A DNA stretch of 64,000 nucleotides from the IMG/VR virus record IMGVR_UViG_3300025885_000003. The stretch is one strand, 5' to 3'. The DNA is from an uncultured virus (IMG/VR IMGVR_UViG_3300025885_000003). Its lineage: Duplodnaviria > Heunggongvirae > Uroviricota > Caudoviricetes. The notes below the pieces were generated by a model. That model had not been told where the DNA came from. It ran no database searches and saw only the letters and a list, made by a program, of their open reading frames with translations. The position numbers were made by a program, and so were the translations under genes. Positions 1 to 64,000 of the stretch are shown here, piece after piece; position 1 is the stretch's first letter; each line of letters begins with the position of its first letter.

Positions 1-358
1 CACAAAGAAGTTGAATGTCTAGCGGCTGGTTATTCAGTAGATGACGAATAAATGCGGGACCCATGCCTGTTTTCTTACGATCATGCTTCCCATCATCATT
101 GACATGGTCGAATTGGAGGAAATCGTACTCCATCTCACCACAACAAGTGCATTTTCCACCGTAGAGATCAACTGCTTGATGTCTAAGTCTGTGGTATCGT
201 GAAAGAGTACTTTCTACTTGTCGTCTCTTCGCTGCTGGAGTATGTTCATCTCCGTGCGTTGCGTACCGTTTCCGGAAATACTCACGTTGCTCTTCTTTGT
301 GTTCCGTTCGATAGCGTTTGTTATACGCAGCAGCGTCGGCCTTATTCTTGTGTGCCAT
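1..358 (-). CDS. HNH homing endonuclease, partial (runs off window start)
   Basis: Not in ORF track. ATG at 358 overlaps the adaptor stop (TAATG). Translates MAHKNKADAAAY...YGGKCTCCGEMEYDFLQFDHVNDDGKHDRKKTG...DIQLLC, a paralog of 13499..13867. Confidence 0.8.
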   Translation of the reverse strand, partial: MAHKNKADAAAYNKRYRTEHKEEQREYFRKRYATHGDEHTPAAKRRQVESTLSRYHRLRHQAVDLYGGKCTCCGEMEYDFLQFDHVNDDGKHDRKKTGMGPAFIRHLLNNQPLDIQLLC

Positions 359-1326
359 TACCCCATTTCCCCGTAATACAGACTAAAGCTCGAATTCGAC
401 CACAAGGGCCTCGGCAGCAAGCCGCCTTCCATCTGAGAAATCAACCGTGTCTGTTCCTCTTCCTCGCAAACTTCCTCGTCGTCCGTCATGGCCGACTGAA
501 GTGCCGCCTGGGCACTGGCCATCACGGCCGGGAGTCGATCACTCGTGGCGTCCTTCTTCTCCAGGAGCTTCCACTGAGCGTAGTCGAGGAACTTATAGAG
601 ATACCGATCCGGAATGTCCAGCGGGTCCGAATCGTGGTTAAACTTGCGGTAATACTGCATGAACAGCGTATCGTAGTGTGCTCCGACAACTCCCTGTGGA
701 ATGCGGAATACACGCACACGGTACGTACCGTAGTTCTGGGACTCCGCACTCACGGGATTGTACACCGTGTAAGCAACCGGAAGACCCTGGATCGTGTGAT
801 CGATGATCTTCGTGTTCCAGTACCGGTACTGAATATAGTCGAGCGGAAGTCGCTTCTCCGTCATGCGAGCGTGATATGGAGCAAGGAAGTCTGGATACAG
901 GTTGTACTCCTGCTGTCCAGCATTCATCGGAATGTTACCTGCCACCGTAAGCGTGATCGTTGTTGAACTAGTCGGCGCGAGCGAGAGCGTAATTGACGCG
1001 ATGGTACCATCCGTAGCCCGAGTGATCGTCGCTACCGTCGTGCCAGCCTGGATATTCGATCCCGAGACAGCGACGCCGATGTTCAGTCCGTCGAAAGCCC
1101 CCGACGAGGGAGCGGAGACTGAGACGTTACCACTTACAGTCACGACACTGGCAATAGTAAAACCATTGTCTGTATCTTTAAGCATGTAAAACCAATTCTT
1201 GGCGGCTTGCCAGTCTTCGAATGAACGATGAATCGCCTCATCTGCCATACTCAAGATTGAGCTAGCATTAGCACCGCCGACGGCTCTTGCAATATAGATG
1301 CGGGCATTTGCTCTTGTCATGCTCAA
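358..1326 (-). CDS. Head-tail adaptor / tail tubular protein A-like, with inserted Ser/Thr-rich beta module
   Basis: Helical N-terminus (…AKNWFYML), EYNLYPDF…, G.PVAY, IPDRY..FLDYA pattern typical of podovirus adaptors; lies downstream of the capsid cluster. Confidence 0.6.
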   Translation of the reverse strand: MSMTRANARIYIARAVGGANASSILSMADEAIHRSFEDWQAAKNWFYMLKDTDNGFTIASVVTVSGNVSVSAPSSGAFDGLNIGVAVSGSNIQAGTTVATITRATDGTIASITLSLAPTSSTTITLTVAGNIPMNAGQQEYNLYPDFLAPYHARMTEKRLPLDYIQYRYWNTKIIDHTIQGLPVAYTVYNPVSAESQNYGTYRVRVFRIPQGVVGAHYDTLFMQYYRKFNHDSDPLDIPDRYLYKFLDYAQWKLLEKKDATSDRLPAVMASAQAALQSAMTDDEEVCEEEEQTRLISQMEGGLLPRPLWSNSSFSLYYGEMG

Positions 1327-1658
1327 GGTAGTTCTCCTCGCAGATACGCTGCGCCATTATCAAGCAACTCAGGAGAGTCTTTAAGCACCCCGAGTGCTGA
1401 ATTACATCCCTTATGCAGCAGGCCGCGTACTTCACCAGTCGTATGGTCATGATCTACGACAAGAGTATCATCTTCCAGTTTCAGGCGACAAACAGGGCAG
1501 AGACCATCCTGTACTATATCTTGGATCATTCTGAGATCATCAAGAGTCATTCCATACCGCTCAGCTTGCCATCTCGCACGATGTTTCCTGTATAAAGCTC
1601 GTCCTCGGGCACGGAACAGTTCTGGGTTCTTCCAATAGTAATTCTTTTTGGTCGTCAT
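1323..1658 (-). CDS. Endonuclease VII-like HNH homing endonuclease
   Basis: RYGMT, QDGLCPVC, VDHDHTTGEVRGLLHKGCNSALG. Start reassigned to MTTKK at 1658, which has a GGAG SD. Confidence 0.85.
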   Translation of the reverse strand: MTTKKNYYWKNPELFRARGRALYRKHRARWQAERYGMTLDDLRMIQDIVQDGLCPVCRLKLEDDTLVVDHDHTTGEVRGLLHKGCNSALGVLKDSPELLDNGAAYLRGELP

Positions 1659-1666
1659 GTCCGCTC

Positions 1667-2941
1667 CTAAACTAGCGACTTGAGTCGCTTCAGGTTCGTA
1701 GAACCTGGACGGATAATCTGGTTGCCCTTTGTGCGGGCGCGACAGTCCTGATAGAATTCGAAGAGAGCAGGGATCGTGACCTGGGGCGTGCGATTCGCAA
1801 GCACCCATTCACGGGCCTTCGCGCCTAGGGTCTTGCGCAATGTCGCATCCTCAATGAGCCGACCCAACTTGAAAGCAAAGTCCGCAGGTGACGTATACGT
1901 GAGACCGTTGACACCGTCGATGATCTCACGATAGGGGCCAACCCTCGCGGCGAGGGTAGCTTCCGGCTTGCTCCACACGGAGCCTTCGTAGAACTTGATG
2001 GCCGACTTGCCCCAGTTGAAGGCGTTATCTGCCAGTGGGCACAGGTTGATGTCAGCGCGGAGTAGACCACGCTTGATCTTGAATGCTTCGTACGGAGTCC
2101 AGCCGTGGAACTCAAGCTGTGCCTCCGGAATGATGTCCGTAATCCAGTCGAACTTCTCGCCCCAGATGACCATCTTAGCCTGGGGGTACTTCTGCACGGT
2201 TTCCCTGATCGCTTCGCGCAGGGGATACCAATCAATGTAGTGCGACATACCGCCCTGCCAGAGGATGCGAACTTCGCCCTCGGGGGCTGGCTGGAGGGGG
2301 AATTCCTCGTAGTCTTCGGGCACTACAGTGTTCGGGAATACGTAGACGTTCGGCTGCTTGATCACATCTCTGAAGTAGGACGCGAGGCTGGGGCTAGGGA
2401 CCGTAACGCCAGTCGCGGCCCGGATAACTTCCCAGCGAGTTTTCATGGTCTGAAGATTACGTGGGATATCGAATGGGGCCTGACCGGCTAGGGCCGTAGA
2501 GGCACCGTCTTCCCAGAGCGTGACACGCTCACCTTTCGCTGTCTCGTACTCAAGAGTCTCGCCCGGCTCAAGGAATTCGCCGGACGGATAGTGCCGCACG
2601 CCGTTGACCGAGAAGGTCTGGTTGAAGGGATGGACGTAATCGGGATTATCATCACAGTCCCAGATCGTGGTCGGGGGATAATGTAGTTCACCGTCAGGTC
2701 GCTTCGCAGCTTTCATCTCGCCGAGAGTTGTGATCTGGTGGAGAGTGTCCGCGCCAGCAACACCATAGTAGAGATCGATGTCGGCCGAGAACATAGCCAT
2801 GTAATCGTTCTGACCACCAGTGCCACGGTCATCGTAACACTTCATGTAGCCGAGCTTACCCATCCAAGTGAGGGGAATCTGAATCCGATAGTAATGACAG
2901 GCTCCCCGGTTCGCGATGCGATTGTTTGCCCAGAGATACAT
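1667..2941 (-). CDS. Glycosyltransferase, GT4/GT-B-like
   Basis: GACHYYRI..P, WDCDD, VTVPSPSLA, ILWQGGMSH, DINLCPLADNAFNWGKSAIKFYEG, GPYREIIDGVNG. Confidence 0.85.
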   Translation of the reverse strand: MYLWANNRIANRGACHYYRIQIPLTWMGKLGYMKCYDDRGTGGQNDYMAMFSADIDLYYGVAGADTLHQITTLGEMKAAKRPDGELHYPPTTIWDCDDNPDYVHPFNQTFSVNGVRHYPSGEFLEPGETLEYETAKGERVTLWEDGASTALAGQAPFDIPRNLQTMKTRWEVIRAATGVTVPSPSLASYFRDVIKQPNVYVFPNTVVPEDYEEFPLQPAPEGEVRILWQGGMSHYIDWYPLREAIRETVQKYPQAKMVIWGEKFDWITDIIPEAQLEFHGWTPYEAFKIKRGLLRADINLCPLADNAFNWGKSAIKFYEGSVWSKPEATLAARVGPYREIIDGVNGLTYTSPADFAFKLGRLIEDATLRKTLGAKAREWVLANRTPQVTIPALFEFYQDCRARTKGNQIIRPGSTNLKRLKSLV

Positions 2942-2943
2942 AT

Positions 2944-3279
2944 CTAATCTTTCTCCAGATACTCGGCGGCTTTTCGTAGCAATTCGGGTGAGTCCTGGAG
3001 ATGCCCGATAGCTAAATTACACGATTCACAGAGAAGACCACGTACCTTCCCCGTTTTATGATTATGATCAACGGAGAGATGTTTCCGCTCGGGCCGTTCG
3101 CCACAGACAGCACAACGACCGTCTTGGTCCTGTTCCATTTGATCTAGATCAGCAAGCGTTATCCCGTACTTGTGTCTAAGATGGTAATCTCGATTCCCAT
3201 CTCCTCGTCGCGCTTCCCGGATGCGATCTCGATTCTTTGCTCGCCACATGCGTTGGTAAGCTATACGATTACGTGCCAT
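2944..3279 (-). CDS. Endonuclease VII-like HNH homing endonuclease
   Basis: KYGITL, QDGRCAVC, LSVDHNHKTGKVRGLLCESCNLAIG. Confidence 0.88.
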   Translation of the reverse strand: MARNRIAYQRMWRAKNRDRIREARRGDGNRDYHLRHKYGITLADLDQMEQDQDGRCAVCGERPERKHLSVDHNHKTGKVRGLLCESCNLAIGHLQDSPELLRKAAEYLEKD

Positions 3280-3289
3280 CGCGGCCTTT

Positions 3290-3718
3290 CTAGACGATGA
3301 TCTTGCCTCGGGTATCCCACTTCTTGAGTGGCCCAGCAAGGAGTGCGTAAAAGAAATCCTTGTTCAACTTGACTACGCCATCCGTTGTGTCAGTCATATA
3401 CAGAAGTCCGTCATCCATCGGCTCGCCCGTGACAGGATCAATTCGAGCGAAAGTATCGAGAATGACCTTCCAGATCGCTGGGTCTACGTTGTTCGCGACC
3501 AACTGGAACTGGCGGGTCGGATCAAAACCGCCCGCCTTCGTAAACTTCGTCAGCTTATCCATTGACTGAACGATGTCTTGTCGCTCACGTACGCCAGCCA
3601 TCTTCTTTCGCATGTCTGGCGACCGCAATTCGAGATCGTCACTCAGTAGCGCCGACTCTAGAACGCTGAAGAGGTGCGCGTTGCTACGGCGGATTCGATT
3701 GATCTTAACGTCGCTCAC
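3290..3718 (-). CDS. Hypothetical protein (post-capsid, possibly virion-associated)
   Basis: 142-aa ORF with GGAGGT SD in the structural operon. Confidence 0.6.
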   Translation of the reverse strand: MSDVKINRIRRSNAHLFSVLESALLSDDLELRSPDMRKKMAGVRERQDIVQSMDKLTKFTKAGGFDPTRQFQLVANNVDPAIWKVILDTFARIDPVTGEPMDDGLLYMTDTTDGVVKLNKDFFYALLAGPLKKWDTRGKIIV

Positions 3719-3733
3719 GCGACACCTCCCAGG

Positions 3734-3955
3734 TTACTCGTCCAGTGGTGGTTTCTTATTCGCCTTACGTGCCTTACGTACGGCTTCAGTCGCCGACGCA
3801 GCCCCACCGCGTCCCGCAACGTAAGCCTTCTCGGTCTTGTCCATCCCCTTAGCCTTACCGCGAAATCCAAGGGTTTCGTCCATTGCTTCGTCACCCGTCT
3901 TCTCGGCGGGTGCTGAGTAGTTACCTACCCGTGCGATTGGAGACTTGCGAGCCAT
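3734..3955 (-). CDS. Small basic protein (MARKSPI…)
   Basis: 73 aa, coupled to the upstream gene by TAATG. Confidence 0.65.
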   Translation of the reverse strand: MARKSPIARVGNYSAPAEKTGDEAMDETLGFRGKAKGMDKTEKAYVAGRGGAASATEAVRKARKANKKPPLDE

Positions 3956-4203
3956 TACTTCTCCTTGCCCTTCTTGAGGGACTTGAACATCTTGTGCAGC
4001 CGGTCGATGTGTAACTTCGCGGCCTTGGCTTCAGGTTTCTCGGGAACGACTTCGGCTGGCAGGAGCTTGGCTCCGTTACCCCCGAGTCCGCTATGCTCAC
4101 GAGCATGGTCGCCGAGCGTGTAGAGAGCATCGTGCATATCTGACAGCTTTTCCTCATGTGGAGCCCGTTTGACTTCCATCGGGCTCTTGCGCGGGGCGGC
4201 CAT
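3955..4203 (-). CDS. Small basic protein (MAAPRKSPM…)
   Basis: ATG at 4203 just after the upstream stop; 82 aa, Lys-rich. Confidence 0.6.
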   Translation of the reverse strand: MAAPRKSPMEVKRAPHEEKLSDMHDALYTLGDHAREHSGLGGNGAKLLPAEVVPEKPEAKAAKLHIDRLHKMFKSLKKGKEK

Positions 4204-4204
4204 G

Positions 4205-4873
4205 TTACTTACCTGCGCCCGGCATATCCAGAACGGGATTCGAACCAGACTTGGCCTCGACGTGGGTCTTGTCAACCCTCGGGCCGCCCTGACCAACGTA
4301 ACCCGGAGCCGCCTGATCGGTGCCCGGAGACTGATAGCCCTGCATGTAGCCAGGGTCGTTCTGCGACAGGCGCGAGGAGCCCTCGCTGCCCGGCTTCTGA
4401 ATCTGATCGTGCGACGGCGAGGGGACAGCGTCGCTGCACCCATCAACGTTGCGGTCCACACCCTCAGCAGAACCTTCCTGCCCAGGCTTGTGGAAAATGT
4501 CGTGAGATGGCTTCATGTTCATGCGTTTCTCCTTCTTCCGTTTCCGCGTGCGGATACGGTGACAGTTAGAACAGACCAGTTCACACTTAGCGATCTCAGT
4601 CTGCATTTCTTCTTCTGTACGTTTCAGGACACCTCTACTTATCCGGAAAAGTTTCTCTCCACGCACATGATCAAAGTCCATGCACTCAGGTGGAAAGACA
4701 CCTCCACAGTCCATACAGGGTCGCTTCTTCAGTTCGTCAATCGGAATGAGGGCCCTTACATACCGCCGCTGCTCACTTTCCCGGGCTTGTTGATTTAATT
4801 TCTCTCTGTGTTTTGCCCGATAGGCACGGTAGTATGCAGCAGAATTACCCATGATTGCGTAGGTCTTTCCCAT
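4205..4873 (-). CDS. HNH endonuclease fused in frame to a low-complexity small protein (internal start at 4522)
   Basis: PCMDCGGVFPPECMDFDHVRGEK…KCELVCSNCHRIRT, then AAGGAG plus ATG (MNMKPSH…) with no intervening stop. Confidence 0.75.
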   Translation of the reverse strand: MGKTYAIMGNSAAYYRAYRAKHREKLNQQARESEQRRYVRALIPIDELKKRPCMDCGGVFPPECMDFDHVRGEKLFRISRGVLKRTEEEMQTEIAKCELVCSNCHRIRTRKRKKEKRMNMKPSHDIFHKPGQEGSAEGVDRNVDGCSDAVPSPSHDQIQKPGSEGSSRLSQNDPGYMQGYQSPGTDQAAPGYVGQGGPRVDKTHVEAKSGSNPVLDMPGAGK

Positions 4874-5180
4874 TAGCGAATTGACCCATCAGATCGACCG
4901 GATAGTCGGGCTGATCGCCGAGTGACTTGCTGTTGTCGCCGTCGCGCAATGCGCCGACGTTCTTCGCGCCCCCGAGGGTGTCAGCCAGGAGAGCCTCACC
5001 TTCGAGAGTCTCGGCTGGAAACCCCGCGTTCTCAGCGATACCGCGAATTGCGGGCTCCAACTGAGGAATCATGGGACGCCGGAGGTTATCGGGAGCATTC
5101 TCGTCCGATACCTGCGGAGTGACACCACCGCCCGGTTGATCGGGGCGCTTGGTGGGGAAGCCGTAATCTTGTCGAGCCAT
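4845..5180 (-). CDS. Small hypothetical protein (MARQDYGF…)
   Basis: GGAG SD plus ATG at 5180; 111 aa. Confidence 0.6.
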   Translation of the reverse strand: MARQDYGFPTKRPDQPGGGVTPQVSDENAPDNLRRPMIPQLEPAIRGIAENAGFPAETLEGEALLADTLGGAKNVGALRDGDNSKSLGDQPDYPVDLMGQFANGKDLRNHG

Positions 5181-5550
5181 TTGCTCTCCGATGGCGGAAA
5201 TCGCGAACAGATTCGCGAAGTGCCTTGATGAATTGCCGTTTCTTTGTCGGCCCAAGATAAGGCCAAAGATGGCGCATTACTTGTAGTGCGTCGCTACTAG
5301 ACCCAATTTGCCAACGGTATTGATCAAGCGTACCAGTAGAAGGTTTGATCGGAGCCGCGACCCAACCGAGTTGACCGACAGCATTCCGAAATCGGTTAAG
5401 ATGGAAGGGAGCTTCAGGTCCACACTGAGTGACAACAAGGAAAAGTTGTGTGCGAGCGACTCGGCCACGGTAAGCCTTACGATGTGAAACACTTGTACAA
5501 CCTTCTCCATCGAAGAAACCTGCGGCCCATGCTCTTTCTGTTACGCTCAT
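5086..5550 (-). CDS. Free-standing LAGLIDADG homing endonuclease
   Basis: AWAAGFFDGEG motif, VTQ, YRWQI, LWPYL..KK.Q. Confidence 0.88.
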   Translation of the reverse strand: MSVTERAWAAGFFDGEGCTSVSHRKAYRGRVARTQLFLVVTQCGPEAPFHLNRFRNAVGQLGWVAAPIKPSTGTLDQYRWQIGSSSDALQVMRHLWPYLGPTKKRQFIKALRESVRDFRHRRANGSTRLRLPHQAPRSTGRWCHSAGIGRECSR

Positions 5551-5573
5551 AGACTAGCCTCCATGAGAATCTG

Positions 5574-5607
5574 AGAAGGAGTGGGTGGGCTAGCACCCAC
5601 CCCTTCC
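5574..5607 (-). terminator. Strong hairpin downstream of the major capsid gene (terminator or stabiliser)
   Basis: GAAGGGGTGGGTG-ctagcc-CACCCACTCCTTC; U-tract is weak. A second hairpin CTTACGAG/CTCGTAAG lies at about 5616-5634. Confidence 0.5.
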
Positions 5608-5652
5608 AGATGTGTCTTACGAGAAACTCGTAAGTTGAAGCAGCACAACAGT

Positions 5653-7241
5653 TTACGTGACCGCGCTCTTGTTATTGACCGCGAGCAGTCTACCATTGGC
5701 CTTCTCATTCAGCACTTCCAGCGTCACTTCGCCCACAACGACACCGGCAACCGAGTCACCCCGGCGACCAATGAGGTTATGCTGCATAGGACGCAGCCAT
5801 GCCAAACGATTGATGCTCCGCTGCAAGAAGAACATCTGACCACCCGTATTGGTGGCAGAAGCAGTTGCAGTCGAGGTATTGCTGGACTCGGGAACCCAAC
5901 GGTCGAGCACGATCTGGATCAGACCGAAGTCCGAGTCGTAGAAGTCGATACCCGAGATGAGCCGCTTGTCCACAGAAGCGATGTTCCGATTCTGTTGCGG
6001 TAGCGTGAACGCGCTGACCTGACGCTTGACCTTCGGCGACACGTACACCTGCTCAGGATTACCGCCCGAGCTATAGATGGTGTTGAGCATGTCGTTGAAG
6101 TCCTGCGAAGACAGGACACCGTCGTTGCTAGCCCCGCCACCAGTGACATACGCCGTATTGGTGGTGATGAAGGACTGGAAGCCACGCAGAACGCGAGCCG
6201 TGCCAGAAGCGCCGGTCGCGGTCGTCAGAGCACCGAACACGATTCGTTCGAGCTTGATGGCGAGCCGCTTGACAGCCTTCTGAATCTGGTAGGCATAGAC
6301 ATCCTTGAAGCCCGCAGCCGCGATGGCCCGCTGGGTCTCGGAGACGCCGATGTCCTGACGCAGAATCATGGTCACGTTGAACACGCGGTCAGGGACGGTC
6401 GTACCGTCCAGAGACCAGTCGGCACCTTCCACAGCGCCCGAGGTACCGATACCGGTATCGTCGAGGCCAGTGAAGAGGGTGTCCGTGAGCCACTGGTGGT
6501 AAACGTGCTGACAAGGAACCTTCGGAGCCTGACTCGTCCAGGGCGTATCCCCTGCTACTTACGTAGTTGGACTGTATCATCACCTCGGTTCAATCGTTGA
6601 ATCTTCTCTATGATCCGCAGCCGCCGTTCCCTGGCACTCTGCCGTCTGGTTAATGTCCGATAGACAAGAGCCAGTCTGGCTTGCTGCTGCTTCACTTTTA
6701 AGAAGGGGACGATCAATTTCAGGAACCAATCGGTTGTTTCACCGGTTGGATGCCATTCATAACAGGTCCGATTACCGGGCCTGGATCGTTCCTGAGTCCA
6801 TCCTCCGAAGGTTTCTTCAAACCAGCGGATAAGTGTCCGATTGGTATTCGTCACTCCGATTCGGAGTTCCGGATATTTTTCGTGGCTATGGACTGTTCCA
6901 CCGACATGGCCTTCGCCGTCGAAGATACCAGCAGCATAAGCGATGTCTGTTCGATTGATTTTACGAGGGAGTAGCGTGCTAGTCTCTGAGGATGACATAA
7001 TGTCCTTTCCTGCGGGTTGCCCGCTGCGGTCGATTTTCACTGGCCACTGGCCGAGTACGAACGCTCTAGGGTGTTCTCGCATATAGCTACTTGTTCATTA
7101 GCGGATCGCTCCGCTATGCCCCAGGATTATCTAGGGGGATACGTTGGTGATCTGGTCGAGCAAGTCTTCCTTGTTGACGCCTACACCGGGGCTCACACCG
7201 AAAAGATATGCACCAAAGTCGAATGTGCTCGAACCGGGCAT
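5653..7241 (-). CDS. Major capsid protein (SU10/DUF5309-like), two exons 7241-7133 and 6551-5653, 335 aa spliced
   Basis: Exon 1 MPGSSTF…NKEDLLDQITNVSP plus exon 2 (W)DTPWTSQ…HQWLTDTL…EG.D…YDSDFG…IVLDRW…GEVTLEVLNEKA. The joined length of 1008 nt is in frame; the gene follows the scaffold. Confidence 0.88.
6552..7132 (-). mobile_element. Group I intron (581 nt) in the major capsid gene
   Basis: 5' exon ends in U. P1 is CCCU^AG/CUGGGG with a U.G pair. P3 is GUAGC/GCUAC. P7 elements CAGAGACUA (6988-6980) and GAUACAGUCC (6578-6569). Terminal G at 6552. P10 is AUCCU/GGGAU. Splicing removes an in-frame TAG. Confidence 0.9.
6555..6998 (-). CDS. Intron-encoded LAGLIDADG homing endonuclease
   Basis: AYAAGIFDGEG, VTNTN, FGG, YEW, PFLKVKQQQA; lies mostly between the P7 halves; SD AGGA. 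Confidence 0.88.
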   Translation of the reverse strand: MSSSETSTLLPRKINRTDIAYAAGIFDGEGHVGGTVHSHEKYPELRIGVTNTNRTLIRWFEETFGGWTQERSRPGNRTCYEWHPTGETTDWFLKLIVPFLKVKQQQARLALVYRTLTRRQSARERRLRIIEKIQRLNRGDDTVQLRK

Positions 7242-7277
7242 GGTGTGTTACTCCTTGATGTGGTGGTGGTTCTTCGG

Positions 7278-8450
7278 TTAGCTACCGAAGATTGGGTGAT
7301 TGAGAATGTCCTTGAAAACGAGACTACGCCACTTCTCGCCGTGTCCCTGGCGCATGAGGTCCGCAGCAGAGTCGTATTCGCCCTGTGTCGGACCGACGTT
7401 AGCGTTCTCGTGGACACCATGAACGCCTCCGGCTGTACTTGCGAGGATGCCCGCATCCTTGAGGGCTGCCTCCCGAGCTTCTCGCCGGACTTGATCTGCG
7501 GCCGTCAGTTGAATCTCCTTGACGACATTCTCTGGCGTCGCAGGGGCTGGCACAAAGGGCGCGGGTGCCGGAGCACTCTTGATCCCGTGGACGGACGAGA
7601 ATTCCCGCCACGCGAACACCATCGCCTGTTCATGCAAGTCCTTCTCGATAAGCGCAGAGACCACCTGAGCAATCTCAGGATTGGTCTTAGTGAAGAGCCC
7701 CATCTCGGACGTGAAATTCATGGACTCAGGATACTTCTGAGACATGAACTCATCGACCTTGTCCCAACGCTCCTTGTTGGCCTGGGCAACCGATTCCCTG
7801 GCATCCTGCTCTTCACGCGCAGCCTGACGTGCAGCACTGGTCGTATGCTCGCTGATCGCATCAACCAATTGCACCAGTCTCTCCCCGTCAATATTTCCAT
7901 CTTGCAAGCTGCTGAGCACCTCTGTCAGCTTGGCACTGTACTTCGGAGCGTCCCCTCGCGTGGGGGCTTCCGGAGTAAGCACTTGGGGAGCCGTAACCTG
8001 CGGAGCTACGGGCGTTCGACGGGCCTCTTCCAGGAGCTTCGACAAACGGTCGTTCTCCACGAGAGTGGCTTTCGTCATGTTCATAGCATGACCGACACCC
8101 TTAACAAACTCACCAAGGGAGTTGTACTTACCGAGGTACTTACCATCGGCTCCCTTATACTCCTCCGGGTTAAACCCGAGCAGTTGAGTTGCAATTTCTG
8201 GTGTCAGACTTGCCGGGGCAACCTGAGCCGGAGGCGTAACGAGTGGTTCGTTAGCCGGGGCCGCTGCCGGGGGCTCTCCACCACCAGCACCTTCAGGAGC
8301 GGGTTGTCCGCCTCTGGCCTGCTGGTCGATAAGGAGGTTGTTCGCTTCGGACCATCCAGCATTGCCCATCAACTGCTCGACGGACGCGCCGATAGTATCG
8401 GCAAGCTGGCGGTTCAGTTCCATTTCATTTTCTGGGCGCTTGAACTCCAT
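7278..8450 (-). CDS. Capsid scaffolding protein
   Basis: Pro/Ala/Glu-rich with coiled coils and YLGKY motif; sits between portal and capsid. Confidence 0.65.
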   Translation of the reverse strand: MEFKRPENEMELNRQLADTIGASVEQLMGNAGWSEANNLLIDQQARGGQPAPEGAGGGEPPAAAPANEPLVTPPAQVAPASLTPEIATQLLGFNPEEYKGADGKYLGKYNSLGEFVKGVGHAMNMTKATLVENDRLSKLLEEARRTPVAPQVTAPQVLTPEAPTRGDAPKYSAKLTEVLSSLQDGNIDGERLVQLVDAISEHTTSAARQAAREEQDARESVAQANKERWDKVDEFMSQKYPESMNFTSEMGLFTKTNPEIAQVVSALIEKDLHEQAMVFAWREFSSVHGIKSAPAPAPFVPAPATPENVVKEIQLTAADQVRREAREAALKDAGILASTAGGVHGVHENANVGPTQGEYDSAADLMRQGHGEKWRSLVFKDILNHPIFGS

Positions 8451-8516
8451 TGTGCATCCTTCCGCGTGGGTAGTCCACGCTGCGTCTCGGGGGTCGTCCC
8501 CGTACGCCTAGGGGTG

Positions 8517-8705
8517 TTACTTGCTCCGAGCCTCTTTCCTACGCTGCTCGTCGAGTCCAATCGCGATGGCCTGCTTTCTGCTGGTCACCTTCGGACCTGT
8601 CTTGCTGCCCGAGTGGAGTTCTCCCTCCTTATACTCGTGCATTACTTTCGATACCTTTTCTGATCCACGCACTTTCGCGCGATCAGATGGTGCTTTTCTT
8701 GCCAT
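8517..8705 (-). CDS. Small basic protein, DUF6496-like
   Basis: KVSKVMHEYKEGELHSGSKTGPKVTSRKQAIAIGL motif. Confidence 0.75.
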   Translation of the reverse strand: MARKAPSDRAKVRGSEKVSKVMHEYKEGELHSGSKTGPKVTSRKQAIAIGLDEQRRKEARSK

Positions 8706-8706
8706 G

Positions 8707-9090
8707 TTAGTAATCCTCGGACATCTCCAGGTCTTCGGCGCTGATGTGCTGGCCCGAATGTGAGATGGCTCCACGGTTGCGGAGATCGGCGTACATCTCT
8801 TCTGTCGTGAGTTGTACGGACTTGTTCATCCGCTCCATGTTCGTGTTGTTCTTGAGTCCATCGAGAAACGCGACGAACCCGATGAGTGCTGCGGCCTGTC
8901 CTGCGAGGAAGTCGTCCGGGTATGTCTCCTTACGAGCCGTACTCCGGTCGAGCATCATGGTCTGAACTGAGTGCTGCATCTTTGTCAAATACGGACGGAA
9001 GACGCGAAGATACGATGGACTGTTGACAATGAACTCAAAGTCACCTCGGTCCCGGTCCGTCATCTTGTTTACATCAAACAACTGTTCCAT
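8707..9090 (-). CDS. Small post-portal protein (head assembly, putative)
   Basis: 127-aa helical ORF directly after the portal; …FLAGQAAAL…. Confidence 0.55.
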   Translation of the reverse strand: MEQLFDVNKMTDRDRGDFEFIVNSPSYLRVFRPYLTKMQHSVQTMMLDRSTARKETYPDDFLAGQAAALIGFVAFLDGLKNNTNMERMNKSVQLTTEEMYADLRNRGAISHSGQHISAEDLEMSEDY

Positions 9091-9100
9091 GTGGCCCTTT

Positions 9101-11080
9101 CTAGGCGACGTTGGACATCATGCCTGCGAAGCCCATGTTGCTGTTCTGCCCACCGCCAGGGAGCCGCCCGAGGGGAGCGCCCATCGCACTCTGCGAACTG
9201 GGAGCACCAAGCTGCCCGTTGACGATCTGGCCAGAAGTTGGCACCATGTTGAGCGGGATACCGCCCATCGCTGGATTCACCATGCCCTGCATCGCAGGCT
9301 GCATGAAGATTTCATTGATGTTCGGAACCTCGAACTCACGGAAGATGCCTCGCCAGAAGTTGATAACGTTGATCTGGCCCCAGATTTGCGGGAAACCAGA
9401 CATTGCCTGGAGCAACTGGACCAGCGTCTGCTGCTTCATTCCCTTCGACAGGGCTGCCGAAGAACCACACGCACGAGCCGCGTAGTTCGGAACCATGTCG
9501 TATTCATCGAGATGTTCCCTCGTGGCGCTGATTGGCATGCCAGTGACGGGATCGATGACGGCAGAGTCGCCGAGAATGAGAACTTCGACGGGAGTGTCCA
9601 GGAACTGCTTATCTAGGGCGACCATCATGTTCGCCAGCGGTTCGAGGTACATCTCCTCGTAGATGCGTGATTCGAGCAGGAGCCGGTTGCCAGAAGCCTC
9701 ACGCCGCCCGATGAATTCGCGCGCCGTCTGACGATCCTGACCACCTAGACCCTGAACTGTGTCTTCCCCGATACCGGAGCCCATTTCGGCAAACTCGCGC
9801 ATCTGGGCGATCTTTTCGGTTGCGGTGAGCATGCCGTTAAGGTTAGCCTGAAGCGGAGCGACGACCGCACCGGGGTTTCCATCGACAGGGATGAATCGAC
9901 CGGGTCGAGCATACAGGTTTCGAGTGTTGAGATTTGCTGAACGGTCATAGAACCACATCGGGTCGATCACAAGATCAGCAGCATCGAGTGACTGGTTGAT
10001 GTACCGATTGCCCGTGATCTGAATCTTCTCCATGACCTCGGCCTTGCCGGGAGCATAGAAGTAGTGCGGATCGGGCGTTGGCGAGAATGCGGTGAAAGGT
10101 GCCAGACCGTGCCAGAAGGGGTTGGGACGGAACCGGAATAGATAGCGGCCATTCGCCACTGTGATGACAAACATACCTGGGCGACCAGAGCCGGACTTGT
10201 ACTTCGCTGGAATCAGTTCGCTGGGCACGTAGCCCCACATCTCCAGAATTTCGACTGGGCGTGAGTACTTGTCCATGAACCGGACAGTCGAATCGTCCAT
10301 ACCTGTGCGTGTTGCGAAACGCCGAACAGAGGCTTCGTCCGTAAAATGGTCCCAGCCTACTCCACCCTCGCGCTCCATCCTAGCCACTTCAGCCTTGTCG
10401 AAGATTGCGTCTTCGCCTGTGGAGAGATAGCGGATATCATCAAGGTCGAGGAAGTATCGCCGGATCATCCACGGCATCTCGCGGATGTTGTTCTTGTTGG
10501 GGCAGGGGAAGAAGTCGAGGAGATCGACATTCTCGACCGTGGGGCCGTCGAACATCGTGACGGGACCCTTCTTGATCATCTTCACGACCTTGCCTGAGAG
10601 AGGCAACCGGTCGAGAGTCTCGATCATGCGGTCTTCACGCTTGCGCTTCCAGCCGACCTGGGACACGGAGACACCGTAGAGATCAGCGGAGACGAAGTTG
10701 TGAACCTGCTTGAGGAACATGTCGTCATCCTTCATCTGCGCTGAGATGAGGGCCTCGCGCTTGCGCGCGGTGGGCATGTCGTCCGGGCCGTAACCGAGGA
10801 ACGACACGATGGGCCACATGTTCAGGGAAGTCGAAGCCTTGCGAGCCGCGTCCGCCCAGATGGCGGAATAGATTAACGGGATATGAACATTATTTTTGTG
10901 AGGATGAAACCTACCTGTCCATGTGCCTCGCCACAAGTCATACCGTCTCGGTAGACTTTGGCGTATCCCCATGTGATGATTCTCTGATAGTTTCTTGCGC
11001 GAGACCACCATGTCGATGACTTGCAGTTTCTGCTGCTCATCGCCGATTTCACGTGTGATCAAAAAATTACCACCGAGCAC
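9101..11080 (-). CDS. Portal protein (P22/SU10-like)
   Basis: 659 aa; LYGVSVSQVGW, DFFPCP, VEILEMWG, NPFWHGLAPF, TAREF and a Gln/Met/Gly-rich tail; GGAGG SD plus GTG. Confidence 0.88.
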   Translation of the reverse strand: MLGGNFLITREIGDEQQKLQVIDMVVSRKKLSENHHMGIRQSLPRRYDLWRGTWTGRFHPHKNNVHIPLIYSAIWADAARKASTSLNMWPIVSFLGYGPDDMPTARKREALISAQMKDDDMFLKQVHNFVSADLYGVSVSQVGWKRKREDRMIETLDRLPLSGKVVKMIKKGPVTMFDGPTVENVDLLDFFPCPNKNNIREMPWMIRRYFLDLDDIRYLSTGEDAIFDKAEVARMEREGGVGWDHFTDEASVRRFATRTGMDDSTVRFMDKYSRPVEILEMWGYVPSELIPAKYKSGSGRPGMFVITVANGRYLFRFRPNPFWHGLAPFTAFSPTPDPHYFYAPGKAEVMEKIQITGNRYINQSLDAADLVIDPMWFYDRSANLNTRNLYARPGRFIPVDGNPGAVVAPLQANLNGMLTATEKIAQMREFAEMGSGIGEDTVQGLGGQDRQTAREFIGRREASGNRLLLESRIYEEMYLEPLANMMVALDKQFLDTPVEVLILGDSAVIDPVTGMPISATREHLDEYDMVPNYAARACGSSAALSKGMKQQTLVQLLQAMSGFPQIWGQINVINFWRGIFREFEVPNINEIFMQPAMQGMVNPAMGGIPLNMVPTSGQIVNGQLGAPSSQSAMGAPLGRLPGGGQNSNMGFAGMMSNVA

Positions 11081-11500
11081 TTACGCCTCCTGACCACGTA
11101 AATACATGGCCGCACCAATTAGCAGGGATGCTTTATCCCGCATGAGTCCTAGTGCTTGGTTACACCGTTGACAGAGTAACCCTCGGACATGCCCTGTTTG
11201 ATGATCATGGTCAATGTGCGTTGTCCGTCCGGGTTTTAACTGGTCTTCACAGATACCGCAAAGTCCGCGTTGCCTTTCCCACAAAACATCGTACTGTTCA
11301 GAAGTTAATCCATAGCGCGCAATCTGATATCGGCGGTACCAAGTTCGAACCTTTTCCCGATTCCGTTCCGCGTACTGCTTTACGCGCTTTGTTTCACACT
11401 GTTTACACACACTGGTACGCCCTCTAGGCCGACGCCGGTCAAAAGTGAAATCACTCAGTGACCGTTCCTGGTTGCATCGAGTACAGCATTGCGTATCCAT
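11081..11500 (-). CDS. Endonuclease VII-like HNH homing endonuclease
   Basis: CTRC…CKQC; RYGLT; QRGLCGIC; HIDHDHQTGHVRGLLCQRCNQALG. Confidence 0.88.
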   Translation of the reverse strand: MDTQCCTRCNQERSLSDFTFDRRRPRGRTSVCKQCETKRVKQYAERNREKVRTWYRRYQIARYGLTSEQYDVLWERQRGLCGICEDQLKPGRTTHIDHDHQTGHVRGLLCQRCNQALGLMRDKASLLIGAAMYLRGQEA

Positions 11501-12072
11501 TGAGGAATCTCCAGTCTAAGAAGGCTGCCGGTATTGTTCATCACACTACCTGTTTTACAGATATGAATGAAAAGGTCCCGAGTTAGCCGTACGTCATGGG
11601 CACAGTAGAGAAATAATTCCGCGAAGCGGCCATCTTTTACTAGGTCCGGCGCATGCGCCCCAGAGCCGCTTTTACCTCGGCCGAAAGCCCGTCTGCACAC
11701 CCGGTCGAGTTTGAATTCCCCACGTTTACCAACGATCCCCTTTTGTGCGTTCGTGCGCGCGATGAGAGTATAGAGATCAATGTGCTCGCGTAACTTGAGC
11801 CGCCGTCCCCATACGCCTTCAATACACGGGATATCAAAGCGGAGAGTGTTATAGCCGATGACAACATCAGCGCCTTCCAGATGTGCAACCGCTGCTTTGA
11901 GCGATAGAGGATTGTCATCGTACATGTACAACCAGTCTTCCGAGAGGTCGTACACGCAGATCGCTGAAATACCTCCGTCCCCATTCCGCAGACGCATCCA
12001 TCCGTAGTCTCGATCCGGTGACAATTGGCTTGCATGAAGTCGTGTCTCCAGGTCGAAGATGACAATGCGCAT
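11455..12072 (-). CDS. RNase H-like / DEDD 3'-5' exonuclease (YprB-like)
   Basis: FDLET, IGYNTLRFDIP, HIDLY, KLD, YCAHDVRLT. Confidence 0.8.
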   Translation of the reverse strand: MRIVIFDLETRLHASQLSPDRDYGWMRLRNGDGGISAICVYDLSEDWLYMYDDNPLSLKAAVAHLEGADVVIGYNTLRFDIPCIEGVWGRRLKLREHIDLYTLIARTNAQKGIVGKRGEFKLDRVCRRAFGRGKSGSGAHAPDLVKDGRFAELFLYCAHDVRLTRDLFIHICKTGSVMNNTGSLLRLEIPQWIRNAVLDATRNGH

Positions 12073-12083
12073 AATGCGCCTTT

Positions 12084-13142
12084 CTATTCGTCTTCTTTAT
12101 CTCCTGGCTTCTTGACTGCCGGAGCCGGCGAGGGACGAACTTCATCTGGGAAACGCCACCGAGCATCGCGCTCTTCCGTGGCGAGAGAACTAAACGCGAT
12201 ACCGGCTGAACCAGGATTGACCATGTTGAAGTCATACGCGGTGAAAGTCGGTGGAGTAAAGATAGCAGAAAGCGTGTGTGGTACCTGTACGTTCGTAAAT
12301 GTATATGAAGTTACTGGCCCGACGGAGACACCATCGATAAGTACCTCACGAAGAGTACAACCTGAGTTAGGCGTAATTGTGAAAGCTTGATTATGCCCAA
12401 TCAAGACATCTGTCGTTGAGGGGGAAACTACCCCAGGACCCGTTACTGATACCGTAATCATAGCCACGGGTTGTACTTCAGTACCAGACCCCGTCATTGT
12501 GACACTTGCGCCACCGGACTTAGCTGTTGCTTTCGGATGTGTTGCACTACCAGACATGGTAGTCGCAGCACCACCAGCTTTGGCTGTGGCCTTCGGATGC
12601 GTTGAGTCACCGGACATCGTAACTGAAGCACCACCAGCCCGCGGATAATCAGTAGAGGCAGATTCAGCAGTACCAAAGCTAAAGTAAGAAACATCTACTG
12701 TTCCAGCATTTCCCGGCTGTGGGACAAAGATAAGCCACATCTTCGGTGATCCCGTGCCACTTCCAACGTTGGCATAATCACCCGTACAATGTACGCTGAA
12801 ATCGACAAACGATGTCGTTAGCGCATTCGCATCAATATTCGCAATAACAGCAGATCGACCGTTATCCGCAAAAATTCGGACGGCCATGATCGACCCAGTA
12901 TTCGGGGCTGTCGCAGAACGACGCATCCGCAAATTCACGTAAAGGCCAGTTGGATTTACGTTAGGATCGATAGAACCCGAGGCGGTCCACGACGTTCGGT
13001 CCGTGACGGCCGCAGCAGCGGTCGCATACTTTGCATCATCGTAGTTGTCGAGACAGTCAAAAATCTCAGACGCACCATGTGCCGTCCACGTACCAATGGC
13101 ATCATCACCGAGTTCTGGGCTGGCTGGTTTGACAGTAGCCAT
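12084..13142 (-). CDS. Virion structural/decoration or fibre protein with a C-terminal Ig/B-repeat-like domain
   Basis: Thr/Ser/Gly-rich beta sequence, three ~20-aa repeats, C-terminal QAFTITPNSG…VLIDG…SYTFTNV…HTLSAIF. Confidence 0.6.
   Translation of the reverse strand: MATVKPASPELGDDAIGTWTAHGASEIFDCLDNYDDAKYATAAAAVTDRTSWTASGSIDPNVNPTGLYVNLRMRRSATAPNTGSIMAVRIFADNGRSAVIANIDANALTTSFVDFSVHCTGDYANVGSGTGSPKMWLIFVPQPGNAGTVDVSYFSFGTAESASTDYPRAGGASVTMSGDSTHPKATAKAGGAATTMSGSATHPKATAKSGGASVTMTGSGTEVQPVAMITVSVTGPGVVSPSTTDVLIGHNQAFTITPNSGCTLREVLIDGVSVGPVTSYTFTNVQVPHTLSAIFTPPTFTAYDFNMVNPGSAGIAFSSLATEERDARWRFPDEVRPSPAPAVKKPGDKEDE
12487..12646 (-). repeat. 60-nt-period coding tandem repeat (GGASVTMSG..THPKATAK), about 2.7 copies
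   Basis: Visible in the translation of 12084..13142. Confidence 0.75.
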
Positions 13143-13151
13143 TGGAACCTC

Positions 13152-13520
13152 TTAGCCGACAGTGATGTCGATAGTATAGCTGACCGTATCTCCCGAAACG
13201 ACGACGATGCCCGTGAACACTTCACGGTAAAGCATATTCGTCATGGCCGCCTCTTTGAAGAGACCGACCTCCGTAATCGTCTGCGAACTTCCGACTGCCA
13301 TCGTCTTTGTCACCCGATACTTGACCGAAGAGTTGACCGCTTCCGTACCCGCCCAGGCAGAACCAGAGTTCAGGTCAGACGCCGCCACGAGGGTGGTATC
13401 ACTGACACCGGGCGTAGTCGTACCCGTACCATGCGCGATGTACTTCGCCACACTGCCCGCGAGCATCACCGCAGCGATCAAACCCTTACCTACTGTGGTT
13501 ACCACGGCGCCGTTGGCCAT
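13152..13520 (-). CDS. Small structural protein (tail/fibre-associated)
   Basis: VTTVGK, YIAHGTG…DTTL, ITEVGLF…MLYR.VF…GDTVSYT pattern. Confidence 0.65.
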   Translation of the reverse strand: MANGAVVTTVGKGLIAAVMLAGSVAKYIAHGTGTTTPGVSDTTLVAASDLNSGSAWAGTEAVNSSVKYRVTKTMAVGSSQTITEVGLFKEAAMTNMLYREVFTGIVVVSGDTVSYTIDITVG

Positions 13521-13867
13521 TGTTCTGTCCTCTCTAATAGTTGGTTCATGTGAAGTTTGTGGGGGCACTCACCATGGAGATGCTTCCCAAAGTTACAGTT
13601 GAAGCAGAGAATCTGGAAAGTATCAGGGAAACCGTGCGAATGAATCCAACTCGCGAGGTTTGTCCCTTTTCCGATCTTTCTGCGGTGCTCTGCTCCATCG
13701 CCCGCGATATGATCGAATGTCAAGAATGTTGGATCAGACTCACCACAGCACACGCAGACACCTCCGTAATGAGATAATGTCTCACGTAATCGGCGCTTCC
13801 TTGTCTCGTTGGCGTAGCCGGGTCGAGCTTCGCGCCATTTCTTCTGATACTCAGTGCGCGGAGCCAT
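13499..13867 (-). CDS. HNH homing endonuclease
   Basis: YGGVCVCCGE…LTFDHIAGDG…FQILCFNCN. Confidence 0.85.
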   Translation of the reverse strand: MAPRTEYQKKWREARPGYANETRKRRLRETLSHYGGVCVCCGESDPTFLTFDHIAGDGAEHRRKIGKGTNLASWIHSHGFPDTFQILCFNCNFGKHLHGECPHKLHMNQLLERTEQWPTAPW

Positions 13868-13868
13868 A

Positions 13869-14027
13869 TTACTTACCTCGTCTGGTACGCCGATTGGCGA
13901 ACCACAGTTTGATGCGAGGGATAATCATCTCGTACCACTCGCCACCTTGGATACAACCAATGTTGTCGATACGACCGTTTACCCGAGTAACTGAGATAGA
14001 AATCCGGGCCTTCGTGACTGTGTTCAT
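13869..14027 (-). CDS. Small hypothetical protein
   Basis: GGGA plus ATG (MNTVTKAR…); fills the gap after TerL. Confidence 0.45.
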   Translation of the reverse strand: MNTVTKARISISVTRVNGRIDNIGCIQGGEWYEMIIPRIKLWFANRRTRRGK

Positions 14028-14038
14028 CGTATTCCCGT

Positions 14039-15961
14039 CTATACAGGTTGGAATGGAGGAAGCCACTCATCACTAGGACCATGTCCTGGCCCCATCTGTG
14101 CGGCATACTCACGATCGGTGTCGCTAATCTGCGTTGCCAGTGCGTGTCCGAAGATACGCTCATCATCCTTAATGAAAGCCGACTCCGGCCCCATCGGGAC
14201 TGATCCCTCGTCGGCCGCGACATTGCCCATGCCGTAGACTGGCTTGCGCCAGAGTCCCGTGGTCTTACCGGGAAGTCGCTCAACGAAGACATCAACACCT
14301 GCATCTGCGTAGTCATCGTGGTCTACTGCGTCGATGCGGAGCATCTGGTTGAACATCGTCATCGCAGGCTTTGGAATGTACCAATGCTTGCACAGACGTT
14401 TCGGCATGCCTTGTGCGCAATCGCATGAGGGGCGATGAAGGAATACGCGGACGAAGCCTTCGGCCCAGTAACCTGCTCCAGTACGAATTCGCTGCCGCTT
14501 CTTCGTTCCCTGCCGGTTCAGCGCGTAGTACGGAATGTTGAAACCTGCACCACGCAGGACGGCTTTGATCTGGTCCGGATAGACACCCTGGTGACCACCG
14601 GTCTCGGCGTCATCCGTGATGCCCTTGATCATGATGCCCCGCTTACGCAGGGACACGCAGACCTTGATCAGTTCATCGTGGAACGTGTCCGCACGCCACT
14701 CATTCGAGCCGCGCAGGAGGTCCGTTTCCAGATAGATGAAACCGTTCGGACGCTCGTCATGGAGCCAGACTACGATAGTCGAGTAGTCGCCCTTGCCGAT
14801 ACTTTCCTTCTTCTTGAAGGCACAATCGATGTGGATCGACGCCGTCATGGCTGGCACAAGGAAGTTCAGGTCCGAGAAGTCAGTGAAGCAGTCCCGAAGC
14901 TGCCATTCTAGAAGGGGCGTGTGTTCGCCCGCGCCTGGGTTGTTCTGCTGCTGGCAAGCGTAATCTTCCGGATCGCGCCGCTTATGCTCGATGATCTTCT
15001 TGATGTTGTAGACTTCAGGCAGCGTAGGCGTACCGTGGCCAGGATAGCCAGGACACTCGATGGCCATGTCTTCAGTCTGCCAGAAGAATACGTGCCAGGG
15101 ACCCTGTCCGAGTTCGACTTCCTCGAAGAGCGCCATATTAGGAATTGGCATCCCAGACCAGGATGCGATACCTTCGCGCTTGAGATGTCGCCCTGCCACG
15201 TCATCGTCGCCGTAGCGCGTGAGTGTAAGCATGAGCAGACCGTTCGGACTAAGCGCGTTATAGCACGAGTCCACGGATGTATGGACGTTCCGCATGTAGG
15301 CTTCACGTCCGTCGCGGATTTTCGTCGCTAGAATCGGATCGTCTACATCGTGAACGTCATGGTGATAGCCCGTCATACCGATCTCAACACCCGTCGTATC
15401 GAACGACGGCTCAGAGAGGTTAGTAGACTGGCGATAGCCGTGGTGAAGGAACTCGTCGTTCCATTTGCGCGTGGGCTCTCTCCAGTTACCGTAGAGCCAC
15501 GTAAACCAGGAGTCGCGATCCTGCCCCGAGATGACCTTCTGGATCGAGGCCAGAATGTCCTTGGAGAACGGATGCGTGCCAGACATGAACAGCGTGGACA
15601 TGTCGGGATCGTCCAGGTGCAGCCAAAGCATGGCCGACTTGGACGTAATGACGGTCTTGCCAAAGCCACGAGGGAGGATGACCGCGATGTAATAGCGATC
15701 TGTTGATCCCTCGCGCCGCTGTTTAGTCCATTCTAGGAGGTGATGCTGGAGCCAGGAGATGAATTTCTTGTGGAACCGGTCCTGGAACCACTGGGACTTG
15801 CCGGGACGCTTGGCGAAATAGGCGTCAGTTCCCCAGCACTTCCGTACAAACCAGTAGAGGGACTCGGGGTGAGTCGCCGTCTCGCCGTTCTCATCATGCC
15901 AGCGACCTGGAGCGCAAATTGCCGTCCAGATGTCACGTTCGGCTTCCTGGTTCCACTTCAT
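14039..15961 (-). CDS. terL: Terminase large subunit
   Basis: Walker A ILPRGFGKT; TGYHHD..DVDD; LTRYGDDD; YACQQQNNP; nuclease IDCAF…DYS…HDDYADA. Confidence 0.93.
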   Translation of the reverse strand: MKWNQEAERDIWTAICAPGRWHDENGETATHPESLYWFVRKCWGTDAYFAKRPGKSQWFQDRFHKKFISWLQHHLLEWTKQRREGSTDRYYIAVILPRGFGKTVITSKSAMLWLHLDDPDMSTLFMSGTHPFSKDILASIQKVISGQDRDSWFTWLYGNWREPTRKWNDEFLHHGYRQSTNLSEPSFDTTGVEIGMTGYHHDVHDVDDPILATKIRDGREAYMRNVHTSVDSCYNALSPNGLLMLTLTRYGDDDVAGRHLKREGIASWSGMPIPNMALFEEVELGQGPWHVFFWQTEDMAIECPGYPGHGTPTLPEVYNIKKIIEHKRRDPEDYACQQQNNPGAGEHTPLLEWQLRDCFTDFSDLNFLVPAMTASIHIDCAFKKKESIGKGDYSTIVVWLHDERPNGFIYLETDLLRGSNEWRADTFHDELIKVCVSLRKRGIMIKGITDDAETGGHQGVYPDQIKAVLRGAGFNIPYYALNRQGTKKRQRIRTGAGYWAEGFVRVFLHRPSCDCAQGMPKRLCKHWYIPKPAMTMFNQMLRIDAVDHDDYADAGVDVFVERLPGKTTGLWRKPVYGMGNVAADEGSVPMGPESAFIKDDERIFGHALATQISDTDREYAAQMGPGHGPSDEWLPPFQPV

Positions 15962-16106
15962 GTGTCATCCCTTCAAGATGGCAAGCACACTTTGCGCATA
16001 CTGCCTGTCCTTTCCAGTCATGCGCTTCCATGATCTGGAGATCGTGAAATGAACGCCAGCAACCTAGGCAGAATGGGCGACCGTCAGTCGTGTACGATAC
16101 TCTCAT
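15933..16106 (-). CDS. Small Cys-rich (Zn-finger) protein
   Basis: CLGC…CAKC; overlaps the TerL start. Confidence 0.5.
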   Translation of the reverse strand: MRVSYTTDGRPFCLGCWRSFHDLQIMEAHDWKGQAVCAKCACHLEGMTHEVEPGSRT

Positions 16107-16443
16107 TCCGCTGACTCCTCTCCCAAGTTCTCCGTCTATGGCAATTAGCACAGACGACATCACACTTCGCGATCTCTGCCCGGAGTGCTTCGAGTGAAAA
16201 TTTGGCCCCACGACGCGAAATCGTGTATCGTTTATCCCGAAGATGATCAAAGTCCATTATATAGGGCGGGAATGACTGATGGCAATCTGCACACGGGCGA
16301 TCTTTCGCCTCTTCGATTACCCCTCGATTACGTGCTTTTACTTTCTGTGCGCTAAGTCGTGTTACTTCACGATTCTTCTCCCTGTTCTTATCTCGCCATC
16401 GTGTCCGTTGCTTCTTCTGGTCTTCCGGATTACTGTAGGGCAT
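16084..16443 (-). CDS. HNH homing endonuclease
   Basis: PCADCHQSFPPYIMDFDHL…KCDVVCANCHRRRT. Confidence 0.88.
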   Translation of the reverse strand: MPYSNPEDQKKQRTRWRDKNREKNREVTRLSAQKVKARNRGVIEEAKDRPCADCHQSFPPYIMDFDHLRDKRYTISRRGAKFSLEALRAEIAKCDVVCANCHRRRTWERSQRNESIVHD

Positions 16444-16889
16444 TAGCGGCCTGCACCCGGAGGAATTTCTGTGGGAGGTGCGCCAGGGCTGATAATCGCC
16501 GAGGAAGACACTTTCGCCCCCATACCGAGGTTATTGTAGCTGGCCGACGCGAGCCCGGGATTGAAGACTTCCCTCGGGTCCGTGTGACCGCTGTTCGTCG
16601 TATGCGCCCGCTGGAGCAGAGCTTCCTTGATGGCCTTGGAGAGGTCGATCAGGGGCTCGACGGGCTTGAGACCCGCAGCCTCGGCACTGAGCAGGCCCGC
16701 ATTCAGTTCTGCCGACTTCTCCACGATGATCTTGCGATTGGCCTCTTCGACGGCGAGCCGCTTCGTGTTTTCAGCCTCGACAGTCGCGCGTGTCTCATCG
16801 ATCAGCTTCTGGCAGGGACCACAGAAGTTGTTGGACCACTCAGACTGCTGCTTGTTCCCGCCACAATGGCGGCAAAATGAGGTTAGGAT
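16443..16889 (-). CDS. Zn-finger/coiled-coil protein; no canonical start codon (ATC at 16889 after AAGGAGG)
   Basis: The frame of 16443..16724 stays open upstream: (I)LTSFCRHCGGNKQQSEWSNNFCGPCQKLID…. Confidence 0.55.
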   Translation of the reverse strand: MLTSFCRHCGGNKQQSEWSNNFCGPCQKLIDETRATVEAENTKRLAVEEANRKIIVEKSAELNAGLLSAEAAGLKPVEPLIDLSKAIKEALLQRAHTTNSGHTDPREVFNPGLASASYNNLGMGAKVSSSAIISPGAPPTEIPPGAGR

Positions 16890-17299
16890 AACCCCTCCTT
16901 CCCTAGATACCGTTTCGCAGCATCTAGCAAGTTGGGATCGTCTTTGAACCGACCCAACGCTGAGTTACAAGGGAAACACAACAGGCCCCGGATAGCACCC
17001 GTTTTATGATCATGATCGACAGACAGTCGCTTACGCCCTGCTGCCATTCTACAGATAGCACATTTCCCATCTTGCTGTGTGAGTAGTATCTCGTACTCTT
17101 CCAATGTGATCCCGTACTGTGTCCGATACCGATTGTTCCGTCCTTTTGTCGCCCAGTCGTATCGAGCACGATTACATGCGTGACAGTAACAATTACTTGC
17201 TCGTGGATTCACTCCGCACCTAGCGCACAATTTTGTGGCGGAAAGAGTGAACTGACCGGAAGAAGTATCACGGACAAAACTTGGTTGAAGACCCGCCAT
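16883..17299 (-). CDS. Endonuclease VII-like HNH homing endonuclease
   Basis: QYGITLEEY, QDGKCAIC, LSVDHDHKTGAIRGLLCFPCNSALG. Confidence 0.88.
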   Translation of the reverse strand: MAGLQPSFVRDTSSGQFTLSATKLCARCGVNPRASNCYCHACNRARYDWATKGRNNRYRTQYGITLEEYEILLTQQDGKCAICRMAAGRKRLSVDHDHKTGAIRGLLCFPCNSALGRFKDDPNLLDAAKRYLGKEGLS

Positions 17300-17697
17300 T
17301 ACTGGAGAACCTCCTCCATCCGGGCAACCGCATCGTGCAGGCCGCCGCTACCCTTGGTCCCAATTACACCTGCGTGCAGAAGACAGATCAGACCGTAGTA
17401 CGTGTCCTGAAGATCACGTCGGACCGAGTTCAGCACCGCGAGGGTCGAGTTGAACTTGAGGATGTGCTGCCGCAGCGCAAGGTATGCCTCGTACTGTTTC
17501 TTGTTCAGAAACAGGGCATCGAACGATTGAAGCGGAGCGTAAGCGATGGGGAAGATCACGGCCGTGGGCTCCAGCCGATCCTTGCGCGCTTTCTCTGGAT
17601 GGAAATCCTCCCAGAGCCAACCACGATTATCGACGCCCGCCGCCCAGGGGCGAATCACGTCGAGATACTGGCGAATGCGTCTCTTAGCACCGAACAT
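17299..17697 (-). CDS. Hypothetical protein
   Basis: AAGGA SD; TAATG coupling. Confidence 0.55.
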   Translation of the reverse strand: MFGAKRRIRQYLDVIRPWAAGVDNRGWLWEDFHPEKARKDRLEPTAVIFPIAYAPLQSFDALFLNKKQYEAYLALRQHILKFNSTLAVLNSVRRDLQDTYYGLICLLHAGVIGTKGSGGLHDAVARMEEVLQ

Positions 17698-17709
17698 TGG
17701 AACTTCCTT

Positions 17710-17946
17710 TCATAAGGTGTTGAAAAGACGGGTGATCCAGTCTTGTTCAACTTCTCGTTTATCGAGCACCGCTCTGTGCGATAGCTCTTCGTCGTCATCG
17801 TCGTGCTCGACCACCAGGACGGGCTGGCCGTCTTCATCGGTGATCCAGTAGTAAATAGGCTCACACCAACACCGAATGTCAGTGAGATGTCCCGTTTCAT
17901 TCATGAGATGAGCTTCCATGCGCTCATCATCATCCGGATGCCTCAT
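17710..17946 (-). CDS. Small protein with H…CWCEP…VVEH motif
   Basis: HLTDIRCWCEP is a putative metal-binding motif. Confidence 0.55.
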   Translation of the reverse strand: MRHPDDDERMEAHLMNETGHLTDIRCWCEPIYYWITDEDGQPVLVVEHDDDDEELSHRAVLDKREVEQDWITRLFNTL

Positions 17947-18343
17947 GCTTGGCCTCGGTCTCGCGGAGCTTCCTGTTGATGGCCTCTTCCCAAGTATGAA
18001 GGCGCTTGGGGGATTTCCGTATGTATGCCAGCATGTCTGCGTCATACGCAAGAATCGCGATCTCTTCCATATCTTCCGTCAACCAGCCAATGAACATGTT
18101 GATAAAGACGACGTGGAGGAGTTCGTGAACAACCGTACCGATATGATCCATCGCGCCCGTTTGCTGGTTCGCGTCAACCTTGATCACTATGTTCGTCGGA
18201 GGTAAAATGCAATGCCAATTGGACAGGCCCTGCTGGGCCGTCATCAGGCCGAACGACAGGGATACTTCCGGGTGATTCAGCAACTCCAGCAGAACTGAGT
18301 GCAGTCGCGCCCGTGTCAGGGGATAGTTTCCGCGCACTGTCAT
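17930..18343 (-). CDS. HExxH zinc-metallopeptidase-like protein
   Basis: TVVHELLHV…EEIA. Confidence 0.6.
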   Translation of the reverse strand: MTVRGNYPLTRARLHSVLLELLNHPEVSLSFGLMTAQQGLSNWHCILPPTNIVIKVDANQQTGAMDHIGTVVHELLHVVFINMFIGWLTEDMEEIAILAYDADMLAYIRKSPKRLHTWEEAINRKLRETEAKHEASG

Positions 18344-18917
18344 TTCCCTTTCTTCGGTCGAGGAATGCTTGCATCGCTTCAATGACGATAGCCGCACCGC
18401 AGCCATCGAAGATGTCCAGGAGCCGCGCGATGCTGTCCGCCTTGTTCCGGGGAACCCCAGGACCTAAGGGCCGCTCATCCATGTCCTGCTGGATACGAGT
18501 CAGGGTCCAGATGGCCGAGGTCCGGATTCGATTGTCCGAGTCAGTCCGAGCGATGCGCCAGAGAATGCGCTTCAGCTTGCTGATCTCGATTTCTTCATCA
18601 TCGATGTCATCCGACAGTGACTGTTCCGCAACTCGCGCGTTCAGGTCAGATGTCGTGTCTGTGTCAAATGGCGTCCCCTCGGCCGCCGAGGCAGTCCGTG
18701 TTAGAACACTCGCTTTTACCCTGGCGGATTTGCCCTTCGTGACCTTCGATTTGTGGTCACCCCAGGCTGGGGGAATGAGGCCCGCGTTGACCAGTTCGGC
18801 CCTGGCATAGCCGATGGTTCGGAGGGAAACTCCGACTGACGCGGCTGCGTCCTTATTCGTTGCCGTAGGGTTGGCGAGCAAATACTCCTTGGCACGCTGT
18901 CTGGTATCAATTGCCAT
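18174..18917 (-). CDS. HTH protein, probable terminase small subunit
   Basis: N-terminal HTH (NPTATNKDAAASVGVSLRTI) and KRILWRIA…D..RTSA; first gene of the late arm. Confidence 0.5.
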   Translation of the reverse strand: MAIDTRQRAKEYLLANPTATNKDAAASVGVSLRTIGYARAELVNAGLIPPAWGDHKSKVTKGKSARVKASVLTRTASAAEGTPFDTDTTSDLNARVAEQSLSDDIDDEEIEISKLKRILWRIARTDSDNRIRTSAIWTLTRIQQDMDERPLGPGVPRNKADSIARLLDIFDGCGAAIVIEAMQAFLDRRKGNDSARKLSPDTGATALSSAGVAESPGSIPVVRPDDGPAGPVQLALHFTSDEHSDQG

Positions 18918-19025
18918 CCAGAAAATCCTTTCGTAAGTCGGGCCATCTCAACTCTTTATATCGGGTCCCATTTCGTGGGGAGCCTCCCCGGGGTGGCCTG
19001 ATTCATGCTTCGAGCCAACGTTTAA

Positions 19026-19054
19026 AGCATAGCACAACACGCACCAGCGTGCAA
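19026..19054 (-). promoter_or_regulatory. Sigma70-like promoter for the leftward (late) arm
   Basis: TTGCAC-17 nt-TATGCT with an extended -10 TG. Confidence 0.55.
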
Positions 19055-19116
19055 GCGCCGTTGTCAAGCCCACGTTATGTCCATGTCAAGCGTACGACAA
19101 CACACATAACCCCATG

Positions 19117-19133
19117 CTGGCACGCGACATGCA
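19117..19133 (+). promoter_or_regulatory. Sigma54-type -24/-12 motif
   Basis: CTGGCACGcgacATGCA (GG-N10-GC). Confidence 0.6.
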
Positions 19134-19136
19134 CTA

Positions 19137-19153
19137 TGCACAAAACGTGCCAA
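19137..19153 (-). promoter_or_regulatory. Sigma54-type -24/-12 motif
   Basis: TTGGCACGttttGTGCA on the minus strand. Confidence 0.55.
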
Positions 19154-19399
19154 CGTGCAGCCTACCCTCGGCCGTGTGCGTGACATGAGCGGGCCGCGAG
19201 GGTTGACAGCACTCCGTGTGATAACTCACGAGTCGTGCGCCCGCGCAATGCCCGCAACGCGATTCTGCAACGTAACTTGTGTGTGCGAACGCACTTACGA
19301 CGAATCCCATTATCGGACACTATTCGCTAACCCTATGCGTGCCAACGGGATAGACGAACACGCGCGTGCGACACAGGTCAAGAATCCCACCCCGGCGTG

Positions 19400-19416
19400 C
19401 TGGCACGACACATGCA
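19400..19416 (+). promoter_or_regulatory. Sigma54-type -24/-12 motif upstream of the first early gene
   Basis: CTGGCACGacacATGCA. Confidence 0.6.
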
Positions 19417-19522
19417 CTACAGTCCGGCAGACACACGAACCGGGCACACCGAAAGAAACCACTTGACGCACGCCCGGCACACATGAGACAGTCTTACACG
19501 TAATTCTGGAACGGGGGAGCAA

Positions 19523-19678
19523 ATGACACCGCGCCAAGCATACCGTTACGCTCGCGCAGTCAAGCGAATGCACGATGCGTTCGACACGCCCGACTGGACG
19601 CGGCTTTCTCTAGTCGCGGAATCGCTGCGACTCAGGCTTCCCAAGCATGTGCAAGCGGCAATCGCATCGCATGTTTAA
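19523..19678 (+). CDS. First early small ORF (51 aa)
   Basis: GGGGGAG SD plus ATG. Confidence 0.45.
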   Translation: MTPRQAYRYARAVKRMHDAFDTPDWTRLSLVAESLRLRLPKHVQAAIASHV

Positions 19679-19833
19679 CCCCGGAGAGACAATGGAACCG
19701 ATCATTCGCTGTACTGTGTGCGGAGAAGAAACCACGCACAATCGCGAGTCAAGCATGTACGGTTCAGTCCACCGCTATGGGCCGACCGATCATCCGTTCA
19801 CGCCCGAAGCCACTAAGTAACCCCGGAGGCACC

Positions 19834-20568
19834 ATGCGTACCGTATTCACGAACGACATGCTAGTGCATGTGTTTGCGCAGCAAACTCAAGCGCACGGGC
19901 GTTCAAACTCCATGCACTTTGAGGGTGACACGCTTTATTCGTATCACACGCCGATTGCGCGCATTGTGTGGAGCAAGGCCAATCCGACGCAGCGCGTCAT
20001 GCTGATAACATCCGAGTCCCACAGCGTGACAACGGCGCAACACAAGTCACGCGCGAACCGGGCATGGGGATATGCCGTATTCCATGTGCCGTCACTCGGC
20101 GTTAGCGGCGGAAGGCACAGCGAAGGCGCATGGGGCAAGGTTCCCAAAGTGGACCACAAGCGCAACCTCTCTTTCATGGTAGGGGAATATTACGATTACG
20201 TTTCTCGACTCAAGCGCGCTCGTGACTTGTGGCGTGAAGTCTCGGAATCACTCGCCGATGTTGCTGCGCCAATCCACCGCTACGCCGAGACTTTCGGACT
20301 CCATCACGTTCTAGACGTTGCGGGCGATACCGCGAGTGTCCTACAGGCTCGTGCGGAATGCGAAGCGCGCGCAAACACTCCACCAGTACTGAGGAAAAGC
20401 AGGCTATGGGCAGTCCAACCGGGCCGCTGTATCACACGCAACGGAATCATGCTTGTCACAATCCACCGCTGCGAACACCCACTTTCTGGTAACGCTACCC
20501 TCGCGCCGTCCGAAGCCGACACCCTGACGCATCGCATCGTGGCGTTGCTGAACAAGTATGGAGAATGA
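19834..20568 (+). CDS. Early hypothetical protein
   Basis: GGAGG SD; FEGDTLYSYHTPIA…HSVTTAQH motif. Confidence 0.7.
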   Translation: MRTVFTNDMLVHVFAQQTQAHGRSNSMHFEGDTLYSYHTPIARIVWSKANPTQRVMLITSESHSVTTAQHKSRANRAWGYAVFHVPSLGVSGGRHSEGAWGKVPKVDHKRNLSFMVGEYYDYVSRLKRARDLWREVSESLADVAAPIHRYAETFGLHHVLDVAGDTASVLQARAECEARANTPPVLRKSRLWAVQPGRCITRNGIMLVTIHRCEHPLSGNATLAPSEADTLTHRIVALLNKYGE

Positions 20569-20766
20569 CATGGCTGGCATCCTGCTCCTCGCGGCCTACC
20601 TACTCCTCGCCTACTGTGGCGAGATGGATTCGCGGAAGTAACATGCACCGTCTCCGCATCATCCTGGGCATGATAACCTCTCTCCCCGCAGTCATCGTCA
20701 TCATGCTACTCACACTCCCCAACCGCTGGCGCAAGAAGTAACGCGGAGGCTCCCGACGTTGAGCAA

Positions 20767-21183
20767 ATGGCCTTGACCTTGCTGGACTTCACCGACTACA
20801 CCGAGCGAAAGCTACTGCTTGAAGCCCTCGGTTTCTACATGGTCAGCAACGGCTCATTCAAACGGTGCTACATGCATGACAACTGTCCATTCGTTGTCAA
20901 GCTAAGCTGTACGTTCGGCCCTGACGCGCTCGGAATGCTCGAATCCACAAACTACTTGACAGCACCGGACGACATCCGGCATCATCTTCTCCCCATTCTC
21001 GCGGAGGGTCCAGACTGGCAACTTCAGGCTGCCGTTGACAGGAATCTTGAATGGAGAGTCTGCCCTGCGGACTGCCCTGTTCGAGATTACCATGACATGT
21101 GGAACAAGAGTCATGTACACTATCCCGATGGCACTATCGCAGTTTTCGACTACGGACAGCGCAACCAGTGGGTAAAGGATTAA
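20767..21183 (+). CDS. Minimal protein-kinase-like protein (putative)
   Basis: GSFKRCY, VVK, E, HD..N and FDYG occur in kinase order. Confidence 0.45.
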   Translation: MALTLLDFTDYTERKLLLEALGFYMVSNGSFKRCYMHDNCPFVVKLSCTFGPDALGMLESTNYLTAPDDIRHHLLPILAEGPDWQLQAAVDRNLEWRVCPADCPVRDYHDMWNKSHVHYPDGTIAVFDYGQRNQWVKD

Positions 21184-21202
21184 CACTCAACCGGAGGAAC
21201 CA

Positions 21203-21625
21203 ATGCTTCTCGACATCAGCAATCCCGCGCACTACGACATCGCAACTGCTCTTCGTGGTCCTGACGATGATGTAACCATCGTTAAGGCAATCTGTACCGC
21301 TGTCATCCGCTATCATGTAGTCGATTTGACAAAGCTCCGTCCCGCCATCAGTGACGGTTTTGAGTTTGAACTAAACGGCGCACTCGTGAACAGTCCTGAC
21401 TTTGTCCGTGCTCGCTATACGGGTAATAGCGGGGCAAACCCACCCAAGTCCTGGCACCATGTCTATCACGCAATGAGAGCATTCCAAGCTCTCGATGTAC
21501 TGTACCCTGACCGGGGTATCAAAGAGTACTGGACCTGGGCGGCCATGTATTTGTTCAACTGTGACGCGCACCTCTCTCCTCTCGGACAGTTCCCCCTCGA
21601 TTCCGGCCCCTTCCACACGCCATAA
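21203..21625 (+). CDS. Hypothetical protein
   Basis: GGAGG SD; 140 aa. Confidence 0.6.
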   Translation: MLLDISNPAHYDIATALRGPDDDVTIVKAICTAVIRYHVVDLTKLRPAISDGFEFELNGALVNSPDFVRARYTGNSGANPPKSWHHVYHAMRAFQALDVLYPDRGIKEYWTWAAMYLFNCDAHLSPLGQFPLDSGPFHTP

Positions 21626-21731
21626 TGTACACATCCATCTCAAGCTGGTGGTGCTGGTTCGGCATCGCGCTTCTCACTCTCTCGGCCCTGATGTTCACGT
21701 ATCTCGTACTCTGCACTGAAAGGAACAACTG

Positions 21732-22055
21732 ATGAACACCAACAAGCTCGTCTCTGCTAACGATGTCTGCGAATATTGGCGGCCCAGATTCAAGAAAGTC
21801 TTCGGCTCTCGCCGTGTCAATCCTACCACAGTCGCACGCAAGGCACTCACGCTGCGCCTCTCTCCGCTATACCGAACCGACGCCCTCGACTGGGCACTCG
21901 ATCGGCACTTCGGCGCGTCGGCTTCAGTTCTGCCGTTAACTGACGCCATCATGAAGAAGAAGCCCAAGGATCGACCGACCTTGCTAAACCGCATCCTTCG
22001 CTCGCCCTCCATCGAACAGGCACTCAACAGGTACGGGAAAAATGCCCAAGGGTAA
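21732..22055 (+). CDS. Hypothetical basic protein
   Basis: AAGGA SD. Confidence 0.55.
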   Translation: MNTNKLVSANDVCEYWRPRFKKVFGSRRVNPTTVARKALTLRLSPLYRTDALDWALDRHFGASASVLPLTDAIMKKKPKDRPTLLNRILRSPSIEQALNRYGKNAQG

Positions 22056-22296
22056 CGCACCGGTCGCGCAGACTGTCATCGCTCCGTTCCATATCGCCAT
22101 CTTTGACAACGGTCCAGACAAGCCCATCGGAGTACAACTTCAGACCGGTTCATTCCGAGGAGCCAGTCGTATCCTGATTCGTCCAGGACATGTCAAGGGA
22201 TTACGTGACGCGGCAGACTGGATTGAGCAAGAAACAGCAAGGCTCAAGCTGGACCGCCGCGCCTCTGAACCTGGGGACGAGGAACCCCCCAAGTAG
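22042..22296 (+). CDS. Hypothetical protein
   Basis: Overlap-coupled ORF. Confidence 0.5.
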   Translation: MPKGNAPVAQTVIAPFHIAIFDNGPDKPIGVQLQTGSFRGASRILIRPGHVKGLRDAADWIEQETARLKLDRRASEPGDEEPPK

Positions 22297-22774
22297 TACA
22301 AACCATAGTATGCACCCCCTAGTGTGCAGCATGCACACGAATAGGGGTGTGCTGACTTGGTTTTACTCTTAAAAGAAGCAATCAAAAACCCACGAAAAGG
22401 GGGTGTCATGTCTCTCAAGAAATTGATGATGGTCAGTGGTGTAGTTGTCATGTCTCTGACATCCCTCTTCTTCGCTTTCTGGGTGCTAATCCTGGTTGCT
22501 CTCTCCCAGGGTTTGGCATCCCTCGCTGGGACGCTCTGTGACGCGCTACGATGGCCCGTCTAGCCCCTCGCAGATAGGAGGAACACCTTGACACCGGAAG
22601 AGAAACAGGCTGCACATGACGCAATCGAAGCTGAGGCGCAGGCCGATGCGTTGGTATCACGTTGTCGCGCAATGCTTTACCGTGCTGGCACCCTCTACGA
22701 CAAGTGCAGCGCCCGAGGGATGGCTGTACACGTAACTCTGATCGCTGATCAACTAACTATTACGGAGACTCCCG

Positions 22775-23305
22775 ATGCCCGCTGACGACCTAGTGGAATG
22801 CCCGCGTTGCTTCAAGTGGGTCGCCACGATCCACCACATTTGTTACGCGGCCGATCCCAAGAAGAGAACCCCGAAGCCTGTATCTCCTCCCGCTGACGAC
22901 CGGAGCGCGCCCATGCCTCTGAAGCCAGAGATTGTGAACGCCCTGAATAATGGCGACTGGCTTAACTTCACGGGCGAGCATGACATCATCATTGAGCTAT
23001 GTGCCTCTCACGAGCGCCTGCGAGACGCATGGGCCGCCGAGCGGGACCGTGCGGACCGGGCCGAGCACGAATGGGCAGCCGTCAACAACGCAGCTTCCGC
23101 CGAGTTTGAGCGTCGAGAGCGGGTCGAGCGCGACCTGCTCAGGGCGGCGCTGACCGGATTCGTGGACTCCTACGAAACGTGGTCGCTGCACGACTGCCCG
23201 GAGGACGAGATTTGCCATTGCTGCCTTGAGGCGACGCGATTCTTTCAGCTGTGTGTGGAAACCGCCCGCGCCGCCCTGGACCGATTCGGTGCGGAGGGCA
23301 AGTGA
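22775..23305 (+). CDS. Hypothetical protein (Cys motifs, coiled coil)
   Basis: GGAG SD; CPRC. Confidence 0.55.
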   Translation: MPADDLVECPRCFKWVATIHHICYAADPKKRTPKPVSPPADDRSAPMPLKPEIVNALNNGDWLNFTGEHDIIIELCASHERLRDAWAAERDRADRAEHEWAAVNNAASAEFERRERVERDLLRAALTGFVDSYETWSLHDCPEDEICHCCLEATRFFQLCVETARAALDRFGAEGK

Positions 23306-23685
23306 GCGTGACGGAGGAGAGGGATCGGGTTCTGGCCGATGATCTGGAGCTTGCAATCAAAGCTATGTCCGAGGGCGGCGAGGAGTTCGAGTTTCGGTGG
23401 TTGATCCCTCAAGGGCTTTCATACCGTTCGCACCAGTTCTGGGCTGACGGGTCGAGCAAGGAACAGTTCCACGGACTCAGCGAACGCGAGTTCGGAACCA
23501 TCCTGAAGGCTACTATTGCCGCAGCCCGCGAGCAGGGAGCAGAGGAGATGCGGGAGGCATTGGGTTGGGTGCTGCCTATGGCCCGTAGGTACGCAGCCGA
23601 GCACCCCATAGGACGAAACGCTGAGATTGTCGCACACGCCGAGGCCGTCTACGCCCTGTCGCTCTCCCAGGAGACGCCGAAATGA
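23302..23685 (+). CDS. Hypothetical protein
   Basis: GTGA overlap; GGAGG SD. Confidence 0.5.
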   Translation: MSVTEERDRVLADDLELAIKAMSEGGEEFEFRWLIPQGLSYRSHQFWADGSSKEQFHGLSEREFGTILKATIAAAREQGAEEMREALGWVLPMARRYAAEHPIGRNAEIVAHAEAVYALSLSQETPK

Positions 23686-23787
23686 GCCGAATCATCAGAT
23701 TAATTCTCGTCTTTCCCCTGTCGCACTTATTCTATACATGTCTGTTGTGGCTGCCTGTGATGCTGTCCGTGACCTTTGGAGGAATCG

Positions 23788-24006
23788 ATGAGCCGTGAAT
23801 CGCATAAGAACCTGAAGCGTGGTATCAAGCAGTCCCTTGTCGAGCGGGTCCAGCGTGTTCGTGCGTCAAGGCATGGTCAACCGCAGATGTTCAATCGGAA
23901 GCCGATGACTTCTCCGCGTATTGTTGAGGTCGCGGCTGGTCCGACCGGAACGTGGGGCAAGCGGAACGAAGCTCCGAAGGAGTCGGCAAAGAAGACAACA
24001 AAGTGA
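23788..24006 (+). CDS. Small basic hypothetical protein
   Basis: GGAGG SD. Confidence 0.5.
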   Translation: MSRESHKNLKRGIKQSLVERVQRVRASRHGQPQMFNRKPMTSPRIVEVAAGPTGTWGKRNEAPKESAKKTTK

Positions 24007-24384
24007 CGTTCGACATCAGCCGCTGGGAACTAGACTGGTTGCTCTGGCCCATGTGGTTTGGCTTCGGGCTGCTTGACAAGCGTGCCGATTGGTTCTATTG
24101 TCTTGCTCTCGGTCCGCTTCTCATCACACTCTACAGAAAGGATACGTACCAATGAATCGCGTAGTACATCTCATCCCGAAGGGGACTGACCCCAGGGAAG
24201 AGTGTCCGTGTGTCAGACAAGCCATTAAAGAACGGTATGTGTCTGTCCCGCGATACTTTCGGTTGGAGTATCGATGGTGGATCAATAATCAATCTATGTG
24301 AAGGTGGAATCACTAGTATCCTCGGAATTACTAAGGTCCCCAATAAGCTGTACATCCGTGTGGTCAACCGGAAGGCAAAGGTAG

Positions 24385-24723
24385 GTGGGGATGCTTAAAC
24401 TCGAACAACCAATTTGGAGAACTGGTCCGGCACCATCTGCGTCTGGAATTTACGCTATCCTCCGAGGAGAGACCATCTTATACATCGGTGAGTCTAGTAG
24501 ACTCGGTGCTCGTATTACGCAGCAGCGTCGCCGGTTCAAACAGTGTCGGGTTGTCTGGACACTCGTTTCTCCCTCTATTCGTAAACGGGAAGAGCGTAAA
24601 CTGATTGAGCACTACCGTCCCCGATTCTCTGTCACTCGGCAAGGATGGAGAGAACGATGGGAACAGTCGATGCAGCGGTTGCGAGCACGGCGAGCAGCAC
24701 AACGCGCATTGAGAGGAGAGTAA
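24385..24723 (+). CDS. GIY-YIG nuclease
   Basis: SGIYAI…LYIGES..L..R…E..LI..YRP. Confidence 0.8.
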   Translation: MGMLKLEQPIWRTGPAPSASGIYAILRGETILYIGESSRLGARITQQRRRFKQCRVVWTLVSPSIRKREERKLIEHYRPRFSVTRQGWRERWEQSMQRLRARRAAQRALRGE

Positions 24724-24724
24724 C

Positions 24725-25442
24725 GTGCTTTCCAACTATCCACCAGGAGTGACGGAGTCCATGCTCCCCGACAATCGTCCATGTGACAAGTTCCAAGATG
24801 ACGTTCTTAGCCTGATCGCCGCTGACATCAGTGCTCTCGGATCGAAACACGAGGGACATATCCTCGGGCTAATCGATCATGGTTTTGCGACGGACGAATC
24901 TCTGGCCCGTGTTGTCATGCGTGTCGATGACTATATTCGCGAGGAGAATCTGTCGTGAGTACCGACACCGTAACTGAAGTCACGCCGCAGGAGATCATCG
25001 ACGGGAAGGGACCCCGCGTGCAGCATTTCATTAACATCTGGACAAAAATTGCTGTCTGTGGAGTGCGTGTTCCCGGTGATACTCCCCGACGAGGTACGCC
25101 GAAGTGCGAAGCCTGTCGCCTTATCGCCGCACGGTATGGACAATGACCCCAGAAGACAAGGAGAAGTTCTGGGACGACACCGTCAAGGCAGCAAAGGACC
25201 ACGATCCACGCTTCATGAACGCTGTCGTTACGGCCCTGGTCCTTCGGTACGGTGACCTGAAGACCTGTGCCGCTGGCTGTCACACGTATGCTGCTGTGCG
25301 CCTCACGATTGAAGAACTCCGTAACGTGGTAGACCACTACAACTTAGGCCGACGCGCTCGTGCTCCGTATTGCATTGAACTCACGGCCATTTCAAGGGAG
25401 TACACAGATGTCCGAGAGCAGCACGGAGAGCACTTCGAGTAA
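24725..25442 (+). CDS. Run of three small hypothetical ORFs (24725-24958, 24955-25146, 25143-25442)
   Basis: Tightly coupled by GTGA/ATGA overlaps. Confidence 0.5.
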
Positions 25443-25764
25443 TCCAGTCTTCCGCGTCAAGTTCTATCGTGGGGCACTGAATGGACAGACGCGTGAGTTC
25501 AAGGTTGAAACTTCGACCATCACGCAGTACGGTTACACGTACGAAGCCACGGGACGCCGCGACGGTGACTTCTGGGTATTCGTACCAGTACCGAAGACGA
25601 AGAAGCTGAAGAAGTTCCTGCACTTCCTGCTGCAAGTGACGGGACGTGACCCTCGGCTCGCTGATATCAACATGCCTGTCAAAGCGACGCACCGAGGGAG
25701 GAATTCGCTTTGTTACTGCGGCTCAGGCAAGAAGTACAAGAAATGTCATGGAGGTACTGGGTGA
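25408..25764 (+). CDS. SEC-C motif protein
   Basis: C-terminal GRNSLCYCGSGKKYKKCHG. Confidence 0.85.
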   Translation: MSESSTESTSSNPVFRVKFYRGALNGQTREFKVETSTITQYGYTYEATGRRDGDFWVFVPVPKTKKLKKFLHFLLQVTGRDPRLADINMPVKATHRGRNSLCYCGSGKKYKKCHGGTG

Positions 25765-25772
25765 AAGAGATC

Positions 25773-26870
25773 ATGATCAGTTCAGACGTTCTGATCGAAG
25801 CTGCGGTGGACGTTCTCATGCACGCGACAATCAGTGGTGAAGTACACGCTGCGGATGGTTGTGGTTATCTTACCGGTCGGTTGACGCGTCTACTTATCGA
25901 GCGTGGAATCATGGACGAAGAAGATGACGATGTTTTCCGCGCAGCGATTACGAAACTGTTTGGGCAGAAGTTTCGTGAAGCGTTTCCGAAGTGTGATACA
26001 CCCGACGACGATTCCGGGTTGCGCTGATGTTCGGCTTCGGCGGTGGTAAGTTCGAATCAATCCGCATGACTGGTATCGACAACACGAAGGACATTGAACG
26101 CAAAGGAGGCTATGTTCATGTGTATGGTGTGCGCGAGTCTGACGTTGCTAACCGCGTCGTCGGCGTTGCTGTCTCGAAAGCTGATGCGCTTGACCTTGTC
26201 TCGAAAGCGCAGTACGAGGGTGTCCTCCCTACAATCGAAGTCCCTGCCCGATCCTGGTTCTACGTCGCCGTGCTCGGACCCAGCAGCTTCGAGAAAGACA
26301 GCCTGCCATCATGAATGACAAGCACGTCAAGTTGAGCATCGATAGCATGGGGCGAACCATCGCGGACGTATTTGACGATGGCTTGATCATCGATAAGATA
26401 CTGGCCCACAACAAGTTAGACTGTCTCGCTACTATCCGCTTGAACTACCCAACCTACGTGGTGTATGATCCAGAGGGTGAGCATATCTTTGTCTCTCCCA
26501 TCACGTTGACGACACGCAACGAGCAGTCACCGGTTTCGCCACATGCACCGGGAGATTTCCAGCGTCGTTGGATCGATGCGGCTGTTCACAACATCCTGGT
26601 CGAGACGGAACTTGAGCGGGCAGCAGGAACACTGAAGCCCTTTGTCGAAGGTGAACCAATCGGGGTGATCCCCGCAAACAAGAGGAGATCATGAGAAAGT
26701 TGTTGAATGTGAAGCAGGTTGCTGTGGCTGTGAATCCTACGACGTTCATCCGGTCCATCGTCGCAGTCGATACCAACGGAGATGTGTTCGAGTTCAATGA
26801 GTGGTCCCGTGCTTGGGTGCCTCTGCCTATGGAGGTCGCGCAGAATGAAGCGGTCACTAGTGGGGTATGA
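25773..26870 (+). CDS. Run of small hypothetical ORFs (25773-26027, 26027-26314, 26311-26694, 26691-26870)
   Basis: Coupled stop/start overlaps. Confidence 0.5.
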
Positions 26871-27086
26871 CGTTGTCGTCCCGTTCCTCTCTATGGAGGC
26901 GGCCAAGTCCGATGAAACATAACATCTGGGATCAGACGCCGCCACTGTGCAAGCACGGTGACAAGAAGACCACGCGCGTGACTACCCTCGCCCGCGAGGA
27001 TGAAGCGAAGCCGCGTAAGCAATTGCTTGTGACCCCGCCGTGCGGACGCAAGTCCTGCCCAATCCAGATGTACGAGGTGCAGAAGG

Positions 27087-27560
27087 ATGCGTAAGATAAC
27101 TTCGGAGAACGCAATGACCTCACATGAGGAACGCAAGGCTCTACTCACGGCTGCGCAGGAGCTTCATGATCTGCTCCAGTCCATTGCCCCGCGTGTACGG
27201 CAAGTCGTCAACTTGCTTATCGGTGCCGGAGATGAACTGGCCCTGGCTGCGGCTGACGAGGTGAGTGCGGGGACGCAGGTGACGAAGAAGAATGTCTCAT
27301 ATGTCAACACTGTAACCGGGAAGGCTGGCTCAGCCGCGTTCGATCTTCCGTTCGTACCAGGGAAACGGGCATGCAGTCTGTGCCGTGAGCCTGGACACCG
27401 GGCGACGAACTGCCCGAACGCACACAAGATTCAGGCACAGAAACGCGCCGAGGTGGAAGCACGCCCAGTGAAGAAGACTCGGGCACCGATGTCACCGGAG
27501 CGTAAGGCTAAGGCAATCGAGGCACTGGCGAAAGCGAGAGCAGCGAGGGGGAAGAAGTGA
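27087..27560 (+). CDS. CCHC zinc-knuckle protein
   Basis: CSLCREPGHRATNC; basic C-terminus. Confidence 0.7.
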   Translation: MRKITSENAMTSHEERKALLTAAQELHDLLQSIAPRVRQVVNLLIGAGDELALAAADEVSAGTQVTKKNVSYVNTVTGKAGSAAFDLPFVPGKRACSLCREPGHRATNCPNAHKIQAQKRAEVEARPVKKTRAPMSPERKAKAIEALAKARAARGKK

Positions 27561-27880
27561 TACGACGACTATCACCAGTAATTCTAATCGGTATTGGTCT
27601 CATCATGGTCATTATTGGGGAGATTGGGCTTCTTACTGCTCCTCCTTCCAACGCATGGCCCTGGCACAAGACAGTACGTGACGGTACGATCGTTGCACCT
27701 GATCCACAGCCAACGCATATCGAGTGGCATCAGTACCCGGTTGGTGGCTACTGGCTGGGCAATCCATTCCCGGATTCGACGGGCAACCATCCCTACATCG
27801 TGATCCCTCGCGGCGCGATCCTTGCTGTACCATACATCGTGAACGGAGCGGACCCGGATTCGGTCCACGCGAAAACGTGA
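27557..27880 (+). CDS. Membrane-anchored/secreted small protein
   Basis: N-terminal hydrophobic segment. Confidence 0.55.
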   Translation: MIRRLSPVILIGIGLIMVIIGEIGLLTAPPSNAWPWHKTVRDGTIVAPDPQPTHIEWHQYPVGGYWLGNPFPDSTGNHPYIVIPRGAILAVPYIVNGADPDSVHAKT

Positions 27881-28000
27881 CCCTAGGCCGAATCTGCTTC
27901 TGGTTCGGCTACGTTATGTGCATGATCGGCTTGACCTTCTTCGGTTGGGTCCTTCTCACGGGAGCCTGGAGACTGGTATATCTCTTAACACATCGTTGAC

Positions 28001-28029
28001 TTGCAACGCTGTCGCCCTTGGTGTAGTAT
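28001..28029 (+). promoter_or_regulatory. Sigma70-like promoter
   Basis: TTGCAA-17 nt-TAGTAT upstream of 28057. Confidence 0.45.
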
Positions 28030-28056
28030 TACCTCTTCCCCCCAGACAGAGCGTGT

Positions 28057-28506
28057 GTGAACCCCTTCGCCGTTGCTCTCGCTGTCGTTGTTCAGTTCAC
28101 GTTGCCGGCACATCTTGCTGGTCCTAACCCTTGCGTTGACGTGGGCATGCTGATGTCAGACCTTGACTCATGCCGGGTACTCTATCAAGTGACCGGAGAG
28201 ATAGGTCAATTGACCGCTTTTGCTGGTCAAGTACACGGGCTGGAAGGGACAGTCTTTTCAGTTGACATCCCAACTACGCAGCCAGCCACGGTCTGGGCAC
28301 AGACGAGACGGTTGTGGAGTCCCTGGTCGTGTAACTCGAACATGTTCACGATCAACGCACCGTTGAGTGTCCCGCCTGGGAAGGCTCGACCGTATAAGTA
28401 CTACGATGTGGCCGGTCGTGTGATTGTCCCGCCCCTGAAGCCTGGAGTTTACTTCTTGCGCCGTGAAGGCGATACGGAGAGTCATCGAATCGTGGTGATC
28501 AGATGA
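28057..28506 (+). CDS. Secreted FN3-like protein with a T9SS-CTD-like C-terminus
   Basis: Hydrophobic N-terminus; SCNSN; YYDVAGRVI…PGVYFLR…RIVVIR*. Confidence 0.6.
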   Translation: MNPFAVALAVVVQFTLPAHLAGPNPCVDVGMLMSDLDSCRVLYQVTGEIGQLTAFAGQVHGLEGTVFSVDIPTTQPATVWAQTRRLWSPWSCNSNMFTINAPLSVPPGKARPYKYYDVAGRVIVPPLKPGVYFLRREGDTESHRIVVIR

Positions 28507-29000
28507 GGCTAGGCATGACAGCAACCAAACGCAAGCAAACAGAGCGGTGGTTGTACGGGTTGGGATATGGCAAGAAGGAGATTGACCGGACTGTTCAGGT
28601 GTACAACGCCGAACAATACGGGATGCCCCCTGAACCAGTCTTCCGTACACGAGCAGAAGTCAAGGAGTTCGTAGCCCTGGTGCAGAAATACCCATTCTGG
28701 AACCGGATGTGGAAGCGGTTCAAGATCAAAAAGTTCAAGCTCACCTTTCTCCCTAAGGGCCGGACGGTCGCCTGGGGTGGACCTCGTGGTATCGATCTTC
28801 CAGACAATCCGCACGGCCGCTCTCTTCATACGATCCTGCATGAGATGGCCCACGCTGCGACAGGTGGCGGACATAGACAATTGTTCTGTTTGGTCTTAGT
28901 CAACTTGACCCATGAGTTCGCAGGGCGAACGATTGCGGATCGTCTTCGTCAACGCTATTATCAAACCGGCGCGCTGCAGCGGCCGAGGAGGAAGAGATGA
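28503..29000 (+). CDS. SprT-like HExxH metalloprotein
   Basis: TILHEMAHA…GH…F. Confidence 0.7.
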   Translation: MRLGMTATKRKQTERWLYGLGYGKKEIDRTVQVYNAEQYGMPPEPVFRTRAEVKEFVALVQKYPFWNRMWKRFKIKKFKLTFLPKGRTVAWGGPRGIDLPDNPHGRSLHTILHEMAHAATGGGHRQLFCLVLVNLTHEFAGRTIADRLRQRYYQTGALQRPRRKR

Positions 29001-29316
29001 ACAAATACCAACGATCCGCGAGGAGTAACATCGTGTCGTTTACTTTTGGTCTTGTGGCTCTCATCAGTCTTCTTATCGCTCTCATGGTACGCAATGGTTG
29101 ACAATATTCAAGTGGCAATAAACGGGCACTTGCGCATTGAGTTAGAGCGCGAGGCCGTGATCACTGTTCCGTTGCATGTCGAAGTCCAGCTTACGGATTG
29201 GTGCGGTGAGCCAGACGCTAGAAGAGCATTAGAACTTGCTATCGCTCATGCTGCATATGACGGATCGAAGAAAGCCCTGATCTTGATCAAGCACTACGTC
29301 CCGAAGGAGGAACCGG

Positions 29317-29859
29317 ATGTCAGACCCGAATCGCAAAGCTGAGAAGGCTGCTCGTACGGAGGCTGACTGGGACGATCTGATCAGCGCACTTGAGCAATCG
29401 CGAGCAGAGAATCTCGGGCTTATCGCTCAACTACAGCAGGTTAATTTGAATCAGGATGCGGCTTGGATCGCTGGTATTATCGACGGCGAGGGGTCAATCT
29501 TTCCGGCTGGAACTGGTCGTAGTTACGTGAGTGTGCAACTTCGTATCTGTATGACTGATGAACGTGTGATTAACCGGCTACACCAAACACTTGGTGGAAC
29601 AGTGCATGAACGGACCCGGCAGATTCCGTGGAAGAAGCAATACGAAGTTGTCTGGTCGGGTGAGGATGTCCGAAAAGTGATCAAGTACGTAGGACAATAT
29701 TTGTTTTTGAAGCGTCCGCAGGCAGGATTGGCTCTCCGTATCTTAGACCTCCCTCGGGGGCACGTAGATAAGATGAAGTACGCACTTCAGTTGCGTGCGC
29801 TGAATAAGCGCGGTCGGGACACGGTCGAGAACGACGAGAAGCACAAGGGGGGAGTGTGA
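29317..29859 (+). CDS. LAGLIDADG endonuclease with a coiled-coil N-terminal extension
   Basis: AWIAGIIDGEG, ICMTD, LGG, YLFLKRPQA, LNKRG. Confidence 0.85.
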   Translation: MSDPNRKAEKAARTEADWDDLISALEQSRAENLGLIAQLQQVNLNQDAAWIAGIIDGEGSIFPAGTGRSYVSVQLRICMTDERVINRLHQTLGGTVHERTRQIPWKKQYEVVWSGEDVRKVIKYVGQYLFLKRPQAGLALRILDLPRGHVDKMKYALQLRALNKRGRDTVENDEKHKGGV

Positions 29860-30102
29860 ATCGATTCCGTTTTAGCATGACTATTTGGCTTAACCTAGGG
29901 CCGCTGGGATTGCGTCTTTCTAACTGGCCTTTTACCGTTGATTTCGTACGTAACCGGCCCCCGAAGTATTCCGTAGATGCATGGTGGTTGCGTGTGTGGT
30001 TCTTCGCTATCTCGTGGAGATGGTAACTGGTCTTACGTGTCATCCTCTTCCTCTTAGTCATGGGCTGCTGGTGGAGGATGGTTCACCGTCGAAAGAGGGG
30101 CT

Positions 30103-31365
30103 ATGAAGGAGTGGGTTCAAGAACTCGTACAAGGAGCAAGTAGCTTCGAAGTCCGTTCGACTGCTGATCTCTACGCAGCACCGCCCGTGGAGTTTCTGGT
30201 CGAAGGCATCATCCCGCTCTATTCGGCGGTTGGCCTGACGGGGTATCCGGGTACGGGCAAGACCTGGACGGCGCTGGAGATGATGCGGGCTGTGGCTACG
30301 GGAACGCCATTTCTGGGTAAGTATCCAGTCAAGCGTGCGCCGGTACTGTTTGTCGGTAATGACGCATCGTATCACGATTACGCGCAACAGTGGCGGCGGC
30401 TTACGAAGGACGAGTTCGATGGCTACGAGGAAGACCGGCTGAAGGGTCTACGTGATCTGAATCCATTCGATAGCCACGCGCACTTTCTGATTCAGTCGGA
30501 CTTCAATTTGGACGATGTGAATCAAGTCATTCGGCTGATCAAGACTTCGCAGGAAGTCATGGGTGATGTGCAGTATGAGATCACAGAAGATGACGACGGG
30601 AACCGTACGATTGTCGATGCAACACAGAGTCACTTCGGTCTGATCGTTCTGGACACCCTGTCGAAGATGACGAAGAGTTCAGAGAACAGCAATACAGAGC
30701 GGGATGCGTGCTTCGAGATGATCCGACTTCTCGCTGAGAGTACTGGCGCAACGGTGCTCGTCCTGCATCACAACACGCAGCCGTCAGAGTTCCGCACCGG
30801 AGAAGAGTGGCGAGGTGGGAGTGCGCAGATTGCTTCGCTCGACTGCCACTTCCACCTCACGGCGAAGAACAAGGGACTGATCGAGTTCAAGACGAAGAAG
30901 ATGCGCGGCATCACGCCTCCGACTTTCAACTTCTTGCTTGACGTACATCAGGAAGGTGCGGCTTCTCTAGACTATCACGACAATGTGCAACCGGATCAGG
31001 GGACAGAAATCCTGATTGCGGAGATGATCGAGGTACTGAAGAAACGAGATAATAAGCCGACGACGAAGAGCGACTTTGCTCAGGTGCTCCTCGCCGCTCA
31101 CTCGACGGAGTTTGACGACATCAAGAAGCTCAAGAAGTTCATCGACAATACGCTGTTCACATACACACGCCTACCGGATGCTAAGATCGTTCAGGCTGTG
31201 CGTGGAGCAGGTGGTAGACCAGCGCAGTATAAACTGGCATTTACGGAGGTAGACGGTGGACTCAGTAACAGCGTTGAACCTGATCAAAGCGGAGCTAGTG
31301 CGAGCGGAAGTGAAGCATCCCCACTGGCCGACAGACCGGCTCCGTCAGGTAGCGATCTTAGCTGA
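30103..31365 (+). CDS. RecA-family (AAA_25/RepA-like) helicase
   Basis: FLVEGIIP; GYPGTGKT; LIVLDTL; ENSN; VLHH; RGGS. Confidence 0.88.
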   Translation: MKEWVQELVQGASSFEVRSTADLYAAPPVEFLVEGIIPLYSAVGLTGYPGTGKTWTALEMMRAVATGTPFLGKYPVKRAPVLFVGNDASYHDYAQQWRRLTKDEFDGYEEDRLKGLRDLNPFDSHAHFLIQSDFNLDDVNQVIRLIKTSQEVMGDVQYEITEDDDGNRTIVDATQSHFGLIVLDTLSKMTKSSENSNTERDACFEMIRLLAESTGATVLVLHHNTQPSEFRTGEEWRGGSAQIASLDCHFHLTAKNKGLIEFKTKKMRGITPPTFNFLLDVHQEGAASLDYHDNVQPDQGTEILIAEMIEVLKKRDNKPTTKSDFAQVLLAAHSTEFDDIKKLKKFIDNTLFTYTRLPDAKIVQAVRGAGGRPAQYKLAFTEVDGGLSNSVEPDQSGASASGSEASPLADRPAPSGSDLS

Positions 31366-31606
31366 AGAGGCTGGTGAGGTTCTTCAGGCAGCATTGAACA
31401 TAATCGAAGCTGAGGAAGCAGTTGCGGACCCCTCGCGCCGGAACACAGCGTACGAGGTCACTCTCCAATATAACCGGCTCGAACGAATGGAAGAGAGTCT
31501 GATCAAGGAGGCTGCCCAGACTGGTGCGATGGCTCTCCGATTCCTACTCAACTATCATCCTCTTTACGCCAAGGTGCAAAGTGCCCAAGTTAAACCTGAA
31601 GCATAA
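31256..31606 (+). CDS. MazG-like nucleotide pyrophosphohydrolase
   Basis: AELVRA..KHP…ILAEEAGEV…KEAAQTGAMALRF. Confidence 0.7.
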   Translation: MDSVTALNLIKAELVRAEVKHPHWPTDRLRQVAILAEEAGEVLQAALNIIEAEEAVADPSRRNTAYEVTLQYNRLERMEESLIKEAAQTGAMALRFLLNYHPLYAKVQSAQVKPEA

Positions 31607-31714
31607 GTGGTCAGACCTGGAAGACCTTGATGACGAGGAGTTCGACCAGGACGAGATCGAGCGACTTAGACAAGAGAAGAAACGCAGGCCACCCAAGGAG
31701 AAGGAGCGGGAACA

Positions 31715-31903
31715 GTGAGCCCCATTTACACTTACGAGTGCCCCGAAGGACACCGCTTCGAAGACATCAAGTCTATCAAGGAGGGCGAGACAGCCGTATG
31801 CCCAACGTGCGAGCAGCAATCGAAGCGAGTGCCGCCGCCGAGTTTCAGTGGTCGGGTGCTGGGTGGCACACCGATTTTCCATCGGGGGCGTGACCATAAG
31901 TGA
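31715..31903 (+). CDS. FmdB-like zinc-ribbon protein
   Basis: PIYTYECPEGHRFE…CPTC. Confidence 0.8.
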   Translation: MSPIYTYECPEGHRFEDIKSIKEGETAVCPTCEQQSKRVPPPSFSGRVLGGTPIFHRGRDHK

Positions 31904-32268
31904 AAACGACAGAAAAACAGCGCGAAAAGGCCCGCCGTTGGTACCGAGAAAATAAGGAACGGGCCAAGGAAAATCAGCGCAAGCGTCTTCGAGCAAATCC
32001 GGATTTAGTCAAACAAAACAATCGGAAAGCGCACGAGAAATTATCCGCTTGGTTGCAGCCGTTAAAGGAGGTACCATGCCTGGACTGTGGACAACGATAC
32101 CATACGGCCTGTATGGAATTCCATCACGTAGAAGAGAAGAAGCTAACCATCGGCCAATTGAAGGGCGGACGGAGGCGGATAGAGGAAGAATTGAAGAAAT
32201 GCGTCGTGCTTTGTGCGAATTGCCACCGACTGCGCGAATGGGAGAAAAGGAATCGAGGTCCCAAATGA
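31900..32268 (+). CDS. HNH homing endonuclease
   Basis: PCLDCG…MEFHH…KCVVLCANCHR. Confidence 0.85.
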   Translation: MKTTEKQREKARRWYRENKERAKENQRKRLRANPDLVKQNNRKAHEKLSAWLQPLKEVPCLDCGQRYHTACMEFHHVEEKKLTIGQLKGGRRRIEEELKKCVVLCANCHRLREWEKRNRGPK

Positions 32269-32767
32269 GTTTCCCTACACACCTGTCTCCTTGGTTCGTC
32301 GTTATGAAGACGAGCGATGTGGACTCAATGGAGTACTGGACGACAGACGGCGAGGGGACGCTAGCGTGGACAGGTAATCCCCAGAGCGCAATGCTCTTTA
32401 TGCAGTTATCATCGGCAGCACGAGTTGCGGACTCGACGGAAGATGCACTTGTCGTCGCAGTCTATTCGAAGGAAGCATTGACGAAGTATAGACCGAGGGA
32501 GTTCAGTTCATGATGCGGCGGCAAGATGGTACATTGGGGAAGTTGATCGAAAATGAGCCGGGTAAGTTCGAGTTCGTGCCACTCACTGAGGGTGAGATTG
32601 CTGAGATCGAACCGGACGTAACCTATATTTTGATGTCCGCAGATAATCGAGTGATCGATACTGTGAAGTCTATCGGTGCGCGCGAGGCTGAGGTGTACTT
32701 TACACTGTTGTATCCTACTTGGAAGGTTGACAAAGCTGATGTCTACCTTCGTCTCCGGAGGGACTAA
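32265..32767 (+). CDS. Two small hypothetical ORFs (32265-32513, 32510-32767)
   Basis: ATGA coupling. Confidence 0.5.
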
Positions 32768-33369
32768 TGCCTGCAAATACCCCGTGGTGTCCGCGTTGTG
32801 GCGACTGGCGCGGTTACATGGAACGCATCTGTAAGGGTTGTATGAAGGTGGAAGAGCATCTTCTTACGCTGCCCGCGACGACGACTGATCCGAAGTCGAA
32901 GCAGACTGTCCCGGTGGCTGATGCCTCGCCGGATCAGCGTAAGGAAATCAATCGGGTCCGGATGGAACTGACTGGGCAGCGGTTCGCGTTCGTTAGCGAG
33001 AAGCGGACTGAGCGTGAGGCTTACACTCAGCAGCTTGAGGAACTGGTCGATCAGAACGTGGACATGCTGAAGTCCCTGGCGTATCAGTGGGGACAGATGC
33101 GGCCGAATGCGAAGTTGTTCAAGTTCTCGAACGTCTATGCACTGGAGATGACCCAGGCGATGGAGCTTGCTCTGTCTGAGCTTGGCGCTGTGTCGTTGGA
33201 GTTGTCGAAGTTCACGAACAATGCCCCGGTCCACGAGGAGCGCATGCAGCGTGTCATGTCGTGGATGGAGGTTCTGGGCAAGTTCCTGCGGCCGGATGCG
33301 ACTGCGCTTCCCTCGGTGCCTGAGGAAGAGGCAGATGCTGAGCAGGACGACGATGGGGAGGATGCATGA
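32767..33369 (+). CDS. Hypothetical protein (N-terminal CxxC…CxxC, helical)
   Basis: 200 aa; GGAGG SD. Confidence 0.6.
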   Translation: MPANTPWCPRCGDWRGYMERICKGCMKVEEHLLTLPATTTDPKSKQTVPVADASPDQRKEINRVRMELTGQRFAFVSEKRTEREAYTQQLEELVDQNVDMLKSLAYQWGQMRPNAKLFKFSNVYALEMTQAMELALSELGAVSLELSKFTNNAPVHEERMQRVMSWMEVLGKFLRPDATALPSVPEEEADAEQDDDGEDA

Positions 33370-33695
33370 GATTCCAGGTCTGCGGAAATCGTGTTCTGAT
33401 CAAGCGTCTCGAAGAGCCGGGATTGAAGTCATCCTCAATCATTATCGTACAAAACGACCGTGAGCCGGGGCACTACGCTCTGGTGGCTGGTGTTGGTCCT
33501 GGCAAGCGGATGCCGAATGGGGTTGTCATTCCTATCGGCGTGCGCGAGGGTGACCTTGTCATCCTGGCTAAGTACTCTGGTGCTCCGATCACGCTCAAGA
33601 ATGACGCCGGGGAGCGCGAGGAGTTCCAGCTTGTGGACGCTGACGACGTGCTAGCAGTCATGATCAAGCCGACAACAGTGCCGGTAGTAAAGTAA
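33366..33695 (+). CDS. groES: Co-chaperonin GroES
   Basis: NRVLIK…VAGVGPGK…VREGDLVILAKYSG…DDVLAV. Confidence 0.92.
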   Translation: MRFQVCGNRVLIKRLEEPGLKSSSIIIVQNDREPGHYALVAGVGPGKRMPNGVVIPIGVREGDLVILAKYSGAPITLKNDAGEREEFQLVDADDVLAVMIKPTTVPVVK

Positions 33696-34125
33696 TGCTC
33701 TCGGTTCTATTCGTCGGTGGTCCTTGGGATGGGAGAGAGATGCACTATCGGGAAGTTCCTCCGGTTCTTTTCGTCCCTGACTGTGCTAACGTTACTAGCC
33801 TTCATGTCCCCCATTACTACTTGGCCGAACCCGCACCGACCAGCCATCGGTTACATGTGTACCGACGTGCGGCTATTGCGTACAGAACAGACGCGGAGAA
33901 CGTAGTGCGTTTCTACTATCAAGGAGTTCAATGATGATCAAGTGGCTAAAGCAACCACATTGGGTGCGCTGGGATGGGAAGAACGGGCATGCCGGTGTCT
34001 ATTACGATCCTTTTTGGGCAGTCAATGCAAGTGTAACTGTGAATGGGAATGATCTCGGCGTCGCTTTCCAGTTGGTGTTCTTTGGTGGTTACATTAATTT
34101 CTGGCGTAATATCGATGCGGCCTAA
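33695..34125 (+). CDS. Two small hypothetical ORFs (33695-33934, 33931-34125)
   Basis: FVGGPWDG motif in the first; coupled starts. Confidence 0.5.
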
Positions 34126-34702
34126 GATTTCAATCCTGATTCCTACCTGTGGTCGTGAGACGCTTGATCGAGCGATCAACAGTGCTCTAGCCGCTATGGG
34201 CACGCACGACGAGTTGCTCGTCATCGGAGACGGTCCGTCTCAGATTGCTCGTCGTATCACGTCTACGTACTCGGACTACCGGCTTAGGTATCTGGAGACT
34301 CCACCGACGCACAAGTGGGGCTGCTTCCAGTACGACTTCGGCTCAATGGTAGCAACGGGCGAGTTCCTCATGTTCTTCACGGATGATGATGTTCTCGTCC
34401 CTCGGGCCGCCGACATTGTGCGTGAGGGCGTGCGAGGGAAGAAGTGGCCACACATCTTCGCAATGGACCATCGGCCTCAGAAGCGCATCTTGCGGAACAG
34501 CATTCGGCGTTGCGAAGTCGGGGCGCATCAAATCGTGGTGCCGAATGATCCAAAGATGCTGGCGCGGTGGACGGCTGATCTGTCGGAAACTAATGATCAT
34601 GCGTACTTGATGGCTACGCTTGACAAGTACAAGTGCCAACCAGAGTTTCATCCGGAAGTTATTGCGGTGATGCTTGTTCACAATATGGGGAAGCGGACAT
34701 GA
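34115..34702 (+). CDS. Glycosyltransferase family 2 (GT-A)
   Basis: ISILIPTCGR; ELLVIGDG; ATGEFLMFFTDDD. Confidence 0.85.
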   Translation: MRPKISILIPTCGRETLDRAINSALAAMGTHDELLVIGDGPSQIARRITSTYSDYRLRYLETPPTHKWGCFQYDFGSMVATGEFLMFFTDDDVLVPRAADIVREGVRGKKWPHIFAMDHRPQKRILRNSIRRCEVGAHQIVVPNDPKMLARWTADLSETNDHAYLMATLDKYKCQPEFHPEVIAVMLVHNMGKRT

Positions 34703-36513
34703 CAAAGTACGATGCGGTGGTGTTGGGCGGCGGGTTTTACGGTGTCAAAGTAGCCCTCGCCTTGCATAATCTGGGCCTGAGCGTCGCCATCGTAGAGCCA
34801 CATGAGCTTCTCTCCCAGGCGACGACAGTTAACCAAGCGAGGGTTCACAGTGGCTTGCACTATCCCCGATTCTTCCAGACCGCACTCTCGGCTGCGAAGC
34901 ACTATCGTCGGTTCATCATGGATCATGCGTCGGTGATCGTGCCGAACAGGCGGCATCTGTACGCCATCGCGAAAGACAGCAAAACGACGCCCGAGGAGTT
35001 CGAGTATGTGGCTGGAGAGATCGGTGCGCCGATTGAGCGTGTCTGTACGCCGAAGTTCTTCGCTCGCAACATGGTCGATCAAGTCTATGCGGTACAAGAA
35101 GTTAGTTTCGACATTAACAAGATCAGAGTCATGCTGCGAGAACAGTTGCGGATGGCAGGTATTCGTCACTACGGAGGTTGGGGTAAAATATACGACGTGA
35201 CGGACACTAATGTGATTGTGGATGTAGATATCGACGGAGATGTCGTATCTCTTGATGCTGATTACGTCTTTAACTGCACTTACGCACAGCTTGATCGAAT
35301 CGTGAATCTTCGGACACAACTGAAGAAGGAATGGACAGAAGTCGCAATCTGTTCGGCTCCGATTGTGCTCGAAGACACAGATGTGACGATCATGGACGGG
35401 CTGTACTGGTCTCTTATGCGTTACCCGCCTACGGGTGATCATGCATTGACGCATGTCAAGCATACGCCTCACTTTGAGTGGTTCGGTAATGGACCGGCAC
35501 CGTATCCCGCGATCATGCACGTAAGAAAGTCTAACTTCGAGAAGATGCAGGCAGATGCAGCCCGATTCATCCCCGACATGCAGTACGCTGAATACAAGCG
35601 GTCACTTTGGACAACGCGCGTTGTACTCGCACAGAATGAGGAAGATGATGGCCGTCCGATCCTTTGGGAGTACGCACAGGAATCTCCCCGAATCATTTCG
35701 CTGCTTGGGAGCAAGTTTAATTCTGTATATGACGCTATTGATGAGATTAATCGCGGAGAGTGGAATCGAGCTAGTGCAAAAACTGGGGTCATGCGCGTGG
35801 GCCGTCGTGCTCTTGTTGGAAACACCGGTTTTGTCGGTAGTAGTCTTGTTGCTCCTGGGCGTTTTACTGATTACTCAAACAGCACGACTCCTCTGGTACC
35901 GGGTCACTACGATCAGATCATCTGCACAGCGCTGAAGGGAACGAAGTGGTGGGCGAATCTCCACTTTGAACAGGATATGGAAATGCTAAACCGTCTCCGG
36001 TCGATGCTGGAGAAGGTTACGACTGACGAGTTCATCTTGATTAGCACAATCGATGCTCATCCAAGGACTGCTTACTCGAATTACGGATACAATAGAGAAT
36101 TGTTCGAGAGGTGGGTCAAGACCCAGTTCCCGAAGGTCCGCATCATTCGCCTTCCCGCGCTGTTCGGTAAGGGGCTGAAGAAGAACATCCTGTTCGATCT
36201 ACTCCAGTGGAAGAAGATGGGCGATCGTGTACCATCACTCAATCCGGACTCAACGTACCAGTGGTATCCCCTCGCGCGTCTGTGGGATGATATCCAGTTC
36301 TACCGGGACGAGGATCGGACTGAGGTTAACGTTGTCACACCTCCGATTTCCGTCCAGTGGCTCCTTGACGAACTGTTCCCGTGGGCATCATATCTGTCCG
36401 GACCCAAGGTAACGTACGATGTCCAGAACACGGAAGGATATGTAATGTTCGAAGAGGATGTGAAGGCCGCTCTCCGTGCCTTCGTGGAGGATGAATGTCG
36501 CTCTCAATCGTAA
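34699..36513 (+). CDS. Fusion of an FAD-dependent oxidoreductase and an NAD-dependent epimerase/SDR
   Basis: GGGFYG; NQARVHSGLHYPR; IMDG; then ALVGNTGFVG, KWWAN, LISTID, YGYNR, IRLPALFG. Confidence 0.85.
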   Translation: MTKYDAVVLGGGFYGVKVALALHNLGLSVAIVEPHELLSQATTVNQARVHSGLHYPRFFQTALSAAKHYRRFIMDHASVIVPNRRHLYAIAKDSKTTPEEFEYVAGEIGAPIERVCTPKFFARNMVDQVYAVQEVSFDINKIRVMLREQLRMAGIRHYGGWGKIYDVTDTNVIVDVDIDGDVVSLDADYVFNCTYAQLDRIVNLRTQLKKEWTEVAICSAPIVLEDTDVTIMDGLYWSLMRYPPTGDHALTHVKHTPHFEWFGNGPAPYPAIMHVRKSNFEKMQADAARFIPDMQYAEYKRSLWTTRVVLAQNEEDDGRPILWEYAQESPRIISLLGSKFNSVYDAIDEINRGEWNRASAKTGVMRVGRRALVGNTGFVGSSLVAPGRFTDYSNSTTPLVPGHYDQIICTALKGTKWWANLHFEQDMEMLNRLRSMLEKVTTDEFILISTIDAHPRTAYSNYGYNRELFERWVKTQFPKVRIIRLPALFGKGLKKNILFDLLQWKKMGDRVPSLNPDSTYQWYPLARLWDDIQFYRDEDRTEVNVVTPPISVQWLLDELFPWASYLSGPKVTYDVQNTEGYVMFEEDVKAALRAFVEDECRSQS

Positions 36514-37343
36514 TCCCCTCGTGTGGGCGTTCGACGCTGGAAAATACAGTAAACGGTCTGATGTCACAACTATTCCGCGAAGACGAAATCATTATTGTCG
36601 GTCCACGGTACCCCGAGATCGGACCACAATGGTCGACACAGAACGTCCGGTTCATCCAGTATGATAACGGCGGCTGTCATCCTGACAACAGTAGCAAGAC
36701 CGCTGCACCAGGAGCACTCCACGGTAAGCAGGGATCGAAGTGCGGCGGTGAGGAGAAGGACATCGGGTTCGCAGCCGCCGAGGGGACACATATTCTGACT
36801 ATCGATGACGATGATATTTTTACGTATTACGCACTTTCAGAGGCCCGGATAGCCATCAGTCGTCATCTCTCGCGCCTCCATATCTTTCGTATGCGATACG
36901 GTGAGGAAGACCAGTGGCGCAGTCATCTTGCTCGCGAGATTGATGAGCGCTGGGAGATGGGATTCGAAGACCTCGGTCTGGTTGAGGGTAACATCGGCGG
37001 TTCAATGTACCTGTATCCTCGGATCGAGAATGCGCCGAAGCACACGCGGGCGGTTCCTGGGGGTGAAGACTACCATACGTTCATGGCATATGTAGATCGA
37101 TTGGGCTCTCCTGTATGGCATGACTTTGCATGGAGTATTATCCGTCCTTCGAGAACTGATCTTATAACTCACGTTGGTGCACGATACGCTGTTCCGAAGT
37201 ACACACCTCAACCATTGTGGATGCTTCCTGATACGCCCGGTAATCGACTCCGTAAGGAACGTTGGCGGGTGTGGCGTGATCTCGGCGGTGCTGGGGAACC
37301 GCCAAGCGACTGGGACGGGAAGCCCAACTTTAGGCCCGCATGA
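36495..37343 (+). CDS. Glycosyltransferase family 2
   Basis: LSIVIPSCGRSTL; DEIIIV; AEGTHILTIDDDD; ED. Confidence 0.8.
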   Translation: MSLSIVIPSCGRSTLENTVNGLMSQLFREDEIIIVGPRYPEIGPQWSTQNVRFIQYDNGGCHPDNSSKTAAPGALHGKQGSKCGGEEKDIGFAAAEGTHILTIDDDDIFTYYALSEARIAISRHLSRLHIFRMRYGEEDQWRSHLAREIDERWEMGFEDLGLVEGNIGGSMYLYPRIENAPKHTRAVPGGEDYHTFMAYVDRLGSPVWHDFAWSIIRPSRTDLITHVGARYAVPKYTPQPLWMLPDTPGNRLRKERWRVWRDLGGAGEPPSDWDGKPNFRPA

Positions 37344-38374
37344 AAAGACCTTCTATCGGCGTTGTGATCGCTACACCAGGACGGCGCTCTCTCTACCGTA
37401 CACTACAAAGTATTGCATATCAAGGGCTCGAACCGGGCGATGACGTTCTCGTGGTGGGGGACGGCCATCATCAACCAACAGCCGACTTGGTGGAGGCTTT
37501 TGGCGAGCCCTTTCATTACGAGGCTACTCAGGTAACCCGGACCTGGGGCCACGATCAGTTGAACTACGGTGTCAAGAAGGTGAAGGGTGATCTCCTGATC
37601 TACCAGGATGATGACGATATCTTCGCCCCTCGCGCCTTCGATGAGATTCGCCGTATCGCAACGCGTTTCCCTGGTGTCCCGTTTCTGGGCCGCGTAAAGA
37701 CTCCGAATCTGGGACTGCTGTGGCAGAACGCTACACCGGATGCTCTGCTCGATGGTCACTGTCTCGTGGTCCCGAACGTCAAGGAGAAGTTAGGCTACTT
37801 CACGCGCGAATACGCGGGTGACCAAGCCTGGATCAAGACGAACCTGGATGCCTACGAGGAAGTCTATTGGGCTGATCGCGTTTGGACCTTGACACGACCC
37901 ATCTGGACGTTGTATCCTCACCTTGTTCGTCCGGCCATAATGTTGAAATACGGATTCAACTTGCTTCTTCTTTCGGAGAAGATCAGTACTCTTCTTCCGG
38001 CGGCTAAGGAACGAGAACTTAACGGGCCGAATGACTGGTGTTGGGCCTTCTTCGTCGCAGGCGAACCCATTGCGTTGGTCAAGATGTACCAAGACGAAGA
38101 GCGCATGATGGCGTCCCTCGCGTGTGTCGAGGGCCAGGAGAAGCACCTGGGTGAGATCATGGAGTTCATCGCCTGGGCATCTCAGGGTCTATCAGTCTGG
38201 CTGTACCTGCGACCAGATGACGAGGTCGCTATCTCAATCGCAAAGTCGAAGGGATTCGAATCGCATTTCGTTACTACCAAGACGGCGGAACTGATCCACG
38301 ATTGGCCGCCGAAGTTCTTTCTCGCACCAGAGGCACCGAAGCCTCTGATCGTTGACCCCTCCAAGGAGGGATAA
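37340..38374 (+). CDS. Glycosyltransferase family 2 with a degenerate GNAT-like C-terminal domain
   Basis: IATPGRRSL; VVGDG; YQDDDD; YAGD; C-terminal VWLYL..D..AI..AKSKGF. Confidence 0.75.
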   Translation: MKRPSIGVVIATPGRRSLYRTLQSIAYQGLEPGDDVLVVGDGHHQPTADLVEAFGEPFHYEATQVTRTWGHDQLNYGVKKVKGDLLIYQDDDDIFAPRAFDEIRRIATRFPGVPFLGRVKTPNLGLLWQNATPDALLDGHCLVVPNVKEKLGYFTREYAGDQAWIKTNLDAYEEVYWADRVWTLTRPIWTLYPHLVRPAIMLKYGFNLLLLSEKISTLLPAAKERELNGPNDWCWAFFVAGEPIALVKMYQDEERMMASLACVEGQEKHLGEIMEFIAWASQGLSVWLYLRPDDEVAISIAKSKGFESHFVTTKTAELIHDWPPKFFLAPEAPKPLIVDPSKEG

Positions 38375-38652
38375 TGGCTCTTCATTACTACCCCAACCAA
38401 CGCGCCTCGCTCGAAGCAGCCATCCAAGTGCTGGACCTGTTGCCGCACGACTCACGCTGGGCAGTCGAAGTAACCGAGGCAGACACATGGTCTGAGCCCT
38501 CGGTGCTGAACATCTTCGCCACGAGTACGGAACAGGCGATGGCAATCATCAAGAAGTTAAACCTTGACGAGATCGTTGAACAAGGTGACCACTTCACGAG
38601 TTACCGAATCGGACCACTCATGGTCTCGATCATTGAACCGGAGGAAAAGTAA
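38374..38652 (+). CDS. Hypothetical protein
   Basis: AAGGAGG SD; TAATG. Confidence 0.55.
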   Translation: MALHYYPNQRASLEAAIQVLDLLPHDSRWAVEVTEADTWSEPSVLNIFATSTEQAMAIIKKLNLDEIVEQGDHFTSYRIGPLMVSIIEPEEK

Positions 38653-39347
38653 TGGCTCTCGTTGACGCGAATGGCAATCCTGTGAATACCCCGGCGGAGG
38701 AAATCCAGGTACCGGAGATCGAGTCGGGACTGTCCGAGAACCCCGAGGCCGAAGTCTCTGAACCGGCGCTGCCGCGTGAGATCGATCCCGAGGTGCTGGC
38801 GCAGTTGGAGCGTAATCTGGAGGCGTTCAAGTCCGAGCAGGGCGCGACCGCTTCTGGTTCTGAGGCTGTGGCTGGGCCGAATCTGGACGACTTCGAGTTC
38901 GACCCGGCTCTTGAGCATCTCTACCGTCGTGGCCGTGTCGAAGACGTGGATGATGTGCCTACGTGGGTGACGCCTGAGCACCAATACCTCATCATCGGCG
39001 GCAACTACGGCGGCGAGCGAGGGAAGAGAAACAAGGGTAACGTCCTGATGCGACTGGACGATCAGATTCAGGAGATCACGAATGGACCTGAAGGCATCAT
39101 GTCAATCGCGAACCACGGTTGGCGTCTTTCTGCCGTCATTCCCAACGGAACCGGTATGGGTGTCGCTATCCTGGAGCGCAACATCAAGCGCCCTCTGCCG
39201 TGGCCTGACGCTGTCAAGAAGGAAACGGAAGTCGCGGCTGTCAAGGACGAGGAGCTTCAGCGGATGAACGAGACGGCCCAGGCTTGGGCGGCTGAGCAGC
39301 AGTCACAGGATGCTGGTGAGGCTGCGACGGAGACGCCGGATGCCTGA
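38652..39347 (+). CDS. Acidic hypothetical protein
   Basis: 231 aa; GGAGG SD. Confidence 0.65.
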   Translation: MALVDANGNPVNTPAEEIQVPEIESGLSENPEAEVSEPALPREIDPEVLAQLERNLEAFKSEQGATASGSEAVAGPNLDDFEFDPALEHLYRRGRVEDVDDVPTWVTPEHQYLIIGGNYGGERGKRNKGNVLMRLDDQIQEITNGPEGIMSIANHGWRLSAVIPNGTGMGVAILERNIKRPLPWPDAVKKETEVAAVKDEELQRMNETAQAWAAEQQSQDAGEAATETPDA

Positions 39348-40293
39348 TTTGTATTATGTGAATGTTAGCAGCGTACAAGCATACATGAAATGCCCGTTTA
39401 GGTGGGTTTGCGCCTGGGTTGAGAATCGTGTTCCAGCAGATGATGCTCGACCGCTACGGTTCGGAAAGCTGTTGCATAAGGTCTACGAGCGGCATCAGGC
39501 TGAGGGAATGTCGATGCAGGATGCTCTTGCGTTGTCTCGGTCTGAGTGGCAGACGTTAGCGGCCTTGACGCAACCTGATACGCCTGACTGGTCTGTTGCC
39601 CGTGATGCGCTCGCTGATCTGGAACAAATCTGGGAGCCAATGCTGCTGTGGAAGGACCGTTACCCGTTTGAAATTCCCGTGTTGGAGGCTGAAGCAGCCT
39701 TTACCATGCCACACCCTATGGACGCTAAGATCATCATGCGAGGTCGTCCTGACCGAGCCGGGGTTCACCAGGGCCGTGTTTACCATGTACAGAATCGTTC
39801 CCTCGCGTCGGGCGTGAACTTTCCTCTGTACTTAGAGTTACAGAAACGTAGTTACCATGAGCATCTGTACGGTGCATGGTTGGCACAGAAATATCCACAG
39901 TACGAGCTTGGTGGTACCTTCTATAATCTGTATCGCAAGCTTAAGTACCGGAAGAAGGCTACTGTTAAGCAGGTTGCTGCTGGGGAACCCGGTGATATCC
40001 TGCACCCGATCTCCGAATTGTTCTGGCAGCATCCGATGACAATTGACTTGAAGTCATCGTTACACGAGCATGTAATGAAGTCGTTGCTCCAGCATATCCA
40101 TGCTATGCAGGAAACGGAAAGACGGTACAGGGAAGACGGAGTAGTTCCACCGCCGAACGAATCGATTCATGGTGGACCTTACGGCAACAGCGTCGATCCC
40201 TACTATCGTGTTTTGACAGGAGAGATCGAGTTGTCAGATGATCAGTATTTCAAAAACCGCGAAAGCACTTACGCAGTAACCGAGGAGGCGTAA
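39340..40293 (+). CDS. PD-(D/E)XK exonuclease (RecB/Cas4-like recombination nuclease)
   Basis: SSVQAYMKCPFRW; FGKLLH; E..F; RGRPD; the KT motif is atypical (QNRS). Confidence 0.75.
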   Translation: MPDLYYVNVSSVQAYMKCPFRWVCAWVENRVPADDARPLRFGKLLHKVYERHQAEGMSMQDALALSRSEWQTLAALTQPDTPDWSVARDALADLEQIWEPMLLWKDRYPFEIPVLEAEAAFTMPHPMDAKIIMRGRPDRAGVHQGRVYHVQNRSLASGVNFPLYLELQKRSYHEHLYGAWLAQKYPQYELGGTFYNLYRKLKYRKKATVKQVAAGEPGDILHPISELFWQHPMTIDLKSSLHEHVMKSLLQHIHAMQETERRYREDGVVPPPNESIHGGPYGNSVDPYYRVLTGEIELSDDQYFKNRESTYAVTEEA

Positions 40294-40294
40294 C

Positions 40295-40501
40295 ATGGGT
40301 ACCACGCTGAAGGTTGGACGCAAGACGATTACGTACACGATCACGACGAATGGTTACGCCTTCTTCTTCTTCGTTGAGATTTCTGAGAACAAGGTCTTCG
40401 CTGGCTATCTGCGCAGCAATCGCGGTGACATTCGGTTCTTCACGTCCCGTAGCGGTGCGCGTAAGGCGATCTCTCGGGCGGTTGGAAACACGGCTTGGTA
40501 A
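40295..40501 (+). CDS. Small hypothetical protein
   Basis: GGAGG SD. Confidence 0.5.
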   Translation: MGTTLKVGRKTITYTITTNGYAFFFFVEISENKVFAGYLRSNRGDIRFFTSRSGARKAISRAVGNTAW

Positions 40502-40896
40502 TGAAGAAAACGGAGATTGCACGGGCGGCCGGGCTTTTTGATGGCGAGGGCACTGTAGGAGCATATCGAAGATGGGGTGAGAAGAGTGCTTTTGCAGTCA
40601 TGCTTCGTATTGGAATGACTACTCGCCGTGATGTAGCCCGGTTCGCTCGAATATTTTCACTCCGAATATACAAGAATGGTAGAATGTATTTTGTCGCACT
40701 CAGGAGTCAGCGAGCCGGACAAGTACTTCGCATACTCCGTCCTTTCTCAACGGGGAAACGCGCTCAGATGGAATTGGCGCTCCGCATCTTATCTAGGCAA
40801 CAGCAGCATGGTTCTGGTGGTCGCGGTTACACAAAGAAAGAATACCAGTGGATGGAACGGGCAGCGGATAAACTTAGGGAGATGAAACGTGTTTGA
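40501..40896 (+). CDS. LAGLIDADG homing endonuclease
   Basis: RAAGLFDGEG; IGMT; LRPF..KR.Q. Confidence 0.85.
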   Translation: MKKTEIARAAGLFDGEGTVGAYRRWGEKSAFAVMLRIGMTTRRDVARFARIFSLRIYKNGRMYFVALRSQRAGQVLRILRPFSTGKRAQMELALRILSRQQQHGSGGRGYTKKEYQWMERAADKLREMKRV

Positions 40897-41956
40897 TAAA
40901 GTCGCCATACGCCGTCTCTGGTATATTCTTCCTCATCCTCCGGGGATGACCGTTCGGTGGTTCGCTAAATCATTAGACGGGACCACTAAGTGGGGCGGAT
41001 TTGTAGATACAGCCGACGAACTGATTAACGCAGCGATTCATTGTCCGGCCATGAATTTCTACGTCTGCCCAAACCCAGCGACATCACGATCTGGTATACG
41101 GCATAGTACGAAGGACGTAGGATGTTGGTCTTACTTTCTTTTGGATGTGGACCCCGTGGTGAAAACTGACTTCGATCCACGGCCGCTCATGGAAGAGGCA
41201 CTCACGCTACTGAGTGGCTGGTGGGGCAAGGACCTTGTGACGGCTCAGGGACGTAGACCGATCATCATCGACAGCGGGCGAGGGTTACAGTCTTGGATTC
41301 GTCTTCCGGATCATGTGCTCACAACTTGTGATGGAACACTCCGTCCAGAACACATAGATGCAGTATGGCGAGAACAGATCGACGGTATTCCATCATTCGA
41401 CCGTCGTGTTGCTCGTCTTACCATGCGCTACTGGTTGGAGAAGTTGGATGCTCGACTCGGCGAACGTAATGGGTGCCGAATCGACACCACTTGCTCCGAT
41501 CTTCCCAGGCCAATGAGATGTCCGGGAACAGTTAATGTTAAGACCGGGAAATATGCGGCGTTTGTAAACGACGCTGATCATGTGTACACGGACCTAGCAC
41601 GACTCGTAGTAAGTCTCGTTCCCAATGACAAGTTCAGGATCGAACCTGTCCCCTCGCTGGCTCCTGGGGCGGTCTGGCAGGATGTATTCGTCCATCTGAC
41701 TGTCAAGGCGCAGAACTATCTGACGCGGGGTAAGCTCGACCCAGGGCGGCACGAAACGATGTGGCACACGGCGCGCTGTCTCGCGGAGCGAGGGCTGACC
41801 AGGGAAGCGGTGCGCGAGGCTATCGAGTACGCAAATCAGAAACACGGACCGGATAAAGAATTAACACCGGAAGATGTCCAGCACGCCCTCGATACAGCCT
41901 TTAAGGACTTGACTTTGGCCGAGGAATCTGATACAGTTCCTCCCTCAACCCCCTAA
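40889..41956 (+). CDS. RepB/AEP-type DNA primase with PriCT-like C-terminus
   Basis: FYVCPNP; LLDVD; IDSGRGLQ; D..R.MRCPGTVN.K; GRHETM. Confidence 0.8.
   Translation: MFDKVAIRRLWYILPHPPGMTVRWFAKSLDGTTKWGGFVDTADELINAAIHCPAMNFYVCPNPATSRSGIRHSTKDVGCWSYFLLDVDPVVKTDFDPRPLMEEALTLLSGWWGKDLVTAQGRRPIIIDSGRGLQSWIRLPDHVLTTCDGTLRPEHIDAVWREQIDGIPSFDRRVARLTMRYWLEKLDARLGERNGCRIDTTCSDLPRPMRCPGTVNVKTGKYAAFVNDADHVYTDLARLVVSLVPNDKFRIEPVPSLAPGAVWQDVFVHLTVKAQNYLTRGKLDPGRHETMWHTARCLAERGLTREAVREAIEYANQKHGPDKELTPEDVQHALDTAFKDLTLAEESDTVPPSTP
41909..41937 (+). promoter_or_regulatory. Sigma70-like promoter for the recombination/replication genes
   Basis: TTGACT-17 nt-TACAGT with extended TG; AGGAGG SD follows. Confidence 0.55.
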
Positions 41957-41970
41957 CGTAGGAGGCATCA

Positions 41971-42855
41971 GTGGCACTGACGCTGTTCAACGCGCAGGAC
42001 CAGTCAACGAAGCGTGAGCGGATCATCATTTACAGTGATCCTGGGCTGGGCAAGTCCCGGCTTATGCTTTCGCTGACGCCCCGGTTCGGCAACATTCTGT
42101 ATTACGCAGCAGACGATAACTCGGAGTTCCTGGACTCGATTAGCGAAGACAAGATGGGCCGTGTCTTCGTGATCAAGCCGGGCGGCGACGACGATATCGT
42201 GAACTTCCAGTCGTTCTGTGAGACCGATTGGAAGGGCATGGAAGGTACGGTACTCGCGGACGGCCGCGTGTTCCCCAAGATCGACACTATCGTGGTTGAT
42301 ACGTACACGACCGTGGTCGAGCGGACGCTTCAGGCAACGGCAGAGCAGGGACTGGCTGGTGCGGAGAAGCACTTCAAGGTCGGCGATCCGAAGGGTGAGG
42401 GCGGCATCACGATCCCGAACCGTGGCGATTACCGAGGTAACGACAGCCTTTCGATGGGCTTCCTCGATACGCTCTTCGACAAACAGCGCGACTTCCACAT
42501 CATCTTCGGCTGCCATGAGACGCTGAAGTATATCGAGGATGTCTGTGTCGGTGGCGGTCCGGCTCATCCTGGGCGGCGTATGCTGAAGGAACTGCCTGCG
42601 CGGTTCAGTACGGTGATCCGGCTGATCCGTGATACGGTAGAGATTCCGGAGCCGGAGTTCCATGTTGAGAATGTTGTTATCGCCGTTACGGAGAACGACG
42701 GGCAGTTCATTGCGAAGACAAGGACGAAGGATGAATCGGAAAAGAGTCCGCTCGCACGAGTGATCCTGGATCGGAATCCGATCAATTTCTGGCAGAAATA
42801 TGATGCAATCTACGCACCTAAGACGGTGCAAACCGAGGAGAACAGCAATGTCTGA
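41971..42855 (+). CDS. AAA_24/Sak4-like ATPase
   Basis: IYSDPGLGKS; TIVVDT; IIFGCHE. Confidence 0.8.
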   Translation: MALTLFNAQDQSTKRERIIIYSDPGLGKSRLMLSLTPRFGNILYYAADDNSEFLDSISEDKMGRVFVIKPGGDDDIVNFQSFCETDWKGMEGTVLADGRVFPKIDTIVVDTYTTVVERTLQATAEQGLAGAEKHFKVGDPKGEGGITIPNRGDYRGNDSLSMGFLDTLFDKQRDFHIIFGCHETLKYIEDVCVGGGPAHPGRRMLKELPARFSTVIRLIRDTVEIPEPEFHVENVVIAVTENDGQFIAKTRTKDESEKSPLARVILDRNPINFWQKYDAIYAPKTVQTEENSNV

Positions 42856-43450
42856 TGTCAAGGTTCCTGTAACGTTTGGTGTTTCTGCGGCCTCGTCTGC
42901 CCGTGCGAAGGCATCGCTCGATCCGAATCTGTACGCTCCGAAGGACGCGAAGTCCACGACGGACAAGAACGGTAAGGTCTACCGGCGCTGGACTGAGTCG
43001 GGTGTTATCGATCAGGTGTGGTCGGAGACGACGAAGGGTGAGGGCAACAAGCCAAAGCTGGCCGTGTTCGTGGTCGCTGTGCGGTTCCGTCCGGGCGAGC
43101 CGAATCAGAACAAGCTGGGCTGGTTCCGTCTTATGTTCCATCCTGGTATTGCCTCGGGTCAGGCCGTCAGCGATGCCGTGCGCAAGAGCTACGAGGGCAT
43201 GACGGAGCGGAATCTCGCGTCGCTCATCTCGCTTCTTGAGGTGGCGGGCAAGATGCCTGCCAGCGGTGAACTGAACCCGGCGCTGCTGGGTGCGCTGTTC
43301 CCGTCGAAGGGCCAGTCGAGTTCGCTGAGTGGTACGCAGGTTACCGTCAAGATTTGCCAGTCGCCCAACGAGGGCGGGCAGCGTGAGCTTCAGGAGGTTG
43401 CTGAGGTCTTCCTGTCTGCGAAGGCTGTCGGAGTGACGGAAGCGAAGTAA
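42848..43450 (+). CDS. Putative single-stranded DNA-binding protein
   Basis: Follows the Sak4-like gene; beta-rich OB-like pattern. Confidence 0.5.
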   Translation: MSDVKVPVTFGVSAASSARAKASLDPNLYAPKDAKSTTDKNGKVYRRWTESGVIDQVWSETTKGEGNKPKLAVFVVAVRFRPGEPNQNKLGWFRLMFHPGIASGQAVSDAVRKSYEGMTERNLASLISLLEVAGKMPASGELNPALLGALFPSKGQSSSLSGTQVTVKICQSPNEGGQRELQEVAEVFLSAKAVGVTEAK

Positions 43451-43465
43451 TCAGTTGTCGGGAAT

Positions 43466-43533
43466 TCTCGCCAAGTCTGAAGACTATAACCGGGGGCGAG
43501 ACACGGGGCAGGAGGGGTTAGGCTGCTCCACCA
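43466..43533 (+). ncRNA. Candidate structured RNA (branched hairpin, pseudoknot, acceptor-stem-like helix with ACCA)
   Basis: TCTCGCC/GGCGAGA; AGTC/GACT; TAACC/GGTTA; GGGGCAG/CTGCTCC-ACCA. Confidence 0.45.
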
Positions 43534-43548
43534 ACTTTAGGAGTACAC

Positions 43549-43989
43549 ATGACGTTAGCTGAGCGTGGTTGGGTTGCGGGGATCATCGATGGTGAGGGAT
43601 GTATCTATCTACATCCAAGACACCATAGTGCATCTACATTCCATCTACGACTCAAAGTAGCTATGACGCACAAGGTCACGATATTAGCTTTACGTAAACT
43701 AACCGGTGGTGGTGCGATACAAAGAGTACGACGACCAGGAACAAAGTGGAAGGACTCTTACGTTTGGGACAACAGTACGCAGGTCGCGGCTGCTGTTCTT
43801 CGTCAAGTTCTACCTTTTCTACGAACAAAGCATCGACAGGCGGTTCTGGCAATCAGTTTTGCGGAAGACCGCGCGCGAGTCGGTGGTGGTGGTAAGGGTA
43901 CCGCACAACGTAAGAAGGCGGCAGCTTCTAAGCGCAGACAAATGACGGCCTATCGCCATATGCGGAAGCTGAATCGAAAGGGTAGGTAG
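43549..43989 (+). CDS. LAGLIDADG homing endonuclease
   Basis: WVAGIIDGEGCI; VAMT; GGG; YVW; LPFLRTK..QA; LNRKG. Confidence 0.88.
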   Translation: MTLAERGWVAGIIDGEGCIYLHPRHHSASTFHLRLKVAMTHKVTILALRKLTGGGAIQRVRRPGTKWKDSYVWDNSTQVAAAVLRQVLPFLRTKHRQAVLAISFAEDRARVGGGGKGTAQRKKAAASKRRQMTAYRHMRKLNRKGR

Positions 43990-43992
43990 CAT

Positions 43993-44967
43993 ACGAACGG
44001 ACCTCAGACACAGGCGTTTGTAAAAGATAATTTGTTTACTCGCCTGATTAACCGCATCTCAGAGATCAACGCCAGTGAGGGTAAGCCCGCTGGTCGTGCA
44101 TTGACGCAGGCGGCCGAGCATTTTGTCTCAGCCATCCCCGCGAGTCGAGTGCGGTCGCTTAGTCCGCAGGCTGCTGCACGCCTGGACTTCGTGCCGCCGC
44201 CGCTGTCTCCGGACGAGATTTCGAACGCGAATGCTACCGCTGCCCATCTGGGTGTCGGTGGAATGGACGAGCATGACTTGCTGCCTCCGGGCATGCGTGG
44301 TCAGAACACGGATACGAGCGGTGGTCCGAGCGAGGAGGAACTGGAAGCCATGCTTCCGTCCCGATTTCGTTCTAGTCCTGCCTCCGCACCAGGAAATCCT
44401 GCGCAGGAACGGATGGGTGGAGTAGACCTTCCCTCGGGGCGTCCTATGCACGAGGCCCGAGGGATGTTCGTGTCCAAGGGTATGCCCGACTTCCGGAAGA
44501 TTCAGGGATTCAATCTGGAGCGTGGCGTTGCTATCGTGGACGGGATCGAGTTCCCAATTCCGGATGAAGACGTAAAAGACATGAAGAAATTCGCCCTCCA
44601 TATTGTGCTGGACAATATGGTGGTGCAGGTTGCCTCGGCTCTGGTTGAAATTGGAGTTCCCCAGGAGATGGCTGACAAAGCAGCGCAGTCTCTTCGTGAT
44701 GCAGCGGCGGCAGCTACGCCAGGAGCAATGACGAATGAACGATCCAGCAGCAGAGAAGGTGTGTCCACAGTGTCTCCAGTCTCTACCACTGACAGCGTTC
44801 CACAAGGACGTGACGCAGAAGACGGGTCGGCACAGTTGGTGCAGACAATGCACGAAACAGACGACCAGAACACGGACGCTAGCTGGCTCTTGGCAGACAG
44901 AGAAGCACAAGGAGAGGAACCGCCGATTCAAGGGGACGATAGCGGGAGTAGCGACGAGCCTTCGTAG
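43993..44967 (+). CDS. Hypothetical protein; start uncertain (ACG 43993 or TTG 44032)
   Basis: Frame is open from the upstream TAG; about 320 aa. Confidence 0.55.
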   Translation, partial: TNGPQTQAFVKDNLFTRLINRISEINASEGKPAGRALTQAAEHFVSAIPASRVRSLSPQAAARLDFVPPPLSPDEISNANATAAHLGVGGMDEHDLLPPGMRGQNTDTSGGPSEEELEAMLPSRFRSSPASAPGNPAQERMGGVDLPSGRPMHEARGMFVSKGMPDFRKIQGFNLERGVAIVDGIEFPIPDEDVKDMKKFALHIVLDNMVVQVASALVEIGVPQEMADKAAQSLRDAAAAATPGAMTNERSSSREGVSTVSPVSTTDSVPQGRDAEDGSAQLVQTMHETDDQNTDASWLLADREAQGEEPPIQGDDSGSSDEPS

Positions 44968-45373
44968 TCAGCATGATTACAGTCGGCCTGACTCTCTTGT
45001 CCTTGCTGCGACGCTCATGCACCGTAATACACGGTGTCAGATTTGTGGCATCCCGCTCTATTTTCTCCGTCTCTTGAAGTTCTGGCCACAAGGTGGCGAG
45101 AGAATGAATCGACGCATGACGGCCGATCATATTCAGCCTAACGGACCTTCGACACTTGCGAACACGCGCCCACTTTGTTCTTCCTGCAATCGGAAGCGCG
45201 GGCATGCACAGTTCACGGATGTCGAAGTTCTTCGTTACATGACGTGGTGGTACACAACAAATTTCGCCCCGCGCCTTCTGTGGTGGCTGAATACTAGCCC
45301 AGGTGAAGGTGGTAGATTACACCGGACTGCGGGCACTGAATCTACGGATAGGAGACTCGATGGCAATTCGTGA
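44735..45373 (+). CDS. HNH endonuclease
   Basis: CPQC…CRQC; CQICG; TADHIQP…NTRPLCSSCNRKRG. Confidence 0.85.
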   Translation: MNDPAAEKVCPQCLQSLPLTAFHKDVTQKTGRHSWCRQCTKQTTRTRTLAGSWQTEKHKERNRRFKGTIAGVATSLRSQHDYSRPDSLVLAATLMHRNTRCQICGIPLYFLRLLKFWPQGGERMNRRMTADHIQPNGPSTLANTRPLCSSCNRKRGHAQFTDVEVLRYMTWWYTTNFAPRLLWWLNTSPGEGGRLHRTAGTESTDRRLDGNS

Positions 45374-47822
45374 ACCAGACTATGCAGAGGGTCGAGTCGA
45401 TGCTCCCTTCCTCTTCGTCTTCAGCCATAAACCATCTGAAGGCATGAACGCATGGTTCCTTCAGAAGCTTCTTGACTGCGGTATCGATAAGCTTGATTGT
45501 CGCTTCATCTACATGTTGGACGGTCCACCTAAGGGTGGCCACGGTAAGCCGGTTAAGGAACAGACTCGTGGCTCGTGGAACCGGTTTCAGGCCGAGGTCC
45601 GCGATTCCAACCCTCGCGTCGTCGTGCCCCTCGGGTCAGATGCACTATATGCGCTGACGGGTATCCGGCAGCACATCGCGGACAGTCGTGGGTACCTGAT
45701 CACGAAGGACTTTTTCCGCAACGCTGTCCATGACGAGTTCATCCAGATCGGCACATACAAGGCTGCCAGCAAGGCTACTGGTGCGAAGAAGGGTGACGCG
45801 AAGATGGCGTGGAAGGAAGTCACGGCGGACGGTCTTCTCGGAGCGAATTTCACTGGACACGTCATTCCGATGTTCCAGCTTGACCAGATTCGCATGGAGG
45901 GCTTCGCTGCCTCTGCTGCTGTGAATGCGGACCTAGATAGGGCTCGCCGAGCGTACGAGGGGAACCTCGATCTGATCGACACGGTATTCGTTTACGAGAC
46001 CACTCTTACGCACACACTCCAGTCGCACGACTGGGGTACTGTGATCGCCGTTGACATCGAGACGCATGGTGTGGACAATGAAGTCCTCGATTGTGTCTCC
46101 ATCTCAGACGGCGATATGTCAGCTACGCTCAAGTGGTCTATCCCGGTTCGGGAGTTTCTGACCCGGCTGTTTGCGCTGCCCGGTCACATCTTTGCGCTGC
46201 ATAACTCACAGTTCGACCTCCCTCGGCTCGTCCAGGCTGGGGTCATTATCCCAGATCACACGCTGCGATATCAGGTCTTCGACACGATGCTCGCGGGCGT
46301 GGTCATTCAGCCGGACCTTCTCAAGGGTCTTGGCAAGATGACGACTGTCTACCTCGACACGACTCCGTGGAAGTGGCGTCTACTGTCTGCCGCTGATCCA
46401 GAGTTCTACTCTGCCAAGGATGCTTTTGTCACGGCACGCCTTGCCATTAATCTAATCCAGATCATGAAAGACCTGGGTACGTGGAATCTGTTCATGGGTC
46501 AAGGTGGACATCCTGGGCCAGGGCAGATGGCAACCATTCCTACCCTTACGCGCGTGACGCGCGAGGGCATTCGGATCGACCGTGGCGCGGCTGAACTGTG
46601 GTGCCACAGGCTACGTCGGCAGTTGCTACGCCTACTGAAGCTGTGGAACAAGACTTTCCCGACGTATCGCCCATCTAGCACGAAAGAACTGCGCGAACTA
46701 TTCTACAAGGAGTGGAACCTCCCGATCCAGAAGACTCTCGCGGAGGGCATCAGTACGGATGAACTAGCGTGCATGCGTCTACGAGAGTACACGAAGATGT
46801 ACGCTACCTCGCCTAGCACAGCGCGCGAGGGATGGCGAACGGACCCCCGCTTCCATCCGCGTGTATTCGACTTGCTGCTGGCGATTCGTAACGTGTCGAA
46901 ACAGTTGGGAACCTACGCTCAGCCAGTTGCAGAGAGCGGACAGACTCGTGTATATCCGTCGTACCTACCCGCACCGAATCGCACTGAGCGGGACGGGCTG
47001 GAAGGCAGCAAGGGTAATACATCTACAGGGCGGCTTGCGTCGTCTAATCCGAATATCCAGAATCAGCCGAAGCGGGCTCGCTGGATGTACGTACCGGATG
47101 CAGATGACATGTGCTTCCTCCAGGCTGACTACACGCGCGCTGAACCGTACGTCATGGCGTACATGGCGAACGACAAGAACATGATCGCGGACTTGAACTC
47201 AGGTGATCTTTACCAGCGGTTGCTTGAGCGTCTGTCTGGTATGGGTTACAAGGGATTGACCAGGAAGTCGTGTAAGAACGTGTTCCTTGCTGGCCAGTAC
47301 CTTGCCGGTGCCGCGAAGGTGTCTGAGATGATCCTGAAGCAGGATCATACGTTCATCGAGCCGTCTGTCTGTAAGGGGATTCTGCATGGTATCGCAACAG
47401 CACATAGTGACGTGGCTGCGTACAAACAATATCTGGTTCAGTGTGCCCAGCCACCAGACGAGGGTGGACAGGGTTACGTACGCAACCCCTTTGGACGTGT
47501 CCGTTTCTTCTATGACGGTCGTGGTCCTGCTGCCGTAGACTTCATCCCGCAGAGCACGGTTGCTGACATCCTTTGGTGTGTGTTGATGGAGGTAGACGAG
47601 GTGGCACGTTCCCTCGGGGGCCGTTTCACGCTGACCGTACATGACTCGGTCCTTGTCCAGGTGCCGAAGCAGCATGTGGCTACGATGGCGAGTGAGATGC
47701 GGAGGATCATGGAGCGGCCGTTCGATTGCGTGAAGGAGGGCTTTAGCATCCCGGTTGAGTTCGAGGCTGCTGGTCCCGGCGAGTCGTGGGGTGCTGTGAA
47801 GGCGTATAAGGTGGCGGCATGA
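45360..47822 (+). CDS. polA: Family A DNA polymerase with N-terminal UDG-like and 3'-5' exonuclease domains
   Basis: PRVVVPLGSDAL (UDG-like); DIET, HNSQFD, DTML, YSAKD; TGRLASSNPNIQNQP; DYTRAE; R..CK….Y; HDS. Confidence 0.92.
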   Translation: MAIREPDYAEGRVDAPFLFVFSHKPSEGMNAWFLQKLLDCGIDKLDCRFIYMLDGPPKGGHGKPVKEQTRGSWNRFQAEVRDSNPRVVVPLGSDALYALTGIRQHIADSRGYLITKDFFRNAVHDEFIQIGTYKAASKATGAKKGDAKMAWKEVTADGLLGANFTGHVIPMFQLDQIRMEGFAASAAVNADLDRARRAYEGNLDLIDTVFVYETTLTHTLQSHDWGTVIAVDIETHGVDNEVLDCVSISDGDMSATLKWSIPVREFLTRLFALPGHIFALHNSQFDLPRLVQAGVIIPDHTLRYQVFDTMLAGVVIQPDLLKGLGKMTTVYLDTTPWKWRLLSAADPEFYSAKDAFVTARLAINLIQIMKDLGTWNLFMGQGGHPGPGQMATIPTLTRVTREGIRIDRGAAELWCHRLRRQLLRLLKLWNKTFPTYRPSSTKELRELFYKEWNLPIQKTLAEGISTDELACMRLREYTKMYATSPSTAREGWRTDPRFHPRVFDLLLAIRNVSKQLGTYAQPVAESGQTRVYPSYLPAPNRTERDGLEGSKGNTSTGRLASSNPNIQNQPKRARWMYVPDADDMCFLQADYTRAEPYVMAYMANDKNMIADLNSGDLYQRLLERLSGMGYKGLTRKSCKNVFLAGQYLAGAAKVSEMILKQDHTFIEPSVCKGILHGIATAHSDVAAYKQYLVQCAQPPDEGGQGYVRNPFGRVRFFYDGRGPAAVDFIPQSTVADILWCVLMEVDEVARSLGGRFTLTVHDSVLVQVPKQHVATMASEMRRIMERPFDCVKEGFSIPVEFEAAGPGESWGAVKAYKVAA

Positions 47823-48547
47823 TGCGCGTGTATCTGATCAGTAGACCGACGCTGGACTTTATCGAGTACAACCGATTCCTTGCGGATGAAGGATTACCGA
47901 AGGAGGCTGGCTACCACGTAGAACCTTCTAGCGATGGAGAGATGCTGGCAGAGATTGCCGGGCGTCTATGTTACATGAGCTACGGCAAAGGGCGCAAGAC
48001 TACGAAGGCATTCATTGAGCACATCGTTGACGTTGGCCACTTCTCGGTGCTTGAGCATGCTAATTGGACATTCATCTTCACGGGAGTCTCGCGGTCGCTC
48101 ACGCACGAACTGGTTCGACATCGGCACTTCAGCTTTAGCCAGTTGTCGCAACGGTACGTTGACGAGAGCAATGCTGAGATGGTCATGCCTGAGCTAGTCA
48201 AGGGTGATCTCATGGCCGAGTCTGCGGCGAAAGAAGCTTTCGAGACGACGCAGCATCTTTACAAGCATCTGGTTGGCTATCTGGAGACGCGCTTCAGAGC
48301 ACAGAACCCAGAGGCATCTGATGTCGAAGTTCGTAAGGCTGTTCGACAAGCCGCACGCTCCGTGCTGCCGAACGCGACCGAGACTAAGATCACGGTCACG
48401 GGTAACGCGCGAGCGTGGCGGGAGTTCATCCAGAAGCGCAAGCATCCGGCAGCGGATGTCGAGATCAGAGCACTGGCTACACTTGTACTGGACACACTGA
48501 AGAAGGAAGCTCCGTCAATCTTTGTCGACATGGGGGATGAAGCATGA
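47819..48547 (+). CDS. thyX: Flavin-dependent thymidylate synthase
   Basis: AGRLCYMS; GHFSVLEH; SRSLTHELVRHRHFSFSQLSQRY; ARSVLPNA; NARAW. Confidence 0.96.
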   Translation: MMRVYLISRPTLDFIEYNRFLADEGLPKEAGYHVEPSSDGEMLAEIAGRLCYMSYGKGRKTTKAFIEHIVDVGHFSVLEHANWTFIFTGVSRSLTHELVRHRHFSFSQLSQRYVDESNAEMVMPELVKGDLMAESAAKEAFETTQHLYKHLVGYLETRFRAQNPEASDVEVRKAVRQAARSVLPNATETKITVTGNARAWREFIQKRKHPAADVEIRALATLVLDTLKKEAPSIFVDMGDEA

Positions 48548-49419
48548 GTCGAGACCCGGAGAAGCAGCGTGCTGCTGCGCGTAAAAGTTACCAAAAACAC
48601 AGGAAGAAGGTACGAGAAAAGCAGGCAGCCAGATACCGGGTAGACATTGAAGTATCTCGTGCTCGCGGTCGGCAGGCAGCTAAGAAGTACAGAGACGATA
48701 ACCCGGGTAGTAACACGGCTGCGGTGCGTAAATACCGGCATGGCTGGACCGCGTTAGACGTTGAAAATCAGCTTATCCGACAACAGCGATCCTGTGCTGG
48801 ATGCCTTCTCCCAATTGATAGATCAGCACATTTGGATCATGACCATGAGACCGGAAGAATTCGCGGGCTTCTTTGCCCGCCATGTAACTTGGCTCTTGGG
48901 CAGTTGCGAGATAATCCGGCCACACTTAGGCGACTGATGGCCTACCTGGACCGCGATATCAGCAAGACTTTCATTTACCTTATCGGGGCACTTAAAAATC
49001 AACGCATTCCAGACGTGGGGAATCTTCTTCGGGCTGCAAATTACGATGTCATGGATGAGTGGTTCACGCCCGGAGAATTTGCTGACTCAAACTGGCAGGA
49101 ATACTCACGTAGGCGTGGGCTCACTTTCGTGGAAGCTCTGCGGGGACGGGCGGCTACGAATATTTTTCTCTTCGACCGATCGTACTTGGATATCTCAGAC
49201 ATTGTCGTCCTTGTTATGCCCGCCGGTAAATCAGCGATGCTTGAGCTTGGCTACGCAAAGGGGCGAGGGAAAAAGACAGTCATCTTTCTTGACGGGGCCG
49301 ACCCAGACCGGTATGATATCATGCCGAATTTCGCCGATGCCGTCTGCTTGAATGAAGAAGAACTGCTGGCCGTGCTCACTAAATTTTCACCGGAGAGGAG
49401 AGGTAACGATGGAGTTTGA
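48544..49419 (+). CDS. Endonuclease VII-like domain fused to a nucleoside 2-deoxyribosyltransferase-like domain
   Basis: HLDHDHETGRIRGLLCPPCN, then IYLIG…FDR…DIVVLVMPAGKSAMLELGYAKG.GK. Confidence 0.75.
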   Translation: MSRDPEKQRAAARKSYQKHRKKVREKQAARYRVDIEVSRARGRQAAKKYRDDNPGSNTAAVRKYRHGWTALDVENQLIRQQRSCAGCLLPIDRSAHLDHDHETGRIRGLLCPPCNLALGQLRDNPATLRRLMAYLDRDISKTFIYLIGALKNQRIPDVGNLLRAANYDVMDEWFTPGEFADSNWQEYSRRRGLTFVEALRGRAATNIFLFDRSYLDISDIVVLVMPAGKSAMLELGYAKGRGKKTVIFLDGADPDRYDIMPNFADAVCLNEEELLAVLTKFSPERRGNDGV

Positions 49420-49756
49420 AATCAAGGATAGTGGACAACGACAAAAATTCTCCACTGGTATGCAGCGCGACACACAAGCAGGCAAGGTACTATATGAGCT
49501 TGTCTTCGACGGTCCCATGATCGAGCGGTACGCAGCCCACCTGACAAAGGGCGCGGAGAAGTATTCGGCTCGAAACTGGATGCTCGCAGCAACTGACGAA
49601 GAGGAGCAACGATTCCGTGCCTCTGCTATTCGTCACTTCTTCCAGTGGCTTAGAGGTGACACAGACGAAGATCATGCTGCTGCCGTCTTCTTTAATATCA
49701 ATGGTGTCGAATACGTGAGAGAGCGTAAGCGTGGACCGGCCACTCCGCAAGTGTAA
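49409..49756 (+). CDS. dATP/dGTP diphosphohydrolase-like protein (DUF5664)
   Basis: KDSG.R..F.TG.QRD…GK..Y…GAEKYSARNW…SAIRH…DEDHAAA..FN. Confidence 0.82.
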   Translation: MEFEIKDSGQRQKFSTGMQRDTQAGKVLYELVFDGPMIERYAAHLTKGAEKYSARNWMLAATDEEEQRFRASAIRHFFQWLRGDTDEDHAAAVFFNINGVEYVRERKRGPATPQV

Positions 49757-50322
49757 CCAGTGCAAGGAGCCTGCAACAATCGGTACGCGCTGCTTCCGGC
49801 ACTACGTCCTGGTTCTTGCGCGCGAGCGTAACTTGCTGCGATACAAATGGTTCCGGTGGAGGATCGACAAATTCGTCTCGATGCTTCTCGGGCGATATCT
49901 GATTATCACAGGTGGCAGCGAACCGATTCCAGCGTGGGACTTGATCAAGTTAGTTTGGACGGACGATCCCAGACCCAACTGGACGCGCAGAAAAAATACG
50001 ACCGATCACCGCCCCCAAGGGGGTGGAATCCGGTCGCGTAGTGAACTACACTCATTGATCGCTGCTGTTGAGCAGCGCGCGAGGGAAGACAGACATGCGA
50101 GTGACAATTGCAGGTAAGAATATGGGGCCGATCTCGGGCTGGGATGGGGCGGTTGTTGTTAACGATAAATTTTACTGTGCTAAGGTGGGCGCACAATTTG
50201 AGACTCTTATCCTTGGTAGTCTCGGTTCTCTTCTTCCTGAGCAACTCCCGATCGGGACAAACATCCTTGTTACAATCACCGTAGAGGAGCCGACGCATGG
50301 ACAGGCAACTGCTCAGGGCTGA
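49731..50322 (+). CDS. Two hypothetical ORFs (49731-50117, 50095-50322)
   Basis: Overlapping coupled ORFs; the first has CxxC…CxxH. Confidence 0.45.
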
Positions 50323-50740
50323 ACTTATTCGGGATGAAGGTTGCCTTCTCGATGCGTACAAGGACACGATGGGTTACTGGACCATCGGTGTCGGGCATCT
50401 TCTCGGTACGTCGATGAGGATGGAGAAGATTACGCAAGCTGAAGCGGAAGCACTTCTCAATAGTGACATTGATGAAGCTATCGACCTCGTCTCTACCCTT
50501 GTTCCTTCTATTTGGCAGGTCAGTGCAACCGAGTTTATGGAGGAGCGCGAGCGTGCGCTTGTCAACATGGCATTTAATCTCGGGAATCGCCTACGTGGAT
50601 TCAAGAAATTTCTCGCTGCTGTAGACCGTCGTGATTGGACCACCGCCGCTGTTGAGATGATGGATTCAGTGTGGGCTAAGCAAGTCGGAGCACGGGCTGA
50701 CCGTCTTCGGCACATGATTTTGAAAGGGGAAACGCCGTGA
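50297..50740 (+). CDS. Lysozyme/endolysin (GH24, T4-like)
   Basis: DEG…YKDTMGYWTIGVGH; NMAFNLG; EMMDS.WAKQVG.RA.RL. Confidence 0.92.
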   Translation: MDRQLLRAELIRDEGCLLDAYKDTMGYWTIGVGHLLGTSMRMEKITQAEAEALLNSDIDEAIDLVSTLVPSIWQVSATEFMEERERALVNMAFNLGNRLRGFKKFLAAVDRRDWTTAAVEMMDSVWAKQVGARADRLRHMILKGETP

Positions 50741-51150
50741 AGGTAGGATTCGATCTGGACGGAGTACTGGACAGACCCGTACTGGCTACGCTCCTTCGTA
50801 CGTTACTCTCGGCCGGTGTCGAAGTCCACATCATCACGGGTACTTTTGACGAATCAGACTCTTGGCAGGGGCCACAGGCTAAGCGGGAGAAGCTTGCTCG
50901 TCTGAACATCCCGTATCGGGAATCTATCTCTCCGGTTCCTGGTCCTGGTCATCCTGCGACAGCAGTGTTCCACTGTCTGTACGCTGCGGATGAGCATTAC
51001 GGGCTGGAATACCGGTTGCGTGATCTTGGGATGCGGAAGGGCGCGCTGTGTGAGAAGTTGGGCATCACGCTGTTCCTAGACGATTCGGAGATTTACGCCA
51101 AGATGATCCCACTGATGTCTGGCGGCACAACCGTTCTTCATGTGAGGTAA
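50737..51150 (+). CDS. HAD-superfamily phosphatase-like protein
   Basis: FDLDGVLD; IITG; K…GITLFLDD. Confidence 0.8.
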   Translation: MKVGFDLDGVLDRPVLATLLRTLLSAGVEVHIITGTFDESDSWQGPQAKREKLARLNIPYRESISPVPGPGHPATAVFHCLYAADEHYGLEYRLRDLGMRKGALCEKLGITLFLDDSEIYAKMIPLMSGGTTVLHVR

Positions 51151-51152
51151 CG

Positions 51153-51278
51153 ATGGCCAGAACGATTGCACAGAAGTACGCGACAGGAAACTGTACTCAA
51201 AGAATGCTCACCGGAAAATACGGCGTTGCTCAACCAACGATCAGTAAACTTGTGCTGCGGCAGCGGAGGAACACATGA
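51153..51278 (+). pseudogene. 41-aa HTH remnant typical of HNH endonuclease C-termini
   Basis: YATGNCTQRML..KYGVAQPTISKLV; GAGGT SD. Confidence 0.45.
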
Positions 51279-51856
51279 GAATTATCGTCCTAGACGTAGA
51301 AACGGGTGGCTTCGATTCCACTACTGACTCGATCCTTTCCCTCGGCGCGGTAGTACTGGACGACGACGGTACCATCGTTGACTCGTTCCACACGCTGATC
51401 CAGGAAGAGGAAATCAACGCCAACGAGGGTGCGCTGAAGGTCAATGGTTTGACCATCGAACGACTCCGTGAGCAGGGCTTGTCGCCTCGGATGACGGTGA
51501 CGTTGTTTACTGAGTTCATACGGCGCAATAGCCTTCCCTCGCGGCCGACTCTTGCTGGACACAACATCGCGGGATTCGATATGGGCTTCATCCGGCGTCT
51601 GTATCGTCTGGCTGGCGCGCGGATGTCGTTCGATTATCATGTGCTCGATACCATGTCGGCTGCTCTGCTGTTGAAGTGGGCGGGCCGGTTGCCGGTAGCG
51701 AACGTGAAGCTGGACACACTGATCAAGCACTTCGATATCGTGGGTCGTGAGGGTGAGGAGCATAACGCACTCGAAGACGCGACGCTTACAGCGAAACTCC
51801 TGGTCGCACTCCGTGATATGTTCACAGTTGGCGCACTTGAGAACAAAACTACCTAG
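51275..51856 (+). CDS. DEDDh 3'-5' exonuclease (DnaQ-like)
   Basis: LDVETGG; GHNI.GFD; LDT; HNALEDA. Confidence 0.92.
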   Translation: MRIIVLDVETGGFDSTTDSILSLGAVVLDDDGTIVDSFHTLIQEEEINANEGALKVNGLTIERLREQGLSPRMTVTLFTEFIRRNSLPSRPTLAGHNIAGFDMGFIRRLYRLAGARMSFDYHVLDTMSAALLLKWAGRLPVANVKLDTLIKHFDIVGREGEEHNALEDATLTAKLLVALRDMFTVGALENKTT

Positions 51857-51964
51857 GAGGTAACTCATGGGTTGTGCAGTTGCAATTGTCGTAGGACTCG
51901 TCTGCGCGTTCCTCTTCATCGAGTTCGTCATGCCACTGTTCTTCCCTGTCCAGTGGCCTTGAGT

Positions 51965-52095
51965 TTGGGTTGACTACGCCCGTGAATCGGGCCTTGCCGC
52001 GAGGCTCTACGGGCTGGTACCGGTTCGCGAGACCGACTGTCGCATAGCATTACGGTGCTAGGGCAGTTCGGAGGAAGAGTAGAGTGTCAACCCAA
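51965..52095 (+). ncRNA. Candidate multi-branched structured RNA
   Basis: 10-bp closing stem and five internal helices, three capped by GCGA, GCGA and UACG tetraloops. Confidence 0.6.
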
Positions 52096-52097
52096 CA

Positions 52098-52146
52098 AAC
52101 ACGAAGCCCCGACTGCCTATCACTAGGCGGCCGGGGCATTTGTGTT
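52098..52146. terminator. Hairpin terminator where the two arms converge (possibly bidirectional)
   Basis: GCCCCG.CTGCCTA-tcac-TAGGCGG.CGGGGC with T-rich flanks on both strands. Confidence 0.65.
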
Positions 52147-52209
52147 GTTACGGATGAACTCGCCCAGGTGACTGGACGGGCTCAGGACTCCTCCCACGAC
52201 GTGGGTGAG

Positions 52210-52614
52210 CTATTTCGATGCAACTCCCTGGAGCTTCTCGACCGTGCGCATACCACCGAGGCCGAGCATTCCAACGAGTAGTGTAGTCAGGAGACTCACG
52301 TCCAGCATGACCATCTTGACTGGGTGCGCAGTCATCTCAGAACCCCACACGACGAGGGGACCTAGAACCATCTGGATAGCCAGAGCCGAACCGCAGACCC
52401 AACCGATAAACGGCCTCCATCCAGACACAAAGATGTTCGGATTCGCTGCCTCGATCTCGTTGATCTTGTTCTGCCCGGCGATGACCGCGAGGTCACCACT
52501 CTGCTCAAGTTCAGCGAGTTTCTGAATCGCTTCAGCCTTAGCCTTGGGATCGGGGATGACCTTGTCGAGAATCTTCGTACCGAAGCCGAGGAGGTCAAGA
52601 AGAGGAAATGGCAT
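52210..52614 (-). CDS. Holin, 3TM (GTA-type)
   Basis: LDKVIPDP; EA…FVSGWRPFIGWVCG; GMLGLGGMRTVEK. Confidence 0.88.
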   Translation of the reverse strand: MPFPLLDLLGFGTKILDKVIPDPKAKAEAIQKLAELEQSGDLAVIAGQNKINEIEAANPNIFVSGWRPFIGWVCGSALAIQMVLGPLVVWGSEMTAHPVKMVMLDVSLLTTLLVGMLGLGGMRTVEKLQGVASK

Positions 52615-52616
52615 CG

Positions 52617-52826
52617 TTACCTCTTATCTTTCGGTAGCGGTCCAAGCGGCTTACGTCCTGCACCGACGTTGACACTGACATAGTGTTCGAGAAAGAGGCC
52701 AACTGCGAGTACAGCAACTGCACCGTAACCGCCGTTAAATGGAAGACCCGCGAGGATCAGCCACGCCACTAGGGCGACGATTTCAATAGCAGTAAACAGA
52801 ATGACGCCTTTGAGTGCTTTGCTCAT
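52617..52826 (-). CDS. Small membrane protein
   Basis: Two hydrophobic segments. Confidence 0.6.
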   Translation of the reverse strand: MSKALKGVILFTAIEIVALVAWLILAGLPFNGGYGAVAVLAVGLFLEHYVSVNVGAGRKPLGPLPKDKR

Positions 52827-52975
52827 TACTTACCTCCCTTGATTTTCTTCCCTGCGTAACCGCTATTCTTCGTCAACTTCATCGGGGGAGCCTCGTGCTT
52901 GGGCATAGTCGCTTCTCCGAGTATCACATTCTTCGTGCGGTCCACCATATTCTGAATCGGGCTCTTACGTGCCAT
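52826..52975 (-). CDS. Small basic protein (MARKSPIQ…, 49 aa)
   Basis: Below the ORF-track cutoff; TAATG coupling at both ends; GGAGG SD. Confidence 0.6.
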   Translation of the reverse strand: MARKSPIQNMVDRTKNVILGEATMPKHEAPPMKLTKNSGYAGKKIKGGK

Positions 52976-53229
52976 TAGCGTTCCCTCCGTTCAAGAAGTC
53001 GGTCCAACTTGTGATTCATTTCTTTCTGTCCGTCTTTAATCTCAGTAATGTCATCACGTACAGTCTCAACTTTAGTCTCGACTACTGCAAGACGGGCATC
53101 CTGTTTCCACGATGAGACGCTTGACCATGTAGCCCAGGCGACGGTACTGGAGAGGATAAGACCGATGATAACCTGGATCAGCCACATCGGAACTTGCTCC
53201 ATGCTGCGGCTTAGTGCATTGTGAGTCAT
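52975..53229 (-). CDS. TM plus coiled-coil protein (holin/lysis-associated, putative)
   Basis: One TM segment followed by RLAVVETK…KLDRLLE. Confidence 0.6.
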   Translation of the reverse strand: MTHNALSRSMEQVPMWLIQVIIGLILSSTVAWATWSSVSSWKQDARLAVVETKVETVRDDITEIKDGQKEMNHKLDRLLERRER

Positions 53230-55814
53230 TGCTGCTCCCTCTCCGCGCGAGCGGCTTCCAACTTTTCCAGGATCGACTGCTTCCGCTTCTCACTTCCCTC
53301 CGGACGGGGCGGTGCTTCTTCCCTCGCGGCCTTGGCAATGGGTGCGGCTCGTTTGATCTCTTCTTGTGCTTCCTTAAGCTTCCGCCACGCATCGGACACC
53401 TGTGTCGGCGTGCCGTTGCGAATGGCCGTCTTCCACTGTGTCTTGGCCTGGGCCAGCTTCGCCTTGGCCTCGACCAGGGTCGCGTTCTGTAGCTGCGTAC
53501 CACGTCGAGCAGTCGGCGCGAAGGAGAGACCGAGCCAACGCTCAGCCGCTACCTTGGCTCCCTCGGCGGGTCCGTAGTCTGCGGCCGTCTGCGCCCCCTC
53601 GATACCGATGCGGGCGAGGGGAGAGATGCGCCCGAGACGTTCCTTCAGTGACATCTCGCGTCCTGTGTCAGTCTTACCGGACATGAGTTCCTTGACCACT
53701 TCGGGCGTCAGGAGCATCCCCGTGAAGTTCTCGGCTGCTTGTGCTCCGGCATCCTGTGCGAACTGAACTGGCGTATCCTTGCCGCTGATTACCCGCTGAA
53801 GGCGTGACGGAGTGTTGCCAAGCCCCGCGACCTGGGCCACCTGTTCGGGGACCCACCAGCGGAATCGGAGTACAACGGGAGCACCATTGATGTCACGGCG
53901 TACATGTGCCGGGTCCATCGGGTCCGGGACAATGATGTGAATTTGGCCACGCTCACGTTCGTGCAGCGCGTCTTCAACTTGCTGATACTCGGGGTTCTGA
54001 GTATTCCAAAGCATCGTGGCCGTGGGGACAGCAACCATAGCCGTCAGGGCTTTCACCTTGCCTGGGGCGTTCTGTGCGAGATTCATCGTGTTCAGGACCC
54101 ATTCTGTAGCCAGACCCTGGAACTGGATGAACGGTGCGATGAGACGCATCGCCGGAAAGGTCGCCCACTTCGGAGCACCGGCCCCGTAATGGAACGTAAT
54201 CTCACGGCCGACACGACCGAACTCAGCGGGGTTGTTCGACTGGGCAAAGGCTTCCATACCGGCCGCGATACGCGGAGCCAACTCGACAGCTTGCCGTTCC
54301 GCTGCGAGTACCTGGAACGGTGCTGCGAATTTGACCTGCATCGTCTGCCACCAGTTGTCATAGTTCTTCTGTGCTTCCGGCAGGTTCTTGAGAAGATGCT
54401 GCGGGATACTGGAACCACCAACGTCGTGCATGATCGTGCTGGCGGGCAGGCCCTGCTCTACTGCCATTTCCCATACGTCCACCGGCTGTCCGTTGATCTC
54501 AACGATTGTGCTTCCCTTTCCGAAGATACCACGGAAGGCGACTTTGTTCGCGGTGCCATACCACTTCAGGATGCCAAGCGGACTTACGCCCAACTCAGGA
54601 CCACGAGTCATAGCAACCATGAGGTCAGAGCCACGGTTGACGTTCGTATTACCGGGATTGTAGATGGTGAACTGCCGGGCGATCATGTTGCCCGCCTTGT
54701 ACAACTGCTGCTCGCGCGCGGTGTGCATTGACCGCTTGTAGCTCTTCAGAGCTTCTACGATAGGTGTCGGGAAGATGTGTCCCTGGTTCGCGGGAGGGAG
54801 TGCTTTCTGCGCGCCGAGGATGAACTGCTCCTCGGGCGTCTTCGGTTCGTATCCAATGTCACCGGGGCCAGGAAGGAACCGGGAGAAGCCCTTCGGCGGG
54901 TCCATGTGCGCAGGCACCTGATCGGTCAGGTTGATCGACTTGTCGGACTTGAGATCGAGCCACAGTTCGTGTTCAGCCACATGTCTGTGATACTGGGCCA
55001 TTGTCTCGCGCAGCATGTTGACAAGATTGGACTCGCGTTCTGTCTGACCCTCCCCTCGGTGCTTCAACATGGAGAGGAGATTGAGACGGAAGTCTTCTCC
55101 GGCTGCCTGAGTCGTAGCATCAGCCACGGCGTGGAGCTTACGGATCGGAGTATAGTCTTCGAGATAGCGTTCCGGTGTAAGCCAGCCACGAGACTGAGCA
55201 TCTCCGAAGAGCGCGTCCATTTTCGCGCGGTACCGCTTGTGTGCTTCAGCTATCTGCGGGTCGGCATCGACCTGAGCCTGGAGTTCGCTAACAACGCGCT
55301 CCCACTTCTCGATGGGCTCGCCCATAATGTCAGGTCTGCCATCACGCTTAGCTTGCGCCAACTCGTCTGAGGCCAGTAGGTGCTTGGCCCAGATCGTTGT
55401 CTGCTTTGGCGAGTCGATTTGCATGGGCTCCACGATCTTCGAAAGCTCGAAGTCCGCCATGTGCCCTGCACTCTCTTCCGCCTGCCGTGACCGTAGGAAC
55501 CGTGCCTGAAGGTCTTTCGGCAGATTCGGATCACGCTTGATCGCACCCCCAAGGAAGGTTTTGAGCGATTGGATACCATCCACGAGAGAGTTGTGCGGAT
55601 CGTACGTCATCTCAAGATGCTGTTCGACAGCCGGCTGTGACGTAACCTGGGGCTGGTTTGGACGCCGCGACATCGGCGGTTCAGCCGTGCGCAACTTCTC
55701 CATCAGCTTCGGAGCCCGCTCAGCCAGTTCAGGGACGGCTGGCTTGAACAGAGCTTCCCCCACCTGTTTCCCGGTCTCACCGAGAATCTTGCCGAACTCA
55801 CTGAACGATGGCAT
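53226..55814 (-). CDS. Large internal virion/ejection protein (C-terminal region possibly LPD38-like)
   Basis: 862 aa, helical; YTPI, E…RIA, T..Y, PF..F motifs; last of the ejection-gene run. Confidence 0.6.
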   Translation of the reverse strand: MPSFSEFGKILGETGKQVGEALFKPAVPELAERAPKLMEKLRTAEPPMSRRPNQPQVTSQPAVEQHLEMTYDPHNSLVDGIQSLKTFLGGAIKRDPNLPKDLQARFLRSRQAEESAGHMADFELSKIVEPMQIDSPKQTTIWAKHLLASDELAQAKRDGRPDIMGEPIEKWERVVSELQAQVDADPQIAEAHKRYRAKMDALFGDAQSRGWLTPERYLEDYTPIRKLHAVADATTQAAGEDFRLNLLSMLKHRGEGQTERESNLVNMLRETMAQYHRHVAEHELWLDLKSDKSINLTDQVPAHMDPPKGFSRFLPGPGDIGYEPKTPEEQFILGAQKALPPANQGHIFPTPIVEALKSYKRSMHTAREQQLYKAGNMIARQFTIYNPGNTNVNRGSDLMVAMTRGPELGVSPLGILKWYGTANKVAFRGIFGKGSTIVEINGQPVDVWEMAVEQGLPASTIMHDVGGSSIPQHLLKNLPEAQKNYDNWWQTMQVKFAAPFQVLAAERQAVELAPRIAAGMEAFAQSNNPAEFGRVGREITFHYGAGAPKWATFPAMRLIAPFIQFQGLATEWVLNTMNLAQNAPGKVKALTAMVAVPTATMLWNTQNPEYQQVEDALHERERGQIHIIVPDPMDPAHVRRDINGAPVVLRFRWWVPEQVAQVAGLGNTPSRLQRVISGKDTPVQFAQDAGAQAAENFTGMLLTPEVVKELMSGKTDTGREMSLKERLGRISPLARIGIEGAQTAADYGPAEGAKVAAERWLGLSFAPTARRGTQLQNATLVEAKAKLAQAKTQWKTAIRNGTPTQVSDAWRKLKEAQEEIKRAAPIAKAAREEAPPRPEGSEKRKQSILEKLEAARAEREQQ

Positions 55815-57811
55815 TACTTACTCCCTTTCTGGGGACTACGAACAAGAACGATTGGAGTATCGCCTTCCTTACCAGTACGAACGAAACCATGCTTCTCATA
55901 CCATTTGGCGATCTTGGCCGCAGGAATCTTGCCTCCCTTGAGGCCGGGCATGTCAGTGACGGATACCTGAATCGGCGCACCGGCTTCATCAGCCGACTTA
56001 ACGATGGCAGCGAGAGCTTCCGTGCTGGCCTTGCCCCCGTGTTCCGCACCCTTGATGCTCTTGATGATGATGTGCGTGCCGTCTACGGAAGGCGTAGCGT
56101 GAACCGTTGCCCCTTTAACGATGGTCGGACCGGACTCGTGGATCGTACGCATAACATGCTCAACAGCTTTCGTCGGCAACGTGATCTCATTTCCGAGCGC
56201 CGGACCCGTCCCCTCGGCGCTGCGCGGTGGCAGCGTCAGGTCTAGCGGAGAAGCGGTGCCGGGCGGTTGCACACTAGCAGGCCCAGCAGGCGGAAGCGGT
56301 GCCTCGGGGAGACGCATAGCGTGTTCTGCTGGCAGATTCGGACCAAGACGCTCGATATCAAGCGGCGACCGCATGGCCGCTGCCGGGCTACCAGCCTGTG
56401 GTGCAACACCGATAGGCTGCTGCATTTCGGGCGTGAACCCAGTTGACGGACCAGGAAGTGGAAGCTGCTGTGGGGTCGGCATCTGTTCGAGACCGGCCAT
56501 CGGAGCGGGAGGTTCCACCGGGGGAGTGAACGGAGGAGCGGTCGGCTGGGCAACCGGTCCCTGTACCGAAGGAGGCGCGACTTCGGGCGCGAGACCCCCT
56601 TGGGCGTTCAAGTCTGCCCCCGGTGGTAGAGTACCCAGAGGCGCAAGCGGCTCCTGGGGAAGAGCGACAGCGGGATTGATCTTAGCTTCAGCCTCCAGCC
56701 ACGGCTTGATCTTGGCCGTGATAGCTTGAATCGCAGCAGGGTCAGCCGACATGGCGTCCTGCCCATAGAGCTTGGATGCGATGTCAGCGGCCAGCTTCTC
56801 GATGGGAGCACCGGCCGGAGCCTGTGCCTGCCATGCGTCGAAATCAGGCTTGAACCGGTCGCGTAGCATCGAAGGCTGAAACTTGTTTGCAAAGGTCTTG
56901 AGTGCCACAGAGCGCGCCCCGAGGGCAGAAGCCTCAGCAGCAGCGTGGCGGGCAGCCCAAGCAGGATCGATCTTCGATCGGATCGCGGTCAGGCCGTCGC
57001 CGAGGGCACGACCGACTTTGTTCCCGGCAGCGCCAAGTCCGTGGAACACAGCACCACCAGCGGCACCGTATGCGGCTCCTGTAACACCACCGTGACCGAT
57101 GCCATGCGTCACTTCATTGAAGATGTCTTCAGCACTCGCACCCTGCGCCGCTGCCTCGCTACCACGGACAATACCCTCATCAATGGCACCATAAGCAGCG
57201 CCAAACAGTGCGCCAGTTCCGACAGAGCGTGCCAGTGTGTGCGCTGCCTTAGCACCACCACCGCCGAACGGTAGCGTGCCGTAGAAAGCCGCAGCTTCAC
57301 CGGTTGAGCGAACACCAGCTTGTCCTTCCTCACCAACATCCTGCATGAGACTTTCCTGCGTCTGCGTATACCCTCTGACGACGTTGTGAATCTGCTCGTC
57401 AGTGTATCCTTTCGCCCGCATTTCGGCGATGTTAGGCTGTGGCACACCCGCAGCGACCTTCTCCAATTGCTGTCCTGCTGCAAGGTGCTTGACAGCCGTG
57501 ACAGGAGAAGCGATGCTCTCGCCCACGCCCTTAACAAATGCACTCGGCATACCAGCAACTGCCTTACCCGCAGCCATAACTCGCTCCCCAAGTGGAGGTG
57601 GGGCGGGTTTGTAGTCCGGGGCGAACTTCTTTGTCAGCTTGTCCATGTAATCTTGAGGCGACAAGTCAGAGTAATGCCGCTGGTGCATCTTGACAATCAC
57701 ATCGTCGTCCGCCATGTCGGTATAATCCGGAAACTGTGCCCGGAAGCCCTTCATGATTGCCTGGACTTGAGGATCATCACTCTGCTGCGCTGTAGGATTC
57801 AGGTCAGCCAT
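55814..57811 (-). CDS. Internal virion/ejection protein
   Basis: FRAQFPDYTDM.D…HYSD N-terminus, Gly/Ala hydrophobic stretch, Pro-rich linker, C-terminal WYEKHGF. Confidence 0.6.
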   Translation of the reverse strand: MADLNPTAQQSDDPQVQAIMKGFRAQFPDYTDMADDDVIVKMHQRHYSDLSPQDYMDKLTKKFAPDYKPAPPPLGERVMAAGKAVAGMPSAFVKGVGESIASPVTAVKHLAAGQQLEKVAAGVPQPNIAEMRAKGYTDEQIHNVVRGYTQTQESLMQDVGEEGQAGVRSTGEAAAFYGTLPFGGGGAKAAHTLARSVGTGALFGAAYGAIDEGIVRGSEAAAQGASAEDIFNEVTHGIGHGGVTGAAYGAAGGAVFHGLGAAGNKVGRALGDGLTAIRSKIDPAWAARHAAAEASALGARSVALKTFANKFQPSMLRDRFKPDFDAWQAQAPAGAPIEKLAADIASKLYGQDAMSADPAAIQAITAKIKPWLEAEAKINPAVALPQEPLAPLGTLPPGADLNAQGGLAPEVAPPSVQGPVAQPTAPPFTPPVEPPAPMAGLEQMPTPQQLPLPGPSTGFTPEMQQPIGVAPQAGSPAAAMRSPLDIERLGPNLPAEHAMRLPEAPLPPAGPASVQPPGTASPLDLTLPPRSAEGTGPALGNEITLPTKAVEHVMRTIHESGPTIVKGATVHATPSVDGTHIIIKSIKGAEHGGKASTEALAAIVKSADEAGAPIQVSVTDMPGLKGGKIPAAKIAKWYEKHGFVRTGKEGDTPIVLVRSPQKGSK

Positions 57812-57819
57812 TGGAACTC

Positions 57820-58812
57820 CTAGTCTCTGAGATGGAGGGGATCATTCGGCTTAGCAGCCGCTGGTGTCTTACCAGCTCCTGTAGCTGGGATTTCACCCTT
57901 CTGAAGATCGTGCGCCTGCTTCATGATCTCGATCATCGTTTCGGTTTGCCACTGATCATACTGCTCAGGTTTGACCGTGAATCCACCCATGACAGGATCG
58001 AGCGCACCGTACTTCTGGAGCTTGGCCGCAGCAATCGTACCAGCGATTCCCAGCAACTTGAGTTTCATACGCTCGTCGAAGTGGAAACTATCAGCGATAG
58101 CACTCGCCTTCTCGCGCGCGGTATTGATCGCATTCGTGCCTTTGAGCTTCTCCAACTGCTCCTTCTCGGCCGCACGATTCTTAGCGCCAGCCTCACCAAT
58201 GCCCTTCTGAAGCAGCATGGTTGCGAGGGCTTCCTGAAACTTCCCTCGGCGCTGGAGGTCGGCGATATGGCTCATGGTGATGTTTTCCTGGAGCTTGTCC
58301 ATGTCACCAGTCTTCTGTGCTTCTGCCTTCTTGATCGCATCTTCGCGTTCGGTCATCATCCGGTCACTTTCAGGTGATCCAGCATGAGCGAAAGTACGCT
58401 GGAGCAATCCCGGCATCTTCTCGGTCTGACGGGACTCGATACGCTTGCGTAGTTCAGCCGCCTGCCCAGCGTAATCGATCTCAGGGCTCATCTCCCCGAG
58501 CACCTTCTGAATGTCAGGATTCGCCTTGTGCATCGCGGTGCCGAGATTGTGGAGCAACTGATACCAGTCATCTTCACTCATCGGCTCGTGTTCGTCCATC
58601 GCGTCGTAGTCCTTCGCCTGTGCCTGAGCTTGCGGATTAGCGCGCTGTGCGACAATATCATCAGGTGAGTACGCACCGGGAGCAGGAGCCGCAGCCGGTT
58701 GGTCGAGGAAAGAAGTCTCGGCCGCAGGAACCATAGTCCCCGCGAGAGAGCCGGTTGTGTCACTCGGCGCGATGACATTGCGCATCGACGGCCGTGGTTT
58801 CATCGTAGCCAT
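57820..58812 (-). CDS. Internal virion protein (putative)
   Basis: Ala/Gln/Met-rich helical protein in the ejection cluster. Confidence 0.55.
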   Translation of the reverse strand: MATMKPRPSMRNVIAPSDTTGSLAGTMVPAAETSFLDQPAAAPAPGAYSPDDIVAQRANPQAQAQAKDYDAMDEHEPMSEDDWYQLLHNLGTAMHKANPDIQKVLGEMSPEIDYAGQAAELRKRIESRQTEKMPGLLQRTFAHAGSPESDRMMTEREDAIKKAEAQKTGDMDKLQENITMSHIADLQRRGKFQEALATMLLQKGIGEAGAKNRAAEKEQLEKLKGTNAINTAREKASAIADSFHFDERMKLKLLGIAGTIAAAKLQKYGALDPVMGGFTVKPEQYDQWQTETMIEIMKQAHDLQKGEIPATGAGKTPAAAKPNDPLHLRD

Positions 58813-58821
58813 GTGATCTCC

Positions 58822-59577
58822 TTAGGCGTAAGCTGCGGCGAAGCGGCCAGGACGGACGGCTCCGGACATACCAGAGAAACGAGACATCTTGGAAAGGAAC
58901 CGACTCGGTCGGGCACCGCTGCTTCCTTGGATGGAGGCCATCGAAGGAGCGCCGAGGGCAGCGTTCGGTCCTGCGGGCTGTCCACCGGGAAGTGGTCCCT
59001 GCGGAACGTTGATCGCTGTCGGTGTGGGGACTTCTTGCGCTGTTTGTCCCATACCTTTACCAGCCATTCCGATGGAAGCATACTTCGAAATCTGGCCACC
59101 AAGGTCGGAGATGGGAGAGTCTTCGTATGGAGCATTCGCCCGCAACCCTTCACCCTGCATGAACGCTGCGAGACGGCCCTGCACCATTTGCTGAGCGACA
59201 GGTAGCATCGATTCCATGAGGCTAGCCTTCATCCCTCGCTGGAGGTTGTTGACTGCCTGTCCTGCACCGGCCGCGGCGAAGATGTCGGCACCAGTCGAAG
59301 CACCACCCGCTGCCCCGAGGCCAGCATTTGCAGCCCCCCGTGCGAGGTCGGTCTGGAATTGCTGCCCGCCCTGGGCCGCGTTAGTCATGAGTTGCTGACC
59401 CTGCGTGCTGTTGATCGCGCGGTTGAAGAGGGCCATGAGTTCGTCATTGACGGCTCCGGCTCCGAACTTCTGCTTCAGCCATTCGGGGTCGATGCTCTTG
59501 CGCTTCTTCTTACCGAAGATGCTCATGAGTGTTCCGCCACCCTGCAATGCTGCAAGAGCGAGTGTGATCGGGTCCAC
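58822..59577 (-). CDS. DNA transfer/pilot protein (putative)
   Basis: MDPITLALAA…GG..SIFG N-terminus; Gly/Ala/Gln-rich. Confidence 0.6.
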   Translation of the reverse strand: MDPITLALAALQGGGTLMSIFGKKKRKSIDPEWLKQKFGAGAVNDELMALFNRAINSTQGQQLMTNAAQGGQQFQTDLARGAANAGLGAAGGASTGADIFAAAGAGQAVNNLQRGMKASLMESMLPVAQQMVQGRLAAFMQGEGLRANAPYEDSPISDLGGQISKYASIGMAGKGMGQTAQEVPTPTAINVPQGPLPGGQPAGPNAALGAPSMASIQGSSGARPSRFLSKMSRFSGMSGAVRPGRFAAAYA

Positions 59578-59586
59578 GGTGTCTCC

Positions 59587-61320
59587 TTAGTAGATCGTCT
59601 CGACAACGAAGTTCGTCGTCGTGATTGTGTCAGATGCAGACGGTGCGCCTGCACCACCCCATTCGGCTGTAAGACTGATAGCGCCGGTTGCTGCTACAGT
59701 GACAGCCGAGTTACCCGTCGTGAAGGGGAGTAAGAACTCGACGCCGGTTCCTGTGTCTTGAATCTCAACAACGCTGCCACCGATAACAGTAGTCGCGCTG
59801 CGCCACGTCAAAACAACACTGAAACTCCAATCGGTAGTCGTTGATCCGAGTGTGAATGCTCCGGTGTCAAGTACGACGGTTGAGCCGTGCTTCAAGCGCA
59901 ATCGAATCGAATCGTTTGCGATATTACCGATGACACCGTGTGCTGTGATACGGATTGAACGCCCGGTTGGGGCCGCATTGATCGTAGCTGAACCCTGTCC
60001 ACCAGCATTGCTGATATCCGTTTCACTAGTCGTATTTGCGCAGGTATCGCTCGTGGTTAGCGCAAAGCCACCGATCTGGATTGTACCCGCCTGATTCGGT
60101 AGCACATCTGCACGGGTAGTTGCTGTGTCGATACCAGAAAGATCGAGTGTGACTTTCTTCGTCCGATCAGTCACATCCACAAGTGAACTGTCGGAGCGAA
60201 TCGATGCTTTGAGCATCGCTTTGTTATCCACAAGGAAAGTGGCTGCGCCAGATACGGTAGAAATCGCATCAAGAAGATCAGCCGATTGTGACGCTCCGGC
60301 ACCATTAAGCTGGAGTGGAACAACACTATTGCCATCAGCCGTGAGGGTCCCCATTGGAGAGAGGACCGCTGCTCCTGTACCGATGCCAAGATGTCCGGCC
60401 CCGTCGATCTTACCGAGTTGTGATCCGCCCGAGGAATCCCAACGCACAATGTCCGCTGAAACAGCGACAACTTCTACGTACGAGACACAGAGGTAGAGGG
60501 TGTCGCCCGTACCATCTAGCTCGATCGAGTTCGCGGTGCCCGTACCAACGCTTCCGCTAGTCGTGACTGTCGTCGTGATCGTGGTCGGGGTGGTGCCGAT
60601 GCCAGAGAGGTTGTAGACCCCTGAGGCGTACCGGACACCCGCCGAGTCAACGAGGTGAAACGTAATCGTGGCCGAGCCCCCGAAGGTTCCACCGAGGGCA
60701 AAGACAGAGGCATTGATTGTGTAGGTCCGTCCGGCCAGAATCGAACCGTTAAGGCCGTTCTTCTGTCGATTGGCCCCATTCGGGAGGCTCGTATTGATCG
60801 CCATATACGACGAAGTTCCGTCGTTCGAAGCAAGCGCCGCTGCTGATGTTCCACCGATGGGAGTACCGCTACCAGAGTACGGTCCCGCCCAGTTGTCTGC
60901 TACGACACTGTTCGGCGTAAAAGTACCCCCACCAGCACCCGTTCCCACAACATGCAGGGGATTTGCAGGAGTTGCCGTACCGATACCGAAGAAGCCTCGA
61001 TCTTCATCTAGGGCTACCCGAATGTTCGGGTATCCGAGATAGATAAAGCCTTTGTCCGCATCAGCCGTAGACGACAAGTACAGATTCCCGTTCGCTTGGT
61101 TCGAGCCGAAGGCAATCTGGCCGCCGGGGATACCCGGCTTGAAGAAGAACGGAGTAGTATCAATGAGTGGACCGCCACTACCATCCGGAGCTTCGTTACG
61201 GATAATCGCCCCGAAAGCTGCGGTTGTTTGATTGTGGTTGTCTACGAGACGCCGGAGAAGATTGTACAACCAGACCGGCGTCCCCTCACGCTTGACTACT
61301 CCTGTTCCGATACTTGGCAT
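59587..61320 (-). CDS. Tail fibre/spike protein
   Basis: GIGTATPANPLHVVG and GHLGIGT repeats; Thr/Gly-rich beta domains. Confidence 0.75.
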   Translation of the reverse strand: MPSIGTGVVKREGTPVWLYNLLRRLVDNHNQTTAAFGAIIRNEAPDGSGGPLIDTTPFFFKPGIPGGQIAFGSNQANGNLYLSSTADADKGFIYLGYPNIRVALDEDRGFFGIGTATPANPLHVVGTGAGGGTFTPNSVVADNWAGPYSGSGTPIGGTSAAALASNDGTSSYMAINTSLPNGANRQKNGLNGSILAGRTYTINASVFALGGTFGGSATITFHLVDSAGVRYASGVYNLSGIGTTPTTITTTVTTSGSVGTGTANSIELDGTGDTLYLCVSYVEVVAVSADIVRWDSSGGSQLGKIDGAGHLGIGTGAAVLSPMGTLTADGNSVVPLQLNGAGASQSADLLDAISTVSGAATFLVDNKAMLKASIRSDSSLVDVTDRTKKVTLDLSGIDTATTRADVLPNQAGTIQIGGFALTTSDTCANTTSETDISNAGGQGSATINAAPTGRSIRITAHGVIGNIANDSIRLRLKHGSTVVLDTGAFTLGSTTTDWSFSVVLTWRSATTVIGGSVVEIQDTGTGVEFLLPFTTGNSAVTVAATGAISLTAEWGGAGAPSASDTITTTNFVVETIY

Positions 61321-61322
61321 CG

Positions 61323-64000
61323 TTAGCTCCTGTTCTGTTCCTTACCTGCGTCTGCCATGTCGTAAGCGAAGAAGTTCAGTCGCATGTCTACGCCTGCGTC
61401 TACGCGCGAAGCATCGGGCATCAATACCTTGTCGAACTGTAGCTCCAGTGCCTGTCCCTGATTATCCGGGTGTACGACCAGAAGTGAGCCGACGCGCATG
61501 GAACTGTAGACAGTCTCACATGCCGTAGCCGCCTCACCGATGTTTTGTCGGCGTACTGTGACCGAGAGCGTACTACTGTCGAATCCGGTTGAGAAAGTAC
61601 CGGCCTCGAAGGCGTTCGTGGAGATAGTAATCTGCGTCGCACTGTCCACGCTAAGGATGATCGTGTCACCCACGACATTCGTACTACGTACCAACATGCC
61701 CTTCACGAGACCAGTTGTGCTCGCCATTGTCACTGTAGGCGAGCCCTTGGTGAACGTACAATTGGTCGTGACAACGAGCGAGCCGGTAGCAGAGAAATGA
61801 ATGTAGATACGCTCTTCACGCGCGCTTCGGTCGATACCATTCGGGAAGAATCGACGTGAAACAGCCCTCGGCGCTCCAATGACTGTGGTGGAGTCATCGC
61901 TCTTGTAGCCAGCGGGGATGGTGAATCCGTTATCTTCCGTGTAGATTAGACCCCCAGTGTGGTAGCCAGTGAATAGTACGTGCTGTCCATTAAGCGTCGC
62001 AACCATAGCTGAGCGTGCGGCCACGGAGATCGGTCCGATGGCGGGAATCATGCCACCTTCCTTGATCTTGTCCTGTGAGTAGTTGAAGACCATCGCCCGG
62101 CTGTTCTTACCATTGCCACCGTAGGGCGCGTAGTAAAGCACCAGCCACTGTTCCTTCGGGTAGTTTCGGAGGATACACTTGCTGATGTTCGCGGAATCCA
62201 CGAGCGTGGACCACTTAAGGTCTAGATTCAGGAAGCGCGTTGTCACGCCATCCGTGACATGCAGCCCGTTTTGTGCGACGTAAGCCAGTTGCTGGCCACC
62301 ACCGCCCGGTACCGTGAAAAGCGCACCAGCGAGGGGACCAACGATTCCGTGATCTGAGGCCAAGTCTTCATGAGCAAGGCCCTCACGGAAGTCTGTGTCA
62401 GTCTCGGCCGGGAGGTAATTCACCCGCTTAACGGCATCGTTCATGCCGACAATCAGAACCTGACCGCAGCGCCGGATGAAGTTCACTTTGTTGTGTCGCC
62501 GCTCGTTGAACGCCATGACGTATGGGCCGGGCTTCCCCTTGTCCACGACGCCTGGGAAGGCTTCGGGCTCGCCGGGAAGCGACCACACGATGACGTTCTC
62601 GTTCGAGAGGTCATTCACGACCATGCTGCCCTGGAAAAGGTCTCCCGTCGAAGACAGTGGGGGCGTCCCTCGGGCCGGGATGTCAAGCGTATTGCCGATC
62701 TGGTCCCGATAGGTGACGATGCGGAATGGCTTGCCGTTCAGATTGACTGAGGTTCCAGAGAAGAATACAGTGACCTGGACACCGTCAACTGCGATGTGCT
62801 GATTGCTGTTGGACCCCGCCTTTTCGATCCAGACTTCGAAACCGCCCGTGCCAGCGGACGTAAAGTCTGCTGCTACCCATGCGACACCGAGCGTATCGAA
62901 TTGGCTACCCACGACGTTGATTTTCCAGTCGAACGTACGCACTTCACCAAGAATAGGACCGCTATCCTTCGTGATGCCGGTATTACGAAGGTACAGAAAG
63001 TAGTTACCCGCGCCAGTCGCGGGTCCGAGCTTTGCGCGCACAGATACCTGGATACCAGTCACGGTCTTACCAGTGAAGTCACCGTCCGAGCCGCTCATGG
63101 TAAAGGTCGTGAGCTTGTTCATCGACGCATTGACGCCCGCGCCCGAATTACCGAAGGCTGCGATGTTGTCATATGCGTTCAGAAGGTTGCTGGGGAGCGT
63201 CCACTCGTCACGACCGGATACCGCCGATTTCACGGTCGGGAACCCCGTGCGGCTGCTATTCGTGTCAGTCAGGTCCTTAGAGGTATCTGTGATGGGGATT
63301 GTCGCGACGAGTCGGAATGTAGCCAGCGAGGGAGTCGTGGAGGCATCCGTCTGCTTCGGCGACATGTAGATGCGCCAATGCGTAGCAAGGCGACCGTCAC
63401 TACCATCGTTGACGATGGACGGACGTGCGACGCGCACACACTGAGTCGTGTAGTCTGTGACGTTGCCGACGACTGGACCGATCTGCACACCCTTGTCATC
63501 CTTCGGCGCGTAGGTACCCTCGACTTCATCGGGTTGATCCGGATTCGTGACTTCGGTCGTGAGAAACCAGTAATAGCCGTTACCAAGTACCGCAGACCAC
63601 GTACCGGAGACAATGGACACCGTAGGCTGGCGTGCAACTGCACCCATGCCAGCAGGACGGGCGACAACGATATCGTCTAACGTCGTACCAGGGATAGAGC
63701 GCGAGCGGAAGTAGATGCGCTGCGTGACACCGGCTCCGAAGAGACCGTAGTAGACACCGCCCCACTGGACGAGATCAAGAATTTCGACTCCTGTGTCACT
63801 CGGCGCGACCGCGATGCCCATGTCGAAAGTCGCCGTGATGGTGGCTGTTGCGGTAGCTGGTTTAGAGATCGTGATCGAGGTTGCGCTCGTGAGTGTGATC
63901 ACGACACTGTTAGTGGGGATGCCTGCACCAGAGATGCGGGCACCCAGAACCATATTGGCGAATCCACCGCTGGCCGACGTGATAACCGCACTAGTATTGG
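61323..64000 (-). CDS. Tail nozzle / tubular protein B-like protein, 5'-partial
   Basis: Frame is open to the window end; propeller-like motifs (IVWSLPGEPEAF, LIVG, HGIVG, GLHVTDG, MVFNY) with inserted beta modules. Confidence 0.65.
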   Translation of the reverse strand, partial: NTSAVITSASGGFANMVLGARISGAGIPTNSVVITLTSATSITISKPATATATITATFDMGIAVAPSDTGVEILDLVQWGGVYYGLFGAGVTQRIYFRSRSIPGTTLDDIVVARPAGMGAVARQPTVSIVSGTWSAVLGNGYYWFLTTEVTNPDQPDEVEGTYAPKDDKGVQIGPVVGNVTDYTTQCVRVARPSIVNDGSDGRLATHWRIYMSPKQTDASTTPSLATFRLVATIPITDTSKDLTDTNSSRTGFPTVKSAVSGRDEWTLPSNLLNAYDNIAAFGNSGAGVNASMNKLTTFTMSGSDGDFTGKTVTGIQVSVRAKLGPATGAGNYFLYLRNTGITKDSGPILGEVRTFDWKINVVGSQFDTLGVAWVAADFTSAGTGGFEVWIEKAGSNSNQHIAVDGVQVTVFFSGTSVNLNGKPFRIVTYRDQIGNTLDIPARGTPPLSSTGDLFQGSMVVNDLSNENVIVWSLPGEPEAFPGVVDKGKPGPYVMAFNERRHNKVNFIRRCGQVLIVGMNDAVKRVNYLPAETDTDFREGLAHEDLASDHGIVGPLAGALFTVPGGGGQQLAYVAQNGLHVTDGVTTRFLNLDLKWSTLVDSANISKCILRNYPKEQWLVLYYAPYGGNGKNSRAMVFNYSQDKIKEGGMIPAIGPISVAARSAMVATLNGQHVLFTGYHTGGLIYTEDNGFTIPAGYKSDDSTTVIGAPRAVSRRFFPNGIDRSAREERIYIHFSATGSLVVTTNCTFTKGSPTVTMASTTGLVKGMLVRSTNVVGDTIILSVDSATQITISTNAFEAGTFSTGFDSSTLSVTVRRQNIGEAATACETVYSSMRVGSLLVVHPDNQGQALELQFDKVLMPDASRVDAGVDMRLNFFAYDMADAGKEQNRS

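Follow-up and report, generated by a model that had tools for sequence, protein, structure and literature searches.

A candidate discrete structured RNA of no known family in the RNA-cargo slot of an uncultured soil phage

A structured element flanked by a stop codon and a terminator

What is the 131-nt structured element that separates the last stop codon of one gene arm from the terminator in the genome of an uncultured soil phage? The element lies in a 64,000-nt stretch of DNA (hereafter called the window), in which two gene arms converge. The 3′ end of the plus-strand arm encodes a DNA polymerase, ThyX, an endolysin, and a DnaQ-like exonuclease (PHROGs assignments), and the minus-strand arm ends with a holin gene. 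A previous reading, made from the sequence alone, had described the arm that carries the element as the early/replication arm, but this label is not borne out because the same arm also encodes the endolysin. The features relevant to the analysis are listed below, where “slot” denotes the position upstream of the terminator that holds RNA cargo in related phages.

51275..51856, plus strand: DnaQ-like exonuclease gene (phrog_192, E 5.8e-40), which normally marks the upstream side of the slot
51867..51962, plus strand: predicted 31-codon hydrophobic ORF, from its translation, with a ribosome-binding site at 51856-60
51965..52095, plus strand: candidate stand-alone structured RNA of 131 nt, from folding statistics, helix positions, and slot context
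51965..51974, plus strand: 5′ strand of the 10-bp closing stem, which pairs with 52086-95 as a perfect 10-nt inverted repeat
51978..52032, plus strand: 5′ domain with three alternative folds (the hairpins of the sequence-only reading, one long hairpin, or an HDV-type P1-P3-P1.1 arrangement)
52033..52071, plus strand: stable UACG-capped hairpin with most pair probabilities above 0.9, in the P4 position of the HDV-type drawing
52072..52085, plus strand: purine-rich linker lacking cytosine, then strand 52079-85, from the sequence and the helix list
52086..52095, plus strand: 3′ strand of the closing stem, from the inverted repeat
52096..52149, both directions: two-way intrinsic terminator (hairpin 52106-52137, A-rich lead, U-rich tail)
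52210..52614, minus strand: holin gene, last of the opposite arm (phrog_3427, E 3.5e-28)

The element begins 2 nt past the stop codon of the 31-codon ORF and ends 7 nt before the terminator. A 65-codon ORF starting at 52084 was dismissed because it runs across the terminator and its stop codon is altered in a near-identical strain. As the sequence-only reading had held, the terminator is separate from the element: its hairpin is an inverted repeat of its own and folds independently, and similar hairpins are present in related phages. A scan for consensus terminators made no call at 52096..52149. The A-rich spacer that precedes the terminator is shared with relatives and is the terminator’s own minus-strand tail; therefore, it was left out of the evidence. 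We also observed that the UACG hairpin (52033-52039) and the terminator (52109-52115) have a 7-nt word in common, possibly through a small duplication.

Information on the origin of this phage is confined to its environment. A tblastn search of GenBank phages with the polymerase gave no match, and no cultured relative was found. Rhizosphere metagenomes account for the runs with at least half of the words from the region (6 of 11 rows, two of them possible sources). No RNA run is listed among the 11, and contigs from four DNA runs contributed strain alleles and chance pieces only. Neither ThyX nor the cluster members gave a useful indication of the host.

Folding statistics and competing internal folds

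The element folds more stably than expected from its composition. Among shuffled versions of a 141-nt sequence containing it, 1 of 200 was as stable (z -3.17), and the element ranks fifth when the genome is tiled into 487 windows of 131 nt (z -4.5, with 12 shuffles each), with the terminator tile in first place. A separate test gave z -4.35. The plus strand folds at -58.7 kcal/mol, versus -47.0 kcal/mol for its reverse.

Elsewhere in the window, other strongly folding 131-nt tiles occur at 3495, 5198, 7687, and 18036 (z -4.0 to -5.6, 12 shuffles each), several of them within the capsid and intron region. This region includes a group I intron match on the minus strand (6552-7142, 50.9 bits) that has an internal ORF and adjoins a major capsid gene segment (5653-6369).

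The helices listed in the sequence-only reading can all be located. These are the 10-bp closing stem, an inner helix at 51978-82/51988-92, a GCGA hairpin at 51996-52005, the pairing of 52006-10 with 52079-83, a second GCGA hairpin at 52021-35, and a helix at 52036-41/52062-67 that encloses an inner hairpin at 52045-60. Both of the purine-rich linkers are present as well. Three tetraloop hairpins do exist, but the UACG loop is closed by a U.G pair rather than by the C-G pair that closes stable UNCG tetraloops. Of 5,000 shuffles, 6 contain three such hairpins together with a closing helix of at least 10 bp, and the same combination turns up in 8 of 12,774 overlapping windows from other parts of the genome, a sample that does not include the element’s own register. 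The pattern is therefore rare, although not unique.

Whether these helices form together as a multi-branched structure is a different matter. That arrangement is computed at -49.7 kcal/mol, about 9 kcal/mol above the minimum of -58.7 kcal/mol, and for its four inner helices the probability of pairing is just 0.01-0.04. The minimum-energy fold instead contains a long hairpin (51981-90/52020-29), and a third fold, also multibranch, reaches -57.7 kcal/mol. Moreover, strand 52079-85 is able to pair with 52004-10. Pair probabilities are mostly above 0.9 in the closing stem and the UACG hairpin alone. According to the energy model, then, these two are the only robust parts of the predicted structure, and the inner architecture is open to several folds.

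Most of the related loci keep tRNAs in the same slot

The position of the element is the main evidence that it is an RNA gene. We examined 26 distinct loci from related phages that have a visible terminator, collected through polymerase, holin, and exonuclease scans; exonuclease homologues do occur upstream of the slot in relatives. At 16 of these loci, ARAGORN identifies plus-strand tRNAs no more than 2 kb upstream of this terminator, often accompanied by other RNAs of no assigned family. Inspection by eye found solely non-tRNA structured elements at seven further loci, and no structured element at the remaining three (L018, L056, and L248). Because these three hold none, the cargo of the slot appears to be optional, with a terminator that works alone. 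The cargo includes permuted T-arm/D-arm elements, RNAs that end in a T-arm, and units closed by stems of 9-13 bp. In the phage studied here, ARAGORN finds no tRNA or tmRNA within the whole window, and the element fills the gap between the 31-codon gene and the terminator, where most relatives keep tRNA genes.

The boundaries of the element also resemble those of other slot units. The first unit begins 0-4 nt past a stop codon in four of nine tRNA-anchored relatives; six further slot starts show the same spacing, but these were chosen by eye and the comparison is circular. At L032, L035, L055, L066, and L072, the last unit is not a tRNA, has a closing stem of 9-13 bp, and ends 2-9 nt before the terminator. 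The closing-stem feature is weak when taken alone, since the same search also yields helices of 7-9 bp at the cargo-free loci L056 and L248.

Several other RNAs were observed at these loci. A tRNA-sized core (~70 nt) ending in ACCA occurs in L024 (7530-7601), L034 (4496-4566), L055 (6317-6387), L069 (13529-13600), and L287 (3390-3459), with 4 of its 17 predicted pairs changed on both sides. In four of the five loci, it is preceded by a hairpin that resembles the first hairpin of T4 rnaD. There is no Rfam match at gathering level to this core in L024 or L034. It makes a stronger case for a new RNA family than the element itself does. Circularly permuted tRNA-like elements, with the T-arm first and the D-arm last, are found in L015 (~11500-11585), L025 (~12320-12405), L028 (~9640-9750), L072 (~7470-7575), L177, and L287 (~3540-3612); in the four records tested, their matches to YrlA are weak and involve the T-arm alone. 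Four more elements of no assigned family are shared by L024, L030, and L031 (T-arm-ended), by L021 and L069, by L015 and L058, and by L019 and L035.

Singleton RNAs with 9-13 bp stems before the terminator are located in L035 (16432-16541), L055 (6470-6631), L066 (14769-14929), L072 (7665-7743), and L032 (18656-18731), and L014 (~15830-15900) has an apparent H-type pseudoknot element between two small ORFs. Furthermore, a predicted micro-ORF of ~15-18 codons ending in Leu-Trp-Trp-x-Arg-Arg adjoins the slot in L014, L058, L069 (13429-13485), L072 (7412-7468), and L217, and appears to be conserved among slot loci.

The element has no match among known RNA families

The claim that the element belongs to no known class is upheld by the covariance models of Rfam 15, none of which matches it at the gathering cut-off. 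The best score is to Mahella-1 on the opposite strand (16.5 bits versus a cut-off of 70.7), and this candidate was rejected because it is far under the cut-off and was not recovered by a single-family search of the near-identical strain G001 (see below). Single-family searches of G001 at an E value of 10 also gave no 5S, T-box, YrlA, group II D5/D6, or HDV-F-prausnitzii match. On these grounds, 5S rRNA or its loop E (RF00001, one record) and group II intron domains 5-6 (RF00029, one record) were rejected. A likeness to “family X” of the relatives was rejected as well.

Of the identities floated in the sequence-only reading, a tRNA-like element fails and a ribozyme is unsupported. ARAGORN makes no call within the element, which has no T-loop consensus; tRNA, tmRNA, and YrlA were rejected in that the T-arm consensus, an acceptor stem with a free CCA, and a model match are all absent. 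Likewise, the element lacks the conserved core motifs of hammerhead, twister, pistol, and hairpin ribozymes and has no Rfam match to them, and the HDV-type drawing discussed below is without the catalytic cytosine. Homology to T4 rnaD and rnaC was also rejected: neither an rnaD profile built from six sequences (T4 and five diverged copies) nor the rnaC sequence has a match in the element, from which the conserved 5′ and 3′ sequence blocks and the CCA end of these RNAs are absent.

One near-identical strain carries the element

The IMG/VR record G001 represents a near-identical strain, with 3.5% differences over 59,570 aligned bases. Its copy of the element has one change in 131 positions, A52094G, which converts a U-A pair of the closing stem to U.G and thus keeps the pairing. 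Divergence nearby is similarly low, with no changes in the small ORF and 1 of 69 positions changed in the spacer after the terminator, whereas 22 of 194 and 18 of 135 third codon positions differ in the flanking genes. Since the small ORF and the spacer are equally quiet, the low divergence of the element may reflect a low-divergence recombination patch. Between 44001 and 58000 of the window, the two strains differ at 0 to 67 positions per 500 nt, a patchwork pointing to recombination.

Searches for more distant homologues used models R1 and R3, which are weak because both derive from two near-identical sequences. Model R1 found no homologue in 28 virus records, in 37 sources, in 10 loci searched with filters off, in 28 of 80 exonuclease loci, or in bacterial genomes from guessed phyla (sets of 5, 151, and 151); one bacterial match (E 0.046) was set aside because it falls in apparent coding sequence. 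Model R3 matched 1 of 29 records, which is the strain itself, and found no homologue in 27 loci; a match at E 0.005 was set aside because it overlaps ORFs.

Searches with blastn returned short chance matches only from GenBank phages (seven records) and no homologue from plasmids (two records). DNA-pattern scans of viral contigs (10, 14, 80 of 102, and 18 loci) and neighbor-gene scans gave nothing beyond G001. No homologue appeared among the matches listed in a scan of genome contigs (80 of more than 120 loci), where the best score, E 0.003, belongs to a pattern-selected locus with scattered identity. In the literature searched, we found no report of the element, and the motifs tried are absent from six supplementary files of PMC10690425, whose 10,006 candidate models could nevertheless include it. 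The absence of homologues is weak evidence given the near-identical pairs behind the models, and given that the closest relatives by polymerase (P0002-P0007, 72-77% identity) are outside the coverage.

Proposed function and alternative explanations

We consider it probable that the element is a discrete small non-coding RNA gene in the RNA-cargo slot of this phage family. The proposal that it is a discrete RNA and not a terminator gains support from the folding statistics, the absence of an Rfam match, and the tRNA and non-coding RNA content of the relatives’ slot, which together fall short of proof. The likeliest identity is that of an independent stable RNA, akin in kind to T4 rnaC and rnaD but not homologous to them. 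The structured element is real and uncatalogued, and as a probable RNA gene it would be of the same kind as the orphan RNAs of phage tRNA clusters, though of no known family.

The element would be transcribed as the final unit of the plus-strand arm message, with the terminator fixing the outer 3′ end of the transcript. Host nucleases would then cut past the stop codon of the small ORF and trim the product back as far as the foot of the closing stem, whose 10 bp could shield both ends and yield a stable RNA of ~130 nt. Our preferred guess as to function, offered tentatively, is that of a trans-acting decoy, an identity also floated in the sequence-only reading: the folded RNA might bind a host RNA-binding or tRNA-targeting defense protein, or a translation component, and so do the job of the tRNAs and tRNA mimics in whose place it stands. 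We infer the decoy role, the processing, and the stability by analogy with the other cargo of the slot, with T4 rnaC and rnaD, and with phage tRNAs reported to counter defenses (PMC10264068 and PMC11555353). Counting against this explanation are the lack of any homologue beyond G001 and the absence of the T-loop or CCA end by which a tRNA mimic would be recognized.

Alternatively, the element could be a cis-acting 3′ untranslated structure that is never released and that either stabilizes the plus-strand message or buffers the clash of converging transcription. Its location, past the final stop codon of the arm and ahead of the terminator, suits this role, and processing signals are not evident in it. 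However, the 3′ end already has the protection of the terminator hairpin, three of the 26 relative loci have no structure by eye, and most hold tRNAs, which act in trans. The antiterminator version of this idea also fails, as the switched fold lies 6.4 kcal/mol above the native one and a duplex of equal strength arises in 8% of 2,000 shuffles. We regard a cis-acting role as unlikely.

A relic of a former cargo RNA that has decayed, or a chance fold in a G+C-rich region, would have no present function. Such an origin would agree with the singleton status of the element in every search, its several competing folds, the equally quiet small ORF and spacer in G001, and the tetraloop-plus-stem pattern in other windows of the genome. 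It is harder to reconcile with a closing stem whose 10 bp are perfect and which fits into the gap from stop codon to terminator, folding z values down to -4.5, and a sole strain difference that keeps pairing, and we judge it decidedly unlikely.

An HDV-type drawing of the core

About a dozen structural templates were tried before an HDV-type fit was obtained. A descriptor search shows that the core of the element fits a nested double pseudoknot with canonical order and adjacency: P1 (51981-87/52023-29), P2 (52005-09/52080-84), P3 (52010-12/52020-22), a 7-nt L3, P1.1 (52014-15/52030-31), and P4 (52033-71). A strict descriptor, composed after the match was seen and allowing J4/2 of up to 9 nt, is fitted by 5 of 20,000 shuffles, and the element is its sole match on the two strands of the window (128 kb). 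The same descriptor has no match in the slots of the 26 relatives. A looser descriptor yields 148 matches in 3.78 Mb, and 25 of the 130 distinct ones have a 7-bp P1; ranked by helix energy, the element is 47th of 130 among these background matches. The nested part of the fold is computed at -46.5 kcal/mol versus the minimum of -58.7 kcal/mol, a cost of 12 kcal/mol of which P2 would return 5 to 9 before any pseudoknot penalty. By these estimates, the HDV-type fold is not energetically favored.

These helices raise the prospect of a self-cleaving ribozyme that cuts after 51980 with a general acid other than cytosine and processes the transcript end as theta ribozymes do. PMC10879173 describes theta ribozymes as HDV-like and associated with tRNAs in phages, but no tRNA lies upstream of the element. 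The catalytic cytosine of J4/2 is absent, with purines only in the 8 nt at 52072-79, and so is the U20.G25 reverse wobble of L3, whose equivalent positions are G52013 and U52018. As false-positive controls, PMC10879173 takes motif versions in which the C is changed to A, G, or U, and PMC13635239 reports loss of activity with C57U and G25A. Because both features are missing and such motifs are treated as false positives, the element was not filed as an HDV-like ribozyme, and we view self-cleavage of this kind as highly improbable.

An additional reading, speculative and on balance unlikely, is that the core is an HDV-type double pseudoknot with an all-purine J4/2 and the outer stem stacked on P2, representing a repurposed delta-ribozyme scaffold. 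Under the same doubtful reading, it might serve as a non-cleaving RNA that binds a ligand or protein (or as a cleaver that uses adenine), cassette-swapped alongside tRNAs. If the drawing holds, it would be a case of the HDV fold being used without its catalytic cytosine.

Finally, there is only a very slight chance that the element is a T-box-like module acting as a tRNA sponge or switch, in which a 7-nt bulge (52015-21) with two possible flanking helices and a match to the T-box bulge consensus would bind uncharged tRNA by pairing with its 3′ end, given a fold at -35.9 versus -58.7 kcal/mol, a lower-helix probability of 0.00, no RF00230 match at E 10, no Stem I, and an estimated ~3% expectation of the 6-letter match in such stretches.

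Comparison with known systems

The preferred reading of the element as a discrete RNA gene can be placed against four known systems. With the T-box antiterminator (RF00230) it shares one 7-nt motif, but it has neither Stem I nor a model match, and the corresponding fold is disfavored. The resemblance to YrlA (RF02553) and other tRNA mimics lies in the permuted T-arm/D-arm elements that relatives hold in the same slot, whereas the element itself lacks the T-loop consensus and gives no match to RF02553. HDV-like and theta ribozymes (RF02682) share with it the same kind of genomic slot and a nested double-pseudoknot connectivity that can be drawn in the element. Unlike them, the element has C-G as its first pair, a longer J4/2, and an extra outer closing stem, and it lacks the catalytic cytosine, the U20.G25 pair, an adjacent tRNA, and an RF02682 match.

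The closest parallels are T4 rnaC and rnaD, the species 1 and 2 stable RNAs (NC_000866, 70908-71046 and 71053-71171), which are annotated as small stable RNAs and whose function PMC9697503 describes as unknown. Like the element, these are structured RNAs of 120-140 nt that have a hairpin resembling a terminator on their downstream side. They differ in that a T-arm forms the end of rnaC and CCA the end of both RNAs, neither of which the element has. They also lie beside a tRNA cluster, whereas the element’s genome has no tRNA and its slot is syntenic with the tRNAs of relatives. For decades, to our knowledge, no function has been known for orphan stable RNAs at phage tRNA clusters such as rnaC and rnaD. 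Here, one fixed slot swaps tRNAs, permuted tRNA mimics, and several RNAs of no assigned family, and in this phage it holds a lone orphan RNA and no tRNA. The element therefore offers a clean test of whether orphan slot RNAs are functional stand-ins, for example as counter-defense decoys.
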